From: a virus
Taxonomy: Duplodnaviria; Caudoviricetes
Virus record (IMG/VR): IMGVR_UViG_3300035670_000220
Span: 1 to 60,828 of that record
Reading direction: 5' to 3' (one strand)
Length of the DNA: 60,828 nt
The position numbers were made by a program, and so were the translations under genes. Below, piece by piece: positions 1-60,828 of this stretch (position 1 is the first letter of the stretch; each line of letters begins with the position of its first letter). The notes beneath the pieces were generated by a model. The model worked only from the letters and a program-made list of their open reading frames with translations, had not been told where the DNA came from and did not search any database.

Positions 1-2
1 CA

Positions 3-2282
3 AACGACGGTCTTCTAAAGAATCTAGGCAAAGCGGCAGGAAATCTTTACACGCTATTTCTCATTCTTCTTGACGCAGCCGAGCCAGTCATCAAACAGTT
101 TGGTGAGTGGGTCGAACGACTTACTGGAACTTGGGCCTCCGATGCCGAAAAGAACTTCGAAGGTCTTCGTTCAACATTTGAAAAGTCTGGAGAAGTGGCA
201 AGTCGAATCGGTGGACTCTTTAGGGACTACATCGAAGGATTTAAGAACATCGGAAAGGCTATTACAACTCCTGTTGAGGATGGTGTAAGTGCTTTCGAGC
301 TTCTACTTGGCTATTTCGAAAAGGGTGCTGAAAAGTTTAGAGAGTTTACTGAAGCTGGTCTCAAAGACGGAAGCCTTGCTCAGTACTTCTTTGATGCTAC
401 AGAAAATGCCACCAAAGTTCTAGACCTAATTGTAAACATTGTTGCCGAGATTCTCAAACTTGGTGACGACGAGGGTGTAGGTACCTTTGTTGGCAAACTT
501 AGCGAAGCAGTAGACATCTTTGGAGAGGTTGGTGCTGACCTAAACAACGCTGCTCCAGCTCTTGGAGACTTTGTTGTCAAGTTTGCAGAGCTCACCAGAA
601 ATCTCACTGGCTCTGGAGCAATCAATAACTTCTTCGCTGTTCTAAACACTGCACTAGATATTGTAAACAAGATTTTTGGCAACGAAACAGTCAAAAAAGT
701 GTTTGCCTTTACATCTGGCGTATTCGCTGTTGTTCGTGGTTTTGGTCTGCTTCTTTCTGTAGGTAAGTTCCTCGGTAAAGCTCTTATCGGTAACTTCCTA
801 AAATTAGGGTCAATCTTTAGCGGATTCTCTCGAAAAGACCCGTTCGGTATGTTGCGTAATAGCTCTGGTCTTACAAGAGCAGAGCTTAAAAAGCAAATGA
901 TTGTTGATAAGCAAAAAGAGTTTGCTATGAAGGGAATCTACCTTTCATCTCAACAAGCATCTCTAGGTCTTGGCAAAGTAACTAAAGCATCAAATATCAC
1001 TAAGGGCTCACTTGCAGCAGGCGCTACCACTGCTCAAGTTACAGCAACAAAGATGAGTCTTCTCGGTAAAGCCAAGACGACTCTCGGCAACGGCTTCAAG
1101 GCTGTTGGCACTGGTCTCAAGGGATTCGGAGCTGGCATCAAGGCTGCTCTTGGTCCTATCGGTCTTATCTTCCTCGCCATCGAGCTTCTTATCCCGCTTA
1201 TCGTCAAGCTCTGGCAAGAGAACGAAACATTCCGCAACGTCGTAATGAACGTGGTCAATGCTGTCAAGGGAGCATTTGAATCCATTATCAACGTCGTGAT
1301 GGTTGTCTGGGAAGCCATCAAGCCAATCTTCGAGACAATCGGTAACGCAGTAAAGACCTACATCATTGCTTATGTAGAAGCCCTAAAGATTGCTTGGGAT
1401 TTGATTATGACCGCTGTTCAAGCGGTTTGGGACTTCCTCAAGCCAATCTTTGAGCTCATTGGTAATGCTGTAAAAACTTACATAACTTTCTATGTCGATG
1501 CGCTAAAACTAGCTTGGGACCTTATTTCTACTGCCGTTCAAGCTGTCTGGGACTTCATCAGACCAATCTTTGAAAAGATTGGCGAAGGAATCAAGAACTC
1601 AATTACGAAGTTTGTTGACCTCCTAAAGACTGCTTGGGACGGAATTAAGACTGCTGTTTCGGCAGTGTGGGACTTTATTAAGCCAATTTTTGGGTTCATC
1701 GGTAATGGCATTAAGAATTCTATTACGTTCTATGTAAATGCATTGAAGACCGCATGGGACGCAATTAAGACTACGGTTAACACCGTATGGAACTTCGTCA
1801 AACCAATCTTTGAAAAAATTGGCGATGGTATTAGAGATGGCATTGGTGGTGCTGTAGATTTTGTTTCTGGTCTGTTTGACGGACTAAAGAGCACAGTTAA
1901 GACAATCTTTAATGCTATCGCTGGGTTCTGGAACAGTACTTTCGGAAAACTTAGCTTTAAAGTTCCAGGATGGGTTCCAGGAATTGGTGGCAATGGATTT
2001 GACGTTCCCGACATCCCAACCCTAGCAAAGGGTGGTGTGATTCCAGCAAGCCTTGGTGGAACACTCGCGCTTCTTGCTGAAGCAGGTCGTCCAGAGCGTG
2101 TTGAACCTCTTGACCCAGACGGCTTGTCCCGTCGTGACAAGGCCATGATTGACTACATGTCTGGTGGTATGAGGGGCGGAGTAACAGTGAATGTTTATCC
2201 ATCGCCTGGAATGGATGAACGAGAGCTAGCGCAGAAAGTTTCTAGAGAACTTGCTTACATGATGAAGAGGGGTGCTGCGTAA
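3..2282 (+). CDS. Tape measure protein, 5'-truncated by the window edge
   Basis: Frame is open from base 3. Long Ala/Gly/Leu-rich helical protein with Trp/Phe-periodic 40-aa repeats (WDFLKPIFELIGNAVKTYITFYVDALKLAW...) and a C-terminal LAKGG...AEAGRPERVEPL motif typical of TMP ends; lies just before a Dit-like gene. Confidence 0.9.
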   Translation, partial: NDGLLKNLGKAAGNLYTLFLILLDAAEPVIKQFGEWVERLTGTWASDAEKNFEGLRSTFEKSGEVASRIGGLFRDYIEGFKNIGKAITTPVEDGVSAFELLLGYFEKGAEKFREFTEAGLKDGSLAQYFFDATENATKVLDLIVNIVAEILKLGDDEGVGTFVGKLSEAVDIFGEVGADLNNAAPALGDFVVKFAELTRNLTGSGAINNFFAVLNTALDIVNKIFGNETVKKVFAFTSGVFAVVRGFGLLLSVGKFLGKALIGNFLKLGSIFSGFSRKDPFGMLRNSSGLTRAELKKQMIVDKQKEFAMKGIYLSSQQASLGLGKVTKASNITKGSLAAGATTAQVTATKMSLLGKAKTTLGNGFKAVGTGLKGFGAGIKAALGPIGLIFLAIELLIPLIVKLWQENETFRNVVMNVVNAVKGAFESIINVVMVVWEAIKPIFETIGNAVKTYIIAYVEALKIAWDLIMTAVQAVWDFLKPIFELIGNAVKTYITFYVDALKLAWDLISTAVQAVWDFIRPIFEKIGEGIKNSITKFVDLLKTAWDGIKTAVSAVWDFIKPIFGFIGNGIKNSITFYVNALKTAWDAIKTTVNTVWNFVKPIFEKIGDGIRDGIGGAVDFVSGLFDGLKSTVKTIFNAIAGFWNSTFGKLSFKVPGWVPGIGGNGFDVPDIPTLAKGGVIPASLGGTLALLAEAGRPERVEPLDPDGLSRRDKAMIDYMSGGMRGGVTVNVYPSPGMDERELAQKVSRELAYMMKRGAA

Positions 2283-4606
2283 TGGCTTTCTCGCAAGCAG
2301 AAGAAAATTACTATGTAGACCGTGGTTTAAGTTCCCTCGAACCAAATCAGATTACAAAGCTTAAGCTCCAAGCCAACATCATTCTTGGAGACTTCATTTT
2401 CAACACCATTGATGAGAACGGTGTTACTTGGGTAGTAACAGATATTGAAGGCTGGTGGAGACACCCAGAGCCTGAGGTTCCAGATATCCCTCGCGGGTGG
2501 GGAGATGGTTCCTACGACGTTAAGGGTCGATATATGGCCCGACTCTTCACTCTTCAAGGTGTATTCCTTACTCCAGACCCATCGCTGGTTGAAGCGGCAA
2601 GAAACAAACTTATTGCTGCATCAGACCTTGTTTATAAGGGTGTTTGGCTTAAGACTGGTAGTAACCCGATTCGTGCTTCTTTTGTTCGTCTTGCTGGTGC
2701 ACCAGAATTCAACACAATAAACGCTAGAGGCAGAACAGAGTTCACTATCCCTCTACGAGCAGCTGACCCAATCAAGTATGAATGGAACGACCAAGACCCA
2801 GAGGGTTACGAAAAGGTAGAGCTCCCAGCAAAGAACACACCTGCTGGATTCAGCGGTTCCGCTTCTGTTTTTAACAATGGAAATTACCCTGTTCCTTGCT
2901 ATCTAGAAGTTCTTGGAACCCTAGGCTCTCCAGCAACTATCTACAACAGAACAACAGACCAACTGATTATCATCACTCAGGGGCTTCGTGGTAGTAGCTC
3001 TGCTTCTATCGTAAATAAAAAGTTGTCCTTTGACACCGAATCTTTAAAGGACGTTGTAACCCTTACAAGCGTTACATCTCATGATTTTAGAGTAGGAAAC
3101 ATTATTGATGTGTCTGGGGCTGGTGAAGAGTTTGATGGTGAACATGTCATCACTTCTATTCCATCTGCAACCACGTTTACCTACGAAACACTCGTTGCTG
3201 AGATTAAGCCAGTAGCTTCTAAAAAACTAGAAAACAGCGTAGCAACGCTACAGACATCAGACGTACATGGGTTTAGTGCTGGGCAGGAAGTAACTATTAA
3301 AAGTGTTGATGGCGTATTCGATGGGGACTACACAATTCTCTCCACGCCCACATCAACTTCGTTTACATACTCAAAAACTCGTATCCCACCTGTATCTATT
3401 ATTTCAAAAGTACTTGTTTCTAACATTGCCACTCTAACTACTTCAAGCCCTCACCAATTTTTAGTTGGTGAAACCGTCACTATTTCAAACGTTGATGTCA
3501 ACTTCAACGGTTCATATGTAATCACTGCAATTCCAGACTCAAATCAATTCAGCTACGCGGCAACAAGAACTAATGCCCGTGCTGTAATTAACAAGCAGAT
3601 GTCTAATGATGTTGTTACGCTGACAACAACAGCGCCTCATGGGTTTGTTGTCGGGGAAATTGTCAACATCACTGCCGTTGACTTGTCTTTGAACGGTGGC
3701 TACCAAGTTAGTTCTACCCCAAGCCCAACAACATTCACTTATTTACGCCCTCGCGGGACACAAAAGACAGTAAGCGTTAAGGCTAGAACAGGAAACGTGG
3801 CAACTCTAACTACCACTTCCCCACACGGCTTTGTGGTAGGCGAAAAAGTCACAATCTCAAACGTTGATTCAAGCTTTAATGGCACCTTCACGATTACATC
3901 TCTACCGAGCAATAGCACTTTTACATACTCAAACGCTGGCTCCGACCTCGTTTCCACTGTAGTAAATAATGGAACAGTAAGCGCAAAGAGCAGAGTAGTT
4001 GGCTCTTACTCGATTACTGGAAACGTTGTTACTGTTACTACGCCTAATGCTCATGGAGTCATCTTTGGTGAGTCTGTAACTATTTCTGGCATCCCAGCAA
4101 TCAACGGGACATATGAAGTTATTGGAATCCCAACCACCAACACCTTCACGTTCTCGAAGACAGAATCCAATACCCCGTCTACAGATGTAACAAACGCTTT
4201 TGTAGAAATGTCTGGAACAATTGCTTCTTCTGCAGTAGTTCCCGATGGAACAGCAACTGTTGGTGGAAGTCTTCCTCTTGCCTCTTCTTCTGGAACAGCA
4301 AGTGTTTCAGACAGCATCGCTGAAACACCTGCTGGTGGTTACGCAATTAAGAAAAATGACGTACAGTTCACTCCAGGTTTAACTGGAGCTAATGCGTTCC
4401 TAAGCCCAGAAATTCTAGAGATTGACACAAAGAACCGAGAGGTCTTCTACAACGGAGAAATTGAAGGTGCTAGGGGTCGTATTGATGTGTTGGCTGACTT
4501 CATTCAGTTGGAGCCTGGCGAAAACATCATTGAGTTTGAAGACCAAGGTGTATCAGACGGACAAGCAAACCTAAGGATTTTGTACAGGTCTGGTTGGATT
4601 GGTTAA
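2282..4606 (+). CDS. Distal tail (Dit-like) minor tail protein with six inserted beta-repeat domains
   Basis: Follows the TMP. N-terminus (GVTWVVTDIEGWW...RAADPIKY...NNGNYPVP) and C-terminus (LEIDTKNREV...FIQLEPGENIIEF...YRSGW) resemble siphophage Dit; the middle has six HGF-x-VG...FNG-x-Y...FTY repeats. Confidence 0.75.
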   Translation: MAFSQAEENYYVDRGLSSLEPNQITKLKLQANIILGDFIFNTIDENGVTWVVTDIEGWWRHPEPEVPDIPRGWGDGSYDVKGRYMARLFTLQGVFLTPDPSLVEAARNKLIAASDLVYKGVWLKTGSNPIRASFVRLAGAPEFNTINARGRTEFTIPLRAADPIKYEWNDQDPEGYEKVELPAKNTPAGFSGSASVFNNGNYPVPCYLEVLGTLGSPATIYNRTTDQLIIITQGLRGSSSASIVNKKLSFDTESLKDVVTLTSVTSHDFRVGNIIDVSGAGEEFDGEHVITSIPSATTFTYETLVAEIKPVASKKLENSVATLQTSDVHGFSAGQEVTIKSVDGVFDGDYTILSTPTSTSFTYSKTRIPPVSIISKVLVSNIATLTTSSPHQFLVGETVTISNVDVNFNGSYVITAIPDSNQFSYAATRTNARAVINKQMSNDVVTLTTTAPHGFVVGEIVNITAVDLSLNGGYQVSSTPSPTTFTYLRPRGTQKTVSVKARTGNVATLTTTSPHGFVVGEKVTISNVDSSFNGTFTITSLPSNSTFTYSNAGSDLVSTVVNNGTVSAKSRVVGSYSITGNVVTVTTPNAHGVIFGESVTISGIPAINGTYEVIGIPTTNTFTFSKTESNTPSTDVTNAFVEMSGTIASSAVVPDGTATVGGSLPLASSSGTASVSDSIAETPAGGYAIKKNDVQFTPGLTGANAFLSPEILEIDTKNREVFYNGEIEGARGRIDVLADFIQLEPGENIIEFEDQGVSDGQANLRILYRSGWIG

Positions 4607-4630
4607 CGAAAAAGAGACAGGACGAGAAAG

Positions 4631-6628
4631 ATGCCAATAGAAGAGACAGTTGAGTACAGATACTTCCTAACGGACTTACTCAGCAACGACATTATTTCAG
4701 AAGTCCCCTTCAAAGGGGTGAGCTTCGAAAGAGCCAACCGCCGTGCTGGTGCTTTTTCTGGAGAGATTCCTTTTGTTGAGGCAACAAAAGGGCTAGACCT
4801 TTATGAAGCAACCATGCCTGGTCGTACTGGTGTTTACGTTATGCGTAACGGGGTGTGCGTGTGGGGCGGAATTATCTGGTCTCGCGAATACAGCGTGAAA
4901 GACCGAACTCTCTCCGTTGAAGGTGCAGAGTTTATGAGCTACTTCTACCACCGAACAATTTGGCAGACAATTCAGTATGGCTCTGATTTTATTGGTATTT
5001 ACGCATACAACACTACAAACGGCGTTGGAACAATAACTACAGAATTTCCCCACGGCTTTAGAGTTGGTCAGGTGGTTCGTGTTACATTCACAAACCCCAC
5101 TGTGGATGGAACCCACACAATCATTGGAATTCCTTCAGCAAACAGCTTTCAGTTCACAACAACATCTGCAAACTCAAACGGCCTCAGCACTTCTGGAGCT
5201 GTAAGAAGTTTGGTTGACACATACGACTTTGCTAGAGACCTTATCTTTAGGGCATCCACTGACCTAGCTGGTCTTAACTTTGCTAACGAAGTAATCAAAC
5301 CAGCAAAAGAGCTTCAAGTAGCTATTGTGTCTAAGCAGCGCTCTTCAAACATTGTGACTCTTACTACCTCAGAAGACCATGGAGTAATTCCAGGCCAAGA
5401 AATCGAAGTTGTTGAGGTTGACCCGAGACTTGACGGCTTTTATGAAGCAATCGAAGTACCAGACAAAAGAACTATTAGGTATGAACTAGCTGGTCCAGAC
5501 ATTGCAAGGTCATCTCTGGCTGGAATCAGAACAATTAACGTTTTGGGCAAACAACTTTTCAACAACGTAGCAACTTTAACTCTTGAAACAGCCCACGGAG
5601 CATCTGTCGGTCAAACCGTCATTGTTCAAGGGGTAGACGCATTCTTTACTGGTCGTTTGGATACAACTTTTAACGGACGATTCACTATTAGCGGTGTCCC
5701 TAGTGCAAACAGCTTTACTTTCTCTTCTGGTGGGATTCTCAATGTTGGACCAGAGGGAGTCGCTGGTGGAGTTGCCACTTTTGGGTCAAAAGTTGTTTAT
5801 GGAGATTACGGAAGCTACTCAGCAAACGGAGACATTGGAATAGCTTTTGAGAATCTAGAAAAAAGCGGGTTCTACCAAGACACCCAAGTCATTAGAGGTT
5901 TCGAGCAAAAAACCGTTGGTGAAATTCTTGAAGAGTATTCAAACACTGTAGATGGTGGCTTTGAGTACCGCATTGACTGCGACTACGACTATGACACGGC
6001 TTCATTTAGCAGAACATTCAAACTATTCCAGATAGAACTGGCTGAGCCACCCCCACCCGGCGAACTTTACCCAGTCTCTGCTTTGGGTGCTGACCAGTAC
6101 GTCTTTGAGTTTCCTGGCAACATTATTGACTTCACTGTTTCAGAAAATGCAGAAGACGCAGCAACACGGTTCTGGACAGTGGGAAGAATTGAAGACATGA
6201 CTGATGATGCAAGTCAGCCATATGCTGGAGCCGCTGAAAGAACTCAGCTAAACAACGAGAATGGTAGAAGCTGGCCTCTTCTTGACCAAGTAGAACAGCT
6301 AGACGGTATCGAAGACGAGTTGTCTCTCTATGACTACTCTAAAGACTTTCTTTACGAGTCAAGGCCACCAATCGGTGAGTTCAGCATTACTGTCAACGGC
6401 TCTATTGCTCCAGTTATAGGAAGCTATTTTCCAGGAGACTGGTGCTCTTTGATTCTCGATGATGACTTTGTTCGACAACGACTAGCTAACGACCAAGAAC
6501 CACGAGATGACGTTATTGTTAGAAAGATTTCATCATTTACGGTGAATGTTCCTGACTCACCGACTTACCCAGAGGAAGTGGAACTTATTCTTATTCCAGA
6601 TTGGAAGGTAGACCAACGTGGCGACTAG
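4631..6628 (+). CDS. Baseplate hub / Tal-like minor tail protein with three inserted beta-repeats
   Basis: Follows Dit. N-terminal YRYFLTDLLS...RNGVCVWGGIIW resembles actinophage minor tail proteins; carries three HG(F/V/A)...G...F repeats. Confidence 0.7.
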   Translation: MPIEETVEYRYFLTDLLSNDIISEVPFKGVSFERANRRAGAFSGEIPFVEATKGLDLYEATMPGRTGVYVMRNGVCVWGGIIWSREYSVKDRTLSVEGAEFMSYFYHRTIWQTIQYGSDFIGIYAYNTTNGVGTITTEFPHGFRVGQVVRVTFTNPTVDGTHTIIGIPSANSFQFTTTSANSNGLSTSGAVRSLVDTYDFARDLIFRASTDLAGLNFANEVIKPAKELQVAIVSKQRSSNIVTLTTSEDHGVIPGQEIEVVEVDPRLDGFYEAIEVPDKRTIRYELAGPDIARSSLAGIRTINVLGKQLFNNVATLTLETAHGASVGQTVIVQGVDAFFTGRLDTTFNGRFTISGVPSANSFTFSSGGILNVGPEGVAGGVATFGSKVVYGDYGSYSANGDIGIAFENLEKSGFYQDTQVIRGFEQKTVGEILEEYSNTVDGGFEYRIDCDYDYDTASFSRTFKLFQIELAEPPPPGELYPVSALGADQYVFEFPGNIIDFTVSENAEDAATRFWTVGRIEDMTDDASQPYAGAAERTQLNNENGRSWPLLDQVEQLDGIEDELSLYDYSKDFLYESRPPIGEFSITVNGSIAPVIGSYFPGDWCSLILDDDFVRQRLANDQEPRDDVIVRKISSFTVNVPDSPTYPEEVELILIPDWKVDQRGD

Positions 6629-8132
6629 ACGAATGGCAAGTAGACGGAATTTCACTGGCACCGTCTCACAACTTCAAAGAAGGCTTCGTTACCTTGAGGG
6701 AAGGCCCTCTCCATCAAAGCTGGGGAATTACTCCGTTCCAAGAACGGCTATTCAACCAAAAGCAATAGCCACAGACCAGATTGCCGCTGCGGCGGTCACG
6801 AACGACCAAGTTGCTGCTGACGCAATTGCTCTTGCCAACATGCAAGCAAACTCCGTTGGCTCTAGTCAGATTATTGCTGGTTCTGTCACAAACTCAGAGT
6901 TGGGGGATAACTCTGTAACAAGCGACAAAATTGCAGGAGGCTCTGTTGGAAGTTCTGAGCTAGCCGATTCTGCAGTAGGAACAAATCAAATTCAAGATAA
7001 CGCTGTGACAGAAGCAAAGCTTGCAACAGACTCCGTTACTGAAGACAAGATTGCTGCTGACTCAGTTGGGACATCAGAGCTTCAAGACCTTGCTGTTGAA
7101 GAAGCCAACATTGCCAGCAGCGCGGTGACAGAAGACAAAATTGCTAGCAGTGCTGTAACCACCAGCAAAATAGAAAACGAGGCGGTTACAAAAGACAAAA
7201 TTGATAACGGAGCTGTGACTAACGAAAAGCTTGCTTCAAACGCTGTCAGCACAGACAAAATTCAAAACGGAAACGTTACCGACGCAAAAATTGATAAGGT
7301 CAGCTCTTCAAAACTAGACGGTCTTGTTCAGGCTTCTCAAATTGCCAACCTTGGCGCTGGAAAGATTACTTCTGGAACTTTTGATGTAGCCAGAATTCCA
7401 GACCTGAGCGCAGACAAAATCACATCAGGTACTCTTGCTGCTGCTCGAATCCCTGGACTTGCAGCTTCAAAAATTACATCTGGAACTTTTGATGATGCTC
7501 GAATCCCTGGTCTTCCAGCATCAAAAATCACTTCTGGAACTTTTGGTACAGCCAGAATTGCTGATAGTGCAATTACTAGCGCAAAAATAGCTGACAGAAC
7601 AGTTACTGGTACAGATATTGCTAGTGACACCGTAACCTCAGGAAACACCACCAGCGAAAGATTTATTGTTGGAAGTGGTTTGCAGGCTATTGGTACTTAT
7701 CTTTTTGATGGCTATGGAAGAGGTGGAGGTCAGCTCTTTTATATCGCGGCAAATGTTGGAACAGACGGAAACAGCTTGGCAAAAGGAAACCACACTCACG
7801 GCGGTACCTCGTCTCTTAGATATAAAAAAGATATCTCCGACTATCAACTTGACGACCCCAAAAGAATCCTGCAGCTAAAACTAAAGAAATTCAAATACAA
7901 AGCAAAAAACAGAGACATGCAGGAAGAGTGGAACCGCGACTACCTTCACGGGTATATCGCTGAGGATGTGCAAGAATTAGGTGTAGAAGAGATTCTTACC
8001 TACAACCACCACGGGGAAGTAGAAACCGTCAGATACGACATGCTGGGGGTCCTACTACTGGAGCTCGTCAAGGAACAGCAATCTGAGATAGACTCTCTCA
8101 GAGAAGAAGTGAAGCAGATTAGAGGGATATAA
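6618..8132 (+). CDS. Tail fibre/spike with C-terminal intramolecular chaperone (peptidase S74-like)
   Basis: 10-aa repeats (AVTEDKIASS type), 17-aa repeats (ASKITSGTFDxARIPxL), then SSLRYKKDI...GYIAEDV...RYDMLGVLL and a terminal coiled coil. Confidence 0.8.
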   Translation: MATRRMASRRNFTGTVSQLQRRLRYLEGRPSPSKLGNYSVPRTAIQPKAIATDQIAAAAVTNDQVAADAIALANMQANSVGSSQIIAGSVTNSELGDNSVTSDKIAGGSVGSSELADSAVGTNQIQDNAVTEAKLATDSVTEDKIAADSVGTSELQDLAVEEANIASSAVTEDKIASSAVTTSKIENEAVTKDKIDNGAVTNEKLASNAVSTDKIQNGNVTDAKIDKVSSSKLDGLVQASQIANLGAGKITSGTFDVARIPDLSADKITSGTLAAARIPGLAASKITSGTFDDARIPGLPASKITSGTFGTARIADSAITSAKIADRTVTGTDIASDTVTSGNTTSERFIVGSGLQAIGTYLFDGYGRGGGQLFYIAANVGTDGNSLAKGNHTHGGTSSLRYKKDISDYQLDDPKRILQLKLKKFKYKAKNRDMQEEWNRDYLHGYIAEDVQELGVEEILTYNHHGEVETVRYDMLGVLLLELVKEQQSEIDSLREEVKQIRGI

Positions 8133-8473
8133 TGATAACTTTTGAAGCTTTATACGAAGCACCATCAACTAAGCCCACTCTTGCTAAGGTCATTTCTTTG
8201 GGTGGAGAAGAGTATAAACAGAGAATGATGTTTAGCTCGTATGACGAAGAGGAAATGGATACAATTCCGACCTCTGTCATACTCCAACATTTGGATAACT
8301 TAGTAAGTTACATGCAGAATGTATCTTTAGGACTTAGAGTAGTTGGATTGGCTGAGCCAAAACCAGAAGATGCAGAATACATCGTTGGAATCAACGATTT
8401 GTGGTGGGCCAAGGACGAGGCTAGGTCTTGGTGGGTATATGCTCGCAGCTCACGAGAGCCAGAGGATTTATAA
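8132..8473 (+). CDS. Hypothetical protein
   Basis: ATG overlaps the previous stop (TAATG); 113 aa; no motif recognised. Confidence 0.7.
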   Translation: MITFEALYEAPSTKPTLAKVISLGGEEYKQRMMFSSYDEEEMDTIPTSVILQHLDNLVSYMQNVSLGLRVVGLAEPKPEDAEYIVGINDLWWAKDEARSWWVYARSSREPEDL

Positions 8474-8474
8474 C

Positions 8475-8945
8475 ATGTACGAAGTAAAAGACGGTTCTCG
8501 AACCCTCCAATTCAATGGAAGAATCTTAGGTGAGTCTTCTTCTTGGCGTAGGGGCTCGACTCGGTGGATTGAGTTCCAGCTGTACAAAACTGAGAATGGT
8601 TCTTATGTTTTGTCTCGGGTTGGGGTTTCCTTGGTATTCCACGGAGCATCATGCCAACTCGTTAAGAGGTACAACTTGATTGAGGCACCATCTGCCTCTC
8701 TGAAGAAAGACGCTCTCCCATGCGAAGAGTGCTACCCAAGTCGGAATTTGCCAGTCGTGTTCCCCGAGAAGGACAGAACATGGGCTCAAGTTTCTGAAGA
8801 CCCAGAGCCAGTACTTGAGGCTCTATATAAGTATGACCAAGGTGGCGCACGGTATCTGACTAATGTTGCTCAGAGGCTCTTAGAGCAGGCATCTGCTCTT
8901 GACGAGCGTATCGACGCTATCTATAGAATAGAGATGATTCCGTAA
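8475..8945 (+). CDS. Hypothetical protein with possible metal-binding H/C residues
   Basis: Start re-placed at ATG 8475 (AGAGGA upstream, right after the previous stop); contains HxxxC and CxxC. Confidence 0.7.
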   Translation: MYEVKDGSRTLQFNGRILGESSSWRRGSTRWIEFQLYKTENGSYVLSRVGVSLVFHGASCQLVKRYNLIEAPSASLKKDALPCEECYPSRNLPVVFPEKDRTWAQVSEDPEPVLEALYKYDQGGARYLTNVAQRLLEQASALDERIDAIYRIEMIP

Positions 8946-8967
8946 CAACTACTCGTTAGAGGAAAGA

Positions 8968-10794
8968 ATGACTCAAGGACGAACTGATTTGTCGGGAGTG
9001 CAGCTGCATCTCATTGACAGTGTTGAAAAAGCCAATGCCTTTATTAGATGGTTGGGTGAAAGACGCCCATACAACGCTATAGGAATCGACACAGAAACTG
9101 GCGAACTTCCGGGCGGTAAGCGCGAAGATGCGTTGTCTCCTTGGCATGGACAGCTCCGACTTGTTCAAATTGGAGACAGCCAGCAAGGCTGGGCAATCCC
9201 GTGGGGTGAGTGGTCTGGTGTCTTCTATGAGGCTATGGACAAGTTTGATGGACCAATTGTCTGTCACAACATTGCTTTCGAAGCGCGTTGGTTTGATATT
9301 CAGTCTCGCTGGAAAATTCCGTGGGAGCGTGCTCACGACACCATGATTATGGCGCACATCATTGACCCGCTCGGGTCTGGTGCGTTGAAGAAGCTGTCAT
9401 CTCAATACATTGACCCCAACGCTGCTCGTCTACAAGATGGCTTAGATATGGGTCTTGCCCAGAACGGATGGACTTGGGGAACAGTCCCAATCAACTTTCA
9501 GCCCTATTGGTCTTATGGTGCTCTTGACCCTGTTATCACTATGCGCTTGTGGGAGATGTTCTACGAGAAGTGCGGCCCAGAAGGTCCGTACCACAAGGCT
9601 TACGAACTTGAAATGGCAACACGAAAGATTGTCACTCGCATGGAACTCAATGGTGCTCGTGTTGACCTTGAGTATTCCAAGAACAAGTACGAAGAGCTAA
9701 TTGATTACACCGAGAAGACAAAACTCTGGGCCTACAACAAATACAACGCATCAATCACAAGCAACGTTCAGTTGGTTCGTTTGCTTGAAGAGCTTGGCGC
9801 AGAGATTACGGAGTACACCCCTTCTGGTCAGAAGTCTGCTTCCAAAGACCAACTGAAGAAGTTGATGATTGATGGAAATGAAGAAGTTAAAAATCTTGCA
9901 GACACTGTTCTCAAGCAGCGCAAAGCAGACAAACTTGCCAATACATACTTCCTAAACTTTATGAACAAGCACATCGACGGCTTTGTTCACCCATCCGTCA
10001 AAACGCTAGGCGCACGCACGAGCCGCATGTCGATAACGGACCCTGCATTGCAAACCCTCCCAAAGGGCGATGCAACCGTGCGCCGTGCGTTTCTCCCTAA
10101 AGATGATGACCATGTGATTATCACCTCTGACTTGGACCAAGTTGAGTTTCGAATGTTCGCTTCGTTGTCTAACGACCCAAACTTGATTCAACTGTTCCAC
10201 CTTGCAGATGCAACTGGCTCTGACCCATTCACCGAGATTGGTCGTCAGGTCTACCAAGACCCAACGATGCAAAAGTCTGACAAGCGTCGTAACCTCATCA
10301 AGGGCGTTGTCTACGGTCGTCTGTATGGCGCTGGTGTAGCTAAGCAGGCTCTTACCGCTGGAGTCCCTGAGCCTCAGATGCGTGCTGTCTCTGACTCGTT
10401 TGACCAGAACTACCCAGGTATGGCAAAGTTCCAAAAAGAAATTGACAACATCGGTCAGCGTCGTCTGCGTGAGGAAGGTCAGGGCTATGTCTATACATGG
10501 ACTGGTCGTCGTATCCCTTGTGATGAAGACCGCACCTACACCTTGGTCAACTACTTAATCCAAGGCGGAGCAGCTGAAGTGTTCAAGAGCAATCTCGTAA
10601 AGCTGGACCAAGCAGACCTAACTGATTACCTGATTGTCCCAGTGCACGACGAAATTGTTCTTCAAGCTCCTAGAGCAGATGCTGAAGAGATAAAGCAACT
10701 TGTAAGACAATGTATGACAACGACGGAAGGCTGGGCAGTCCCTTTAACTGCTGACGCAGATGGACCGCTTGAGAATTGGGGAGCGAAATACTAA
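8968..10794 (+). CDS. polA: Family A DNA polymerase (3'-5' exonuclease plus polymerase, no 5'-3' exonuclease)
   Basis: ExoI DTET, ExoII HNIAFE, ExoIII YGALD; motif A SDLDQVEFR, motif B RNLIKGVVYGRLYG, motif C VHDE. Confidence 0.95.
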   Translation: MTQGRTDLSGVQLHLIDSVEKANAFIRWLGERRPYNAIGIDTETGELPGGKREDALSPWHGQLRLVQIGDSQQGWAIPWGEWSGVFYEAMDKFDGPIVCHNIAFEARWFDIQSRWKIPWERAHDTMIMAHIIDPLGSGALKKLSSQYIDPNAARLQDGLDMGLAQNGWTWGTVPINFQPYWSYGALDPVITMRLWEMFYEKCGPEGPYHKAYELEMATRKIVTRMELNGARVDLEYSKNKYEELIDYTEKTKLWAYNKYNASITSNVQLVRLLEELGAEITEYTPSGQKSASKDQLKKLMIDGNEEVKNLADTVLKQRKADKLANTYFLNFMNKHIDGFVHPSVKTLGARTSRMSITDPALQTLPKGDATVRRAFLPKDDDHVIITSDLDQVEFRMFASLSNDPNLIQLFHLADATGSDPFTEIGRQVYQDPTMQKSDKRRNLIKGVVYGRLYGAGVAKQALTAGVPEPQMRAVSDSFDQNYPGMAKFQKEIDNIGQRRLREEGQGYVYTWTGRRIPCDEDRTYTLVNYLIQGGAAEVFKSNLVKLDQADLTDYLIVPVHDEIVLQAPRADAEEIKQLVRQCMTTTEGWAVPLTADADGPLENWGAKY

Positions 10795-10796
10795 CC

Positions 10797-11117
10797 GTGA
10801 ATAAGTACCTTGAAAAGGCACTTGAACTCGCAAAGACGAGCAAGTGTCGATACAAGCATGGTTGCGTTGTGGTTTCCAAGGGAAAGGTTGTAGCTCAAGC
10901 AACTAACAAAAAGATTGGAGACCCAGAGACTGCGTGGAGGCGCTCTCATGTCCACGCGGAGATAGCTGCCGTTGTTGCAGCTGGGACACTTGCTAATGGT
11001 GCGATGGTTTATGTAGCCAGAGTCAATAAGGCTGGAGAGCCAGTCCTATCTAAGCCTTGCGTGAAGTGCGAGAGGTATCTAAAGAGATACGGAGTGGCAG
11101 GAGTGGTGTGGACATGA
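10797..11117 (+). CDS. Zn-dependent cytidine/dCMP deaminase-like protein
   Basis: HAE and PCxxC (KPCVKC) motifs; likely GTG start 2 nt after the polA stop. Confidence 0.8.
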   Translation: MNKYLEKALELAKTSKCRYKHGCVVVSKGKVVAQATNKKIGDPETAWRRSHVHAEIAAVVAAGTLANGAMVYVARVNKAGEPVLSKPCVKCERYLKRYGVAGVVWT

Positions 11118-11581
11118 TTGTTGTAATGGCTGTTGACCCTGGCAAGACCACTGGCTTTGCTGTCGTTGAGTGGGATAAACAATCTGACGAAGTTCGTGTT
11201 GCTTATTCAGCAGAGCTTGATTTTGAGGGCTTCGCCAAAACAGCAGACGAGTGCCTCTCAAACGTCCCTGAGCAAGACTTTCATGTGGTTTGCGAGAGTT
11301 TTATCATAAATGCTCAAACCGTTAGAAACTCGCAGGCACCATTCTCACTGGAGCAAATTGGGGTTCTGAAGTATCTATGCTGGAAGTCTGGCTACGAACC
11401 CTCTAGAATCGCTTTCCAAGCCCCTGTGAACGCCAAAAACATGTTCCCCAACCCAACACTCAAGGAGTTGGGAACGTGGCACAGAGGGGGCGATGGGCAC
11501 GCTAATGATGCCATTAGGCATGGTTTGCTAAGGCTCGTCAAAGCTGGATGGGTCCCTAAATCCCTCCTAAAAAACACCTAA
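11114..11581 (+). CDS. RuvC-like Holliday junction resolvase (RNase H fold)
   Basis: N-terminal AVDPGKTTG, VVCE and C-terminal HANDAIRH; ATGA overlap with the previous gene. Confidence 0.75.
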   Translation: MIVVMAVDPGKTTGFAVVEWDKQSDEVRVAYSAELDFEGFAKTADECLSNVPEQDFHVVCESFIINAQTVRNSQAPFSLEQIGVLKYLCWKSGYEPSRIAFQAPVNAKNMFPNPTLKELGTWHRGGDGHANDAIRHGLLRLVKAGWVPKSLLKNT

Positions 11582-11600
11582 CAAGAAAAACAAAAAAACT

Positions 11601-11630
11601 TTGCAAATGCTGTTAGGCATCTGCTATAGT
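11601..11630 (+). promoter_or_regulatory. Sigma70/SigA-type promoter for the helicase-recombination genes
   Basis: TTGCAA-N18-TATAGT with an extended -10 TG, preceded by an A-tract, in the intergenic gap. Confidence 0.6.
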
Positions 11631-11659
11631 GAGAGACCTAGAGACGAAAGGTTGGTCAA

Positions 11660-13471
11660 GTGCCCGTTCTGGTTGACCTAGACAACGAGAAGACACACAT
11701 TCTCATCACCGCCGATTGGCGTTTTAAAGAACTATGCAAAAGCCTGCCGGGCTCATCTTGGTCGCAGAAGGAGCAGGTCTGGCGAGTCCCACTTAGCTGG
11801 TCAAGTTGCCAAGCACTTCGCTCCACATTTCAGTCGGAGCTTGAGATTGGCCCAGAACTTATGCAGTGGGCCACAGACGAAAAGACGAATCGCATTGAAC
11901 CATCTCTTTCGCTTCGTGAGCTTGAAGAGTATGAGGGAGATGAAGACCTTTTCCCTCACCAGCGTGCAGGTGTTGCGTACCTTGCAACAGCAAAGCGTGC
12001 GCTTCTAGCAGACGAACCCGGCCTAGGTAAGAGTGCTCAGGCAATTAGAGCGTTGAAGGCAATGCGTGACCGTGGAGAAGAAGTTTTCCCAACGCTTATT
12101 GTCTGCCCCAACACTCTGAAGAAGAACTGGGAGCGAGAGATTCGCAGGTGGTGGCCTGAGACAACAACTCAAATCATCAAGGGAACTGCGGCTCAACGCA
12201 AGAAGCAATTCGAGATTGCTAAAGAAAGCAACATTGATTTCATCATTATTAACTGGGAGTCGTTGCGTACACACTCTCGGCTCTCGCCATACGGCTCAGT
12301 AGCACTCACTCGTTGTTCAGCATGTGGAGGTCACGATGAATCAGTCAGCGCAAACCGATGCGAAGTCCACACCAGAGAACTCAACGAGATTGACTTCAAG
12401 GCAGTCATCGCAGATGAGATTCATAGAAGTAAGGAACCAAAGTCTAAACAAACTCGTGCGCTTTGGTCAGCAACGGGCGATGCGGACATTAGATTCGCGC
12501 TCACGGGGACTCCGATAGCAAACAACGTAGTAGACCTTTGGAGCATCCTCCACTGGATTAGCCCTAAGGATTGGCCCAGCAAGACAAAGTGGATTGAGCG
12601 AATGATTGACACGATGCTCAACGCTTTTGGTGGCATGTTGGTTCTCGGTGTGAAGCCTCACATGCAGGATGAGTTCTACCGAACCATTAACCCATACATG
12701 CGTCGAATGCTTAAGCAGAAGGTTCTTCCTTGGCTTCCTGAGGTCATTAATGACCGTCGTGATGTCGAAATGTCTGCAAAGCAGAAGAAAGCTTACGACC
12801 AGATGCGAGACCTAATGCTTGCCGAGCTTGAGTCTGGCGATGTGTTGACTGCACCCAGTATTTTGACTCAAACAACTCGTTTGAACCAGTTTGCAAACTC
12901 ATACGCAACAATGGAACTCAACGAGGTGACTGGAGAACTAAAAGCAACTTTGTCAGAGCCCTCTTGTAAGGTTGATGCTCTGATGGATGACATTAAAAAC
13001 GGAGACTTTGGTGACGATTCAGTCGCTGTGTGCGCTGTCTCTAAGCAACTGATTAATCTTCTCAGTGCCGCTTTGACCAAGGAAAAGATTGACCACGGTC
13101 TTATTACTGGCGACCAAGATGAAGACGAACGACAGAAGTCTATTGACGACTTCCAAAGCGGAAAGACCAAATTCATTCTCTTTACAGCGCAAGCTGGTGG
13201 TGTTGGTGTAACTCTGACAGCTGCTCGCAGACTTGTAATGCTTCAGCGTCCTTGGTCGCTAGTTGACTACAAGCAGGCAGTTGACCGAGTTCACCGTATC
13301 GGCTCAGAGATTCACAACTCTGTCATCATCACCGACTACGTTACTGAGGGAAGCATCGAAGAAAGAGTTATTCAGGTTCTCGAAACCAAGTCTGAAAACT
13401 TTGAGGAAGTTGTTCGAGACAGAGACCAGCTCATTTCGATTCTTATAGAAAGCAAGGGAGCAAAGAAATGA
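11660..13471 (+). CDS. SNF2-family DNA helicase
   Basis: DEPGLGKS Walker A, DEIH Walker B, LTGTP motif III, QAVDRVHRIG motif VI. Confidence 0.92.
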   Translation: MPVLVDLDNEKTHILITADWRFKELCKSLPGSSWSQKEQVWRVPLSWSSCQALRSTFQSELEIGPELMQWATDEKTNRIEPSLSLRELEEYEGDEDLFPHQRAGVAYLATAKRALLADEPGLGKSAQAIRALKAMRDRGEEVFPTLIVCPNTLKKNWEREIRRWWPETTTQIIKGTAAQRKKQFEIAKESNIDFIIINWESLRTHSRLSPYGSVALTRCSACGGHDESVSANRCEVHTRELNEIDFKAVIADEIHRSKEPKSKQTRALWSATGDADIRFALTGTPIANNVVDLWSILHWISPKDWPSKTKWIERMIDTMLNAFGGMLVLGVKPHMQDEFYRTINPYMRRMLKQKVLPWLPEVINDRRDVEMSAKQKKAYDQMRDLMLAELESGDVLTAPSILTQTTRLNQFANSYATMELNEVTGELKATLSEPSCKVDALMDDIKNGDFGDDSVAVCAVSKQLINLLSAALTKEKIDHGLITGDQDEDERQKSIDDFQSGKTKFILFTAQAGGVGVTLTAARRLVMLQRPWSLVDYKQAVDRVHRIGSEIHNSVIITDYVTEGSIEERVIQVLETKSENFEEVVRDRDQLISILIESKGAKK

Positions 13472-14394
13472 GCGTTGTACGACTCTCAAATTCAGAACTA
13501 CAAACATTCAAAGACTGCAGACGTAAGTGGTGGTTTCAGTACTACCGCAGGCTTCAGCCAAAGTACAAAGACACGACTGGTGCACTTGCTCTAGGTAGTC
13601 GTATCCACGCTGCTTTGGATGATTACTACTCCAATGGCACGCCTTTGCTACAGTCGCACGCTAACTTGGTTAATGCCGAGAAAGCGATGCTGTTGGAAGA
13701 GTTCAAAGATGTCTCAGAGCTTGAGAAAGAAGCCGAACTTGGGCACATCATGCTTGAGGGCTATCTCCAGTGGGTCGAAGAGAACGGCATTGATGCCGAA
13801 CTTGAGATGATTTCGACAGAAGAGCAAATCACTGCTCCTCTTTTCAATGGAGAAGTCGAGTTAACTGGAAAGCTTGACATGCGTGTTCGTCGCAAGGCTG
13901 ATGGAGTTCGTATGTTCCGCGACTTTAAGACAGTCGGTGGCTCTCTTGGTGATTTTGCAAACCTTGCCCCAATGAATGAACAGATTTTGACTTATATGCT
14001 CTTGGAATCAACCAAGGCTGATGAGTCAGAGCGGTCAGATGGCGGAATCTTCACGATGTTGAAGAAAGTTCGTCGCTCTGCTGCTGCCAGACCGCCTTTC
14101 TATGACCAGATTGAGGTCAGGCACAACATCTTCACCCTCAGGTCCTTCTGGGACCGTATCCACGGCACTATTGCTGACCTTATGAGGGTCCGCAAAGCTT
14201 TGGATGAGGGGGAGAACCCAGCCTTCCATGCGTACCCACGGCCTAGCCGTGATTGCAAGTGGAAGTGTCCGTTTTTCAACGTATGCACTCTGGTAGATGA
14301 CGGAAGTGCGGCAGAGCAAGCGATTAGTGAGCTGTTTGTAGAGACAGACCCCTACGCTTACTATGGAACACAAGACAACAAAGGAAGCGAGTGA
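13468..14394 (+). CDS. PD-(D/E)XK (RecB/Cas4-like) exonuclease
   Basis: LSNSELQTFKDCRRKW, GKLD...DFKT and a C-terminal CKWKCPFFNVC Cys cluster. Confidence 0.85.
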   Translation: MSVVRLSNSELQTFKDCRRKWWFQYYRRLQPKYKDTTGALALGSRIHAALDDYYSNGTPLLQSHANLVNAEKAMLLEEFKDVSELEKEAELGHIMLEGYLQWVEENGIDAELEMISTEEQITAPLFNGEVELTGKLDMRVRRKADGVRMFRDFKTVGGSLGDFANLAPMNEQILTYMLLESTKADESERSDGGIFTMLKKVRRSAAARPPFYDQIEVRHNIFTLRSFWDRIHGTIADLMRVRKALDEGENPAFHAYPRPSRDCKWKCPFFNVCTLVDDGSAAEQAISELFVETDPYAYYGTQDNKGSE

Positions 14395-14397
14395 CGC

Positions 14398-15183
14398 ATG
14401 AGTAATATTCAGCGGTCGCTAACCGTAATGGTTTACGGAGAATCGAAGGTTGGTAAGTCATCCTTCGCCGTAACCGCTCCCTATCCGCGTCTTATGCTCG
14501 ATGTTGAGGGCGGACACCGATTCCTCCCTATCAACATCAAGTACTGGGACCCGCTTAGGGAAGAGCCACCCGTTGCTGACGGGACTTGGGATACCGCAGT
14601 AGTTCCTGTTCGGGATTACGACACGGTTATCAAGACCTACCAGTGGCTTCAGGCAGGAAAGCACCAATTCAAGAGCTTGATTATCGACTCCATCTCGGAG
14701 TTGCAGGTCAAGTGCATGGACAGCATCGCAGGTAGCGAACAGATGAAGATGCAGCAGTGGGGAGAACTTCTTCGCCACATGGGCGGTCTTCTGCGCGACT
14801 TGCGTGACCTAACCATGCACCCCACAAATCCACTAGAGGCAGTCGTTCTAACAGCGATGTCTCGTGTGACTCAGGATGGGCGTCATCGTCCATACCTGCA
14901 GGGACAGCTAGCCATTCAGGCACCGTACTTCTACGACATTCTCGGTGCGTTGACTGTTGAAACTGTTCCTAACCCAGACCCACTTCAGCAGCCGTTTAAG
15001 GTTCGTCGTATGTACGTCGAGCGCACAACGGACTATGAGGCGGGAGAGCGAGTCCAAGGACGGTTGGGCTCGATTGTAGAACAGCAGAATCTCTCTATTG
15101 AGATGATGCTTGATACCATCTTCGGCCCCCGTCAAGCCGAAAAGACACCTTCTACTAAGAAGGAGAAAGAGGTAGCAGTATGA
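14398..15183 (+). CDS. Sak4-like AAA ATPase / ssDNA annealing protein
   Basis: YGESKVGKS Walker A, IIDSISE Walker B; sits between a nuclease and an SSB, the usual phage recombination trio. Confidence 0.82.
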   Translation: MSNIQRSLTVMVYGESKVGKSSFAVTAPYPRLMLDVEGGHRFLPINIKYWDPLREEPPVADGTWDTAVVPVRDYDTVIKTYQWLQAGKHQFKSLIIDSISELQVKCMDSIAGSEQMKMQQWGELLRHMGGLLRDLRDLTMHPTNPLEAVVLTAMSRVTQDGRHRPYLQGQLAIQAPYFYDILGALTVETVPNPDPLQQPFKVRRMYVERTTDYEAGERVQGRLGSIVEQQNLSIEMMLDTIFGPRQAEKTPSTKKEKEVAV

Positions 15184-15731
15184 GTTCACTCAACTGGTCA
15201 GACCTAATTAAAGAAGCAGGAGAGACAAACTCCTACGAACCAATTCCAGATGGTGACTACAACTTCACCGTTCTGGAAGGAGTAGCGAAGGTTACTCAGT
15301 CAGGCAAGACCATGTTCAGCCTGAAGGCTCAGGTTGAGGGTGGACCTCACAACAAGCGCCTCGTCTGGGACAACCTAGTTATCTCTCCTGACAACCCAAC
15401 AGCTTTGGGCATCTTCTTCCGCAAGATGAGCGCAATGGGTCTCTCAAAGGACTTCTTTGACCGCAACCCAACTAACGCCCAGATTGAGCAAGCCTTGACT
15501 GGTCGTCAGTTTCGTGGTCAGGTCGGTTCACGGACCTACAACGGCAACAAGCGTAATGAAATCAAGAATTACTACCCTGTTGCCAACGCAACCACCACTA
15601 CAGCCTCGGCTCCTGCAGCACCTGCAGTCGCTCAGGCTCCTGCAGCACCTCCTGCTCCGCCTGCACCTCCAGCAGCTCCGAGCACCGCTGGTGCGGCAAC
15701 ACCTTCAGCAGCTCCAGCTGCACCGTTCTGA
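15180..15731 (+). CDS. Single-stranded DNA-binding protein (DUF669-like)
   Basis: PIPDGDY...SGKTM...WDNLV...RNEIKNY followed by an Ala/Pro-rich tail ending in PF. Confidence 0.8.
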   Translation: MSSLNWSDLIKEAGETNSYEPIPDGDYNFTVLEGVAKVTQSGKTMFSLKAQVEGGPHNKRLVWDNLVISPDNPTALGIFFRKMSAMGLSKDFFDRNPTNAQIEQALTGRQFRGQVGSRTYNGNKRNEIKNYYPVANATTTTASAPAAPAVAQAPAAPPAPPAPPAAPSTAGAATPSAAPAAPF

Positions 15732-15762
15732 TAACCACTTCAGAGCAGTAGGAAACTGGATT

Positions 15763-15798
15763 GCCGCCCAGCCCGATTGCGGGGTTGGGCGGCTTTCT
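15763..15798 (+). terminator. Intrinsic terminator after SSB
   Basis: GCCGCCCAGCCC / GGGTTGGGCGGC stem followed by TTTCT. Confidence 0.7.
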
Positions 15799-15852
15799 AG
15801 TTATTTTGGAGCACTCAGGCTCCCGCTTTTGTAACGAGGAAGATGATGACAA

Positions 15853-16872
15853 ATGAAGATTTTGATTACTGGATGTACGGCTAGCCAAGCATCAGCACGA
15901 ACTGTCGCAAGTCCTATCAATTTTGTGAACCTGATGCAGAGGGCTTTGCTAGATGCTGGAGTTGATGCTGTGGTCCAGCCACCATCTATCAATAGAACGA
16001 TTGAAGAACTTGAGCAGTACGACAAAGTTATTCTTGGAATTGCCCCACCGACGAGCGCATCAGCGCATTACCTGTATCAGGCTTTTTCCGTAGGACATAA
16101 AGCGAACAAGATTGGCAACCTTCAGCTGTTTGTTGATGCCCCAGAGCCCCACAAGATTCAAGCTTCGATTAACTCGTTGGTTTCTGGCAAGTCAGACCTA
16201 ACTAAAGAATTTTTTGCAGGAAGAAAGAATTACTCGAACTTTATAAAAGACAACAATTTAAGAACAGAAGTAAACAACTTCGTGATGTTCCTCAGTAAAA
16301 ACGTCTGGCCCACAACATACTTTCCTGCATTTCCTTGGTCTGAAAATCCAAAGTCGGTCTCAATGGCTGAAGAAAGTTGGAGCCCTCTGGTCTTAGACTC
16401 ATACATCCTCAACGGTAAATACAAGACCTCAAAGCCCTCAGACACCCCTTACTGGGTTGCAGACTCACCCAACACGCCTTGGGTGAAGTCGATACAGCAG
16501 ACCTTGCACCACGAAGTAGTTCCCATCAAAAAGAACAAGTACGAGACAGAAGAGTCCTACTCCGATAGGGCTAGGTACGCCCTAGGAAGCCTTGTGGCTA
16601 CTTATAGGTCCAACCAGTCGTGGTGGTCTCCCCTGTTATCTCAGTCTTTATCAGTTGGCACACCTGTGGTTACCGACTGGAGGCACACATCCCACATGGG
16701 AATTGAGTGGTCAATTTTGGGTAGCTCCGTAGAAGAAATGGATGACAACAGCAGATATGAACTTGCTGTTTCTCAGAGGAATTCTTATATAAAAGAACTA
16801 CCAAAGGCCAAAAAAGAAGCAGAAAAATTCCTATCCAGAGTTTCCTCTCAGGAAAGGATTATGGTTGTTTAG
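15853..16872 (+). CDS. Putative glycosyltransferase-like protein (possibly DNA-modifying)
   Basis: MKILITGCTASQ...ALLDAG...YDKVILGIAPPTS recalls, from memory only, glycosyltransferases in actinophage nucleotide-metabolism clusters; C-terminal QSLSVGTPVVTD is GT-B-like. Confidence 0.45.
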   Translation: MKILITGCTASQASARTVASPINFVNLMQRALLDAGVDAVVQPPSINRTIEELEQYDKVILGIAPPTSASAHYLYQAFSVGHKANKIGNLQLFVDAPEPHKIQASINSLVSGKSDLTKEFFAGRKNYSNFIKDNNLRTEVNNFVMFLSKNVWPTTYFPAFPWSENPKSVSMAEESWSPLVLDSYILNGKYKTSKPSDTPYWVADSPNTPWVKSIQQTLHHEVVPIKKNKYETEESYSDRARYALGSLVATYRSNQSWWSPLLSQSLSVGTPVVTDWRHTSHMGIEWSILGSSVEEMDDNSRYELAVSQRNSYIKELPKAKKEAEKFLSRVSSQERIMVV

Positions 16873-16925
16873 TCCTTTACTAAACAATCGTATTTCAACT
16901 ACAATCATCTAAGAAAGGAGTCCTC

Positions 16926-17345
16926 ATGGGGAACCTAGATATGGGTTGGGTTAAGACTCAACTTCAAGCAGCAAAAGTTCGTAAGCCAGTCGGGGACGCG
17001 ACAATGAAACTTGTCGAGCTCTTTGACACATTTGAGCTTACGGAAGAGCACCAAAAGAAGACAATTGAAATGTTCTCGAAGCTGGCACAAGGTCATGCTT
17101 TTATTAAAGAGAACAAAAACGAGGTATGGGTACCATGTCGCCCAGGTGACATCAGGGTAGCAGAACAAGTTCGCGTAAAAGCAGACGCTTTCCAAGGAGA
17201 AGCTGGAACTCTTCACAACGGTCGTCGCGGTGTTGTTGTCGCAGTGCGTTATGGAGATGTCATCTTTAAGAGCACTGACGGTAAGGAACCTGTACTAGAC
17301 GGTGCTCACTACCCACCAGACAGACTAGAAAAGCTGGTGAGCTAG
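16926..17345 (+). CDS. Hypothetical protein (helical N-terminus, SH3/KOW-like C-terminus)
   Basis: Strong SD (AAGGAG); C-terminal QVRVK...HNGRRGVVVAVRYG. Confidence 0.75.
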   Translation: MGNLDMGWVKTQLQAAKVRKPVGDATMKLVELFDTFELTEEHQKKTIEMFSKLAQGHAFIKENKNEVWVPCRPGDIRVAEQVRVKADAFQGEAGTLHNGRRGVVVAVRYGDVIFKSTDGKEPVLDGAHYPPDRLEKLVS

Positions 17346-17615
17346 TTGTCATCAATAACGACGACTCTTCGGTTCAAGGTAGAAGGAGACAGCTACCAAG
17401 AACTTTTAGAAGCCGCAGAGACTTCTATTCGTAAGTTTGTCAACTCCGATGATGAAGATGACGAAGACTACGAACTGGACGAAGAGCCATACGAATCAGT
17501 AAGCTCTACCCCGAGGGTGAGCTATGAACTTGTCGTAGAAGAAAACTGCGACATGTCCAGTGAACATCAGTACACCGCCGAAGTGATTGCGAGACTAAAA
17601 GATGACAACAGATAA
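17346..17615 (+). CDS. Acidic hypothetical protein
   Basis: TTG start abutting the previous stop; D/E-rich middle. Confidence 0.6.
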   Translation: MSSITTTLRFKVEGDSYQELLEAAETSIRKFVNSDDEDDEDYELDEEPYESVSSTPRVSYELVVEENCDMSSEHQYTAEVIARLKDDNR

Positions 17616-17940
17616 TTCTGGGCCTCAGATACAAACACCGACAGAAGATTCACCAATTCGTGTTCAAGCTCTTCGAGAAGCAGCTCGAATTATCAATGGT
17701 GACAGAAACAAACAGTATGGTGGACCAGAAGAGAACTTCACAAGAATCGCAAAGATTTGGTCGGTTATTTTTGAGCGAGAGTTCACTCCAGAAGAAGTAG
17801 CAATGGCTATGGTCGGAGTGAAGCTCGCTCGATTTGTTTCTAAGGCTGGTTTCCAACCAGACACATGGATTGACATTGCTGGCTATGCAGGATGCGGGTA
17901 CGAAACTGGTGCCCTAGCCAACAAGGAACAAAATAGCTGA
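17602..17940 (+). CDS. DUF6378-like protein
   Basis: EAARIINGDRNKQYG.PEENFTRIA..W...KLAR...DTWIDIAGYA signature. Confidence 0.8.
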   Translation: MTTDNSGPQIQTPTEDSPIRVQALREAARIINGDRNKQYGGPEENFTRIAKIWSVIFEREFTPEEVAMAMVGVKLARFVSKAGFQPDTWIDIAGYAGCGYETGALANKEQNS

Positions 17941-18284
17941 TGGCTAAATATCCTTGGGAGTTCACAGAAACACCTTGCTCTCAGGTTGGATACGAGACCT
18001 TTTTCTCTAAAGACTACGACGACCCAAAATCTGGTGGCACTACAGACAAAAACTTTAGGGACGCGAAGAAAATTTGCTTTGACTGCCCCTTCAGAATTGC
18101 TTGCGCCGACTGGGGCATTAACTACGAGATTCACGGGGTGTGGGGCGGTCTAACCCCCCGCGAAAGAGAAACTATCAGGAAGAAACGAGACATCACTCTG
18201 CGAGCAGCCAATCCACATGGCTTCTATCGAGTAGAATATTTATATGAGCGCAGAGAGAGTACTGAGCCCACTGCCAACATGTGA
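17940..18284 (+). CDS. whiB: WhiB-family Fe-S transcription factor (copy 1)
   Basis: C...AKKICFDCPFRIAC...GVWGGLTPRER: four Cys plus the G(V/I)WGG turn. Confidence 0.92.
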   Translation: MAKYPWEFTETPCSQVGYETFFSKDYDDPKSGGTTDKNFRDAKKICFDCPFRIACADWGINYEIHGVWGGLTPRERETIRKKRDITLRAANPHGFYRVEYLYERRESTEPTANM

Positions 18285-18579
18285 ACCATGTTGGTTAAAG
18301 ACCCACACAAGGTGGGAGCCAGAAAGTGTGGACGATGAGGGCAACATTTTGATGCGTCTAAAAGGCGTGGACGTTCCCCAAAAGTACAACACCCAAACAG
18401 TTGAAGTCTGCTCTCAGTGCGGCAACATTACGGTCTCTGGAATTTACGAACTTCGTGACCCAGCCGCAGATGCCTACACGAACCATAAAATCACCACCAA
18501 AAGCTCCTCTACAGAAATTGAGTATGAGCTTGAGCCTTCATACGAATCTGACTCGGACGACCAAGATGGGGAGTTCTAG
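18244..18579 (+). CDS. Hypothetical Zn-finger protein
   Basis: CEPC and CSQC pairs, acidic C-terminus. Confidence 0.65.
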   Translation: MSAERVLSPLPTCEPCWLKTHTRWEPESVDDEGNILMRLKGVDVPQKYNTQTVEVCSQCGNITVSGIYELRDPAADAYTNHKITTKSSSTEIEYELEPSYESDSDDQDGEF

Positions 18580-18921
18580 TTGGCTATGAAAGACGTAAGG
18601 CTTGGTGAATCTCTTTGGAACGAATGGACTGGGGAAGGTTACGAGCCTCAGGGGTCTCCTGATTTAATCTATTACACCGTAGACCACGTTGATACAGATA
18701 ACGAAATTGTTCGCAGGGCTCTAGCTTCAACCCTCCAACGAGACGGTATTGCAGACTCGCTGTCCGATGGCTTCAAGATGATAGAAAAGGGAACTTACGA
18801 GTTCGGTTTTGCTGGGTATCTTGAAGGAGAAAGTGATTATACCGTTTGCGATGAGAGCGCCGAGACTCAGTACGGCGACTATGTAGACGAGCCTCTTCCG
18901 TTTACTTGGATAGAATTATAA
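18580..18921 (+). CDS. Acidic hypothetical protein
   Basis: Fills the gap on the coding strand; start may be ATG 18586. Confidence 0.65.
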   Translation: MAMKDVRLGESLWNEWTGEGYEPQGSPDLIYYTVDHVDTDNEIVRRALASTLQRDGIADSLSDGFKMIEKGTYEFGFAGYLEGESDYTVCDESAETQYGDYVDEPLPFTWIEL

Positions 18922-18973
18922 AAATATAGTCAAATGGTCGGCTAGTTTATAGTCGATAATGTAGTATTGAGTC

Positions 18974-19522
18974 GTGTGGAAACCAGCGGACAATCTCAAT
19001 TGGCAAGAGGGAGCGCTCTGTGCCAAACCGCAGAACAGAGAGTCAAGAGACTGGTTTTTCTCCAAAGACCCGCAAGACAGGTATAACGCAAAGAACCTAT
19101 GCTACGGATGTCCTGTAAGAGAGCAGTGTATCCAGTGGGCTCTTGAGCATCGTCAAATTTGGGGAATTTGGGGCGGCAAAGACGAAGTAGAAATTCGTCG
19201 TGCTCTATCTGTCTCATACAAAGGTGAAGAGACAAGAAGGCGTAGATATCCACACTGCCCTTACTGCAGCGCAAGGCCATCAAAACTAGAGACAAGCTCT
19301 CAGGAGATGTCTGGTGGCGGTCGATGGACTACAGCAAAGATTGTGACATGCACAGTGTGTGGGTTTTCTTGGCGCAGTCGAACCAGCGTAAACGCCGTGC
19401 TTGCTTATCAACTTGAGCGAGAGCAAAAGTCTGAGAAGAAGCAGAAAGAGCGTGAACGAAAGGCTCGAATTCGTGAGAGAGAAAAGGCTCGTGCGAAGGC
19501 TAAGACTAAGAAGTCTTCTTAA
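18974..19522 (+). CDS. whiB: WhiB-family transcription factor (copy 2) fused to a Zn-ribbon and basic tail
   Basis: WQEGALC...AKNLCYGCPVREQC...GIWGG, then CPYC...CTVC and a K/R/E-rich tail; TAGTAT-N6-GTG leaderless start. Confidence 0.9.
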   Translation: MWKPADNLNWQEGALCAKPQNRESRDWFFSKDPQDRYNAKNLCYGCPVREQCIQWALEHRQIWGIWGGKDEVEIRRALSVSYKGEETRRRRYPHCPYCSARPSKLETSSQEMSGGGRWTTAKIVTCTVCGFSWRSRTSVNAVLAYQLEREQKSEKKQKERERKARIREREKARAKAKTKKSS

Positions 19523-20576
19523 GCTCTGCTTCGCAGAACATTAAGTTGTTCTTTAGTCTCTCATTTTCTGGTTCAAACTCAAGAGCACCCCGTGCATGAG
19601 TGGCAGCTATTTCATAAAATCCGAGTCGATACGCTGAAATTGATGCGTAATCGTAAGGAGCAGCTCCCCATGACTCTGCTTCACAAAGGTACTCAAGAGG
19701 CTTCTCTTTAATTGCAAGAGCGTCGTTGGCTGCTTCAAAACACTTTTGCCAATCTTGACGTTCGTAGTAGAGCTTTGCTAAATCAACATATGGTTCACGA
19801 CGCCCAGGGGCTTGGTCAATTGCCTTTCGGAACCAAATTTCTGCTTCTGCTGGCAGGCTCTTACCAATAAAACGCATTGATGCAGCACGCTCTGGTGCCC
19901 AAGTAGCGGTTGGAAGTTCTAGGTGTCTCTTAAGTTCTTGAGCCGCCTCTATGTATCTTCCGTAGAAGTACAACTCTCTACCGTAATAGAAAGCATTTCG
20001 GTCGTTGTAGGGGTCCTCCTTGACAGACATTGCAAGAAGAGGGAGATACTGGGACCTACTCTTAGTCGGGTCTGGGTAGTGGTGAGTTTCTAGACCTTCA
20101 ATCCACTCTTGCTTCTCTTCAATGCCGTAGGAGTAGATGCACTCGTGTACTGGGTGACGCCAGCGAAAGCCTTTGCGCCCGTGGATGTGGTCATAACTGA
20201 ACTCAAGGCCATTTGACCCATCTTCGTTGTGGGACCAAACATGCTTATATCGAGGTCTGTTTACTCCCCTGTTTTCCCAAGCTTCTGTAAGTAACTCTTT
20301 CCAACCCGGTGTGATGACTTCATCCATGTCAAGGGATACGCACATGTCGATGTCGATAGGAAGTGCAGCGAGCGCCGCGTTGCGTGCGTCGTCAAATCTC
20401 CAAGGACTAACACGAACATCGACAACGTTGATGCCCAACTCACGAGCTTTTTCCACCGTTCCATCTGTAGACCCAGTGTCTGCAATAAGTAGGTAATCAG
20501 CATCCTTGGCTGACTCATACCACTTCTCAACGAACTGCAACTCGTTGAGCGCAATTGTGTAGACGGCTACCTTCAT
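19506..20576 (-). CDS. GT2-family glycosyltransferase with C-terminal TPR repeats
   Basis: VYTIALNE...DTGSTDGT...FDDARNAAL...LDMDE (DxD)...HPVHE, then TPR-like helices (FYYGRELY, KAIDQAPGRREPY). Confidence 0.88.
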   Translation of the reverse strand: MKVAVYTIALNELQFVEKWYESAKDADYLLIADTGSTDGTVEKARELGINVVDVRVSPWRFDDARNAALAALPIDIDMCVSLDMDEVITPGWKELLTEAWENRGVNRPRYKHVWSHNEDGSNGLEFSYDHIHGRKGFRWRHPVHECIYSYGIEEKQEWIEGLETHHYPDPTKSRSQYLPLLAMSVKEDPYNDRNAFYYGRELYFYGRYIEAAQELKRHLELPTATWAPERAASMRFIGKSLPAEAEIWFRKAIDQAPGRREPYVDLAKLYYERQDWQKCFEAANDALAIKEKPLEYLCEAESWGAAPYDYASISAYRLGFYEIAATHARGALEFEPENERLKNNLMFCEAELKKTS

Positions 20577-20592
20577 CTGTATCGCCCCGTCT

Positions 20593-20829
20593 TTAATCTT
20601 CTTCTGGTTCGTCTTTGTACAGCTCTACGGAACGGACAAATTCCACGACTCTCTTGCTTACATAGCCGCCTTCTTGGTCCAACTTCAGTCTCGCCAGTTC
20701 CTTAGTTGGAGCAATGACATGCACCACCATAGAAACATTAAACATGTAGTTGTTTGTTATAGAAGTGTCAATTGGCTCAAAAGACAACTGGTCTTCGTTT
20801 TCGTCAGGCTTTACTCTTTTGAAAGTCAT
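20593..20829 (-). CDS. Hypothetical protein
   Basis: 78 aa with SD GGGAG, in the minus-strand gene run. Confidence 0.65.
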   Translation of the reverse strand: MTFKRVKPDENEDQLSFEPIDTSITNNYMFNVSMVVHVIAPTKELARLKLDQEGGYVSKRVVEFVRSVELYKDEPEED

Positions 20830-20864
20830 TGCGTTCTCCCTAAGTTCTCTAAGATGTTTGTATC

Positions 20865-21440
20865 TTACCGTATTTTCCTAAACCAGCGTTGATACCCGCT
20901 TAAAACTTCTTCTAACCTATCTGCGTAGATAGAAGCAAAAGAGTCAATGGCTAGTCTAGGTTCTTTTATAGCTCCAAGTCCAGCAGACCACTGGTAATCA
21001 TCGAAAGCTATAATTCCACCGATAGAAAGACACTCATACGCCGATACAGCGTCTTTTATAACTCCGTAGGCTGTGTGGTCTCCGTCAATGTATATAAAAC
21101 TATACGTCTCTCTGTTGTTTTTAAAAAACTCATCGCTTGTTGACTTGTACTTAATGATTTTTCTGTTCAACCTTGCGGCATGAGTTTTTGCGTCATACAC
21201 GGACTCTACGGTATGCCAATTCATTTGATAGTGAACTGGCTCCTCAGAACCCTCCCAAGTGTCAACATCAATTAAAACGGAATCTGGGTTAGACATAATA
21301 TTGTCTACCATCCACACTGAGGCATCCCCCGTATACGCTCCAATTTGAAGAAGTCTTAAAGGAGTTCCGTCTAAAACTTTGAGATGGTTCTGAAAATTAT
21401 TTAGACCATCTGTTTGGAACCAGTTGGGGTGGTTGTCCAT
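20865..21440 (-). CDS. Class I SAM-dependent methyltransferase (Methyltransf_24-like)
   Basis: LQIGAYTG, DVDTW, FIYIDGDH, GGIIAFDDY motifs. Confidence 0.85.
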   Translation of the reverse strand: MDNHPNWFQTDGLNNFQNHLKVLDGTPLRLLQIGAYTGDASVWMVDNIMSNPDSVLIDVDTWEGSEEPVHYQMNWHTVESVYDAKTHAARLNRKIIKYKSTSDEFFKNNRETYSFIYIDGDHTAYGVIKDAVSAYECLSIGGIIAFDDYQWSAGLGAIKEPRLAIDSFASIYADRLEEVLSGYQRWFRKIR

Positions 21441-21488
21441 TTGTCACCTTTTTCGTCATGTGTATTGTCTCTAATCTATCACGAAAGG

Positions 21489-23059
21489 CTAAGAAGATGT
21501 TATGGAATAATACTTCTGGCCTTTTAGAGGGAAATATGCCATTCGATTACCCCCGCCTAAAATACTGGCTGTGTTTGTGTAATCATTATCGAGCTCGGTT
21601 GTATAAAGAACGCTTTGAGATTTGTTGACTATCCAATTTTTGATTTGAGCAGGGGACCAATCTGGGTGCACCTGCTTCAATAAAGCCGCTATCCCAGCAA
21701 CTTGGGGGCATGACATAGAAGTTCCACTAAGTTTTTGTTGTTTGTAGCTCGCGTTTGCGTAGTAACTGATGTTTGAGTTATCTATATTTATGTCGCTCAT
21801 GGAGCTTATGATTCGACTCCCTGCTGCGTAGATATCTACGTTTGGACCTTTAACGCTGTAGTTTGCAGCTGTCTCAAGCGAGGATATTGTTCCAGTAGAA
21901 ACCGCTCCAACCTGAATAGCGTCTGCGGTTCCTTTATGTGGGGATGCGCCTCTGTGGTAGTAGTAATTCCCAAAACCAACTAGAGTCACATAGTTGTTGT
22001 AGTCATCTCCAGAGGGAATGTCATCTTTTGTGAAGGTGTTCCCTGCGGAATTACAAACAATAACTCCAGCTGAAACAAGCTGCGATATGTCAGCATCAAC
22101 TGCAGAAACTCTAAAAGGAAACCAGAACAAATCTGTAGAAAACTGAGCTCCAGTGTGACCTTTTGCAGAAGGGTCTTTAGAGTTACCTGACCAAGCGGTC
22201 CCTCTATACGAGCCACCGTTAATTGCGTATGTTGTCCCGCCCGTGTCGGAGAAAGACATAACGTTTGTGTCGGTTCTCCAATAAATACCGTAACCCCAGC
22301 TGTTGTTGAGGATAGTAGGTCTACTACCGTTCTTCGAGTTATGCCAGCCAAGTATTACGTCAAAAGCATCAGACACAGACATACCAGAGTTCGGGTCTCC
22401 TGGTCCCTGTAGTCCATCTAGCTTTATTGAATAAATGCGTGCGTTCTTTGCCCAGCCAAAAGTTTTACCAGCTATGGTTCCTGCCACATGGGTCCCATGA
22501 CCGTCGTAGTCAGAGTAGAAACCGCTTGGCATAGTCCCAGAGACACCGCTAGCTGCATACCAATCTATTTGTTGAACTCTGCTGCTTCCAAATGCGTCTT
22601 GAAACTCTGGATGGTCTGGCTGGATTCCACTGTCGATTATTACGATATCGACACCAGTTCCATCTAAAACGTAGTCGTAAGTTCCACCTGGGTCTGAAGT
22701 GGAAGTACCAAACACATTAGTCAAATTTATGTGTCTTAGTAATCCCCAGTTGTCTACAGAACCAGTTTCAGTCGTAGTCTTATTAAAATTTCCATCTTGG
22801 AAAGCAAACTTAGAAGGCTTAAGTATGTCTAAATTGAATACATCCTCAACCCTAGGGTCTTCTTTAAGAGCCTGTGCTTCCTCATCTGTTAGATAGTAAA
22901 CAGTATTATTTGCGTTTTCTGGTCGCTCATTAGCGACTTCTACTTCACGCTCTGGGATTGTCTCACTGGGGGAGCCGAGAGTGGTTAGGTCATCCCAGAC
23001 AGCATTTGTATTTTCTAAATCAGAGGAAGTTACTGTGTAAGGTTTTAACTCGTCACTCA

Positions 23060-23060
<1 letters not shown>
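21489..23060 (-). CDS. Subtilisin-like S8 serine protease
   Basis: Catalytic triad motifs [12 protein letters not shown] and GTSMSCP; oxyanion SAGN; N-terminal prodomain-like segment. Confidence 0.92.
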
Positions 23061-24604
<1,544 letters not shown>

Positions 24605-24623
24605 TTATCTACTCCATCCAATC

Positions 24624-25736
24624 CTAAATTGCGCTCAGAGATTTGTGGGTGATTGTCCCAGTCATAACTGAGTGTACAGAACAAATATACCTGTAGCCAT
24701 TAGATGCAGCTGTGACTGGAACATTCCAGTACAAAGTGCCTGAAGTTTTAGCTTGAGCGTCAGCATCCAGACTTATAGTTCCGTCTGTGCCAACATGAAC
24801 AAGACCAGAAACTATATTTGTAAATCCGCTGCCAGTGTCTTCCTGTATCTGAAAAGGATGAGACCCCAGTCCCACGAGATTAAAAGCAATGGTTGCCCCA
24901 CCGAGTGCAAAAATAGTTGGGTTATCCCCTGAGTAGTGACTATCGAATAAATAAGCAGAAGTCCCATTAGGAGTGACGGTGAGACGAGCTATTGCAGAAT
25001 AAGCCACTTCGTCAATAGTGAGAGATGCTGCTGTCGCATCTGTTGTTCCGCTAAATGTTCCCGATGCTCCAGTTGGGCCAGTAGGGCCTTCAGCTCCTGT
25101 CGCTCCCGCTGGACCAGTGGGACCAGTTGGGCCCTCTGGGCCAGTAGGGCCTCCAGAAGGACCTGTGGGGCCGATTTCTCCTTGAGGGCCTGTAGGTCCA
25201 GTTGCCCCTGAGCCAGCGCCAGTACCAACCTCTTGCCACTCTGTAGGAGTTTTTACTTCTAAAGTATCAGTCTCGGTGTTGTATCTGACATAGCCAGCTG
25301 AAACCCCTGTCGGTCTACCAGCAGTGTTACCTTTATCAAGGTAAATAGTGTTGAACTCGCCCAAAATAGTTTTATTGGTTAAGGTTTGGGAGATGTTCTC
25401 AGGGAGACCAGCATCTGATTGAACAATACCTATACAACTAAAAGAGACAGTTGAAACTGTAGATTTCACATACAGGGTGTCTCCTGCGTTTACTGCAAAT
25501 CTAAATGTTTCAAAGGATTGACCAACACCGATGTTAACGTTGAATGCAATGTAGGCATACTGGGCAGCAATAGCAGCGTTCGCTGGTTGAACCCAGATAG
25601 TCACTTTAGTTAGTGGAGTTGCTGTAGCTGATTTGCTAGCTGCAATTACCGAAACCAAATGAGGCTGACTAAAAGTTGCTAACGGAGTGTCAATGTTAGC
25701 GGCTGGGTTTGAGATACCGAGTCTGGTAATGGGCAT
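24624..25736 (-). CDS. Collagen-like fibre protein with C-terminal cupredoxin-like domain
   Basis: Paralogous N-terminus (MPITRLG...[10 protein letters not shown]), short GPT run, C-terminal SHPF...YICSVHSVM. Confidence 0.8.
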
Positions 25737-25745
25737 TCTCGACTC

Positions 25746-28700
25746 CTACGCCTGAGCTTCAGACCATGACAGCTTAGCTGATGTTCTTGTTGTATTTCCA
25801 GTCAACCTAGCTACAGCAATTGTAATAATGTCAGGACCGTCTGGGAAGATGGAGCCTCCACCTAAGATTGAGTTAGAAAGCTCGAAAAGGCTTCCAACGT
25901 CTACTGTGGTTTCAATGTTTCCACCAGCAGCACGGAAGTTGTAAACCTGAACTCCACCAGACACTGTGTCTTGAGCGGTGTGCTCGACAATCTGGGTCAA
26001 GGAAGGTGAATCTACACCAACGAAGTTTAGGTTATTAAGACGCGGGTTCAGAAGCATCTTCACATCTACCAGTTCGTTACTGGAGATACCAACCTCTTTC
26101 AGTCTCAGCTGCATTCGGTTGATTACATCTCTATCGCCCAAACCACCAGTCAAACCTTCAGAAACTGATGGACTCAAGCGGAGCGAAATCAGTGGCTGAT
26201 AGTTAGGACCAGAGGTGTTGTTCAGCGAACCATTTGGGTATAAGAAGTAGGTGTACTGAATGTTTCCTTGGTTGGTGAAGTTGATAATTTCACCGATAGC
26301 CGCATTTGGAATTGGGGTAGATGCAACCGTAGCCGAACCAGTTACCGTAAAGGTAAAAGTTGTCGTGGATGTCACGGTTACTGAACCTACATAGTAACTA
26401 GGAAGGTTGGGAATAGCAGCTCCCGCAGCAGTCTCAATAAAGTAGAGACCGATGAAGTTGCTTGCTGGGATTCCGTGTGGAGTAGCAGTTGTAACGGTTA
26501 CAGTGCTTCCAGTTCTAGCAATTGTTGCACCAACAGTGATAACAGCATTTTCTGGGCTTAAATGAATCAAGTTAGGTGAGTTCACAAAGGCTTTGTACTT
26601 AGCACCATTTGTCAAGTTTGCAAACGTGTTAGAGCCCACCACCTGAGTTGCAGGGTTTTGGCTGTTTGGACCAGGGAACCCGTCGGCAGCAATTGACTGG
26701 AACTGAAGGACATCGCCTGAGCGGAATCCGTGTTCTAGCACCGTGAACAGGTCTGTATTTAGGTCAATACCAGCAGACGAGAACGACTTCGGAGTTGTTC
26801 CAGCGACGTTTAGAGTCTGGCTGCCAGCAGTGAAGAGGTAAGCGTTGTCGTCATCAAAACGACCATCCATCATTACCGAAGTACCCCAGTGGAAGAGGAA
26901 CGGAATGTAGGTTGGGTTTTCGAAGGTAGTTACTTCATATCTTGCTGGGAGGTTACCAGAGCGGAAGTAGGACTCAAAGAGGCTGTTGTTGTGAACAAAC
27001 TCGTGAGCGTATTGAACCTGACCGTCTGAAGTCTTGAAACCAAAACGAATCTTTCCAGCGCCGTACCATGAGTAATCCATGTAAATCATCTGGATGCGGC
27101 TTAGGTCAAGGTTGTAGCCAGTTACACCAGTGCCATCCAGAGGGTCAATAGAGAAGTCCTCTTGAGGAACCCTTGTGTCAACTGTCTTGGTTACAATAAT
27201 TCCAGACTTAGCTGGTGTAAACGAGTGAATGTTTGTTGTACCAACGCTGCTTAGGTTTACTGGAGTTTCTGCGTCTGGGCTACCCTTAAGTTTGAAAGCA
27301 TTGTTGTCAGTGCCTTCAGATGTAAGGTCTACATAATAAGTACGACCGTTGATAAGACCACCAATTGGCTCACCGTCAATCGAGTTATAGATTACTGGCA
27401 AAAGATTGCTGAATCCGTGACCAACAATCTCAAACATGTCGTTTGCTATATCCACAACTTCAGATGGGTCAAACTCTTTCTCTGGACCAGAGGAACCTTT
27501 ATACTCTGGTCGAACAGCCATACGAGTGTCACTATCAATTTCAACAATTCTGTAGGACTGACCGCGCATAACGATGTAGTCACCTACGTCAAACTGAGCT
27601 TGGAAGTTTGTTCCCGTACCGAAAATAAGTTCGGAACCTTGAAGAGCAGCTACAGTTCCAGCAGCCTGCTGGGTTGAAGAACGACGGACTGCGTAGAGTT
27701 TCTGACCGTCAAACTCGAAGAACATACCGTTCTGGAAGTCGAACATACCAGAGCGAACAGCACCGTTTTGCCAAGACATAACGTAGAACTGTGGGAATCC
27801 ATAAGCTTTAGGCTCAACAATTTCACCGTTTGCTGGGACTGTAAATGTTGTCAAGTCAATGACAGTTACTTGGAACTCTCCATTGTAGACAGAGCTTGGG
27901 TCTCCATAAGAGTCCTTTGCTTCACTCACTTCAATAGTCAGACCAGAAATTAGGCCATGTGGTCGTCTTGTCTTGACTTGAATTGTGGAGCTGCTTCCAA
28001 TTCGAGTCATGCTCTCAATGTCAATTGAAGGCTTGAAGTTGATACCAGCAGATGTCTGAATACCCTTACCTGACTGATAACGGAAGTACTTACGAGTCTG
28101 TCGAACAATCTGCGCGAAAGACGTTCCAGCTCCAGCAGACATCTCCACACCACCATCGAATGGACGGTGTAGTGAATAGCCCTCTGGTCGAACATAGATA
28201 AATGTTGGGTAGGAGTATGAAACAGCGTTGTAAGCAGTAGCGTAAGGACGGTCCACGGAAATCTGAGTGTCAGAACCAATAGCCGTAATACGACGAACGA
28301 TAGGACCTGATGGAGTTGTTCTGGTGAAAGTGAAGAATCCAGATTCACCAACAGTTCCTGTTGTAGAAATGTCTACAGTGTTTGAATCTGACTCAGCATC
28401 AGCCCTAGATGGGTGAAGTGTGTAAGAGTTTGCATCTACTGCTCGAACAAAGTAGTAATACTGGTCGATAAGGGGTGAAGGTGCTACTCCGCCTCCAGTA
28501 GAGAAAGTAACAGTGTCTCCAGTCGTAAACCCATGGTCAGCAATCACGATTCTGTTGTTTACAGTGTTGATATTGCCGGGAGTGAATGAGTTGACTAATG
28601 TTATGTTTGGTGGGAAAAGACGGAATCGGTCACCAACCTTCAAAATTTTGGAGAATGATGTACCAGTACCGTTTACAAGAACAGAACCAGCCTCAATAGT

Positions 28701-31700
28701 TACAGAACCAGAACCCGTGATATTTCCGTTGATTTGGTTTGTAATAAATTTGTGCGCGACTCCTGTACCGTAGTCATCAACTTCAAGAGTAACACCTGCA
28801 ACAGCATTTTCTGGCGTTGTAGCCAGCTTGATGTAGTCTCGGTTGATGGTTACCACATAGTAATGCTCTAAATCTGTTAGCCCAGTGATGACTGTTGCAG
28901 AGTCACCCTTGTCGTATTCAATTTCCGTACCAGTCAAGAAACCGTGCGACGGAATGTAGAAAGCGTTTAGGTTAAGGTCGATAGAAGTTCTAGGGTTGAA
29001 CGTTTTTGTGATTGTAGGAACACGACCAGCCGCACGAGCAGTAAAGCTTGTTGGCGATGGAACAGTAGCAATTGAGTAAATACCATCAGGGGTCTTGCTC
29101 AATGACTGGAGTGAGTGGACCCCAACACCAGCTGGGCTGGCTGTAAGGTCAACTGCAATTCCTGCATCAGCATCTTCAGGAGTCAAAGCAAGCTTGATAA
29201 GGTCTCCACTTACGAAGATAACGTAGTAAGGAGTTGCTGTTGTCAAACCACTGACTGGTGTCTGACCCTTTGCATCGTAAAGAACGAGTTCTTTTTGTAG
29301 GAACCCGTGGTTAGGTACAGTAATTGTGTTGTTGTCGTAATCAAGTGACACGATGAACAAGGATTGAGTTCCAGTACCTACTCCAGTGATGTTTGCAAAA
29401 CTGTTTAGGGCTGGAGTCAATGCAAGTCTTACAATGCTGGCGTTTTCCCTAAAGATGTAGTAAATGTTGTCATTTACTAGACCTGGAATGGTTGTTCCAC
29501 CACCGTTGTTGTATCTAACAGCCTGACCAGAGACCAGACCGTGGTTAGGAATAAAGAGACTGTCCTCAAGTTCGTTTACTGTAATGAAGATGAAGCTATG
29601 GCTAGTTCCTTCTCCTGGAGCAGTAAAGTTGATGTTGGTTGGGGCATCCAAAGCAACCTTTAGCTTGATTTGGTTAGCGTTCAGAACCTCAGACACATAG
29701 TAAGTAGTTAAATGTTGTAGAGGCGCGATAGAGCCGACATTAATACCAGCATCATTTCCGCTTCCGTTGTCATATCTAATAGGCTGGTCAACTGTAAATC
29801 CATGCGCTGTAATGGTGAGAGTATCAGTCACCGTGTTAACTACAACGCGGGAAAGAATGTCTGATTGGTCTGTTGAACGACCTGATGGAACTGTCAAGTT
29901 GACAGTTGAATATGTATCAGGAAGAGTTAGAGCCTGAAGCCTGTAAGTAAAGTTGTCTACCTTGTCTACATAGAGAATGTCGGTATTTGAAATACCAACT
30001 GGAGTAGCAGAATAGAACGTAGGTATTACAGCTTGGTTATCCACCAGACCATGCGGAGCTGCGCTGTAAATCAAATCATTATCAACATCGAAGTTAATAG
30101 GTACAAATGCGTGGTATGAATTTCCAGCAGCGCTTATAGAAATTCTGTTTGTTCCAGCATCAGCATCTGCTGCCGTTGGGTAAACCTCATTACCAGTTGT
30201 GAAGGATGATACCAAGGTCAAAACAACAGAGCCTTCGCCTGTGTTGTAGCTGCTTAGGTTAGTGATTGGGTTGCCATTAAATGTTGGTGCGCCATCGTAG
30301 TCACCTGTTGAAGTAGCAACATCTATTGCAGTAGTAGTGATATACGAACCACCACCACCACCAGACTCATTTGTTGCAGTGCTCTTAGCACCACCACCAC
30401 CTGAGTAGCCACCGCCACCACCAGACTGACCAGTGTTGGTTCCGTCAGAAGAACCACCACCACCAAAACCACCTTCTCCACCGATACGCGAACCGTTGGA
30501 GTTAGCAGTTAGTCCGTCTAAGAACGAACCGCCACCTTGCTCACCGAAAATCGAGTTTTCACCTCTTGAGAAGAAACCACCACCACCAGCAGACCTACCT
30601 CTGGTGTTTCCAATGTTTGCACGACCACCAAAACCAGGAGTCGTAGCGTTAGCTAGTGTGCCGTTTGTAGAAACTCCACCCAGCTGAGTTAGAACTGCAT
30701 CTTGACCAGAGAAAGCGTTAGGCTCTCCAGCACCACCACCAGCAACAAACAGAGGCTCATTACCAGTTTTACGAACAACAAATGTTCCACCACCAGAGCC
30801 ACCCCAAACGGTTCCGCTGTCTGGAGCAGAGCCTCGCTGGCCTACTGCAATAGTGATGATTTCGCCCTTTGTAAGAGAAACCTTTCCTCTTACAATTGCT
30901 CCTCGTCCAACGTTTGAGCTTGCGGTTACTGTACCGCTAGAAGAAGCCAAACCGATGTTTCCACTTGTTCTACTGTAAGTAAATTCAGTTGAGTTAATGA
31001 CTTCTAGAACTGTATATGTTCCGTTGTAAGTTCCGTTTGAAGCACTTGAAATTGTAAATGTTCTTCCGACAGCTAGCCCGTGAGCGGCTGTTGTTCTAAT
31101 TCTTGCTACGTTTGATGTAAGAGAAGTCTGATTAATTGTGCGGGTGTAGGAGCCAGTTCCTTCATAACCTGCAGCACCTCTAGCTTCAAACTGGTACAAA
31201 CCAGACACGGGAACTACCCAGTCTTGGTAGCCCTGAAAATCTCCCTGTTGGATGTACTGACCATGCCAGCTAGTTGAGTAGCCAGTCAAAATTTGTGCAG
31301 CAGTAGGTCCAACTCGACCAGTTTGACCGCAAGTTGTGAAAGTGTGGGTATTGCCTTGAATTGTGTAAAGAGACTGAACACCACTGAATGTGGCTTCTAC
31401 GTTCTTTAAAAAGTAAGTATTTCCACTTGTAAGACCTGTCATAGGGTCACCAGCGGTGTAGTACTTAACAGCTTGGTTAGTGGGGGTAGAGCTTCCAATG
31501 TTCAAAACTGATTCAGATAGAACAGGAGTGTTAAAAGTTACTCCACCCTCTGTTGAACCAGTAATGTCGATTTCGACATCTGAAGAATCTGTAAAAGATA
31601 GAACCCTTGGAGAAAGTCTTTGAGCGAATACCAAAGAACCATCTGGAAGACCAGCAACTTCTCCAACACCATCTGAATAGATGTAACTTGTGCCAGTTGT

Positions 31701-31817
31701 GATTGCAGAAGGAATATTTGAGTTCTTAAAGTAGATGAAGTTCTGGTCATCATTGACGTTCATGCGCCTAAATGAGTGAACCCCAGCCGCTCCAGCAGTT
31801 TGGATGTTTACAGCCAC
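25746..31817 (-). CDS. Giant (2023 aa) virion structural protein with a glycine-rich domain and many HG(F/L) beta-repeats
   Basis: Polyglycine domain, repeated HGF..G..V.Y...GL...YYV modules, and blocks RQTRKYFRYQSGKG and DYSWYGAGKIRFG recalled from large phage structural proteins. Confidence 0.75.
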   Translation of the reverse strand: MAVNIQTAGAAGVHSFRRMNVNDDQNFIYFKNSNIPSAITTGTSYIYSDGVGEVAGLPDGSLVFAQRLSPRVLSFTDSSDVEIDITGSTEGGVTFNTPVLSESVLNIGSSTPTNQAVKYYTAGDPMTGLTSGNTYFLKNVEATFSGVQSLYTIQGNTHTFTTCGQTGRVGPTAAQILTGYSTSWHGQYIQQGDFQGYQDWVVPVSGLYQFEARGAAGYEGTGSYTRTINQTSLTSNVARIRTTAAHGLAVGRTFTISSASNGTYNGTYTVLEVINSTEFTYSRTSGNIGLASSSGTVTASSNVGRGAIVRGKVSLTKGEIITIAVGQRGSAPDSGTVWGGSGGGTFVVRKTGNEPLFVAGGGAGEPNAFSGQDAVLTQLGGVSTNGTLANATTPGFGGRANIGNTRGRSAGGGGFFSRGENSIFGEQGGGSFLDGLTANSNGSRIGGEGGFGGGGSSDGTNTGQSGGGGGYSGGGGAKSTATNESGGGGGSYITTTAIDVATSTGDYDGAPTFNGNPITNLSSYNTGEGSVVLTLVSSFTTGNEVYPTAADADAGTNRISISAAGNSYHAFVPINFDVDNDLIYSAAPHGLVDNQAVIPTFYSATPVGISNTDILYVDKVDNFTYRLQALTLPDTYSTVNLTVPSGRSTDQSDILSRVVVNTVTDTLTITAHGFTVDQPIRYDNGSGNDAGINVGSIAPLQHLTTYYVSEVLNANQIKLKVALDAPTNINFTAPGEGTSHSFIFITVNELEDSLFIPNHGLVSGQAVRYNNGGGTTIPGLVNDNIYYIFRENASIVRLALTPALNSFANITGVGTGTQSLFIVSLDYDNNTITVPNHGFLQKELVLYDAKGQTPVSGLTTATPYYVIFVSGDLIKLALTPEDADAGIAVDLTASPAGVGVHSLQSLSKTPDGIYSIATVPSPTSFTARAAGRVPTITKTFNPRTSIDLNLNAFYIPSHGFLTGTEIEYDKGDSATVITGLTDLEHYYVVTINRDYIKLATTPENAVAGVTLEVDDYGTGVAHKFITNQINGNITGSGSVTIEAGSVLVNGTGTSFSKILKVGDRFRLFPPNITLVNSFTPGNINTVNNRIVIADHGFTTGDTVTFSTGGGVAPSPLIDQYYYFVRAVDANSYTLHPSRADAESDSNTVDISTTGTVGESGFFTFTRTTPSGPIVRRITAIGSDTQISVDRPYATAYNAVSYSYPTFIYVRPEGYSLHRPFDGGVEMSAGAGTSFAQIVRQTRKYFRYQSGKGIQTSAGINFKPSIDIESMTRIGSSSTIQVKTRRPHGLISGLTIEVSEAKDSYGDPSSVYNGEFQVTVIDLTTFTVPANGEIVEPKAYGFPQFYVMSWQNGAVRSGMFDFQNGMFFEFDGQKLYAVRRSSTQQAAGTVAALQGSELIFGTGTNFQAQFDVGDYIVMRGQSYRIVEIDSDTRMAVRPEYKGSSGPEKEFDPSEVVDIANDMFEIVGHGFSNLLPVIYNSIDGEPIGGLINGRTYYVDLTSEGTDNNAFKLKGSPDAETPVNLSSVGTTNIHSFTPAKSGIIVTKTVDTRVPQEDFSIDPLDGTGVTGYNLDLSRIQMIYMDYSWYGAGKIRFGFKTSDGQVQYAHEFVHNNSLFESYFRSGNLPARYEVTTFENPTYIPFLFHWGTSVMMDGRFDDDNAYLFTAGSQTLNVAGTTPKSFSSAGIDLNTDLFTVLEHGFRSGDVLQFQSIAADGFPGPNSQNPATQVVGSNTFANLTNGAKYKAFVNSPNLIHLSPENAVITVGATIARTGSTVTVTTATPHGIPASNFIGLYFIETAAGAAIPNLPSYYVGSVTVTSTTTFTFTVTGSATVASTPIPNAAIGEIINFTNQGNIQYTYFLYPNGSLNNTSGPNYQPLISLRLSPSVSEGLTGGLGDRDVINRMQLRLKEVGISSNELVDVKMLLNPRLNNLNFVGVDSPSLTQIVEHTAQDTVSGGVQVYNFRAAGGNIETTVDVGSLFELSNSILGGGSIFPDGPDIITIAVARLTGNTTRTSAKLSWSEAQA

Positions 31818-31845
31818 TTAAAGACCTCCGCGTAGATATTTCTCA

Positions 31846-34800
31846 TTAGGACACAACGCCAATCTTGTACCTAATAACTACGATTCCAGAACCACCAGAA
31901 CCGCCGTAGTTATTTGAGTTGTAGTGAGAGCCACCGCCACCACCAGAACCAGTGTTAGCGCCAGCATTTCCGCCTGGTCGGTTAGTTTGGGAGTTAATAC
32001 TTCCTCCACCGCCCTGAGCGCCTCGGTTGATGCCGTCTAAACCACCGTTGTCGTAGTTGTTTGCAGCACCACCGCCGCCGCCTCCGCGACCTCCAGCGTT
32101 TGCACCAAATGCGGAGTAGTTTGAACCACCACCACCAGCAGCCCAGTAATAGCTGGGGCCTAGAATGGTATTGAGTGTTCCGTCTCCACCTTTACCTGGG
32201 TTGCTACGGCCTGCTTCAGCAGAGCCACCGCCACCACCCGGATACCAAGTGCCAGACCCAGTTCCGCCGTCTGTACCTTGACCCGGTGTTCCTGTACCTC
32301 TACGGCTTCCACCGTAGGTGCTGTTAATTCCAGCGTTGGTCTGAGCGTTTCCTCCACCGCCTGAACAACCACCGCCAGAGCCAACGGTCACGCCGTTGTT
32401 AACACCACCAGCAGGGTTGTTTCCACGGTCGTGGTTTGAAGCACCGCCACCGCCACCAAAGGCGACTAGGTTTGTTCCATTACCAACAAGGGAAGAGCTT
32501 CCACCTTCCCAACCTCGGCGGTTACCGACACCAGAGTTGTTTCCGCTACCGCCAGCACCTACAACTACTGTGTAGTTTCCTGCTACAGCAGGGAAGTTAC
32601 CAGCAAGGTAACCACCAGCGCCTCCACCGCCACCCATGTCTGAGCCGCCGCTTCCACCGCCGCCAATGACCATGTATTCAAGGGTGTTACTTCCAAGTGA
32701 TGCGCTTCCTGGATTGGTAACTGTAAAAGTTGAAGTTCCAGTGTTGTAGAAAGCGTGAACAGCGTAAATATCACTACCAACCGTAACAGTGGTAACAGTT
32801 CCGCCAGATGCAACTGGGTAATCTCCTGATGGAGGAGGTGTGATTGGGTAGCGAACTACAACAATTCCAGAACCACCGCTTCGGCTGTTTGTTGCTGCTT
32901 GGTGAGCGTGCCCACCAGCGCCACCGCCAGTGTTTGCGCCACCGCTACCACCATGACCACTGCTGGTGCTTCCAGTTCCACTTCCGCCGGGGTTAATACC
33001 TTCTGTGTTTCCAGTGCCTGGTCCACCAGCAGACCAGTAACCACCACCACCACCACCGCCGCGACCGCCGTTGCCTGCTCGGTCTGAGTAACCAGAAGCA
33101 CCGCCGCCGCCGCCAAACCAGTAAGTTGTTCCTAGGATGGAACTTGTTTTTCCATCGCCACCTTGTGCGCCTGGGTTACCGCGACCGCTTTGACCAGCGC
33201 CACCAGCGCCACCACCGCCACCCGCGTACCACGAACCGCCAGTTGTTCCACCCGCAAAACCTTGACCAGTAGTGCCTGGTGCAGCGTTACCGTTACGTCC
33301 AGAAGCACCACCACCAGAGGCATAGCCTGACAAAGCGGGCGCACTGTTTGAGTCGTGAACACCAGCACCGCCACCGCCACCAAGTGCAGTCACGCCGAAT
33401 GCACTAGAGCTCTCACCAGCAGAACCTCTTGAGAGAGAGTTTCTTGAACCATAAGGCTGATTACTGCTCTGACCACCAGCGCCAACAACGATTGGGTATG
33501 TACCAGCCGAGACAGAAGTTGTTCCTTGAAGAACGCCTCCGCCGCCTCCGCCGCCGCCCATATCTGCACCACCGCCACCGCCACCGCCGACGACGAGGTA
33601 TTCAACTTCAGAACTTGGGGGTGCGTTTTCGACTACAAAGCTGCTGTTTCCAACGGATGTAAATGCATGGACTTTATAGAACCTTCCATCGTTGTAAGCA
33701 TTAGGAAGAATCGTTCCACCTGTTGCTGTAACTGGGATAAAGGTACTTTCAGTAAGTCTGTAATTGTGAGCATCGTAAGCTACTTCTACATAGTAAAACT
33801 TTTGCTCATAATTAGCGCCAAACTCACCGCCAGCGGGAGATGCGTACTCTAGAAGTTCGTACCTATCAAAGTTCGCGTCTTTAATGTGAAAAATATCTTT
33901 ATCAATAGAGACACCAATTTTTGTAAATGTCTGAGTACCTGAACCGCCCGATGGTGTCAAGAATGCAGTGTCATCTGGAAGAGACTTAAGTCTTATGTTG
34001 TAAAGGTCGCCGCTTGATGGTGCAAATTCACCAATAAAGTATGTGGTGTTGTTTGTCAGTCCAGAAGCCGCTGCGCCCGTGGTTGAGTAAAACACCATCG
34101 CGCCAACGTAATAATCAAGACCAGCCCCAGCGGCTGTGGAAACCAAAATGCTGTCTGCTGTATAACCCAAAACAGTGCAATCACCGTTAGGAGCTAGTTC
34201 ATTGTCTGCTTCTCCGACATAACCTTGGTTGCCGCCGTCAAAAGGAATAGCGTCACCGACCACGATGTCAATTTCAACTTCGGTGAGTGGGTCTACGTTG
34301 TTTCCAGCAAAAGTACGAGCTTGGTTGGCGAGCTGGAAAGTTCCAGAGATAGAAGCAAGAATTGGAATTACGTCACCGTCTGGCAATGCACTGACTTGGA
34401 AAGTAGAAGTTGATGTGCCTAAGCCATCAGTTGTTTTTAAGAAGATAACTCCTCTTGGATTAGTGGCAAAGTACCCAGCACCGCCAGTAATCGAGTAATA
34501 AAGAGGAGTTCCTAGCTTTTGTCCTGCAAAGTTTTCGGAACCGTGAGCAACAGTGATGGTGTTGTCTGTTGTGCTGACAGATGAAACGGTACTTGTGGTA
34601 CCTCCAACTGTTGCAGAGTTAGACCAGTCAATGTTGATTGAGGAAAGTGTGTTTGAGCCATCAAAAGTTTGAGCAATTGCAGAGTTAGTTGAGTCAAAAG
34701 ACTTTGCTGCGTTGTTGTTCGCTTGGAACTCTTGCGAGATGGTTGAGTTGAGGTTTAGGAAGTAAAAAGGCGTGTTTACCTTAAAACCATGGGCGCTTTC

Positions 34801-35355
34801 TGTCTGAACTGTCAGAGTAGAAATTGATTGGTTGTCTGTGACAATTCCCGAAGAGTCGGAAATTCGAATCTGAGAGCCTTGGAAGAATTCGCCAGTAATA
34901 ATAGAAGAGTAGAGGTCCTCAATAGAGGAAGTATTTGGCTGGTTAGCTTTACACAAGTAGGTAAAGGTAGTTAAGTTTGGGATTGAGTTTACGATGTAAG
35001 AACCATCAGCTGTTACAGACTTAGTTCCTGTCACCTGAATAGGGGTTCCGCTTGAAATCCCGTGAGCTGAAGCGGTTGTTACCGTAATTTCTCTTGTACC
35101 AGCATTAGTAGTGATTGAGAGAATGTTGGGGATAGTGGTGTCACCCGACTTCGAGAAGAAGGACGGGGTGTTATTAATGAGCTCGACTGTTTCCCACTTG
35201 GTAGGCTGAAGACCATACTCAAAGTCGGTGTCGATAAGGTTCTCGGGCTGAGAAACCCTAAATTTAGTTACTGGGTCGATGAACTCTTTAGGAAAAGAGA
35301 TTTCGCCGCCTGTGGTACCACTGGAGCTACCACCACCACCAAGAAAACCAGGCAT
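31846..35355 (-). CDS. Large virion structural protein with two tandem glycine-rich domains
   Basis: N-terminal KFRVSQPENLIDTDFEYG; two VHAF...EY(L/M)V(V/I)GGGG...GGSGIVV(V/I)RY domains. Confidence 0.75.
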   Translation of the reverse strand: MPGFLGGGGSSSGTTGGEISFPKEFIDPVTKFRVSQPENLIDTDFEYGLQPTKWETVELINNTPSFFSKSGDTTIPNILSITTNAGTREITVTTASAHGISSGTPIQVTGTKSVTADGSYIVNSIPNLTTFTYLCKANQPNTSSIEDLYSSIITGEFFQGSQIRISDSSGIVTDNQSISTLTVQTESAHGFKVNTPFYFLNLNSTISQEFQANNNAAKSFDSTNSAIAQTFDGSNTLSSINIDWSNSATVGGTTSTVSSVSTTDNTITVAHGSENFAGQKLGTPLYYSITGGAGYFATNPRGVIFLKTTDGLGTSTSTFQVSALPDGDVIPILASISGTFQLANQARTFAGNNVDPLTEVEIDIVVGDAIPFDGGNQGYVGEADNELAPNGDCTVLGYTADSILVSTAAGAGLDYYVGAMVFYSTTGAAASGLTNNTTYFIGEFAPSSGDLYNIRLKSLPDDTAFLTPSGGSGTQTFTKIGVSIDKDIFHIKDANFDRYELLEYASPAGGEFGANYEQKFYYVEVAYDAHNYRLTESTFIPVTATGGTILPNAYNDGRFYKVHAFTSVGNSSFVVENAPPSSEVEYLVVGGGGGGGADMGGGGGGGGVLQGTTSVSAGTYPIVVGAGGQSSNQPYGSRNSLSRGSAGESSSAFGVTALGGGGGAGVHDSNSAPALSGYASGGGASGRNGNAAPGTTGQGFAGGTTGGSWYAGGGGGAGGAGQSGRGNPGAQGGDGKTSSILGTTYWFGGGGGASGYSDRAGNGGRGGGGGGGYWSAGGPGTGNTEGINPGGSGTGSTSSGHGGSGGANTGGGAGGHAHQAATNSRSGGSGIVVVRYPITPPPSGDYPVASGGTVTTVTVGSDIYAVHAFYNTGTSTFTVTNPGSASLGSNTLEYMVIGGGGSGGSDMGGGGGAGGYLAGNFPAVAGNYTVVVGAGGSGNNSGVGNRRGWEGGSSSLVGNGTNLVAFGGGGGASNHDRGNNPAGGVNNGVTVGSGGGCSGGGGNAQTNAGINSTYGGSRRGTGTPGQGTDGGTGSGTWYPGGGGGSAEAGRSNPGKGGDGTLNTILGPSYYWAAGGGGSNYSAFGANAGGRGGGGGGAANNYDNGGLDGINRGAQGGGGSINSQTNRPGGNAGANTGSGGGGGSHYNSNNYGGSGGSGIVVIRYKIGVVS

Positions 35356-35438
35356 TAGCTTTTACCTCTTCTGAACGGGACACAACCGCTAATAGAATAC
35401 CACCAGCAAGTTTTAGTGATTTTGTTTTTAATCATAAT

Positions 35439-36089
35439 CTAAACTCCAAGCCACCATGTTGTAGATACAGCAATAGTGCTCTGAGAGCCAGTAGGACCTG
35501 TCGGACCTAGCAATCCTCCTGCTGTCTCAACAAAAACTCCGTCAAAGTACACATAAGTCTTTGCTGTGTTTGTATCAAACCATGCATCACCGTTAGTTGC
35601 GGTCTCGATATCTGGTTGTGTGGGGGACGCAGTGAATTTTCCAACTGGTCCAGTGGGTCCAGTAGGGCCTGGAATATCTGAAGCAGCTCCAGTAGGTCCA
35701 GTAGGACCAGTCTGTCCACGGGGGCCTGTCGGTCCTTGAGGGCCTGGAACATAGGAATCCGCACCAGTAGGTCCTGTGACACCGATAATTCCTTGAAGAC
35801 CTTGAGGTCCTTGAGGACCAGTAATACCCTGAGGACCAGTCGGTCCAGTGGGCCCGACAGGACCAGCAACATCTGAAACTGGGCCTGTGGGTCCTTGAAT
35901 ACCTTGAGGACCAGTGGCTCCCTGTGCACCAGTAGCTCCAGTTGGTCCTTGAATACCCTGAGGACCAGTTGGACCAGTTGGGGTTACACGAAGTGCCTCC
36001 CAAACTGTCCCAGTCCAAACCCAAGTTTGACCACCAGACGTAAATTCTTCGCCAACAACTGTTGGTTCTGGGAAATCAATCGCTGCCAT
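35439..36089 (-). CDS. Collagen-like fibre protein
   Basis: MAAIDFP...QTWVWTG..W N-terminus, GPT/GPQ triplets, GDAWFDT...YVYFDG module; SD AGGAGG. Confidence 0.85.
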
Positions 36090-36136
36090 TCTGACCCTCC
36101 TTTCTTAATCCTTGTCTTATTGTACTTTCATACCGA

Positions 36137-36310
36137 CTAAGCAATCTGAGGCTCGATGAGCCCAGAATTCTTTGCTGATGTGTATTGTTCTGCCCAATTG
36201 ATGGCTGCAACCAAGGTTTCCCAAGGACCACACTCATCAATAACATTGTCTGCGTACAGAATCTCGACCATTGGGCCTCTATCTGTCTCAACAATTCTGT
36301 ACCAGTGCAT
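36137..36310 (-). CDS. Small hypothetical protein (57 aa), absent from the ORF track
   Basis: Hand translation MHWYRIVETDRGPMVEILYADNVIDECGPWETLVAAINWAEQYTSAKNSGLIEPQIA; GGAG SD; fills the gap without overlap. Confidence 0.65.
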   Translation of the reverse strand: MHWYRIVETDRGPMVEILYADNVIDECGPWETLVAAINWAEQYTSAKNSGLIEPQIA

Positions 36311-36318
36311 CTCTCCAC

Positions 36319-37236
36319 CTATACCGAGTAGATAATTTTTCCAGAGTCAGCAACTGCAATGCCGACTGTTTCTGAGTAATAAATATCATTGATATTGGTA
36401 AGCCCTAGACCCGAGCTTCTCTGCGTCCAAGTCAAACCATCAATGTTTGATGTTGCAAGCTTTCCAGCAGAACCACCAGCTAGATAACCACCACCATTGA
36501 AATCAACGGCTTTCACAGTTGAAGAGCCGAAAGTGCTGGTTGGGAATGTCTGAGACCAAGAAATTCCATCATAAGAAATGGCAATTTTTCCTGAGTCTCC
36601 AACTGCTAGATATGTAGACCCTGTGTAGTCGGAAACAACATCATAGATGATACTAGAAACAAACGAAGAGCTTCTTTGAGTCCAATTCACTCCATTTGTA
36701 GATGTTGCTAGCTTTCCGTCATAACCAGCAGCGACCAAAAGGTTTGGGGATGAGTAAACGGTATTTATGAATGTGACACCGAAAGATGAAGTCCTTTGGG
36801 TCCACTCAATTCCGTCTATTGATGTGGCAAGTTTTCCTGATGCCCCCACTGCAACCCACTGGTCAGCCAAAGGTGACCAAGTAACAGAAAGAATTGCGCT
36901 GGCTCCGAAAGAAGAGGTTCTGAGGGTCCAATTAATTCCGTCAGTTGATGTGGCAAGCTTTCCTGAACTTCCTCCAGCAACATAGATACCGTCTCCATAT
37001 CCAACGGCGTAAATATTGCTTTCTGCAAACGGCGAAGTTTGTAGTGACCAAGAAGAGCCAACGTCTACCGAAACACCAATTTTCCCAGAACTACCAACAG
37101 CAACAAACTGGCCTAACTCATTGGAGGCCAACGCATTTACATTGGTCGTACCAAAAGGAGATGAAGCAAGTTGCCAGCCAGCAGCAATAAACTCTGCTTC
37201 TAAAGTTGCGTGAATGGCATGGGAGGAAATTAACAT
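36319..37236 (-). CDS. Beta-propeller repeat protein (BNR/Ycf48-like), probable fibre tip or receptor-binding protein
   Basis: About seven ~43-aa repeats (VAxGxSGKLATSxDGxxWTxRxSSF); start re-placed at ATG 37236. Confidence 0.8.
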   Translation of the reverse strand: MLISSHAIHATLEAEFIAAGWQLASSPFGTTNVNALASNELGQFVAVGSSGKIGVSVDVGSSWSLQTSPFAESNIYAVGYGDGIYVAGGSSGKLATSTDGINWTLRTSSFGASAILSVTWSPLADQWVAVGASGKLATSIDGIEWTQRTSSFGVTFINTVYSSPNLLVAAGYDGKLATSTNGVNWTQRSSSFVSSIIYDVVSDYTGSTYLAVGDSGKIAISYDGISWSQTFPTSTFGSSTVKAVDFNGGGYLAGGSAGKLATSNIDGLTWTQRSSGLGLTNINDIYYSETVGIAVADSGKIIYSV

Positions 37237-37238
37237 TT

Positions 37239-39146
37239 TTATACCGTCAAATTTCCACTGAGTAGCCAAGAATTAGGTCCAAGCTTAATCAAAGAAGCAA
37301 TTGCGTATCGAGCTTTAGTAATAATTCTTGAACCTTCTGAAAGAACACTAACCCCAGCAGCTCCAACGACAGTAACCTGACCAACACCTAGCTGTACGAC
37401 AACAATTTGCGTACCAGTTGGGAATGTATATCCACCAGCTCCATCCAACGGAACCGTAAGTGTCATTGCAGCAGAACTGTTCATTTTTACGATTGAAGCA
37501 ACATCTGCTTCTGAAAGAGTTACAGAGTTCAGATACTGGGGACCGACAAGCTCAAAGTTTGCTGGACCAGTAGGGCCAGTATCTCCTTGCGGACCAGTAA
37601 CTGCTGGACCTGTGGGCCCAGTTGGACCGGGAACAGTTGAAGCAGCACCAGTTGGACCTGTTGCTCCATCTTGACCATCTAAACCAGATGCACCTGTAGG
37701 TCCTTGAATACCCTGAGGACCTGTTGGACCAACAATCTGACCAACGTTGTTCCAAACAACGCCATTCCACACATACAAATCGCCTTCGTCATTGACGATG
37801 TATGCGTCATTTGTAACGTTCCCGCTTGTTGGAAGTTGTGAGGCTGTACCAACACTTCCCTTAAGTTGGATGGCTGTCCCTTGAGGTCCAGTGGGGCCAG
37901 TTGCTCCTCTGGTACCACCGCCGACTACAACATTCCATGAACTGTATGTGTTTCCTACACCATTAGCACCATCAAGAGTCACGGTGAATGAAGTACCAGC
38001 AATGTTGGTTAGAGTTCCCTCCATCCAGTTGGTGGGGACAAGCTGACTAGCCAACCTTGTTCTTGTACCTAAAGCAAATGCTCCTACTTGATTAACAATA
38101 AAGTTGACTGTTCCACTAGAAGAAATAGTTAAGTTGCTGAGAGAAGTAATTCCAGCAAAACTTGCTCCAGTTACACCAGTAGGTCCTGTTGGTCCAGTTA
38201 CTGCTGGTCCAGTAGGTCCAGTTGGTCCTGCAACCGTGCTATCCGCACCTGTTGGTCCAGTAGGACCCTGAGGACCAGTGGGACCCGGAATTGTCGAAGC
38301 AGCACCAGTTGCACCAGTTGCACCAGTTGCACCACGAAGACCTGCGTCTCCAGTTGGACCAGTTGGGCCCGTTCCACCAGTAGCTCCAGTCGGTCCTGTC
38401 GGACCACCCGAAGGTCCTGTAGGACCTGTCGCTCCTGTTGCACCAGTAACTGAAGGTCCTGTTGCACCTGTTGCACCTTGTGGACCAGTTGCACCCACGA
38501 AGCCTCTAGGACCTGTTGGACCAGCGGCACCTTGCGGGCCAGTTGGTCCTAGTAATCCGTCTGGACCAGTTGGGCCAATATCGCCAGTTGCACCAGTAGG
38601 ACCAGTTTGTCCAATAGGACCGCGCTCTCCTGTTGCACCTGTTGCGCCTTGTGCACCTGTTGGCCCGTAAGGACCTGTTGGGCCTGTGATATCTAAACCA
38701 TTTGCACCAGTCGGACCTGTGTTTCCTTGTGGACCAGTAGCACCAGTCGGACCAGTTGGTCCAGTAATTGTTGATGCAGGACCCTCTGGGCCAGTAGCAC
38801 CAGTTGGACCCGTAGGTCCTTCTGAACCGACCTGACTAGAAGCTGTTTCTACCCAGTAACCGTCATAGTAGACGTAAATTTTTCCAGTCTCTGAGTTGAA
38901 CCAAGAGTCACCAACATCAATGCCTGGTCCTGTTGGCGGTGTTGATGCTTCAACAATGAATGCGCCAGTTGCACCAGTAGGACCAGTTACGTTTGAGGCA
39001 GCACCAGAAGGACCAGTTGGTCCAGTAGGACCCACAACTGGTGAGATAACAAGTTCCCAAGCAACCCCAGTCCAAACCCAAGTTTGAAGACCAGACGTAA
39101 ATGTGTCGTTTACGCTCGGGCTATTAGGAAAATCAATCGCTGCCAT
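37239..39146 (-). CDS. Collagen-like fibre protein
   Basis: MAAIDFP N-terminus, long GPT/GAT runs, [12 protein letters not shown] module, C-terminal FPTGTQI...W.LSGNL domain. Confidence 0.85.
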
Positions 39147-39155
39147 TATTTACCC

Positions 39156-39842
39156 CTAGCTCAATTCCGACTCGTAAGTGAACTGAATCAAGATTTTGTC
39201 GTTGGAACCGAACAAGAATGGAGTTGTGTGAGTTACGGCTACACCCTCGTCAAACTGAGCGACCTGAGAGTGCATGTACAGTTCAATTGAGTCTGTTATT
39301 CCTCCATTGAAAATTGCAGTTCCAAAGTAGTTAACACCTGGACCCTCGTCACGCATCACCACTTGACCAACTGGTTGAAAATTCTCAACAACTCCAGCAG
39401 TTGGAAGGCTTAGTCTGTATGTTCCTTCGCCTCTAAAAAAACCAGTAGTTCCAGCAACCAATCTAATTTCACCGAAAATAGTTGCACCAACGTTCATGTA
39501 TCTACCAGTTAGTGTTCCGTTTCCTAAAACTGGATTTGTAGTTGTGGCAGTCCAGAGTGGTGTGTAATTAGTCCAAGGTTGGATTTGAAAACTTCCTGTT
39601 GGACCAGTAGGTCCAGTTGGACCAACAACATCACTGTCAGCACCCGTAGGTCCTGCTGGGCCAGTAGGTCCAGTCGGTCCAGCTTCCGTAGATGCTGGGC
39701 CTGTAGGACCAATTGGTCCAGTGGGCCCAACTGCGCTTGTTCGAACAAGACGCCATGCTTGCCCATCCCACTCATAAACGTTAATTCCATTTGAGTAGGT
39801 ATCACCCAAATCTGGGTTACTTGGAAAATCAATAATTGCCAT
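39156..39842 (-). CDS. Short collagen-like fibre protein with C-terminal beta-sandwich
   Basis: MAIIDFP N-terminus, short GPT run, WTNYTP...[10 protein letters not shown]-terminal domain. Confidence 0.8.
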
Positions 39843-39849
39843 GTTCTAC

Positions 39850-42800
39850 CTACTCGTTCCCAATGTAAGAGCCATTGATGGTGATTTTACTGGAAGTAGC
39901 CAGAGTCACTGGAGCTGTCGCTGTTAGTGGTTCATACACTCCATTTGTTCCAAGGTAGAACAAGTCAAGAATTGCCGAACCTTCTGCTGTAGCAAATCCG
40001 ACAACTTTGTAGTCGTCTGTTGCAGTTTCTAGAGTTCCAACAAAAGATACTGAAACATCTGATTCTGGCAAAACAGGAAGAGTTACTGTGTATGGGCTTG
40101 AACCAAAGTTGCTTACAGTTGCAAAAGAAATCTTTGCTCTGAAGGTTACTGCGCGTCCAATTTTTGCATAACTACCAGTTGCAATAGAACCTGTGTAGGC
40201 CAATCCCACGGACTCAACAACTGGGGTATAGCTAAAGAACGAAGCCGTTCCAGATGGACCAGTAGCACCCGTAGCACCCGTAGGACCAATCTTGTCTACA
40301 ACATCAATGACACCAGCAATGCTTGGGTCAGTTACGTCTTGATAAATAATTTGTAGAGGAGCATCCAGAGGAACTTCCCAAACAATTACTGGGTCTGGAC
40401 TTGTTGTGTTCCTACCAGAAACAGTTGAGTTGTTTGTTGTTCCTGGAACAGTGGCTGTGTTTCCTGAAGAAAGACGAAGAGCAACAGAGTTCGTGAACTG
40501 AACATTGCTTGCGTCAAAGTACATTCTCTCGCCACGAACAGCGGTAAGCGTTGGGTTGTTTCCAACAAGACCAGAAACTTGATAAACCCCGCTGTCCCCT
40601 GTTGAGGTCAAGTAGTAAATAACACCACCACGAGGACCAGTAGGACCTTGAGGACCAGTAGGACCCGGAACTATGCTGTCAGCACCTGTAGGACCAGTTG
40701 GGCCAGTTACAGATGGACCAGTTGCGCCAATAGGTCCAGTAGGACCGACGATTTGACCAACAGTGTTCCAGTTGAGTCCATCCCAGATGTACAAGTCACC
40801 GTTGTCATCAACAATGTATGCATCGTTGACTAAGTTGCCTTCAAGTGGGAGGTTTGCTGCTGTTGTTACGCTTCCGCGAACATTGATTGATGTTCCTTGC
40901 GGACCAGTCGGACCTGTAGAACCTGTTGGGCCAGTAGGTCCAGTCGGACCTGTTGGTCCCGTAGAACCAGTAGGGCCTGTTGGACCAATAAGAGCACCAG
41001 CCTCAATCCAACCGTTCTCTGCTGTGTAGATATAAATGGTGTCTTCTTCGTAAATAACGTAGAAGTCGCCAACTTCTCCTGGTGTTGCACCAGCATCAGC
41101 AATGAACTCTGCGTAAGTGTTGTAGTAGCCCTTTGCTTGAGAACCAACACCTTGAGGACCAGTAGGACCAGTGACGATTGGGCCTGTAGCACCAGTCGAA
41201 CCTGTTGGCCCTGTGGGGCCAGTATCTCCTGTAGCACCAGTGGGTCCTGTCGGACCAATCTCACCCTGCGAACCAGTTGGACCTGTTGCTCCACCAAACT
41301 CTGTTGTACCAACTTCTACCCAGAAGTCGTCATAGTAGACGAATACAGCACCATTTTCTGTATCAAACCATGTTTGACCTGGGACTGGATTTTCTGGCGG
41401 AGAACCAAAAGCTGGAATGAACTGTCCATCAGCACCAGTAGGTCCTGTTACTTGAGAATCAGCTCCTGTAGGACCAGTCGGTCCTGTAGGACCAGTAGGT
41501 CCTGTTTCGCCTTGGATACCCTGAATTCCCTGTTCACCTTGCGGTCCTGTGGGACCAGTAGAGCCAGTAGGTCCTGTTACTTGAGAATCAGCTCCTGTGG
41601 GACCAGTCGGTCCTGTAGGTCCTGTTGCACCTGTAATTCCTCGATAACCAGTTGGGCCAGTAGCACCCGTTGCACCTGTCGGACCAGTAACTGTTGAGTC
41701 TGCTCCTTGTGGTCCCGTTGGTCCTGTAGGACCGATTGGAGCAGCACCAGTCTCGACCCAAAAACCGTCGTAGTAAACGTAAACTTTTCCTGTATTGCTG
41801 TTGAACCAAGCGTCTCCGTTGTCAGGTGATGTCGGAGGTGTTGTATCAGCAATTGCAAAATTACCTAGCTCACCTTGTGAACCAGTTGGACCTGTAGAGC
41901 CCGTTGCACCAGTTGGGCCAGTGGGACCAGTTGGACCTTGAATATTTCCAACGTTGTTCCATGTCTGACCAACTTCGTCCCAGACGTAAAGGTCACCACC
42001 AATTAGGTAACCATCACCTAGATTTCCTTCAACTGGTAGTTCGCTTGGGTCATTAAAACTTCCAAGGATGGTTACACCAGTGCCTTGCTCACCCTGAATA
42101 CCCTGTGCACCAGTTGGGCCTGTGGAGCCAGTTGGTCCAGTTACACCTTGTTCACCCTGAATACCTTGTGCACCAGTTGCACCAGTAGGACCAGTTACAC
42201 CTTGCTCACCTTGTGCGCCAGTTGCACCAGTAGGGCCAACCTCACCCTGTGCACCAGTAGGACCAGTCTCACCTTGAATTCCTTGAACGCCTGTTGGGCC
42301 AACTTCACCCTGTGCACCAGTTGCGCCTGTAGGACCAGTTACACCCTGCTCACCCTGAGCACCTGTAGGTCCAATCTCGCCTTGAGCACCAGTTGCACCA
42401 GTAGGACCAGTGTTACCGAGGTTACCTTGAGGACCAGTAGCACCAGTCGGACCAGTTGGACCTTCTACTGTGCTATCGGCACCAGTAGCACCAGTTGGAC
42501 CTGTGGGGCCTAACGCACCTTGAGGACCAGTAGGGCCAGTATCTCCTTGAGGACCTGTGGCACCTGCACCAGTTGCACCTGTAGGACCTGTAGGTCCTGG
42601 AACGGTTGATGCTGCACCTGTTGGGCCTGTTACTGCTGGACCAGTTGCACCAGTTGGTCCTGTAGGGCCAGTATCACCAGTGTCACCCTTAACACCCTGA
42701 GGACCTACATCACCTGTACGAGCAAAAGTTGTGATGACATCTTCGTTGTCAGAAAACTCTGAAGCAAGACCACTTACATAAGAAACTGGAACCTTGAAAT

Positions 42801-44856
42801 AACCAGATGCTTCTGTGATTGAACCCGTAATCGCAAAAATCGCAAAGTCGTTGGAGTTAGTTTTATTGCTAACACGAACGTGTCCCTTCAGCGGGCTTGT
42901 TGAATCGTCAATCGTCCGAAGAAACTGCTGGATGTCGATGGCACCATCTGCCTCGTCATCAATAAACATAAATGTCGCTAATGGAAGCGATGAATTATTA
43001 AATCTAAGTTTTCCGCTACCTGGGTCAGAGTCTGCAACTAAATTGCTAAATGTGTAATCAAAACTTGCGCCACCGAAGTTTCCTTGTGGGCCAGTTGCAC
43101 CTGTGGCACCCGTTGCACCCGTTGCTCCTGTAGCACCCGTTGCGCCGACAGCACCAGTTGGACCTGTGGCTCCTGTATTGCCTGTTGCTCCAGTAGCACC
43201 AGTTGCACCTGTTGCTCCTTGAGCACCTGTTGCACCAGTAGGACCAGTAACTGTGCTATCCGCACCTGCAGCGCCTGTTGCACCCGTGGCACCCGTTGGG
43301 CCTGTTGCACCAGTCGGACCAGCAACTGTTGAATCGGCACCTGTTGCACCTGTAGGTCCTTGTGCACCAGTTGCGCCTGTCGCGCCCGTAGCACCCGCAG
43401 GTCCTGTAGCACCTGTAGAACCTGTTGCACCCACTGCACCTGTTGGGCCTTGGATATTTCCAACGTTGTCCCATCCAACATTGATGAGGTCCCAGACGTA
43501 GAGGTCACCGTTAACGAGATAAGCGTCCCCAGCGTCACCACTACTTGGGAGGAAGCTGGCATCGGGGAAAGAACCGAGAATTGTGACGCCAGTACCCTGA
43601 GCACCTGTCGCACCTGTGGCACCTGTTGGACCAGTGACACCTTGAGAACCTGTGGCTCCAGCGGCACCAGTGGGACCAGTTGGTCCTAGATTTCCTTGTG
43701 CGCCAGTAGGACCTGTTGGGCCAAGAGCACCAGTTGCACCTGTAGCACCTGTAATGGATGCACCTGTCGCGCCAGTTGCACCTGTAGCACCTGTGGGTCC
43801 TTGAATACCTTGAGCGCCAGTTGCGCCAGTAGCACCAGTAGCACCTGTTGCGCCTACAGCGCCATCTGCACCATCTGCACCAGCGGCACCAGTCGGACCT
43901 TGAATTCCTTGTGGACCAGTTGCACCTGTTTCGCCTGTTGCTCCAGTCGCTCCAGTTGCACCGATTGCTCCTGTGGCACCAGTTGCTCCAACTTCACCCT
44001 GAGGGCCTGTTGCACCATCTGCTCCGTCAGCACCGTCTGCACCTGCGGCTCCTGTAGGTCCAGTTGGTCCTGTATCTCCTTGGGCACCTGTAGCACCCGT
44101 TGGGCCTGTGGCTCCATCTGCACCATCTGTTCCATCTGCACCAGCAACGCCTGTTGCTCCTGTTGCACCCGTTGGGCCTGTAGGTCCTTCAATTGTTCCT
44201 ACGTTGTCCCATTCGGTGTTTACGTCGTCCCAGACATACAAGTCACCGTCAATGAGATAACCGTCGCCTGGGCTTCCAGCTCCTGGCAACTCACTTGGGT
44301 CAGCCAGAGAGCCGAGAATGGTGACAGAAGTACCCGCTGCGCCTGTGGGGCCAGTGTCACCTGTTGCACCAGTAGGACCTGTTGCGCCTGTGGGTCCGCC
44401 TGATGGGCCTGTTGGTCCTGTTGGACCTGTTGCACCTGCACCAGTTGGACCTGTTGCACCTTGGGGTCCGACTGGACCACGAAGAACATCAGTGCCTGCT
44501 GGGGAGGTGGTGATTCTGTCTACAGTGTCAAGCTTTGTGATGTCAACGTCACTACCGTCACCCTGAGGGAGATAGAAACGGAATTCGATATTTCTGCGAC
44601 CAGCAATACGAACTTTTGCAGTCCAGTACCAGCCTCTAGGGCTTAGGTCTAAATCATCTGTACAAGGAAGGGTTGCTGTGAATTCGCCATTTGCGTCCAA
44701 AGTTTTTACAATTGGACTGGCAACTACAGTGGCGTCGTTTGCATCCTCAATTCGACTTGAGGGGGTGAATGTAATGGTTCCGCTAGCGGGTGCGCCACTA
44801 CTCTTAAGATACTGACCAACAACATCTCTTGTGTTTACGTCAGGAGAAAAACTCAT
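39850..44856 (-). CDS. Giant collagen-like fibre / minor tail protein (~1670 aa)
   Basis: Actinophage-type N-terminal domain (GTITFTPS...[12 protein letters not shown]), very long GXT runs interrupted by repeated globular modules; ATG 44856 has a GGAG SD. Confidence 0.85.
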
Positions 44857-44961
44857 CGGCGGCACTCCAAGTCTAAGTGGCGTTTATATGAAGACTGCAC
44901 AGGCAACAGCCTTCGGAACCGTTTATATTCTACGCCGTATTCAGGAGGGCTACTTAGAAAT

Positions 44962-46170
44962 TTACGAGGCCCGTGTTCCTGACAGGATGCTGATGTCCCG
45001 CCTTGGATTGTAATCACCACCTATAACCATTGTTAGGACACCGGGTGGAGACTCCAATCCGTGCCTGTCTCGATACCACGCGCTGCCGGGGTCAGTCGTA
45101 GGTGCTTGAGCCCAAAACCTAGGACCGATGTCCATGCATTTGTAAGAGTGATAGTGCCCCGAAAGCCACACATCACACATCCCAAGAGCAGTCTGACCAG
45201 CAGATTGTTCTTGTAGGTATTTCAAAACATTTGTTCCCGTTTGATGACCATGGAAAAGGCCAAGCATGGTTCCACAAACATCTAGAGCAAGTGTTTGGTG
45301 GGACTTTTCGGGGAATCTAAACTCAACATGACCAAGATTTTCATTCTCAGCACAAGCGTCTTGAACTGCACTAGCAATTTCAACATTCCAGCCGTCAGCT
45401 GGGTCTGCAGAAACCTGCCTAGTAACCTCATCATGGTTTCCATTGACTACGGGAACGATTATTCGGTCACAAATCGGAGCAAATGCTTTAATTTGGGCAA
45501 GAAGAAGCCTTCGAGCCACTCGTGTTTGCTCAGTTAGACCTAGGTCTGAAGCCGCAAGACCCTGCAGTTTTCCGTTTTGAGAAACGTTTCCTTCTACATG
45601 GTCACCCGGCAGAGCAATAACGACCGTCCCAATACTTCTACCAATTTTTCGCAGCTCTTTTAGGCGCTCTACTGCTTGTCCCGTAATGTCTAAAAGTCTT
45701 TCGACCGTATCTTGAGTCCCAGAATCTCCCTGCTTTTTACCAATCTGCTGGTCACTGGGTGCAAAGACAAAAGCGAGCTCTCCAGTCTCTTTTTTCTGAG
45801 ACTTGGTTGGTCGCCATTTGGAAACTTCTTCCAAAAGTTGTTCTAAATCAAAATCTCTAGTCTGGGCATGATTTTCTAGAGGTTTTAGTGTGGCTCGAAA
45901 TGCTTCTAACCACTCCCCAGCGTGATTTTGCCATCGTGATTTACGCAAAGATGTAATAGACCAAGAAAGCGGGTCTAAATCAAATTCCTTCATCAAATCT
46001 TCGCCATCAGGAATTTCTCCTGCTGGGCGTGGGGTTGAAACTAAAAACCCTCCATCGCTATCAACCTCCAAACGAGGTCTCCACGATTCTGGGATATTCA
46101 TTGATTTAACATCAGAACCGCTAGGCCCTGGGGAAATCAAAGCTGCCAAACGGTCTGTTAGTTCTGACAT
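44962..46170 (-). CDS. Calcineurin-like metallophosphoesterase / nuclease
   Basis: SDQQ, GDHVEG, GNHDE, HGH and GHYH motifs. Confidence 0.85.
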   Translation of the reverse strand: MSELTDRLAALISPGPSGSDVKSMNIPESWRPRLEVDSDGGFLVSTPRPAGEIPDGEDLMKEFDLDPLSWSITSLRKSRWQNHAGEWLEAFRATLKPLENHAQTRDFDLEQLLEEVSKWRPTKSQKKETGELAFVFAPSDQQIGKKQGDSGTQDTVERLLDITGQAVERLKELRKIGRSIGTVVIALPGDHVEGNVSQNGKLQGLAASDLGLTEQTRVARRLLLAQIKAFAPICDRIIVPVVNGNHDEVTRQVSADPADGWNVEIASAVQDACAENENLGHVEFRFPEKSHQTLALDVCGTMLGLFHGHQTGTNVLKYLQEQSAGQTALGMCDVWLSGHYHSYKCMDIGPRFWAQAPTTDPGSAWYRDRHGLESPPGVLTMVIGGDYNPRRDISILSGTRAS

Positions 46171-46463
46171 TACGGCTCCTTGCGGATTATTTCTTGTCGT
46201 ATGTCACTGTTTTTTCCAACAAAACATCTGCACTGTTTTCTCCTGTGCAGGGCGACTGAGGAGTACGCGATGTCATGCCCCTCACTCAGTAAAATTTCGT
46301 GAAGCTGCCTGTTTGATACAACTCCTGTTTTTGGCGCTGAAGAGAGGACTAATTCAAGAGCCTCCCTATCGTCTCCCTGCAAAACTGACAACACCTTTGC
46401 TATTCCGCAAGGGAGCCCCGGCTCACTTCTTTTCGTTTGCGTTAGCTTCTCTGCTAGGCTCAT
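46170..46463 (-). CDS. Small Cys/His protein coupled to the metallophosphoesterase
   Basis: PCG...HRRKQCRC; TAATG overlap with the next gene. Confidence 0.75.
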   Translation of the reverse strand: MSLAEKLTQTKRSEPGLPCGIAKVLSVLQGDDREALELVLSSAPKTGVVSNRQLHEILLSEGHDIAYSSVALHRRKQCRCFVGKNSDIRQEIIRKEP

Positions 46464-46656
46464 AGTTCCCTCCAGTTCCCTATAACCTAAGTTAGTAGAG
46501 ACCTTGCAAGCAAGGTTTTCTGCTACCTCATTAGCAAGATTAGCACTTAGATGTGCGGGTGTGGGGGATACCTGAGGGTTTATAGCGTTGGGCGTGTCGC
46601 CAAAAAAGTGCCCGAAAACTTATCAAGAAAAGGTATAAAACCTTCCAACCAAGTTA

Positions 46657-47091
46657 TTATTTCTTAGAACGGCCTCTTCGAGAGGGTGAAGCCATGGTTT
46701 CGTGTATTTCCGTCGAGCCCGTCGTTTCGTTGAGGAATCGGATGAGAAGCTCGTTCGACTCACTAACGGTCTTCTGAAGTTTGTCTGTTTTCTTGTTGAG
46801 AGAGCACATCTCTGTCTCTAGAACCTGAGTCCTTCTGGCAACATCTGCCAGACTTAAACCTCCGTTGGCGTGGGGTTGGATTGGCTCAGTTGCAATCTCA
46901 ATCTCTTCCCGCATCATTTTTCGCATGAGCTTCATCCACCACTTAGTAAGTCCGTAGGTAGCTCCTGTCAAGGCGATAAGAAAGCCGAGGATTGCTGAGA
47001 CATCGCCAACGTCCAAAAGGCCGGGGGTACCTGGTTCCCACCAGTTAGTCGCTGCAAGTAGTACACTTGCCCCGTTGACGCTCAGAGACAT
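46657..47091 (-). CDS. Membrane protein (one predicted TM helix plus coiled coil), possible holin-like protein
   Basis: Hydrophobic segment VSAILGFLIALTGATYGL followed by basic residues; PHANGGLSLAD motif. Confidence 0.6.
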   Translation of the reverse strand: MSLSVNGASVLLAATNWWEPGTPGLLDVGDVSAILGFLIALTGATYGLTKWWMKLMRKMMREEIEIATEPIQPHANGGLSLADVARRTQVLETEMCSLNKKTDKLQKTVSESNELLIRFLNETTGSTEIHETMASPSRRGRSKK

Positions 47092-47238
47092 AACCAACTC
47101 CTGAATCTTTAGTTGCTTGGTTGTCTCTACGGATAGATGGGTCTAGTTTATAACAAACTAGGTTCGGCTAGTCTTTCAACAGAAGTGGTAGATAGGTGTA
47201 TATTTTTTCTATCACCAGCATAAAACGTCGAAGGGCTC

Positions 47239-47267
47239 TTGACCGACCCCATAAAACGATGTAACTT
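47239..47267 (+). promoter_or_regulatory. Promoter for the primase-helicase
   Basis: TTGACC-N17-TAACTT upstream of the GGAGG SD. Confidence 0.6.
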
Positions 47268-47293
47268 TGGTTTTCTAGAATTTTGGAGGGACA

Positions 47294-49891
47294 ATGACCA
47301 ACGACGAGACAAGTAGACTGGCTAAAGCTGCTGCCTTCTACTCAAGTCTTGGTTGGAGTGTCCTCCCGTGCCACGGAATTGTTGGCGGTCGTTGTACATG
47401 CAACAGGCCACATGGTGAACCTAAAGAAGTTGGCAAGCACCCCGCCCTCAACGAGTGGAACATTCAATCCACAAACGACATAGAGGTTATTACAAAGTGG
47501 TGGCGGGATAACCCAGCGTACAACGTTGGTGTCCACTGTTCTAAGTCTGGGTTTTTTGTAATCGACATTGACCCTCGTTCTGGTGGTCCAGAATCTTTTG
47601 CAAAGTTTGAAGAGTTGGTTGAAGGCGCACTGCCTCCCACTATCGAAGCAATCACTGGCACTTACACATCTGACAACGGCAAAGCACTTCGCGGTCGTCA
47701 CATCTTCTACCGATGCGATGACTCAGAAGGTTTAGTTGGCAATCTTTCCAAGATGGGCCTTAAGGGCATAGACATCAAACACAACGGATATGTGCTGACT
47801 GCCCCAAGCAAGCACTTCTCTGGTGTTGACTACGAATGGGTTCTGGGTAAAGAACCGTGGAACATTGAAATTGCTCAAGCTCCTGAAGAACTTCTTGCTG
47901 CTTTGCGTAAGCGAGCGAAGAGAAGCAACTACTCTCTTGGTGACGGAACTTGGGATTGGCTTGAGTCTGAACCAACAGTTGATGTCAGCAAAATTTTTGA
48001 AGAGGGTATTGATGAAGGCTCTCGTGCTGTAGACATTTACAAAGCTGCTTGCTCTCTGGCGAACAAGTACGGCACCGACGATGTGTCTCGTCAAATGATT
48101 GAAACAATGATGATTCGTTTCAATGCTGAAAAAGTTCGTCCACCACTTGAACTTGAAGGACCAGGTGGGCTTCTTATGCACGTTCACCGTGCTATTGACT
48201 TTGTTGCTGGTAATCCGAAAATTGGATTGATGAGTCCAGAAACTGCTGAGTGGATGAAGAAGCAGGGAAAGCGTCTTACGGAAAACACTCAATCTACCCA
48301 ACCAAAAGCTTTTACTGGAGTTGTTGCTCCAACACAAGGGCAAGGTGCTCTTCCTGCTTGGGGTAGAGAAGCTGTTCTTGCATCCATCGAAGATGGTGAC
48401 TCAATCGACAAGGCAGCGTCCATCTCCAACATGGACATTCCAAAAGACCCAGACGCGCTAGACCCACAGGATGGTGGAGACCAGAGAAGGCGTTCGCTTT
48501 CTGATACTGGTAACGGTCGTCGTCTTGTAGATGTTTTTGGTGCTGGTATCCGATACACAACTGGTCTTGGTTGGTTTGTGTGGAAAGAGGGTTACTGGAA
48601 ACCAGACCGCGAAGATTTGGAAGTACAGGAACTTACAAAGAGAATTCCACCAATCATCTCTTCCGATGTGAGTAGCTATCCAGAATCACAACAAAGCGAT
48701 GTGATTTCTTGGGCTCACTCTTCTCGTTCTAATTCTCGTCTTCGTGGCGCTATCGAAAGCGCAAAGTCAGACCCTCGTGTAGAAGTCGCGGTTGATAAGT
48801 GGGACAACGACGAAAACCTTCTCGGTGTTCTCAATGGTGTAATTGACTTGAAAACTGGAGAGTTGCTCAAGGGAAGACCAGACCTCTACATCACTCGTCG
48901 TGCACCAGTTACATACACAGCTGGTCACACCAACAAGAAGTGGGATGAGTTTCTTGACTTTGCAACTGGTGGAGACGTTGAATACAAAAACTGGCTGCAA
49001 AGGGCTGCTGGCTATTCACTAACTGGTTCTTCAAAGTACGACATTCTCTTCTTGGTATACGGACCTGCTGGTTCTGGTAAGAACACGTTTGTTGAGGCTT
49101 TAGTCAAGTGCCTTGGAACTCAGCAGTATGCGTGGCCTCTTGACTCAAGCATTCTTGCTCAAGGGGATGGAACCTCAAGCAGCACTGACCTTTATCACTG
49201 GGCAGAGCTTCGTGGTCGTCGTGTTGTTTGGGTTGACGAACTTCCAGAAACTGAGCGAGTAAAAGAAAACGCTGTAAAGAAGTTGACTGGTTCTTCTGAA
49301 ATTTCTGCACGTTCTCCCGGTGAGAAGCCATTTACTTTTGCATCTCAAGCAAAGCTTTGGATTTCAACTAACCACCGACCCATCATCACCGACGATGCAA
49401 TGTGGCGTCGTATTCGTCCTATTCCGTTCCTCCGTGTTCCAACAACACCAGACCCAGAGTTGAAGGAATATATCTTTGACCCAGAAGGTGCACTCCCAGC
49501 CGTTCTTGCTTGGGCTGTTGAAGGAGCGATGAAGATTCTTAACAGCAACGAGAGAGACCCTCTTGGTTGGTGCACAAAGGTTTCAGAAGCCGCAGATGTC
49601 TATCGAAAGAACGAAGACCGTATCGGAATCTTCTTGGATGAAGAAACTGAGGTCTCTAAAGGCTCAGAAACACCAGTCAAATCTCTCTATGGTGTCTACA
49701 GACGATGGTCAGAAGATAGAGGCGAGAAGGCTATGACTCAGATTGCTTTCCACAGAAAACTTGTTGATAGAAGTTTGGAAGTAGAAGGTCTTGGTTCAAA
49801 GGCTGTCGTCAAAGACATGCTGTTGATACCGAGAGTATTGTCAACTCCTACGGACGTTGACTGGAGTGTTGTCACCAGAATTGCACGTTAG
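47294..49891 (+). CDS. Bifunctional prim-pol primase fused to a D5/P4-type SF3 helicase
   Basis: GWSVLPC...GKHP...NVG...VIDID...GRHIFY prim-pol motifs; D5_N-like region; GPAGSGKN Walker A, VDE, KKLTG, TNH.P. Confidence 0.93.
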   Translation: MTNDETSRLAKAAAFYSSLGWSVLPCHGIVGGRCTCNRPHGEPKEVGKHPALNEWNIQSTNDIEVITKWWRDNPAYNVGVHCSKSGFFVIDIDPRSGGPESFAKFEELVEGALPPTIEAITGTYTSDNGKALRGRHIFYRCDDSEGLVGNLSKMGLKGIDIKHNGYVLTAPSKHFSGVDYEWVLGKEPWNIEIAQAPEELLAALRKRAKRSNYSLGDGTWDWLESEPTVDVSKIFEEGIDEGSRAVDIYKAACSLANKYGTDDVSRQMIETMMIRFNAEKVRPPLELEGPGGLLMHVHRAIDFVAGNPKIGLMSPETAEWMKKQGKRLTENTQSTQPKAFTGVVAPTQGQGALPAWGREAVLASIEDGDSIDKAASISNMDIPKDPDALDPQDGGDQRRRSLSDTGNGRRLVDVFGAGIRYTTGLGWFVWKEGYWKPDREDLEVQELTKRIPPIISSDVSSYPESQQSDVISWAHSSRSNSRLRGAIESAKSDPRVEVAVDKWDNDENLLGVLNGVIDLKTGELLKGRPDLYITRRAPVTYTAGHTNKKWDEFLDFATGGDVEYKNWLQRAAGYSLTGSSKYDILFLVYGPAGSGKNTFVEALVKCLGTQQYAWPLDSSILAQGDGTSSSTDLYHWAELRGRRVVWVDELPETERVKENAVKKLTGSSEISARSPGEKPFTFASQAKLWISTNHRPIITDDAMWRRIRPIPFLRVPTTPDPELKEYIFDPEGALPAVLAWAVEGAMKILNSNERDPLGWCTKVSEAADVYRKNEDRIGIFLDEETEVSKGSETPVKSLYGVYRRWSEDRGEKAMTQIAFHRKLVDRSLEVEGLGSKAVVKDMLLIPRVLSTPTDVDWSVVTRIAR

Positions 49892-51297
49892 CGAGGAGTA
49901 AACACTCTTCCGCCTCCACCAAAGTTTCTTGGGTTAGGAAGCCTTCTAGCTGCTGGCGATTTAGCGGTAAGACGACCACCTACAAACCCTGCTGGTGGTT
50001 TGATTAGCAATGCAGTCATTGCGTGAACCAGAGCATCTACTCGGTCTGGCGAGTTCTTTGTTTCTCCTGGAATCCATGCTGTCATCTGAGACTCAAGGTC
50101 TGGCAGATAACCAATGTGGTGTACTCGCTCTTGCTCATAGGCAAGAACAACTGGTTCTGCTCGAAGAGCCTTGCCATGTTTTGAATGAACTTCTAAAACT
50201 TTGATAGCTGGGTCAATCGCATTGATGGCGTTACGAACAAGTGCGCCACCTTGGTTTACTTCAGCAATAACTGGAGCTCCCCAACGTCTAGCCATCTCAA
50301 CAACTTTGTTAGCCCACACTTCTGGTGAGCCGTGAATGGTTGCGTCTTCAAGAACCCAAGCGTGTCTCTTGTAAAGGTCTCGGTCTGCTGTGGAAGCACA
50401 AACCACAATTCCGCACTCGTCTCGTGGGTTCTCTGCAACTGAGGGGTCAACTCCGATACAACGAAGTGGGGCAGATGGGGGAAGAGCTCCTTGTCGAGCC
50501 TTTTCAATCATTTCAATAGTCCAGAGAGCGCCCTCAACGTCGTCAAGCATCTCACCGTAAAGTTCTTGAGCAGCAAGTCTTGTTCCCTGATACACACCAG
50601 TGATTGCTTGGAGATACGCCTCGGACAAGTTTCCAGCGTTGTCAAGTGTCGAACCTTTAGATATAACAACACGACCTGATTTTGCTTCTTCAATAAGTTG
50701 ATAAAGAATTGGAACTCGTTTTGGTGTCGTGGTCGCAATAATTTGTGGATGTGAGCCCAAACGACAAGCAACTCGCAAGTTGTCCCAAGATGTCATACCT
50801 GCAGCATCGGGAGTTTGACGCCAAGCAGCAAGCTCGTCAGCCCATGCGTAATGACACTGAGGACCACGAAGACCATCGGGTTCGTCAGCAGTAAAAAGGG
50901 TTGCCGTGTTTCCGTTGGGCCAAGTCAGACGGCGCTTTGATGGCTCATAGTGTGGTTTCTCGGAGGGTGGGGAGACATTCATAATCCCCGACTCACCTTC
51001 AACAATAACGTCACGAACGTCAGCGGCAGTACGAGCCACTAAAGCAAAGCGAAGTTGACCTTGGGAAGTGTCTTTTGCTTTCTCTCTAACCCACTCAGCA
51101 GCACTTCTTGTTTTGCCAGAACCACGACCAGCAAGATAAAGCCAGATAGACCAGTCGGTTCCATCAGGTGGACGTTGTTCGGGACGGGCCCAAGAAGACC
51201 AGTCCCAAACAAGCGTGTCCATATCAATGTCGGCTAATACAGCCTGACGTTCTTCTTCGGGCAAGAGAGCAATCTGCTCCATCAAACTCTTACCCAT
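49888..51297 (-). CDS. terL: Terminase large subunit
   Basis: AGRGSGKT Walker A, LRGPQ..AWADE Walker B, TTTP, nuclease motifs GVDP, EVNQGG and SPDRVDA. Confidence 0.93.
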   Translation of the reverse strand: MGKSLMEQIALLPEEERQAVLADIDMDTLVWDWSSWARPEQRPPDGTDWSIWLYLAGRGSGKTRSAAEWVREKAKDTSQGQLRFALVARTAADVRDVIVEGESGIMNVSPPSEKPHYEPSKRRLTWPNGNTATLFTADEPDGLRGPQCHYAWADELAAWRQTPDAAGMTSWDNLRVACRLGSHPQIIATTTPKRVPILYQLIEEAKSGRVVISKGSTLDNAGNLSEAYLQAITGVYQGTRLAAQELYGEMLDDVEGALWTIEMIEKARQGALPPSAPLRCIGVDPSVAENPRDECGIVVCASTADRDLYKRHAWVLEDATIHGSPEVWANKVVEMARRWGAPVIAEVNQGGALVRNAINAIDPAIKVLEVHSKHGKALRAEPVVLAYEQERVHHIGYLPDLESQMTAWIPGETKNSPDRVDALVHAMTALLIKPPAGFVGGRLTAKSPAARRLPNPRNFGGGGRVFTPR

Positions 51298-51308
51298 AAA
51301 AACCGCCT

Positions 51309-51797
51309 TTAGTTGGTGTGTCTCTGAAGACTCCTCTGCACACCATAATAGAGCGGAGCAGCCGAACTAAGTCCCATGAACTTAGCGAGGTTCGAAAGAG
51401 AAATACCAGACATGTATTCAGACCTAAGTTGGTCGTGATACTCGTTTGTGCCCTTCTCCTTGGCAGAGCGTACTCGTTCCGCAGCTGCCTCGATGTTTTG
51501 TTCCTTAAGTCGAATCTTTGGCTTGACATCGGAGACGGCGATGTTGCTCATTGCAACACGACGACGGACTCCTGCGTAAGCGACATTAATTCGCTTGGCG
51601 AGCAAAGGAAGGCTTCCTCCTCTGTTCTGAAATTCCTTCAGAAGTTCGGTGTATTGCTGGCTTGCCTTGTGCTCTGCTGTGTCTTGGTTGCGCCGTCCAT
51701 AAGCCTTCTTTGCCAAAGGCAAGATTGGCTCAATCTTGGCTGCATATTCTTCTACGAGCTCTCGGCTCATGTATCTCTCCATTATTGTCGTTACCAC
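51309..51797 (-). CDS. Tandem-HTH DNA-binding protein; candidate terminase small subunit or regulator
   Basis: Two HTH-like repeats (GGSLPLLAKRINVAY; GISLSNLAKFMGLS) directly upstream of terL; start may be ATG 51782 or 51770. Confidence 0.6.
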   Translation of the reverse strand: MVTTIMERYMSRELVEEYAAKIEPILPLAKKAYGRRNQDTAEHKASQQYTELLKEFQNRGGSLPLLAKRINVAYAGVRRRVAMSNIAVSDVKPKIRLKEQNIEAAAERVRSAKEKGTNEYHDQLRSEYMSGISLSNLAKFMGLSSAAPLYYGVQRSLQRHTN

Positions 51798-51874
51798 CGC
51801 ATGTCCCTAGGTATAAAAGATAGCATGAAAAGCTAGAAAAGCCAAGTTTGGCCCTAAATTTATTTCCCTGACTT

Positions 51875-52072
51875 TTAGTCCTTGAAATCCCAGACTTCGA
51901 TGCTTTCCTCTTGCTCAACAAGCCAGTTGTCTTCTTTTGCTTCTGCTTCAGCCTCAATACGAGCAAAAAGAGACATTAAAGACATAAAGGTTAAAACCCC
52001 CGCTCCCAGAAGGGTCAGTACGACAACGGCAAAAACTCCCAGAGCCAGTACTAGCTGTCTAATAACTTCCAT
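51875..52072 (-). CDS. Small membrane protein
   Basis: ~30-aa hydrophobic N-terminus, acidic tail, GAGG SD. Confidence 0.7.
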   Translation of the reverse strand: MEVIRQLVLALGVFAVVVLTLLGAGVLTFMSLMSLFARIEAEAEAKEDNWLVEQEESIEVWDFKD

Positions 52073-52099
52073 AGTCGTTCCTCGTCATTTCTTTTTAGA

Positions 52100-52282
52100 T
52101 AAACCGCTGCTGCTGCCACGGTTGCCTCACCATCAACGACTGATTGCGGGTCAGTCTCTGGATGCAGCTCTCTGGACCACCTCCTAAGACGCACTGCCAT
52201 TAGAGTCCTAAATCAGACTTCCGATTTACGAACCTCCTGACTTGTCTTTGGAGTTCCAGCGGTAGGAGTTTTATTTCCTAGC
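52100..52282 (-). ncRNA. Putative structured non-coding RNA (multibranch)
   Basis: Closing helix ACCGCTG/CAGCGGT enclosing several nested stems; a G-U pair favours the minus strand; TATACT -10 at 52287-52292. Confidence 0.55.
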
Positions 52283-52294
52283 CGAAAGTATAAA

Positions 52295-52978
52295 TCAGTC
52301 AGAGCTTGACGATTTGATTTTCTCTCTTTCTATACCTGACAAAACGCTAGAAACAGTAGACGCATACCAGCGTTTACCCCCGTGAACAGTGGGAATTCCT
52401 TCGGAATTCAAAGTCTCAGCGATATTTCGAAGTGACACGCCAGCGTCTCTCATAGTCGCAATTTTTGCTTTTGTATCGTCTTCAACCTTTGACTTGGGGC
52501 CGATATCCACACCCCAAACCTTTCCGTTGTCCCTTCGGTCTTTGTGGACATCCTTTTGGCGCAGAGAAATCATTCCTCGCTCCATTTCTGCCATCGCAGA
52601 CATAACAGTCACAACAAATCTTCCCTGATAGGTGGCTGTGTCCAGACCGAGGTCGAGCATAGCAAGACGCCATCCGTTCTTATGTGAGCGGTCCACAATG
52701 CTAAGAAAGTCGCGGGTAGAACGGGCAAGTCGGTCAAGACGAGTTACATAAAGTGCTTGCGCTCTTCCCTCATCCAAATCAGAAAGTGCTTTTGTCAGAA
52801 CTGGTCTACCTGTAATGCTTTTACCAGAGCGACCTTCCTCACGGAGAATAACTGCCTCATACCCAGCCGCTTCAGCTGCAGCGATAAGTTGCTTCTCCTG
52901 TGCGCCAAGGCTAATTCCATCTTCCACCTGCATCTGTGTGGATACTCGCGCATAGCAATAAGCAATACCCTCAGACAT
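52295..52978 (-). CDS. Serine recombinase (resolvase/invertase family) with C-terminal DNA-binding segment
   Basis: YARVST..Q catalytic Ser, SGK...RP.L, RLDRLAR, AEMER; C-terminal SLRNIAETLNSEG...W. Confidence 0.9.
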   Translation of the reverse strand: MSEGIAYCYARVSTQMQVEDGISLGAQEKQLIAAAEAAGYEAVILREEGRSGKSITGRPVLTKALSDLDEGRAQALYVTRLDRLARSTRDFLSIVDRSHKNGWRLAMLDLGLDTATYQGRFVVTVMSAMAEMERGMISLRQKDVHKDRRDNGKVWGVDIGPKSKVEDDTKAKIATMRDAGVSLRNIAETLNSEGIPTVHGGKRWYASTVSSVLSGIEREKIKSSSSD

Positions 52979-53204
52979 CATTTTCCTTGTGGTAGTTCGA
53001 ATAACGAACACTTGCATTAGCTTGGTCAAGTAGTTCGTTGGGACACGCATCTACAGAAGGTTCGTATGTGTTACCACAGTCAAAGCACTCCCACGACATG
53101 TCAAGAATTGCTTTTTGGTAACCCTCATTGAATCCGTGTAGATGTGTCCAATACTCAGAAAGACGCTTTTCCTCTTCTGCTTCCTTAACTTTCTTCTTAC
53201 TCAT
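52971..53204 (-). CDS. Small Zn-ribbon protein
   Basis: WECFDCG...ACP; ATGA overlap with thyX. Confidence 0.65.
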   Translation of the reverse strand: MSKKKVKEAEEEKRLSEYWTHLHGFNEGYQKAILDMSWECFDCGNTYEPSVDACPNELLDQANASVRYSNYHKENDV

Positions 53205-53926
53205 GGGCAGACTCTTCCGTTCTTCAGAAATGCAGCGTGTGTCACTGGCATGTGATACTCAAAGATTTCCTCATACCTCTCAGCCACCATCTCGATTTCC
53301 CGTTGGGGGTAGGAGGGGTAGGTGGAGTTGTCGTCTTTGATTCTCAGAGAAAGAAAGTTCATCAAAGCCCGAGCATTCATCGTGACGTAAGCCGACGAGT
53401 AGATGGTCACGGGAAGAACACCGCGAGCGACTTCACGAGCAACTCCGTTGTCCAACATCATCAAATAACTCTTGTAAGCGTGCTCGCAAGACATTTGATA
53501 ATGACGAGTTACAACAGCGTGCTGAAGAGGTGTTCCATCTTCAAACGTGTAACCACCGGGCTTTCCAACCTGAACAAGCTTCCGCTCTGGGCCAGGTACA
53601 TAGAACTCTGGTTCAAGGACTCGGTAGCGACCAGACTCTTCGTTGTAAGAGGCAGTTCGATGACGCATGTGCTCCCGCCAGACAAAAATGGGAGCCTTGA
53701 CGTAGAAAGTAAAGACAGAGTGCTCGAACGGGGTTCCGTGGCGCTCCCTCATCAAGAAGTTGATGAGACCTTTGTCCTTCTCCGATAGCTCGTTGTTCTC
53801 AAGTGCTCCGTAGTCACGAGTGCGCTCTCCCTCTGTGCTAACCCGAGCGGAGAAGACGACATCCATGTCTTCGGCACTGCACTTGACGAGTTCTACTTCT
53901 ACATCAGACCTATAGGTCAGATTCAT
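53201..53926 (-). CDS. thyX: Flavin-dependent thymidylate synthase
   Basis: HGTPFEH, RHRTASYNEESGRY (RHR-x7-S), REVARGVLP, N.RAL.NF..LR. Confidence 0.95.
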   Translation of the reverse strand: MNLTYRSDVEVELVKCSAEDMDVVFSARVSTEGERTRDYGALENNELSEKDKGLINFLMRERHGTPFEHSVFTFYVKAPIFVWREHMRHRTASYNEESGRYRVLEPEFYVPGPERKLVQVGKPGGYTFEDGTPLQHAVVTRHYQMSCEHAYKSYLMMLDNGVAREVARGVLPVTIYSSAYVTMNARALMNFLSLRIKDDNSTYPSYPQREIEMVAERYEEIFEYHMPVTHAAFLKNGRVCP

Positions 53927-54185
53927 CTAATACGCCCTCGTATTCTTTATGTAGGTTCTTTAGTCGTTCTTCCTCTGCCATAGTCGAAGCAGCCTCGAAT
54001 GTCTCCGAAACTGCCAAGATGGCATCAATAATCTCGTGTGAGTTACTACAGCACCAAGTGTCGTAGTTAAAAGACACTTGAACAATAAGTTCACCAGTGT
54101 CTCGGTCAAAACCAGCAAAGTCGATGGACTTCAGTCGAAGCCTCTCTGGACTCTGGGGCCTAGGTTCTCTGTATGGGCTTCCCAT
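53910..54185 (-). CDS. Hypothetical protein
   Basis: TAATG-coupled to the upstream gene. Confidence 0.65.
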   Translation of the reverse strand: MGSPYREPRPQSPERLRLKSIDFAGFDRDTGELIVQVSFNYDTWCCSNSHEIIDAILAVSETFEAASTMAEEERLKNLHKEYEGVLDESDL

Positions 54186-54385
54186 TAGTCAACTGCTTTA
54201 AGAGTTGGCTTCTTCGGTTCCTTAGCCTTACCGCTTGCAGCGCGAAATGCATTGGCGAAAGCCCGAAGCATCCCGTAGAACAGCAGAGCGATAAAAAGAA
54301 TCACGAATGCCGCGACCAAAGCTCCAAGACCCCACAGAGCCGCTTCTAGAGCGAACCTAAAGGGCGCAAGCCAGTCGATATCCAT
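54185..54385 (-). CDS. Small membrane protein
   Basis: Long hydrophobic helix, basic C-terminus, AAGGGG SD. Confidence 0.7.
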   Translation of the reverse strand: MDIDWLAPFRFALEAALWGLGALVAAFVILFIALLFYGMLRAFANAFRAASGKAKEPKKPTLKAVD

Positions 54386-54561
54386 ATGTTTCCCCTTCCT
54401 TACTGGGATTTTGTCTCTCTAGAGTATACAGACTTAGACTCAAGAATGTACAACTTAGAGCGTGTTTATAATGTTCAGATATTGTACGCTACGGGCGATT
54501 TTCGTACAATTACAAACCCAACAAACGCAATAGTCCCCCCTCGAAGTTGCGTTTATTGCGT

Positions 54562-54948
54562 TTAGACCAAAAAACTCTTTATCTGGCGTCCGTCCAGTAC
54601 CACAGGAGCCCTTCCGTCGTGCCAGACCCAGAAACCTATAGGCATGTTGGGCTGGTTCTCTAGAAAGTGGTCCCAGTGGTGATGTCTGGTCAGTCCAGCG
54701 ATGGGATTGACATCGTTATGACCTGTTTGGTTAGCCTTGGCTGTTCTAGGCCACCTGACGAACCTCCCCCTGAGGGTGGTGGGGCATCCCTGCTCTGGGT
54801 ACTCGACCCTAAGGATGACATTGAAGAAAAGCTTCCCTGAGCCAACTTGTTTGAAAGATGTTTGCTTCTTCTCGCCAAATCTAACGTAAGTCCAAGTTCT
54901 CGGCTTTATCGTCTGTTTGTCTCTTCCCGATTCTGTCTTAGCCAACAT
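54562..54948 (-). CDS. Hypothetical protein (beta-rich, basic)
   Basis: AGGAG SD; 128 aa; no function recognised. Confidence 0.65.
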   Translation of the reverse strand: MLAKTESGRDKQTIKPRTWTYVRFGEKKQTSFKQVGSGKLFFNVILRVEYPEQGCPTTLRGRFVRWPRTAKANQTGHNDVNPIAGLTRHHHWDHFLENQPNMPIGFWVWHDGRAPVVLDGRQIKSFLV

Positions 54949-55005
54949 GCGTGGCTCCTAAATGCACTACTGAGTAGAGGAATTTCCTCTTCCACCTTTA
55001 TACCC

Positions 55006-55230
55006 CTATTTGTGGGTTTGTGGGAAAGTGGGCATTTGGGCAACGACCTCGTGTTCCCTCGAAATGCGATTTTCCGGGGTCTCGTTCCCTTTATAGAGCC
55101 GTTCTAGGTCTCGGCGCTTCTTCAAGTAACAAATGGCGTTGATGATTGCTTCTGCCTCTTTGTCCCTTTTTGATGTTTGGTAGGACAGGGACAGGATGTT
55201 GAGGTCAGCAATGATGTCGTCAAAAGTCAT
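55006..55230 (-). CDS. Hypothetical protein (74 aa)
   Basis: Start re-placed at the ATG that ends the repeated motif (MTFDDIIADL...). Confidence 0.65.
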   Translation of the reverse strand: MTFDDIIADLNILSLSYQTSKRDKEAEAIINAICYLKKRRDLERLYKGNETPENRISREHEVVAQMPTFPQTHK

Positions 55231-55372
55231 TTTTCCGGGCTCCCTTTCCGTCACTCATAAGGAGGCTGCTCTGAAATACAGCCAAGGGGCGGATAATTTT
55301 GCTGATGAGGTGGGCAAGGTAACCCCTCCATGAGTAGGTTCTCCTGTGCCTTGATTCTTTTCTAGATTTCAT
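55220..55372 (-). CDS. Small basic protein (50 aa), absent from the ORF track
   Basis: Hand translation MKSRKESRHRRTYSWRGYLAHLISKIIRPLAVFQSSLLMSDGKGARKNDF; its ATG ends a copy of the repeated motif. Confidence 0.5.
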   Translation of the reverse strand: MKSRKESRHRRTYSWRGYLAHLISKIIRPLAVFQSSLLMSDGKGARKNDF

Positions 55373-55392
55373 TTTTCCGGGCTCTCGTTCCG

Positions 55393-55800
55393 TTATTGTT
55401 TGAATTTGAGGCGACGAAGAACGTCATCCACCCGAACAAGTCTCCCGATGGAGGCGTTGGTGTTTTCGTTGTGGATTGGTTGGCGTGTTTCAGGGGGGTC
55501 AACCTCGCGCATCAACTCCTTGAGGGCTTCGGTTCTAATGATGATGAACCCGTCACCCGTTGGGGATGCCTCCACCCACCACTTTGCCTCCGTGATGTTG
55601 ATTCCCGAAAGAATCTCGTAGTCGCGGTTGTATTGGCGAGTTTCGATATAAAAGTTGCCAGTCTCGGCTGCTCGGTAGTCGGTCTTTACCTCGTGCAGTC
55701 CTTCTAAGACATCGGCAAGAAACTCTTCGTGGGAGTTCTCTCCGACCTTGCCCCGTTGAAAGTCAACGTCGAACTTGGGGCTGTATCCGTCATTCGTCAT
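55393..55800 (-). CDS. PD-(D/E)XK-like phage nuclease-fold protein
   Basis: G..GE...EVKTD...TGNFYIE...SGI..TEA pattern; leaderless TAGTAT-N6-ATG. Confidence 0.6.
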   Translation of the reverse strand: MTNDGYSPKFDVDFQRGKVGENSHEEFLADVLEGLHEVKTDYRAAETGNFYIETRQYNRDYEILSGINITEAKWWVEASPTGDGFIIIRTEALKELMREVDPPETRQPIHNENTNASIGRLVRVDDVLRRLKFKQ

Positions 55801-55910
55801 AGAAAAATACTACCAACGAAGATAGTATCCCTCAAGATACTTTCATAAAACGAAAGATATCTTTCATTATATGAAAACGTGATTTTCCGGGGTCACGCTC
55901 CGTAAACACC

Positions 55911-55942
55911 AAACCCCCCTGCAGATGAAACTACAGAGGGGT
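55911..55942 (-). terminator. Intrinsic terminator-like hairpin ending the putative ncRNA
   Basis: Minus strand ACCCCTCTGTAG-TTTCAT-CTGCAGGGGGGT then TT; the G-U pairs form only on the minus strand. Confidence 0.6.
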
Positions 55943-55949
55943 AGGGGTG

Positions 55950-56123
55950 AGTAGGTGGGTTGCTTTTTACCACCACGGCCTAGCCAACGGTCCAGTAGTA
56001 CCGCTTTGAGCCGACCTGTCGTTCGGTCGCTAACCACCCCGCTAGGGGCCGACAGTGCGTTTCTCCCCCATTGGCAGTGGGAGCGATTCCGCCATACTCC
56101 AGCTCTCCCGTCGGATTGCTGTT
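55950..56123 (-). ncRNA. Putative independently transcribed structured RNA with a pseudoknot
   Basis: Own promoter and terminator; stems CCGACGG/CTGTCGG, CTCCCA/TGGGGG, GGCC..TAGC/GCTAGGCC, GACC/GGTC, AGCGGT/ACCGTT, GGTGG/CCACC; TGGCGG can pair with loop CTGCCA. Confidence 0.7.
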
Positions 56124-56130
56124 AAAAAGA

Positions 56131-56159
56131 AAAATAACTTCAAAGAAACAGAAAGTCAA
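56131..56159 (-). promoter_or_regulatory. Promoter for the 55.95-56.12 kb RNA
   Basis: Minus strand TTGACT-N17-TATTTT; predicted start near A56123. Confidence 0.65.
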
Positions 56160-56172
56160 GCTTTTTGGGGTG

Positions 56173-56262
56173 AAGACCTAGTACTTGCTTTCGCTTTCCC
56201 ACCTGCGCTGCCCCAAGGCGTTACTCAGGTCGTCCCAAACTTTCGCTCTGCAGGTTGGTCTT
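56173..56262 (-). ncRNA. Putative compact structured RNA downstream of the tRNA-like element
   Basis: AAGACC/GGTCTT closing stem, ACCTGC/GCAGGT, two C-GAAA-G tetraloops and a GAA/AGTA loop-E-like motif. Confidence 0.55.
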
Positions 56263-56287
56263 GTGGACTCTACAGTAAAGGGCCTAA

Positions 56288-56359
56288 GCGCCGCGTCAAG
56301 GAATTGAACCCTGCTAATCGGTTTTGGAGACCGATTTCCTCCCAGAGGCCACGACTTGC
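56288..56359 (-). tRNA. tRNA-Trp(CCA)-like element with defective acceptor stem (pseudo-tRNA)
   Basis: Anticodon arm ATCGGT-CTCCAAA-ACCGAT, T arm CAGGG-TTCAATT-CCTTG, short D arm CCTC-TGG-GAGG; acceptor strands GCAAGTCGT/ACGCGGCGC have four central mismatches; no encoded CCA end. Confidence 0.7.
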
Positions 56360-56367
56360 TTTTTTAT

Positions 56368-56376
56368 TGTAACACT
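56368..56376 (-). promoter_or_regulatory. Extended -10 promoter for the tRNA-like element
   Basis: Minus strand TGTTACAAT just upstream of G56359, separated by an A-run. Confidence 0.6.
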
Positions 56377-56908
56377 ACTGGTGAGGGTTTTTTGGAAGAG
56401 AGCCATCTTTTCGCGCACTTGGCTGGCGATACCAAATTCTTTCAACCAGCTCTGTAGTCGAATAACTGTGCTTTCGGGAGTTGTAATAAATCTCGATGTC
56501 GTGAGCCATGCAGTACTCCTTGCCCGTGAAGTCCTTTCCTGCGTACTCTTCCCCAACGATGCGGACATTAAAATCAAGAGTCTTGATGAGATTAAGCAAG
56601 TCGTCTTCAGTCTCGTAAACAATAACTCTGTCTACATACTTGACTGCCTCAAGTTGGATTTGGCGCTCCACCAGAGATTGAATTGGTTTGCGCTTTTCTT
56701 TTGGTCTGTCGATGCTGGGGTCAGTCTGCAAACCAACAATGAGATAGTCACACACCGACCGTGCCTCTTTGAGCATCAAAATATGACCTGCGTGGAGGAG
56801 GTCGAAAGCGGAGCAAGTGAAACCGACCTTGGGTTCGCCCCACCGCTTCAGTTCGTCAAATAAGTAGTTAGCGTCTTCGCCTTCATAGCCGAGTGCTGTC
56901 AAGTCCAT
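56375..56908 (-). CDS. Cytidylyltransferase (TagD/RfaE-like, HxGH family)
   Basis: FTCSAFDLLHAGH, LIVGLQTD, KPIQSLVER, YSTT; start re-placed at the ATG of the repeated motif. Confidence 0.9.
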   Translation of the reverse strand: MDLTALGYEGEDANYLFDELKRWGEPKVGFTCSAFDLLHAGHILMLKEARSVCDYLIVGLQTDPSIDRPKEKRKPIQSLVERQIQLEAVKYVDRVIVYETEDDLLNLIKTLDFNVRIVGEEYAGKDFTGKEYCMAHDIEIYYNSRKHSYSTTELVERIWYRQPSARKDGSLPKNPHQ

Positions 56909-56970
56909 TTTTCCGGGCTCTCTTTCCGTCCCTAATGTCAAAACCGTACCAGTTTCGGTACTGTTTTTCC

Positions 56971-57150
56971 ATGAGCAAGTTTGGGTGGTGCATGGATGGC
57001 AACGATGAACGGTGCCGAGTCCATTATATTGACTGGAACAACGAAGTGCGGGAATGCTCCTGTTCGTGCCACGAAGGCAAACCAAAGCCTCCTTTGCCCG
57101 AAAGAAAGGCAGTTGTGGAAAAGCCAATCAAGGGCAGGAAGAAGAAGTAA
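56971..57150 (+). CDS. Small Cys/His-rich protein with basic tail
   Basis: MSKFGWCMDG...C...CSCSCH; leaderless TACTGT-N6-ATG. Confidence 0.65.
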   Translation: MSKFGWCMDGNDERCRVHYIDWNNEVRECSCSCHEGKPKPPLPERKAVVEKPIKGRKKK

Positions 57151-57160
57151 TGTGTAATAC

Positions 57161-57328
57161 ATGCTTGAAAAAACGCCGATGGCAAACGAGTGCTACAAGC
57201 GGTTTTTGCACCTGGAGCTAAAACGACAAGAAGAAGTTGTTTTGTCCTTGGAGGCCAATTTGCGAATGGCCCGCCAAAACCTCGAATGGCTTCGTGAAGA
57301 AATCGAAGAATCAAAGTCCGAGTCTTAA
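57161..57328 (+). CDS. Small coiled-coil protein (55 aa), absent from the ORF track
   Basis: Hand translation MLEKTPMANECYKRFLHLELKRQEEVVLSLEANLRMARQNLEWLREEIEESKSES; fills the gap. Confidence 0.5.
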   Translation: MLEKTPMANECYKRFLHLELKRQEEVVLSLEANLRMARQNLEWLREEIEESKSES

Positions 57329-57363
57329 AACTCACAAAACCCCGCAAATAGTAATCTTGATGC

Positions 57364-58077
57364 GTGCTGCATGAGTGGAAGCTGGACGGAATAACCCGAA
57401 ACTTTGGGGACGCTCTCTGGGAAGTGATTCTCCCCGAGGCGGTTGTTCGCGACCTCGAAAGCGACTCCGAGCACATGTACTTCCCTATCGGAAGCGTTAT
57501 CTGTAACCAAGTTATTCTAGAGACACTTGGTCTTGGCCTAAAACCAGTTTTTATTAACTGTGGCTGGAGAGGCGAAGAATTAGACCCAGAGTTAGTTGCT
57601 GAATGCGACTTTATCGGCGCTCGCGGGCCATACACCCAGGGTGAGCTAGCTAATCACGGTGTGGTTGTCGAGGTAACTGGAGACCCAGCCTACAAACTGC
57701 CTAGTTTGATTGAGAAGGGTTCACCTAACGCTCTTGCCATTGTTGTCAGGCACATCGAAGACCAGTCGGACTACAACCAAGACTCCATCTTTGAACTCAA
57801 GGCTGATGCGATATTCAGCCCTGTTGTTGAGACAAAAGAAGACATTATTGAGTTCATCCAAACAATCTCGGGGGCACGCTTTGTGCTTGCTGGCTCTATG
57901 CACGCCGCGATTGTGGCGCACGCTTATGGGGTCCCCTTTGCTCCAATGTTGGGGCATGACAGTTATGTCAACTGTCCAGCGAAGTGGTGGGATTGGTTTG
58001 CAGCCAATGACTTAGGTCAGCCTTACTTTGCCAAAGATATCGTTGATGGCAGAGCATGGCACAGACAACAGTTCTAG
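57364..58077 (+). CDS. Polysaccharide pyruvyl transferase-like protein
   Basis: NFGDAL, IGSVI, ARGPYT, GDPA and SMHAAIVAHAYGVP motifs (ExoV-like). Confidence 0.82.
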   Translation: MLHEWKLDGITRNFGDALWEVILPEAVVRDLESDSEHMYFPIGSVICNQVILETLGLGLKPVFINCGWRGEELDPELVAECDFIGARGPYTQGELANHGVVVEVTGDPAYKLPSLIEKGSPNALAIVVRHIEDQSDYNQDSIFELKADAIFSPVVETKEDIIEFIQTISGARFVLAGSMHAAIVAHAYGVPFAPMLGHDSYVNCPAKWWDWFAANDLGQPYFAKDIVDGRAWHRQQF

Positions 58078-58092
58078 GGGTAAACTGAAGAG

Positions 58093-58323
58093 ATGGACGA
58101 GCCAATTTGGGAAAGCACTATTTCCAACTTCTACACCTTTAAGGTGATGCCTCTTGGTGAAAACATGCACCGAGGAATGCTGGAGATTTGGCACACCGAC
58201 AGTGGAGAGCTTCGGTATCAGAAAGAAGTTCCGATTAATCGAATGCTGGAAAACGGCGCAGATGACAAAATCTTCCGAGAATGGCAGAAGGTTGTTGTCG
58301 ATTGGGTTAAGAACAAATCTTGA
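58093..58323 (+). CDS. Hypothetical protein
   Basis: Leaderless TAAACT-N6-ATG; 76 aa. Confidence 0.7.
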   Translation: MDEPIWESTISNFYTFKVMPLGENMHRGMLEIWHTDSGELRYQKEVPINRMLENGADDKIFREWQKVVVDWVKNKS

Positions 58324-58344
58324 TTTTCCGGGGTCCCGTTCCGT

Positions 58345-58590
58345 TTAAAGCCGAGGCGGTTGAGCCGGGAAGTTGATGGCGTCGTCGTCCAGAAGTTGTT
58401 GGGTGATGGTTTGGGGGATTCGGTCACCTTTGCGTTCGTGCGCTGCTAGGTGGTCAAGCATCTCCTGAGTTGACTCTGGGTGATACACCGCTTCGAGCAT
58501 GTCGCCAAAGCTGCAAAGAGAGCAAGCAAGCTTTCCAGTGCTGAGCCTGACAACATAAACGTCGTACTCAGGCATTCGAGAGTAAATCAT
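58345..58590 (-). CDS. Hypothetical protein with CxxC...HxxxH (Zn-finger-like)
   Basis: GGAGG SD before ATG 58590; CSLC and HLAAH. Confidence 0.7.
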   Translation of the reverse strand: MIYSRMPEYDVYVVRLSTGKLACSLCSFGDMLEAVYHPESTQEMLDHLAAHERKGDRIPQTITQQLLDDDAINFPAQPPRL

Positions 58591-58672
58591 TATTCCTCCG
58601 TCTTTTTGTACTTGTCGGCATAATACTACGCAATACCTGTACAAATCAACGGTTCATGCGTATTATCAAAGT

Positions 58673-58945
58673 ATGACTGAAATTGTTTCCTTTGAAATAA
58701 AGGATGAAGAGTGGGCCTCTGAACTTCAGAATGGCCTAGAGCTATACATGGACACCCTCCATGAAACCCTCGACGCAACGATGGATGACCCAGAGTGGGA
58801 CTTCCAGACTGAGAGCGAGCTTCCCTACTGTGGATGCCATACCTGTGAATACAGAGAGATTCTTTCCTATGTAACCCCGAGAATAATTAAAGGTTATTTG
58901 GCAGGAAAAGTGGGGATGATTGTCAACGGACAACCAGTCAATTAA
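58673..58945 (+). CDS. Hypothetical protein (CGCHTC motif)
   Basis: Leaderless TATTAT-N6-ATG; PYCGCHTCEYRE. Confidence 0.7.
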   Translation: MTEIVSFEIKDEEWASELQNGLELYMDTLHETLDATMDDPEWDFQTESELPYCGCHTCEYREILSYVTPRIIKGYLAGKVGMIVNGQPVN

Positions 58946-59292
58946 TCTTCTTTGTTTTTAGAAAGAGCATTGATGAAATCTATTTGCTCGTCTGTTAGGT
59001 CTTTGTAAACCTTTTTAAGCTCTGCGTAGTTTGCTGGAGTCACCATAATGGACTCTGAGTCTTCGGTGAAATTAATGCTAATAACTCCCATTTGCCAAAG
59101 CTCATTAGCAGTTTGATTGATGTCTGCTTGATGCATTGCGTAAAACTCTGGAAACAGATTTTTACATTTTTCTGTAACCCTATATACAGGTTCTCCTGAA
59201 TCGTCGTACCGAAGCAGGACCAAACACTCTTCTTCAATCAATAACCGAAAAACTTCGGCTACTACCCGCTCTTCTTCTTCTGGGGAAAGCAA
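58942..59292 (-). CDS. Hypothetical protein
   Basis: TTG start 2 nt after the upstream stop, GAGG SD. Confidence 0.65.
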   Translation of the reverse strand: MLSPEEEERVVAEVFRLLIEEECLVLLRYDDSGEPVYRVTEKCKNLFPEFYAMHQADINQTANELWQMGVISINFTEDSESIMVTPANYAELKKVYKDLTDEQIDFINALSKNKED

Positions 59293-59294
59293 AA

Positions 59295-59564
59295 CTAATC
59301 CTCGTCCTCTTCATCGTCCTCGTCGTCGTCGTCCGCTGGCATAAAGACGATTTGGCCTTCTTCTTGCGCTTCGGCAATTAAATAGGCGACCAAACGAAGA
59401 GCTTGATGTTCTAAAAATCCAGCTTTCATAAGAGATAAGAAGACTTCATGCATTTGAGCAGCGTCTTCATCTAACGGGCTAGTCCCTACAGCAGCTTCAA
59501 AAGCTTCTGCATCGAACTCTGGTTCGGACGGCTTCTTATCTTGCCCGTCTTCGCTGGCACTCAT
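59295..59564 (-). CDS. Acidic hypothetical protein
   Basis: SPLDEDAAQMHEVF.SL..AGF...AL motif and poly-D/E tail; leaderless start. Confidence 0.7.
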   Translation of the reverse strand: MSASEDGQDKKPSEPEFDAEAFEAAVGTSPLDEDAAQMHEVFLSLMKAGFLEHQALRLVAYLIAEAQEEGQIVFMPADDDDEDDEEDED

Positions 59565-59589
59565 GTAAATAGTTTAGACGTTAAGAGTC

Positions 59590-60675
59590 TTACTCATTAA
59601 GTCCGATGTACTCGTGTGAGTAAGACCATCTATTTGGATTGAGTTGCCACCTGCTGTTTTCCCTCACCACACGCCCATCTTTTCTTTTCATGTGATTTTT
59701 AGACGTTGGTTTCCACAACGGAGAACTGTCCCGATATTCCCCCAAACGTGGGTGAGATGTCTTTGAGAAATATCTCTTTCCGTTGTCGATGTAATGCTGA
59801 GCAACAACTTCAGAAAGCCGAGGTCCCATTCCGAAACCCTGATAATCGGGATGAATCACCAATCGATGTTCACGCCAAGCGTTTTTGACCGTTCCAGATG
59901 GGTAGGTCATGGCTGCTACAAAGCCAACTAGCTGTCCTTCCCAGATAGCCATGTAGCTGTGTGAGGCTTTATTGAGCTTCTCGGAGAGATAGTGGTATGA
60001 AGCGAAGTAGTCCCAAACGCTGTTTTCGGCAGCATGTATTTCGAGTACCAGTTCAGGTCGTTGAAGATACCTCCCGTTAGTCCACTCACCACGGTCGGTG
60101 TCGATAATCCAATCAGGTTCCAAAAACTCAATGATGTCGCGGTGGCAGGTTGCGAGAACAACGTTCTTTATGTCGTTGCGTCGAATGTACCGAGACATAG
60201 ATGTCGAAGCAGCCTTAGCGACGTTTCGGTCTACAACAGAAGTGAACTCATCAATGACGCAGTTGTTTTGAAGTTGTCGCGCTAGGTCAGCTCGAAACTT
60301 TTGACCAGTAGAGAGAACGTGATAAGGCTTCACCCACTCTGGAACAGACATAAGCCCAGCAGCAGCAAACCTTTCGCTTGCATCGACAGGACTGTCAAAG
60401 TGTGAGGCAATGGAGCGATTTGAGTCCCAATTTGGGACTACAGGAGTTCCGAAGTTTTTTAGAAGTGTTGACTTGCCAGTTCCAGATGCTCCGACAATCA
60501 CGCCGAGAGAAAAGTTCTTGTGGGGGAGACGGAGTGGGAGAAGATAGGGATAGAACTTCTCTGTTCCATCTGAGTCATGGTCAAACGGTCGAATTAGGTC
60601 TTCCGTAATTTCGTCCATCACAACGGTCGATGTAAGGGGGAACAACGACCTGTCTAGCTTTTCCCACTCTGTCAT
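59590..60675 (-). CDS. ABC-type ATPase fused to a Mom-like GNAT acetyltransferase
   Basis: GASGTGKS, LSTGQ signature, IDEF, TCH; then YHYLS and RLVIHPDYQGFGMG (acyl-CoA binding motif A). Confidence 0.85.
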   Translation of the reverse strand: MTEWEKLDRSLFPLTSTVVMDEITEDLIRPFDHDSDGTEKFYPYLLPLRLPHKNFSLGVIVGASGTGKSTLLKNFGTPVVPNWDSNRSIASHFDSPVDASERFAAAGLMSVPEWVKPYHVLSTGQKFRADLARQLQNNCVIDEFTSVVDRNVAKAASTSMSRYIRRNDIKNVVLATCHRDIIEFLEPDWIIDTDRGEWTNGRYLQRPELVLEIHAAENSVWDYFASYHYLSEKLNKASHSYMAIWEGQLVGFVAAMTYPSGTVKNAWREHRLVIHPDYQGFGMGPRLSEVVAQHYIDNGKRYFSKTSHPRLGEYRDSSPLWKPTSKNHMKRKDGRVVRENSRWQLNPNRWSYSHEYIGLNE

Positions 60676-60712
60676 AGCACCAGGCTAACAGAATGTTGTA
60701 GAAAAGTCCAGG

Positions 60713-60828
60713 CTATTTGTTGGGATTTGGAATACGAACTAGACGCTTTTTCTCAAGGTCATAAACCTTGATGAACTTCTTATACGCCTTACCGCAAGCG
60801 CGGTTGGAGTTGGTGCCACCAGAGCTCT
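60713..60828 (-). CDS. 3' end of a small basic protein (truncated by the window edge)
   Basis: Open frame ...SSGGTNSNRACGKAYKKFIKVYDLEKKRLVRIPNPNK*. Confidence 0.45.
   Translation of the reverse strand, partial: SSGGTNSNRACGKAYKKFIKVYDLEKKRLVRIPNPNK

Follow-up and report, generated by a model that had tools for sequence, protein, structure and literature searches.

An internal Shine-Dalgarno (SD) sequence combined with a downstream structure stimulates programmed frameshifting in signals of the dnaX and prfB type, and phages possess cis-acting antitermination RNAs, such as put of HK022 and the boxA/boxB nut sites of lambda. The account of the STAB-SD element in PMC4113751 describes a non-initiating SD sequence that binds the 3′ end of 16S rRNA and blocks RNase J1, and for mycobacteria PMC2358910 describes a polypurine sequence that stabilizes the processed katG mRNA. 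SD-like sequences are further presented by Fluman et al. 2014 (PMC4359368) as programmed pauses early in the ORFs of membrane and secreted proteins. Here we describe a conserved phage element that carries an extended SD-like motif and resembles each of these systems in part.

The element is located in a gap (52073-52294, minus strand) of the 60,828-nt stretch of phage DNA that was analysed as a whole (the window); throughout the locus, the genes are on the minus strand. The gap separates a serine recombinase gene of the resolvase type (52295-53050; Pfam Resolvase PF00239, E 4.2e-34, and Recombinase PF07508) from an ORF for a predicted 65-aa membrane protein (51875-52072), which was taken from the ORF list and has GAGGA 7 nt ahead of its ATG. 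Then follow a 162-aa ORF (51309-51797), small-terminase-like by position only, and the large terminase gene terL (49888-51297), the product of which matches the annotated large terminase subunit of Actinomycetia phage DSL-LC01 with 80.4% identity over 469 aa. The 162-aa ORF is 86-92% conserved across five viral loci; neither this ORF nor the 65-aa one has a Pfam match. The sole relative found for the 65-aa ORF is in the contig L003 (55% identity), the single-protein scan of viral contigs and the metagenome scan each giving none. Only two tRNA genes were detected by ARAGORN, tRNA-Leu (30327-30415) and tRNA-Trp (56290-56358), with neither a tRNA nor a tmRNA in the gap. A sigma-70-type scan of 51700-52500 gave no promoter-like site, and the TATACT proposed as a −10 box in the initial annotation comes immediately after the recombinase stop codon. 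The only terminator-like site in 51700-52500 is at 51855-51838. An intrinsic terminator was rejected for 52073-52294, where the scan detected no GC-rich hairpin followed by a U run; hairpin B (see below), followed by UUUAUCU in the window and in L003, fails the rule of the terminator scan.

The gap is almost certainly what a deletion or replacement has left of the large gene that follows the recombinase gene, namely its first ~220 nt. A large ORF is found at this place in 60 of the 75 related viral loci (it is absent from 13, and a contig end cuts the remaining 2), starting 30-90 nt past the recombinase gene. All 75 loci have the recombinase gene, and most related phages have the large ORF between it and the packaging genes. 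The encoded protein has a signal peptide, PE-rich linkers and a C-terminal hydrophobic segment, to which some relatives add a PA14 domain. Over its whole length, the gap can be aligned with the 5′ coding portion of a 744-aa ORF in L006; it contains stops in all three frames and a frameshift, the homologous peptide pieces DSNGSAS*EVVQRAAS and TDPQSVVDGEATVAAAA being in different frames. For the gap, blastn gave identities of 74% with the L004-type genes (over 94 nt) and of 78% with L003 (over 121 nt). A nucleotide profile (nhmmer) built from the first 390 nt of 21 intact large genes matched the window only at 52203-52095 (E 3.5e-8; next best E 0.044), and it also matched the stumps of the gene-less L003 (E 3.4e-12) and L053 (E 3.8e-7). 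In all three stumps the match stops at profile position 273-282, at the site of a GCAGCAGCAGC-type repeat, further copies of which are found within the large genes. When the N-termini of the large proteins were compared to the gap by tblastn, E reached only about 1.8-2.3 because of the stops and the frameshift, so that the homology rests on the nucleotide searches; full-length large proteins gave no tblastn match in the window at E 1e-3. The non-coding gap (52073-52294) is best annotated as a gene remnant, in which the 5′ end of a secreted-protein gene survives as a stump, and not as an original intergenic RNA gene.

Two further readings of short ORFs were rejected. The 49-aa ORF at 52200-52051 is not a real small gene, as the homologous sequence of L003 switches frame after ~10 residues and A-run indels shift the C-terminus in close relatives. 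Nor is the 65-aa ORF a C-terminal remnant of the large protein; by eye, it resembles neither the C-termini nor the ~60-aa membrane ORF downstream of the intact genes.

The downstream half of the stump is, we are confident, a real conserved structure. It covers 52095-52203 (minus strand), where a covariance model (R1) fits 52085-52210 with 83.5 bits (E 2.4e-18), the next best match in the window reaching 12.8 bits. As modelled, the element consists of a UGCGUC block, an 11-12-nt anti-16S sequence predicted to be single-stranded, stem-loop A and hairpin B. In 31 distinct sequences, 17 pairs are formed in 96.4% of cells vs. 80.6% after shuffling (0 of 500 shuffles as high), compensatory double changes occur at 13 of the 17, and the covariation score is 0.476 vs. 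0.157 for shuffled sequences and 0.06-0.09 when the partners are slid. None of the 500 shuffles reached any of five measures; since the sequences are related, this control overstates the significance, which the slid control does not. G-U cells outnumber A-C cells (26 vs. 6), thus favouring the gene-sense strand.

Stem-loop A (52124-52168) comprises a basal helix (52168-52160 with 52131-52124) and hairpin A on top (52138-52156; GACUGA, loop CCCGCAA, UCAGUC). The basal helix has seven pairs with both-side changes in six, and 94.9% of its cells are paired; read from the alignment used, the window keeps six of the seven pairs and L003 has four broken. Hairpin A shows double changes at all four of its consensus pairs, one of which occurs as four pair types (CG 12, UA 9, GC 8, AU 2) without a single broken case among the 31 sequences. 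Its 7-nt loop contains CGC in all 31, and in L162, where the large gene is intact, the stem GGAUGG/CCAUCC surrounds the same loop. Hairpin B (52104-52121) has six consensus pairs, 99.5% of cells paired and double changes at three pairs (one of the six occurs as CG 16, UA 14 and UG 1, none broken); in the window, the alignment reads one internal mismatch. The GACTGA (52138-52143) and TCAGTC (52151-52156) segments were correctly paired in the initial annotation, and this hairpin with the CATC/GATG region proved to be conserved with covariation, as did the hairpin at 52121-52104. A conserved hairpin in the signal-peptide coding part was not supported (63.4% vs. 59.3% paired, the covariation score being matched by 85 of 500 shuffles). 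The thermodynamic stability of the element is unremarkable, with z −0.37 for the conserved 3′ half and z −1.85 for a 73-nt core. The structure matches no Rfam family: a search of the whole window against Rfam gave 0 matches at the gathering score and none overlapping 52073-52294 at E ≤ 10, and an intact-gene copy (L016, 4100-4650) gave only chance-level matches of 10.6-12 bits.

Ahead of stem-loop A lie two linear blocks. In the first, UGCGUC (52188-52193, minus strand), GCGUC is invariant in all 31 sequences and may pair with the loop of hairpin A. The five pairs of this candidate pseudoknot (UGCGU with 52149-52145) can be formed in 26, 31, 31, 31 and 29 of the 31 sequences and show no covariation because both sides are invariant. 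The second block, AGGAGGUGGUCC (52174-52185, minus strand), is an extended SD-like motif complementary to the 3′ tail of 16S rRNA, and reads GGAGGUG followed by A/G, U, C/U and C in 31 of 31 sequences. Its 11 nt complement perfectly a 16S tail that may not be the host's own, and the variable positions (A/G, C/U) still pair with the tail through G-U; an identical 11-mer is contained in a 16S-3′-end-directed oligonucleotide described in 10.1101/132274. Reading of the alignment revealed no ATG, GTG or TTG 5-12 nt downstream of the motif in the window and the main sequence types. Where the large gene is intact, the motif falls within the ORF, at a distance from the signal peptide that varies from ~30 to ~95 codons, and is read in two frames, ASSGGDPQ vs. 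ASSEV(I/V)Q. The preservation of the 11-mer through both frames thus points to a constraint at the nucleotide rather than the protein level. As 0.88 11-mers within one mismatch of the motif are expected by chance in 60.8 kb, its significance rests on conservation, not on occurrence. A partner in cis was not found, the window containing no other site within 1 mismatch of the complement.

Each genome has a single copy of the element, in sense orientation and shortly ahead of the late/packaging genes. Intact genes carry it inside the coding sequence, 60-135 codons into the ORF, and three gene-less lineages have retained it. Model R1 finds it in 31 of the 59 loci searched; it is absent where the large gene of a relative has a different type of N-terminus, and likewise in the gene-less L008, L018-L025 and L030. 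A covariance-model search of five deposited phage relatives found it in none, and blastn of 50,697 deposited phage records gave no match. A pattern scan of viral contigs yielded at least 117 matches, and among the 80 fetched there were 19 strong covariance-model matches, one of them (L162) from a contig not fetched before; L165 is a further weak match. The same scan of bacterial and archaeal genomes gave at least 120 matches, and the model fits 0 of the 80 fetched, so the pattern alone is unspecific. In metagenome DNA, the scan found four loci, all of the L004 intact-gene type according to a profile search. So far, the element has occurred only in uncultured aquatic phages of ~125-136 kb.

Is the element still of use in a phage that has lost the gene? 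Three other samples yielded contigs with the same stump, assembled at a depth of 5-10 and with some of their differences adjoining an A-run indel. In these contigs, the 109-nt element shows 2 substitutions, neither of them at a paired column, as against 12-14 in the other 113 nt of the gap (binomial P 0.003-0.008) and about 9-10 in 206 nt of the recombinase coding sequence. No other part of the gap evolves as slowly among close relatives. Between the window and L003, the element is 77.3% identical, more than the membrane ORF (67.5%) and the 5′ half of the gap (61.0%; Fisher P 0.011 for the element vs. the 5′ half). Across the three stump lineages, hairpin A is maintained by compensated pairs (GACUGA/UCAGUC, GGGUGA/UCACCC and GGUCGA/UCGGCC), and as the window and L003 share the downstream junction, their split post-dates the gene loss. 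Probably, the element is a cis-acting RNA which is still functional in the gene-less phage.

The best explanation overall, offered tentatively, combines the relic, the maintained RNA element and ribosome docking. Docking itself is a mechanism that we regard as possible, though less likely than not, on the analogy of STAB-SD and the katG stabilizer. A 30S subunit or ribosome would dock on the non-initiating SD, which the flanking hairpins would hold in place, and the CGC of the hairpin A loop may pair back to UGCGU. Docking would shield or mark the transcript that extends across the membrane ORF and on through the terS-like and terL genes, in a manner akin to the STAB-SD 5′ stabilizer that blocks 5′-to-3′ decay; in the intact genes, the element might also slow ribosomes early in the translation of the secreted protein. 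Our best guess would be a ribosome-docking element of mRNA stability or processing. Several observations speak against a docking stabilizer: only about half of the loci searched and none of the five deposited phages bear the element, its stability is unremarkable, and its intragenic position in the intact genes is not expected of a 5′ stabilizer. In addition, the basal helix begins just 4 nt past the SD-like motif, which may leave no room for both the helix and a fully accommodated 30S subunit, and in L003 most of this helix is broken. In a bolder and somewhat unlikely version, the element would be a new phage RNA module in which a pseudoknot-braced scaffold presents a 16S complement of at least 11 nt and captures the 30S subunit without initiation. 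Such a module would have arisen inside the secreted-protein coding sequence and become a free-standing non-coding leader after the gene loss; in a group of actinobacterial-type phages that is widespread in aquatic habitats, it would control how stable the late (packaging) message is, how it is processed or how it is loaded with ribosomes.

It is unlikely that the element works solely within the intact large gene, e.g., as a programmed pause after emergence of the signal peptide or as a local mRNA structure, and that the window holds only an undecayed, functionless leftover. The constant association with one N-terminal type of the large gene, the partial loss of the L003 basal helix, and the position of the motif ~30 codons past the hydrophobic signal segment in several genes, where SD-like pauses have been proposed for membrane-protein ORFs (PMC4359368), would all be consistent with a fossil. 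However, a fossil should not be the slowest-evolving part of the gap in gene-less relatives, nor should hairpin A be compensated among stump lineages, the window and L003 having separated after the gene was lost; the distance from the signal peptide to the motif is inconstant as well.

We consider it improbable that the two hairpins act in the nascent transcript to modify or attenuate RNA polymerase in a put/nut-like manner, so that transcription reaches the packaging genes. The single copy on the sense strand just upstream of these genes, the two hairpins with an invariant loop and linear motifs, and the retention after gene loss would suit this role, which nevertheless leaves the exact 16S-tail complement with its wobble-preserving variation unexplained. 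The absence of a terminator-like site in or just past the gap (the only one found is at 51855-51838) and of the element from many relatives also argues against it. Equally improbable is a DNA-level site, i.e., a pac signal, a target of the recombinase or a single-strand DNA hairpin that serves replication, which, being embedded in a dispensable gene, would be spared by deletions. Such a site could be expected as a single copy adjoining the recombinase gene near terS/terL, and the three stumps do share one profile end position; the latter, however, could simply reflect a deletion hot spot at the GCAGCAGCAGC-type repeat. The covarying stems, the conserved loops and the excess of G-U over A-C cells point to a single-stranded sense molecule rather than a duplex protein-binding site, and the recombinase gene is ubiquitous in the loci, while the element occurs in only about half of the distinct ones.

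The initial annotation had seen in the gap a ~180-nt multibranch structure, either an ncRNA or a leader of the transcript running towards terL. A covarying minus-strand structure does precede the membrane ORF, the terS-like gene and terL, but its extent is only about 65-110 nt (52203-52095). The complementary segments are present as described: ACCGCTG (52103-52109) and CAGCGGT (52257-52263), CATC/GATG, GGAC/GTCC, as well as GAACCTCC (52230-52237) opposite GGAGTTC (52250-52256). The closing helix, however, has lost adjacent pairs at 52261 and 52262 (G>T) without compensation in contigs from two other samples. The 9-bp hairpin at ~52209-52228 likewise exists, a plus-strand A·C being a minus-strand G·U, but it is not conserved: a pair is lost at 52221 in close relatives, and the nearest relative, L003, has no counterpart. 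For the minus strand of the 222-nt gap, the folding energy is −70.6 kcal/mol, with a z-score of −2.34 that 5 of 200 shuffles attain, as compared to z −0.32 for the plus strand. Such a z-score is ordinary for this phage, as z ≤ −2.3 is also reached by 9 of 87 windows of 222 nt taken arbitrarily from the minus strand of the contig (mean −0.83, sd 1.13), and a nested-stem fold of the whole gap does not exceed chance. The source of the thermodynamic signal is the 5′ half (52204-52294, minus strand; z −3.01, 2 of 200 shuffles), with three lineage-specific hairpins including the 9-bp one and GAACUCC/GGAGGUUC. A conserved structure is not supported there: RNAalifold on 25 sequences gave no consensus pair upstream of the element, and 9 substitution events are seen among close relatives. 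This half of the stump is decaying; folding energy by itself indicated the wrong half of the gap. An independent ~180-nt multibranch non-coding RNA filling the gap is very improbable and largely refuted, for although its z-scores are low, GAACUCC/GGAGGUUC can also be drawn in the sequences of L003 and L006, and 6 of the 9 substitutions are unpaired in the minimum-energy fold (not significant), it is contradicted by the background windows, the uncompensated breaks (two in the closing helix and one in the 9-bp hairpin), the lack of upstream consensus pairs, the indels and low identity of the 5′ half relative to L003, and the absence of Rfam, tRNA or tmRNA matches.

If functional, the element would represent a new RNA motif with strong covariation outside the Rfam families, a structure written into coding sequence where it constrains amino-acid-changing positions, with an 11-mer held through a change of reading frame. 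It would also offer a natural experiment in which the host gene has been deleted and the RNA kept, so that the function of the RNA would be separable from that of the protein. With a maximally complementary, non-initiating SD between hairpins, it would lend itself to compact tests of what internal SDs do in pausing, stability and ribosome docking, which is disputed.

Like put and nut, the element unites a short linear motif with small conserved-loop hairpins in a single copy, acting, if so, in cis on a phage operon; unlike them, it has no sequence or model similarity to these RNAs in the Rfam searches, and the comparison offers no reason for the anti-16S complementarity. With the dnaX and prfB frameshift signals it shares a non-initiating SD within an ORF followed by a stable stem-loop. 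It differs in that the spacer is ~4 nt without a slippery heptamer (X XXY YYZ) and the intact genes are read in a single continuous frame; a programmed −1/+1 frameshift site was rejected on these grounds. With the SD pauses described in PMC4359368 it has in common that, in a secreted-protein gene, an SD-like motif comes after a signal or hydrophobic segment. In contrast to the pauses outlined there, conservation extends here to the exact nucleotides and to the neighbouring hairpins, the spacing from the signal peptide is variable, and the element persists where nothing is translated. The stump itself is like other gene remnants of phage variable regions in its homology to the coding sequence of relatives, its stops and frameshift, and its variable locus flanked by conserved modules, and is unlike ordinary remnants in that one half retains a covarying structure and shows detectable purifying selection. 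In comparison with STAB-SD, the complementarity extends further (11-12 nt), covarying hairpins and the invariant UGCGUC flank the motif, and the element is inside the coding sequence in most relatives. Judged from the sequence, it nevertheless shares with the STAB-SD of Bacillus thuringiensis cry3A, as presented in PMC4113751, an SD complementary to the 16S 3′ end without a translation start. As far as the accounts in PMC4113751 and PMC2358910 go, it also resembles both STAB-SD and the katG stabilizer in lying upstream of genes whose message would be protected, in Gram-positive or actinobacterial hosts.

The gap (52294-52073, minus strand) separates a serine recombinase gene (53050-52295; Pfam Resolvase, E 4.2e-34) from a 65-aa membrane-like ORF (52072-51875), which is followed by a 162-aa ORF (51797-51309) and terL (51297-49888), all genes around the gap being on the minus strand. 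The window is a viral fragment (46% complete by the IMG/VR estimate). Its large terminase shares 80.4% identity with its counterpart in Actinomycetia phage DSL-LC01, a genome assembled from lake metagenomes (PMC10611076), and 61-63% with the enzymes of large Microbacterium phages. TerL is the final gene of the minus-strand block and converges on an 865-aa plus-strand ORF (47294-49891) that looks like a putative primase/helicase, their ends overlapping by 4 nt. Unlike in the window, terL of DSL-LC01 is followed by further genes and a portal gene on the same strand, and this difference suggests a rearrangement adjoining terL. ARAGORN located tRNA-Leu (anticodon AAG; 30327-30415, minus) and tRNA-Trp (anticodon CCA; 56290-56358, minus), and neither a tRNA nor a tmRNA in the gap.

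Comparison of 75 viral loci encoding the recombinase, among which duplicates and near-duplicates are many, so that counts refer to loci rather than lineages, showed that a large ORF begins 30-90 nt past the recombinase gene in 60 of them; it is missing in 13, and the remaining 2 are truncated before its presence could be judged. The encoded proteins (604-1126 aa if complete, up to >1145 aa if cut by the locus end) have in common a signal peptide, a low-complexity linker, a repeat region rich in Ala, Thr and Val, PE-rich stretches and a hydrophobic, basic-tailed segment at the C-terminus; that of locus L026 bears a PA14 domain (26.4 bits, cut-off 24). The gap can be aligned along its length to the 5′ coding part of the large gene of locus L006, and a nucleotide profile made from 21 diverse intact large genes (first 390 nt of each) gave one match in the window, at 52203-52095 (E 3.5e-8, ending at profile position 278; next best E 0.044). 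Two further gene-less stumps came up with the same profile, that of locus L003 over profile positions 32-282 (E 3.4e-12) and that of locus L053 over positions 51-273 (E 3.8e-7). In the window, homologous peptide pieces are split over two frames with stops between them; both stumps keep a single frame with in-frame stops, and that of L053 (2466-2760), a third stump lineage, holds two in-frame TGA codons. Profile homology, synteny, stops and split frames thus indicate that the gap is a gene remnant, a conclusion resting on nucleotide searches and synteny, as tblastn on its own was weak (E ~2).

The initial annotation had read the gap as a ~180-nt multibranch RNA. The complementary segments it named are present, but the whole fold is not exceptional: the minus strand gave z -2.34, a level that 5 of its 200 shuffles also reached (plus strand, z -0.32), and 9 of 87 minus-strand background windows of 222 nt from the same contig reached z <= -2.3 (mean -0.83, sd 1.13). 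Four of the background windows, at about 34400, 21800, 33700 and 47700 (minus; z -3.5, -3.1, -3.0 and -2.8, 25 shuffles each), fold more strongly than the gap. Close relatives (contigs assembled from three other samples, 95-97% identical, spanning the whole gap with the same stump architecture; consensus at depth 5-10) carry substitutions at 52261 and 52262 that break two adjacent pairs of the proposed closing helix (52103-52109/52257-52263), and one at 52221 that breaks a pair of the proposed 9-bp hairpin, all uncompensated. Folding energy singled out the wrong half of the gap, since the 5′ half (52294-52204) scored z -3.01 and is not conserved, whereas the conserved 3′ half, hereafter the element (52203-52095), scored -0.37 (its 73-nt core, -1.85). 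The multibranch RNA as drawn is not real; what fills the gap is the ordinary remnant of a gene. The family had not been recognised, and an Rfam search likewise gave no match anywhere in the window at the gathering score, and at E <= 10 none that overlaps the gap. For a further proposed hairpin, CUCC...GGAGG (52230-52256, minus; GAACTCC/GGAGGTTC), counterparts can be drawn in L003, where two pairs are G-U, and in the L006 coding sequence; it would sequester a first, upstream GGAGG; close relatives differ in its loop alone (52242, 52247), and three lineages are too few for a test.

What did stand is the inner structure. We aligned the stretches homologous to 52203-52095, merging identical copies, which left 31 distinct versions (28 in intact genes and 3 stumps). 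RNAalifold placed an irregular stem-loop A, with a basal helix (52168-52160 with 52131-52124) topped by hairpin A (52156-52151 with 52143-52138), the GACTGA/TCAGTC of the initial annotation, followed by hairpin B (52121-52115 with 52110-52104). Over the 17 consensus pairs, 96.4% of cells are paired against 80.6% after shuffling, and the covariation score is 0.476 against 0.157 for shuffles and 0.06-0.09 with partners slid, a control applied to this score and not to the paired cells. Double changes occur in 13 of the 17 pairs, none of 500 shuffles attained any of five measures, and one hairpin A pair appears as CG 12, UA 9, GC 8 and AU 2 times with no broken cell. Coding constraint cannot explain the covarying pairs, which include first and second positions of codons whose amino acids are free to vary (E/G/D/V/S among others). 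The excess of G-U (26) over A-C cells (6), with 96.4% paired in the gene sense vs. 92.6% in the antisense, favours the gene-sense strand. An intact gene from a later pattern scan, L162, has the hairpin A stem GGAUGG/CCAUCC with an unchanged loop. A 25-sequence alignment reaching the gene start recovered the same helices alone, the stretch 5′ of them yielding no consensus pair; a suspected hairpin in the signal-peptide coding part was not supported. In L053, an 11-bp perfect hairpin (CCCAGGCAATA...TATTGCCTGGG) lies directly 3′ of hairpin B, ahead of the terS-like gene. Taken together, the inner hairpins, though not the 180-nt RNA, belong to a genuine, covarying RNA element of ~65-110 nt that bears an unusual motif complementary to the ribosome.

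This motif, GGAGGUG(A/G)U(C/U)C, stands just upstream of stem-loop A in all 31 sequences. Intact genes read it in two frames, as ASSGGDPQ or ASSEV(I/V)Q, and compensating one-base indels flank it, keeping the nucleotides while altering the protein, a clear case of nucleotide conservation across a frame change. In L049, L056 and other intact genes (alignment columns 27-50) the 11-mer gives GGDPQ or EV(I/V)Q, with a one-base deletion before it and a restoring insertion ~15 nt later. An oligonucleotide designed as the complement of the 16S rRNA 3′ end (10.1101/132274) includes the 11-mer; the two variable positions of the motif seem to vary solely toward keeping a G-U pair with the 16S tail. The alignment shows no start codon at the spacing required for initiation, so this is a non-initiating SD, maximally complementary to rRNA and conserved at the nucleotide level. 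Within one mismatch, 0.88 copies per window are expected by chance, and the argument thus rests on conservation rather than occurrence. Further upstream, GCGUC is invariant, and UGCGU can pair with the hairpin A loop (7 nt; ACGCA or GCGCA) through five pairs that form in 26, 31, 31, 31 and 29 of the 31 sequences; this is a candidate pseudoknot lacking covariation support because both sides are invariant. In intact genes the 11-mer could pause ribosomes early in the secreted protein, for which SD-like pausing is a precedent (PMC4359368), but the distance from signal peptide to motif varies from ~30 to ~95 codons, and pausing cannot account for conservation in a stump.

Conservation after gene loss can be followed because one and the same junction to the 65-aa ORF is common to the window and L003, which places their split later than the loss. 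Their identity is 77.3% in the element, 61.0% with indels in the 5′ half (Fisher P 0.011), 67.5% in the membrane ORF and 74.8% in the recombinase gene. Both differing pairs in the hairpin A stems are compensated, and L053 adds further compensated differences; in the alignment used, 4 of the 7 pairs of the basal helix are gone from L003. Among the close relatives, the 109-nt element has 2 substitution events (52165 and 52172, both unpaired alignment columns), vs. 9 in the 91-nt 5′ half, 3-5 plus A-run indels in the 22-nt linker beside the membrane ORF and about 9-10 in 206 nt of recombinase coding sequence (binomial P 0.003-0.008 for the scarcity in the element). The element was thus retained and evolved slowly after loss of the surrounding gene; that it is purely a fossil appears unlikely.

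A covariance model, R1, matched the window strongly at a single place (83.5 bits; next 12.8). Of 5 whole viral records, 4 likewise had a single strong copy apiece, with extra weak matches in the large-gene repeat region. Weak profile or model matches at 38944-39051 and 41475-42191 fall in a region of three-base GGN periodicity, suggesting a collagen-like repeat gene. Strong matches occurred in 31 of 59 loci (of 87, copies already seen identical in the element stretch being left out). R1 gave no strong match in relatives whose large gene is of a different N-terminal type or in the gene-less L008, L018-L025 and L030; about 288 nt past the recombinase gene, L018-L025 and L030 show no trace of the element and seem, by three-frame reading, to have in the gap a short ORF of hydrophobic character on the other strand. 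None of 80 bacterial and archaeal pattern matches (of at least 120) fitted R1, the element was missing in all five deposited phages tested (one 21.5-bit match in Atuin), and blastn of 51800-52500 found nothing in 50,697 deposited phage records. Judging from this limited distribution, the element belongs to one family of the large gene, within a single group of uncultured phages, and is no universal cis site. None of the papers listed in literature searches on STAB-SD and mRNA stabilisers, SD-like pausing with signal peptides, this phage group and the motif in connection with internal or anti-SD sequences describes it, and with the Rfam negatives it is apparently undescribed so far.

The sense-strand structure is kept by compensation, and the element stands as a single copy upstream of packaging genes. 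A transcription-level role, which would resemble put/nut, is quite improbable, and a DNA-level site equally so. A frameshift site is excluded by the missing slippery sequence and the 4-nt spacer. The promoter and terminator scan found no site within the gap; the sole terminator-like site in 51700-52500 (51838-51855, minus; 7-bp stem, then a T-rich tail) lies between the 65-aa ORF and the terS-like ORF. Actinobacteria possess RNase J. We tentatively infer that a ribosome or 30S subunit may dock on the element, and docking would then possibly protect or mark the downstream message. An actinobacterial parallel to such stabilisation is the processed katG mRNA (PMC2358910). The closest precedent is STAB-SD, a non-initiating SD that binds the 16S 3′ end and blocks 5′-to-3′ decay by RNase J1 (PMC4113751).

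Follow-up and report, generated by a model that had tools for sequence, protein, structure and literature searches.

The manA RNA family was described in 2010 and is held in Rfam as RF01745, under the class Cis-reg. In their account of the motif, Weinberg et al. (2010, PMC2864571) placed manA in potential 5′ untranslated regions and rated it as a probable riboswitch. The cis-regulatory hypothesis is repeated in the text of the paper on S-CREM1 (PMC9964418), and the label recurs in a preprint of July 2026 (bioRxiv 10.64898/2026.07.01.735769). In the literature that we found, no ligand and no validated regulation is reported for a manA RNA. The same preprint reports, from cryo-EM, that manA RNAs form decamers, octamers and an icosahedral-like cage of 60 subunits, built up of pentamers that are held by intermolecular kissing loops. 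These oligomers were obtained in vitro from other members of the family, as the preprint presents them, and may not represent the subfamily considered here. ROOL and GOLLD are phage RNAs that, according to the published description (PMC12286853), often lie near tRNA islands and form nanocages; the GOLLD cage is given there as a 14-mer.

We analysed a window of 60,828 nucleotides, by which we mean the whole stretch of DNA studied, from an IMG/VR virus record that is 46% complete and has 47.6% G+C. The minus strand of the window carries the following RNA:

55940-56122, minus strand: manA-family RNA (subfamily model match 55940-56122; RF01745 match 55944-56118)

Relationship of the window RNA to the manA family

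In a permissive Rfam scan of positions 55600-56500, RF01745 matched the minus strand at 55944-56118 with 52.0 bits (E 3e-12), over model positions 1-192 of 192 and without truncation. A repeat scan of the window with this model gave an E value of 4.7e-14. The gathering cut-off of RF01745 is 55.2 bits. The score of the window RNA is just under this value, and for this reason the scan of the whole window at Rfam gathering thresholds returned no match. GOLLD, ROOL and raiA did not match 55600-56500 at E values up to 10, nor the window at gathering thresholds, and no GenBank phage was matched by 55300-57200 in blastn. It turned out that relatives of the RNA in IMG/VR match RF01745 at 15 of 16 loci with 37-67 bits, and seven of these 15 exceed the cut-off (55.5-67 bits). 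In a further set of subfamily matches, four of five pass it. Since the relatives match the model, some of them above its cut-off, the window RNA is a manA homologue that the threshold narrowly misses. The signature UG..GGUA.A.AG.AA.CC..CC is common to the window RNA and classical manA. Of the three hairpins that the model has in the P3 domain (positions 72-115), the last one (98-115) is deleted in the window copy and its relatives, which leaves two. Judged by these matches, the window RNA is a divergent member of the manA family and not a new RNA class. The preliminary description, made from the letters alone, had set beforehand what a strong Rfam match would mean: it would remove the novelty of the RNA and confirm the RNA itself. 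This is how the check came out, through RF01745. The family was already known, its Rfam entry and the 2010 description both predating this work, and thus the main claim of that description, a new class of phage RNA, falls. Its suggestion of a compact sequence relative of GOLLD or ROOL found no counterpart in the Rfam matches, and we found no evidence of catalysis or of a protein decoy.

To gather relatives, IMG/VR was scanned for patterns taken from the RNA. The search patterns fix the 5′ strand of the pseudoknot PK1 and a UGGC motif, so the invariance at these two places is partly built in by construction. A covariance model, R1, was made from 14 relatives (alignment A2). It gave 41 matches, corresponding to 35 distinct sequences, with 72.6-201.5 bits; the window copy, with 180.9 bits, is in the upper half of the 41. 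Classical marine manA copies were collected by means of the 3′ signature of the family, and 102 of them reached only 16.6-38.5 bits with R1. By its sequence, the window RNA thus belongs to a distinct manA subfamily, more than 30 bits apart from the classical group with this model. The window copy keeps every position that is invariant in A2, and both of its pseudoknots are perfectly paired. In three complete genomes of 96-154 kb, the subfamily RNA is present in a single copy. About 87 of the 114 viral loci found with a 14-base pattern were chance matches. In a scan of bacterial genome contigs with the same pattern none of 120 loci (L255-L374) matched R1; this pattern is too short, and the scan is uninformative on bacterial genomes and prophages.

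Fold, pseudoknots and covariation

The minus strand folds at -95.0 kcal/mol (z -3.10), and one of 200 shuffled sequences folded equally well. Folding of the plus strand was no better than that of shuffles (z -1.01; 31 of 200 equally good). The elements of the RNA in the window copy are these:

56100-56121, minus strand: P1, a stem of nine positions (56121-56113/56108-56100) with the loop GACG and two central non-pairs in the window copy
56095-56099 with 55953-55949, minus strand: pseudoknot PK1, GAGUA/UACUC, fully paired in the window
56057-56092, minus strand: P2 (56092-56090/56059-56057), enclosing a conserved GAA internal loop and P2a (56083-56079/56067-56063)
56072-56075 with 55986-55983, minus strand: pseudoknot PK2′, the P2a loop GCCA with UGGC in the 3′ internal strand of P4
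56016-56055, minus strand: P3 (56055-56050/56021-56016), enclosing P3a (56048-56045/56040-56037) and P3b (56035-56033/56027-56025)
55976-56013, minus strand: P4 (56013-56007/55982-55976), enclosing P4a (56004-56001/55990-55987) and the 3′ strand of PK2′
55949-55974, minus strand: P5, GGUGG/CCACC (55974-55970/55958-55954), followed by the 3′ strand of PK1, UACUC (55953-55949)

The structure that we tested on the 35 distinct copies consists of the Rfam-type fold, a P1 of nine positions, a third P2 pair and PK1. In an alignment fitted to R1, a fit that favours the nested helices (the pseudoknots are not part of the model), 91.9% of the cells are paired in this structure, and 43 of the 51 pairs have changes on both sides. 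None of 500 shuffles reached these values, and slid controls gave 34-44%. The covariation in these sequences supports the Rfam fold, the longer P1 and two pseudoknots. In P1, 89.8% of the cells are paired and eight of the nine pairs have both-side changes. The third P2 pair is formed in 100% of the copies by five types of pairs (UG 16, AU 8, UA 5, GC 4, CG 2). All five pairs of P2a have compensatory changes. P5 is likewise 100% paired, with compensatory changes in four of its five pairs. In the window copy, P4 has one mismatch. Two hairpins that had been noticed earlier, 56083-56063 and GGTGG/CCACC (55974-55954), are real, and both covary. Two other helices proposed at that stage did not hold against the 35 homologues. 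The closing helix CCGACGG/CTGTCGG is paired in 67.3% of the cells, and 451 of 500 shuffles were as good. The helix GGCC-CC-TAGC/GCTAGGCC is paired in 66.4%; 33 of 500 shuffles did as well, and compensatory changes are not in excess.

PK1 is paired in 97.7% of the cells across the subfamily, and one copy is compensatory; it varies little because the search patterns fixed its 5′ strand. In classical manA this pseudoknot is GGGAG/CUCCC, with the variants AGGAG/CUCCU in two and GGGUG/CACCC in two of 49 copies. Between the subfamily and classical manA, three of the five pairs are compensatory. The AGTA strand previously read as part of a loop E is in fact the 5′ strand of PK1 (GAGUA, 56099-56095).

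The four core pairs of PK2′ are formed in 30, 35, 30 and 34 of the 35 copies, and both-side changes occur in 2, 16, 14 and 5. Its covariation score is 0.553, compared with 0.269±0.031 in shuffles (0 of 500 as high); slid controls gave 17-46%. In an all-against-all covariation scan PK2′ was the best pair outside the model, and no further run of covarying loop-loop pairs was found. The pairing takes the forms GCUA/UAGC, GCCA/UGGC, GUCA/UGAC, UUCA/UGAA, GUUG/CAAC and GUCAAC/GUUGAC, with a length of 4-6 nt. Both strands are invariant and complementary in classical manA (UGGCA and AAUGCC in 49 of 49 copies), and for this reason the pseudoknot, which is family-wide, becomes visible only through the subfamily. 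A loop pseudoknot had been predicted for the window. The loop GCCA does pair, as predicted; its partner is UGGC at 55986-55983, and not the upstream UGGC at 56094-56091. Both candidates read UGGC, so the sequence of the window could not separate them. The upstream candidate was rejected: its positions 56092-56091 sit in P2, whose third pair covaries, and the downstream partner is better. Pairing with the upstream strand is compatible with most sequences, but in this comparison the 5′ side was fixed by the search patterns.

Genomic setting and carriers

The RNA lies in an island of RNA genes and signals on the same strand:

56290-56358, minus strand: tRNA-Trp(CCA), found by ARAGORN, upstream of the RNA
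56165-56285, minus strand: el2, another conserved structured RNA, separate from the manA RNA and placed between its promoter and the tRNA
56131-56159, minus strand: sigma-70-like promoter, with -35 TTGACT (56159-56154), a 17-nt spacer and -10 TATTTT (56136-56131)
55903-55942, minus strand: intrinsic-terminator-like hairpin (55942-55913, 12 bp, 7 G-C) and tail TTTGGTGTTT

The promoter-like sequence TTGACT-17-TATTTT is where it had been reported and has 9 of 12 consensus matches. The end of its -10 element is 8 nt from the conserved 5′ ACA of the RNA. The terminator had also been predicted and was found after the RNA. The first base of its hairpin is 6 nt past PK1, it overlaps none of the conserved helices, and its T-run is interrupted. 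Neither scan on its own is above chance, with two promoter-like sites against 1.1±1.1 in shuffles and three terminator-like sites against 2.1±1.4. No credible ORF had been seen in the RNA stretch, and indeed the four ORFs overlapping it (56-105 aa) have no Pfam matches. Thus, the proposal stands: beside a tRNA, the minus strand of this phage carries a self-contained gene for a pseudoknotted non-coding RNA about 180 nt long. The tRNA-Trp scores poorly with Rfam: the best match of the clan is tRNA-Sec with 23.8 bits, and none reaches the cut-off. On the same strand, an ORF of 135 aa (55800-55393) starts 113 nt beyond the terminator. Because of this position, the window copy may regulate this ORF by read-through. 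The sole relative that we found of the ORF product (50% identity) has no manA RNA within 2.5 kb of its gene.

The second structured RNA, el2, has no Rfam match. Copies of it occur in 26 viral contigs, of which 17 have a predicted tRNA or tmRNA in the nearby flanks and 10 a manA-type RNA no more than 700 nt away. Compensatory changes were seen in 7 of 27 predicted pairs with eight sequences, and in 5 of 22 with 24 sequences.

Of the 35 distinct subfamily copies, 21 have a same-strand tRNA or tmRNA nearby, compared with one of 57 classical manA loci (short flanks); in the other 14 copies the short flanks contain neither. At one locus (L183) the order is tRNA-Asn, Gly and Asp, the RNA (580-772), then tRNA-Thr, His and Glu; at another (L148) a tmRNA precedes the RNA. 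Six copies begin exactly 2 nt past a tRNA or tmRNA, and the junction is identical in all six: acceptor end, AA, ACAG. At two loci about 10 nt separate PK1 from the tRNA that follows. In 15 of the 35 copies a promoter-like pair (at least 8 of 12 matches) has its -10 element ending 7-9 nt before the same ACA. A hairpin with a T-run directly follows the motif in 22 copies (25 were flagged, and three of these were tRNA sequence), and the terminators begin past the last conserved helix. The downstream neighbours vary: tRNA-Asn, Gly or Thr, el2, or unrelated ORFs. For classical manA, the median ORF start is 45 nt downstream (113 copies with a downstream ORF, of 117 distinct copies). The window RNA does not have this 5′ UTR position: it has its own terminator, the next ORF is 113 nt beyond it, and relatives lie within tRNA arrays.

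Two RNA libraries contain contigs inside the RNA. In library X19, from one study, a 154-nt contig lies on 55960-56101 and is 95-99% alike; in library X20, from another study, a 159-nt contig covers 56005-56101 and then diverges. These contigs are a weak hint of expression, as they may come from relatives and the libraries may contain DNA.

Among the genes of the window are those for a tape-measure protein, a PolA-type polymerase, a large terminase and two WhiB-like regulators. WhiB (PF02467) is over the cut-off in all five other carrier records, three of which are complete genomes (96-154 kb). Of 14 genomes taken as controls, only that of Corynebacterium has it. The known distribution of WhiB points to an actinobacterial context. 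Since WhiB is encoded in the window and in all five other records, the carriers are probably actinophages rather than T4-like cyanophages.

Interpretation and comparison with known systems

Taken together, the data are probably best explained by a free-standing, divergent manA-family RNA gene within a phage RNA island, with a product that is likely self-assembling. Host RNA polymerase would start at about 56122-56124 from the sigma-70-like promoter of the gene and would stop at the intrinsic terminator 55942-55903. The transcript, about 180 nt long, would fold into five helical elements and two pseudoknots. It would belong to an island ordered as tRNA-Trp, second structured RNA and manA-family RNA, in a siphovirus-like phage that encodes WhiB. 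In related phages the RNA appears to be cut out of tRNA or tmRNA precursors, and it follows that the functional unit would be a discrete RNA and not the leader of a gene. Judging from its manA homologues examined by cryo-EM, the RNA, once folded, would most likely form closed homo-oligomers based on pentamers. In function it would then be a small counterpart of ROOL and GOLLD, the nanocage RNAs found in tRNA islands of phages. Considered separately, a stand-alone manA-family gene is likely, and oligomerisation of the window copy itself, argued by analogy, has about an even chance. What the data show is the kinship with manA, the fold with its two pseudoknots and the setting of the gene; where the transcript starts and ends, its stability, its oligomerisation and any role in tRNA biology or translation are inferred.

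It is also possible that the RNA acts in cis, as a manA riboswitch or attenuator whose metabolite-binding fold uses the hairpin 55942-55913 as an expression platform for the 135-aa ORF. The Rfam class and the rating of 2010 speak for this, as do the median distance of 45 nt in classical copies, which matches the description of a 5′ UTR, and the window itself, where the fold is directly followed by a terminator and then by a same-strand ORF. We nevertheless consider a riboswitch role unlikely for the window RNA. The subfamily RNA often lies within tRNA arrays, where the next gene is a tRNA or another RNA, and the downstream genes have no functional class in common. No alternative pairing is evident either, as the terminator lies wholly beyond the conserved helices. 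Besides, the sole relative found of the downstream ORF occurs without the RNA. The setting as a free-standing gene fits a cage-building rather than a switch role for manA RNAs. A different suggestion is that the RNA serves a tRNA/tmRNA unit as a passive structural module (a spacer for processing, for instance, or a protection of the 3′ end), with no function as a free RNA. Indeed, it adjoins tRNAs and tmRNA at fixed distances, and terminators follow. But a spacer needs neither about 45 covarying pairs nor two pseudoknots, about 40 invariant positions are kept between the actinophage and cyanophage lineages, and many copies, that of the window included, have their own promoter and no directly attached tRNA. 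A passive module is therefore improbable.

A decaying, non-functional manA copy would account for the score below the RF01745 cut-off, the two central non-pairs of P1 and the mismatch of P4. It is a very improbable reading, given 180.9 bits with the subfamily model, the retention of the positions invariant in A2 and the perfect pairing of both pseudoknots. Still less credit can be given to a new phage RNA class unrelated to described families, possibly a ribozyme or a protein decoy. The empty gathering-threshold scan of the window and the lack of a GenBank phage match to the region are what such a class would lead one to expect. However, RF01745 matches over its full length (E 3e-12), with the helices and a pseudoknot in the order of the family, sister sequences exceed its cut-off, and the signature and both pseudoknots are shared with classical manA.

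The subfamily takes manA-type RNAs beyond cyanophages, into probable actinophages. Their tRNA/tmRNA context, with their own promoters and terminators, is hard to square with the cis-regulatory label used since 2010. This is also the kind of context in which ROOL and GOLLD, which form cages, are found, and it offers a testable biological setting for manA cages in cultivable actinophages. The covariation of the subfamily also fills a gap left by the near-invariant classical set, as regards PK2′ and, to some extent, PK1. Because the Rfam cut-off misses over half of the subfamily matches, current annotations under-count the family. The subfamily, its probable host group, its placement in tRNA/tmRNA arrays and the covariation of PK2′ are absent from the literature that we found; the supplements of the preprint may bear on PK2′ and on tested variants. 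More tentatively, and with considerable doubt, manA RNAs as a whole could be free self-assembling cage RNAs in or near tRNA/tmRNA islands, with PK2′ as a lineage address and el2 as a member of the island. They may then be a third class beside ROOL and GOLLD, in phages of unrelated hosts, and not riboswitches. If PK2′ is an intermolecular contact, it would be a lineage-specific address by which the RNA of each phage assembles only with itself.

Compared with classical manA (RF01745) as Weinberg et al. (2010, PMC2864571) describe it, the window RNA has the same order of helices: P1, P2/P2a, a multi-hairpin P3, P4/P4a and P5. The terminal pseudoknot and the pairing of the loop with P4 are shared (GGCA/UGCC in 49 of 49 classical copies, GCCA/UGGC here), as are the conserved segments GAAU, UAAgG-like and GGUAnAnAGnAAnCC, a similar size and carriage by phages. 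In contrast to the classical RNA, it lacks the third P3 hairpin, its P1 has nine positions instead of six, and its PK1 is GAGUA/UACUC instead of GGGAG/CUCCC. The carriers here are siphovirus-like phages encoding WhiB, whereas classical manA is found in T4-like cyanophages or marine gamma-proteobacteria (Photobacterium). The setting differs too, with tRNA/tmRNA islands and the RNA's own promoter and terminator here, and a position about 45 nt upstream of an ORF there. The wcaG RNA (RF01761), a cyanophage motif described together with manA (PMC2864571), is likewise carried by phages and is proposed in that text to be cis-regulatory; it has a different fold and no match in the window.

ROOL and GOLLD, in the account of Kretsch et al. 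(2025, PMC12286853), are structured RNAs of phages and prophages, often beside tRNA islands, which form closed cages of RNA only, as is reported for manA too. They are about 3-5 times longer than the window RNA and have no sequence or model similarity to it. Their cages are dihedral, that of ROOL being an 8-mer, and are built unlike the pentamer-based manA assemblies. Cages have been reported for manA, and the subfamily shares with ROOL and GOLLD its place in tRNA islands, so the analogy of function drawn in the preliminary description appears apt. RNAs C and D of phage T4 are small stable RNAs that are co-transcribed with the T4 tRNA cluster and processed from it. Their setting in a tRNA cluster resembles that of the RNA described here, in a phage whose host is Escherichia coli.

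A second structured RNA and two tRNA calls

Between the tRNA-Trp and the promoter of the manA-family RNA, on the minus strand of the window, lies el2, a conserved structured RNA of about 120–150 nt. The features considered in this section are as follows.

56165–56285, minus strand: el2
56290–56358, minus strand: tRNA-Trp(CCA), called by ARAGORN
30327–30415, minus strand: tRNA-Leu(AAG), called by ARAGORN

The core of el2 is AGGCyCUUUACUGnnGAGUCCACAnnACCAACC...AGCGAAAGCU...GUGGGAAC...AGUACUAGGUCUUC. It is present in 26 viral contigs, usually preceded by a phage tmRNA or a tRNA-Leu and followed by a tRNA-Asn, and several of its stems carry compensatory changes. An Rfam scan of el2 found nothing. 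Possibly el2 is a hitherto undescribed RNA motif that belongs to these phage tRNA islands. The same RNA island is headed by a tmRNA in related phages (L379, L380, L381, L382, L388, L148 and others), with the tags AESRSAFALAA, AERTSAFALAA, ANTSAYALAA and ATQNAYALAA. No tmRNA was found in the window, which is 46% complete.

The tRNA-Trp(CCA) scores poorly in Rfam: no match reached the cut-off, and the top clan match was tRNA-Sec at 23.8 bits. Inspection by eye showed an A1/G72 mismatch. This gene may be an atypical phage tRNA. The tRNA-Leu(AAG) call falls within the ORF of a 2023-aa virion protein (25746–31817, minus strand), has no Rfam tRNA match at the gathering threshold and is probably a false positive.

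Divergent copies and the sequences downstream of manA

Two of the viral loci collected as relatives, L016 and L158, contain divergent manA-family copies, scored here with the subfamily covariance model R1.

L016 393–632, minus strand: divergent manA-family RNA copy, 72.6 bits
L158 400–636, minus strand: divergent manA-family RNA copy, 76.9 bits

In both, the P3 domain carries a large insertion and the P5 loop is altered. In L016, a normal copy follows the divergent one 130 nt downstream, and a tRNA sits between them.

About 15 nt downstream of many marine manA copies (for example, in the classical loci L024, L028, L037, L039 and L044) there is a recurrent conserved hairpin, AGACCUAAGAUGCAACUC...GGGCAGAUGGUCUU, with a U-run. 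It could represent a conserved terminator or a small motif of another kind. In the window, the stretch 55800–55900 (minus strand), which separates the terminator from the 135-aa ORF, contains two imperfect copies of TGAAAG(A/T)ATCTT, and one further element was recognized by eye.

near 55872–55867, minus strand: TATAAT box

The box and the repeats could be a promoter or operator belonging to the downstream gene itself.

Sugar-nucleotide and polysaccharide genes

The following genes were recorded as adjoining the RNA island.

56375–57127, minus strand: cytidylyltransferase-like protein, similar to RfaE domain II
57364–58077, plus strand: polysaccharide pyruvyl transferase
19506–20576, minus strand: beta-1,4-glycosyltransferase

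These genes are reminiscent of the exopolysaccharide genes found near classical manA and wcaG RNAs.
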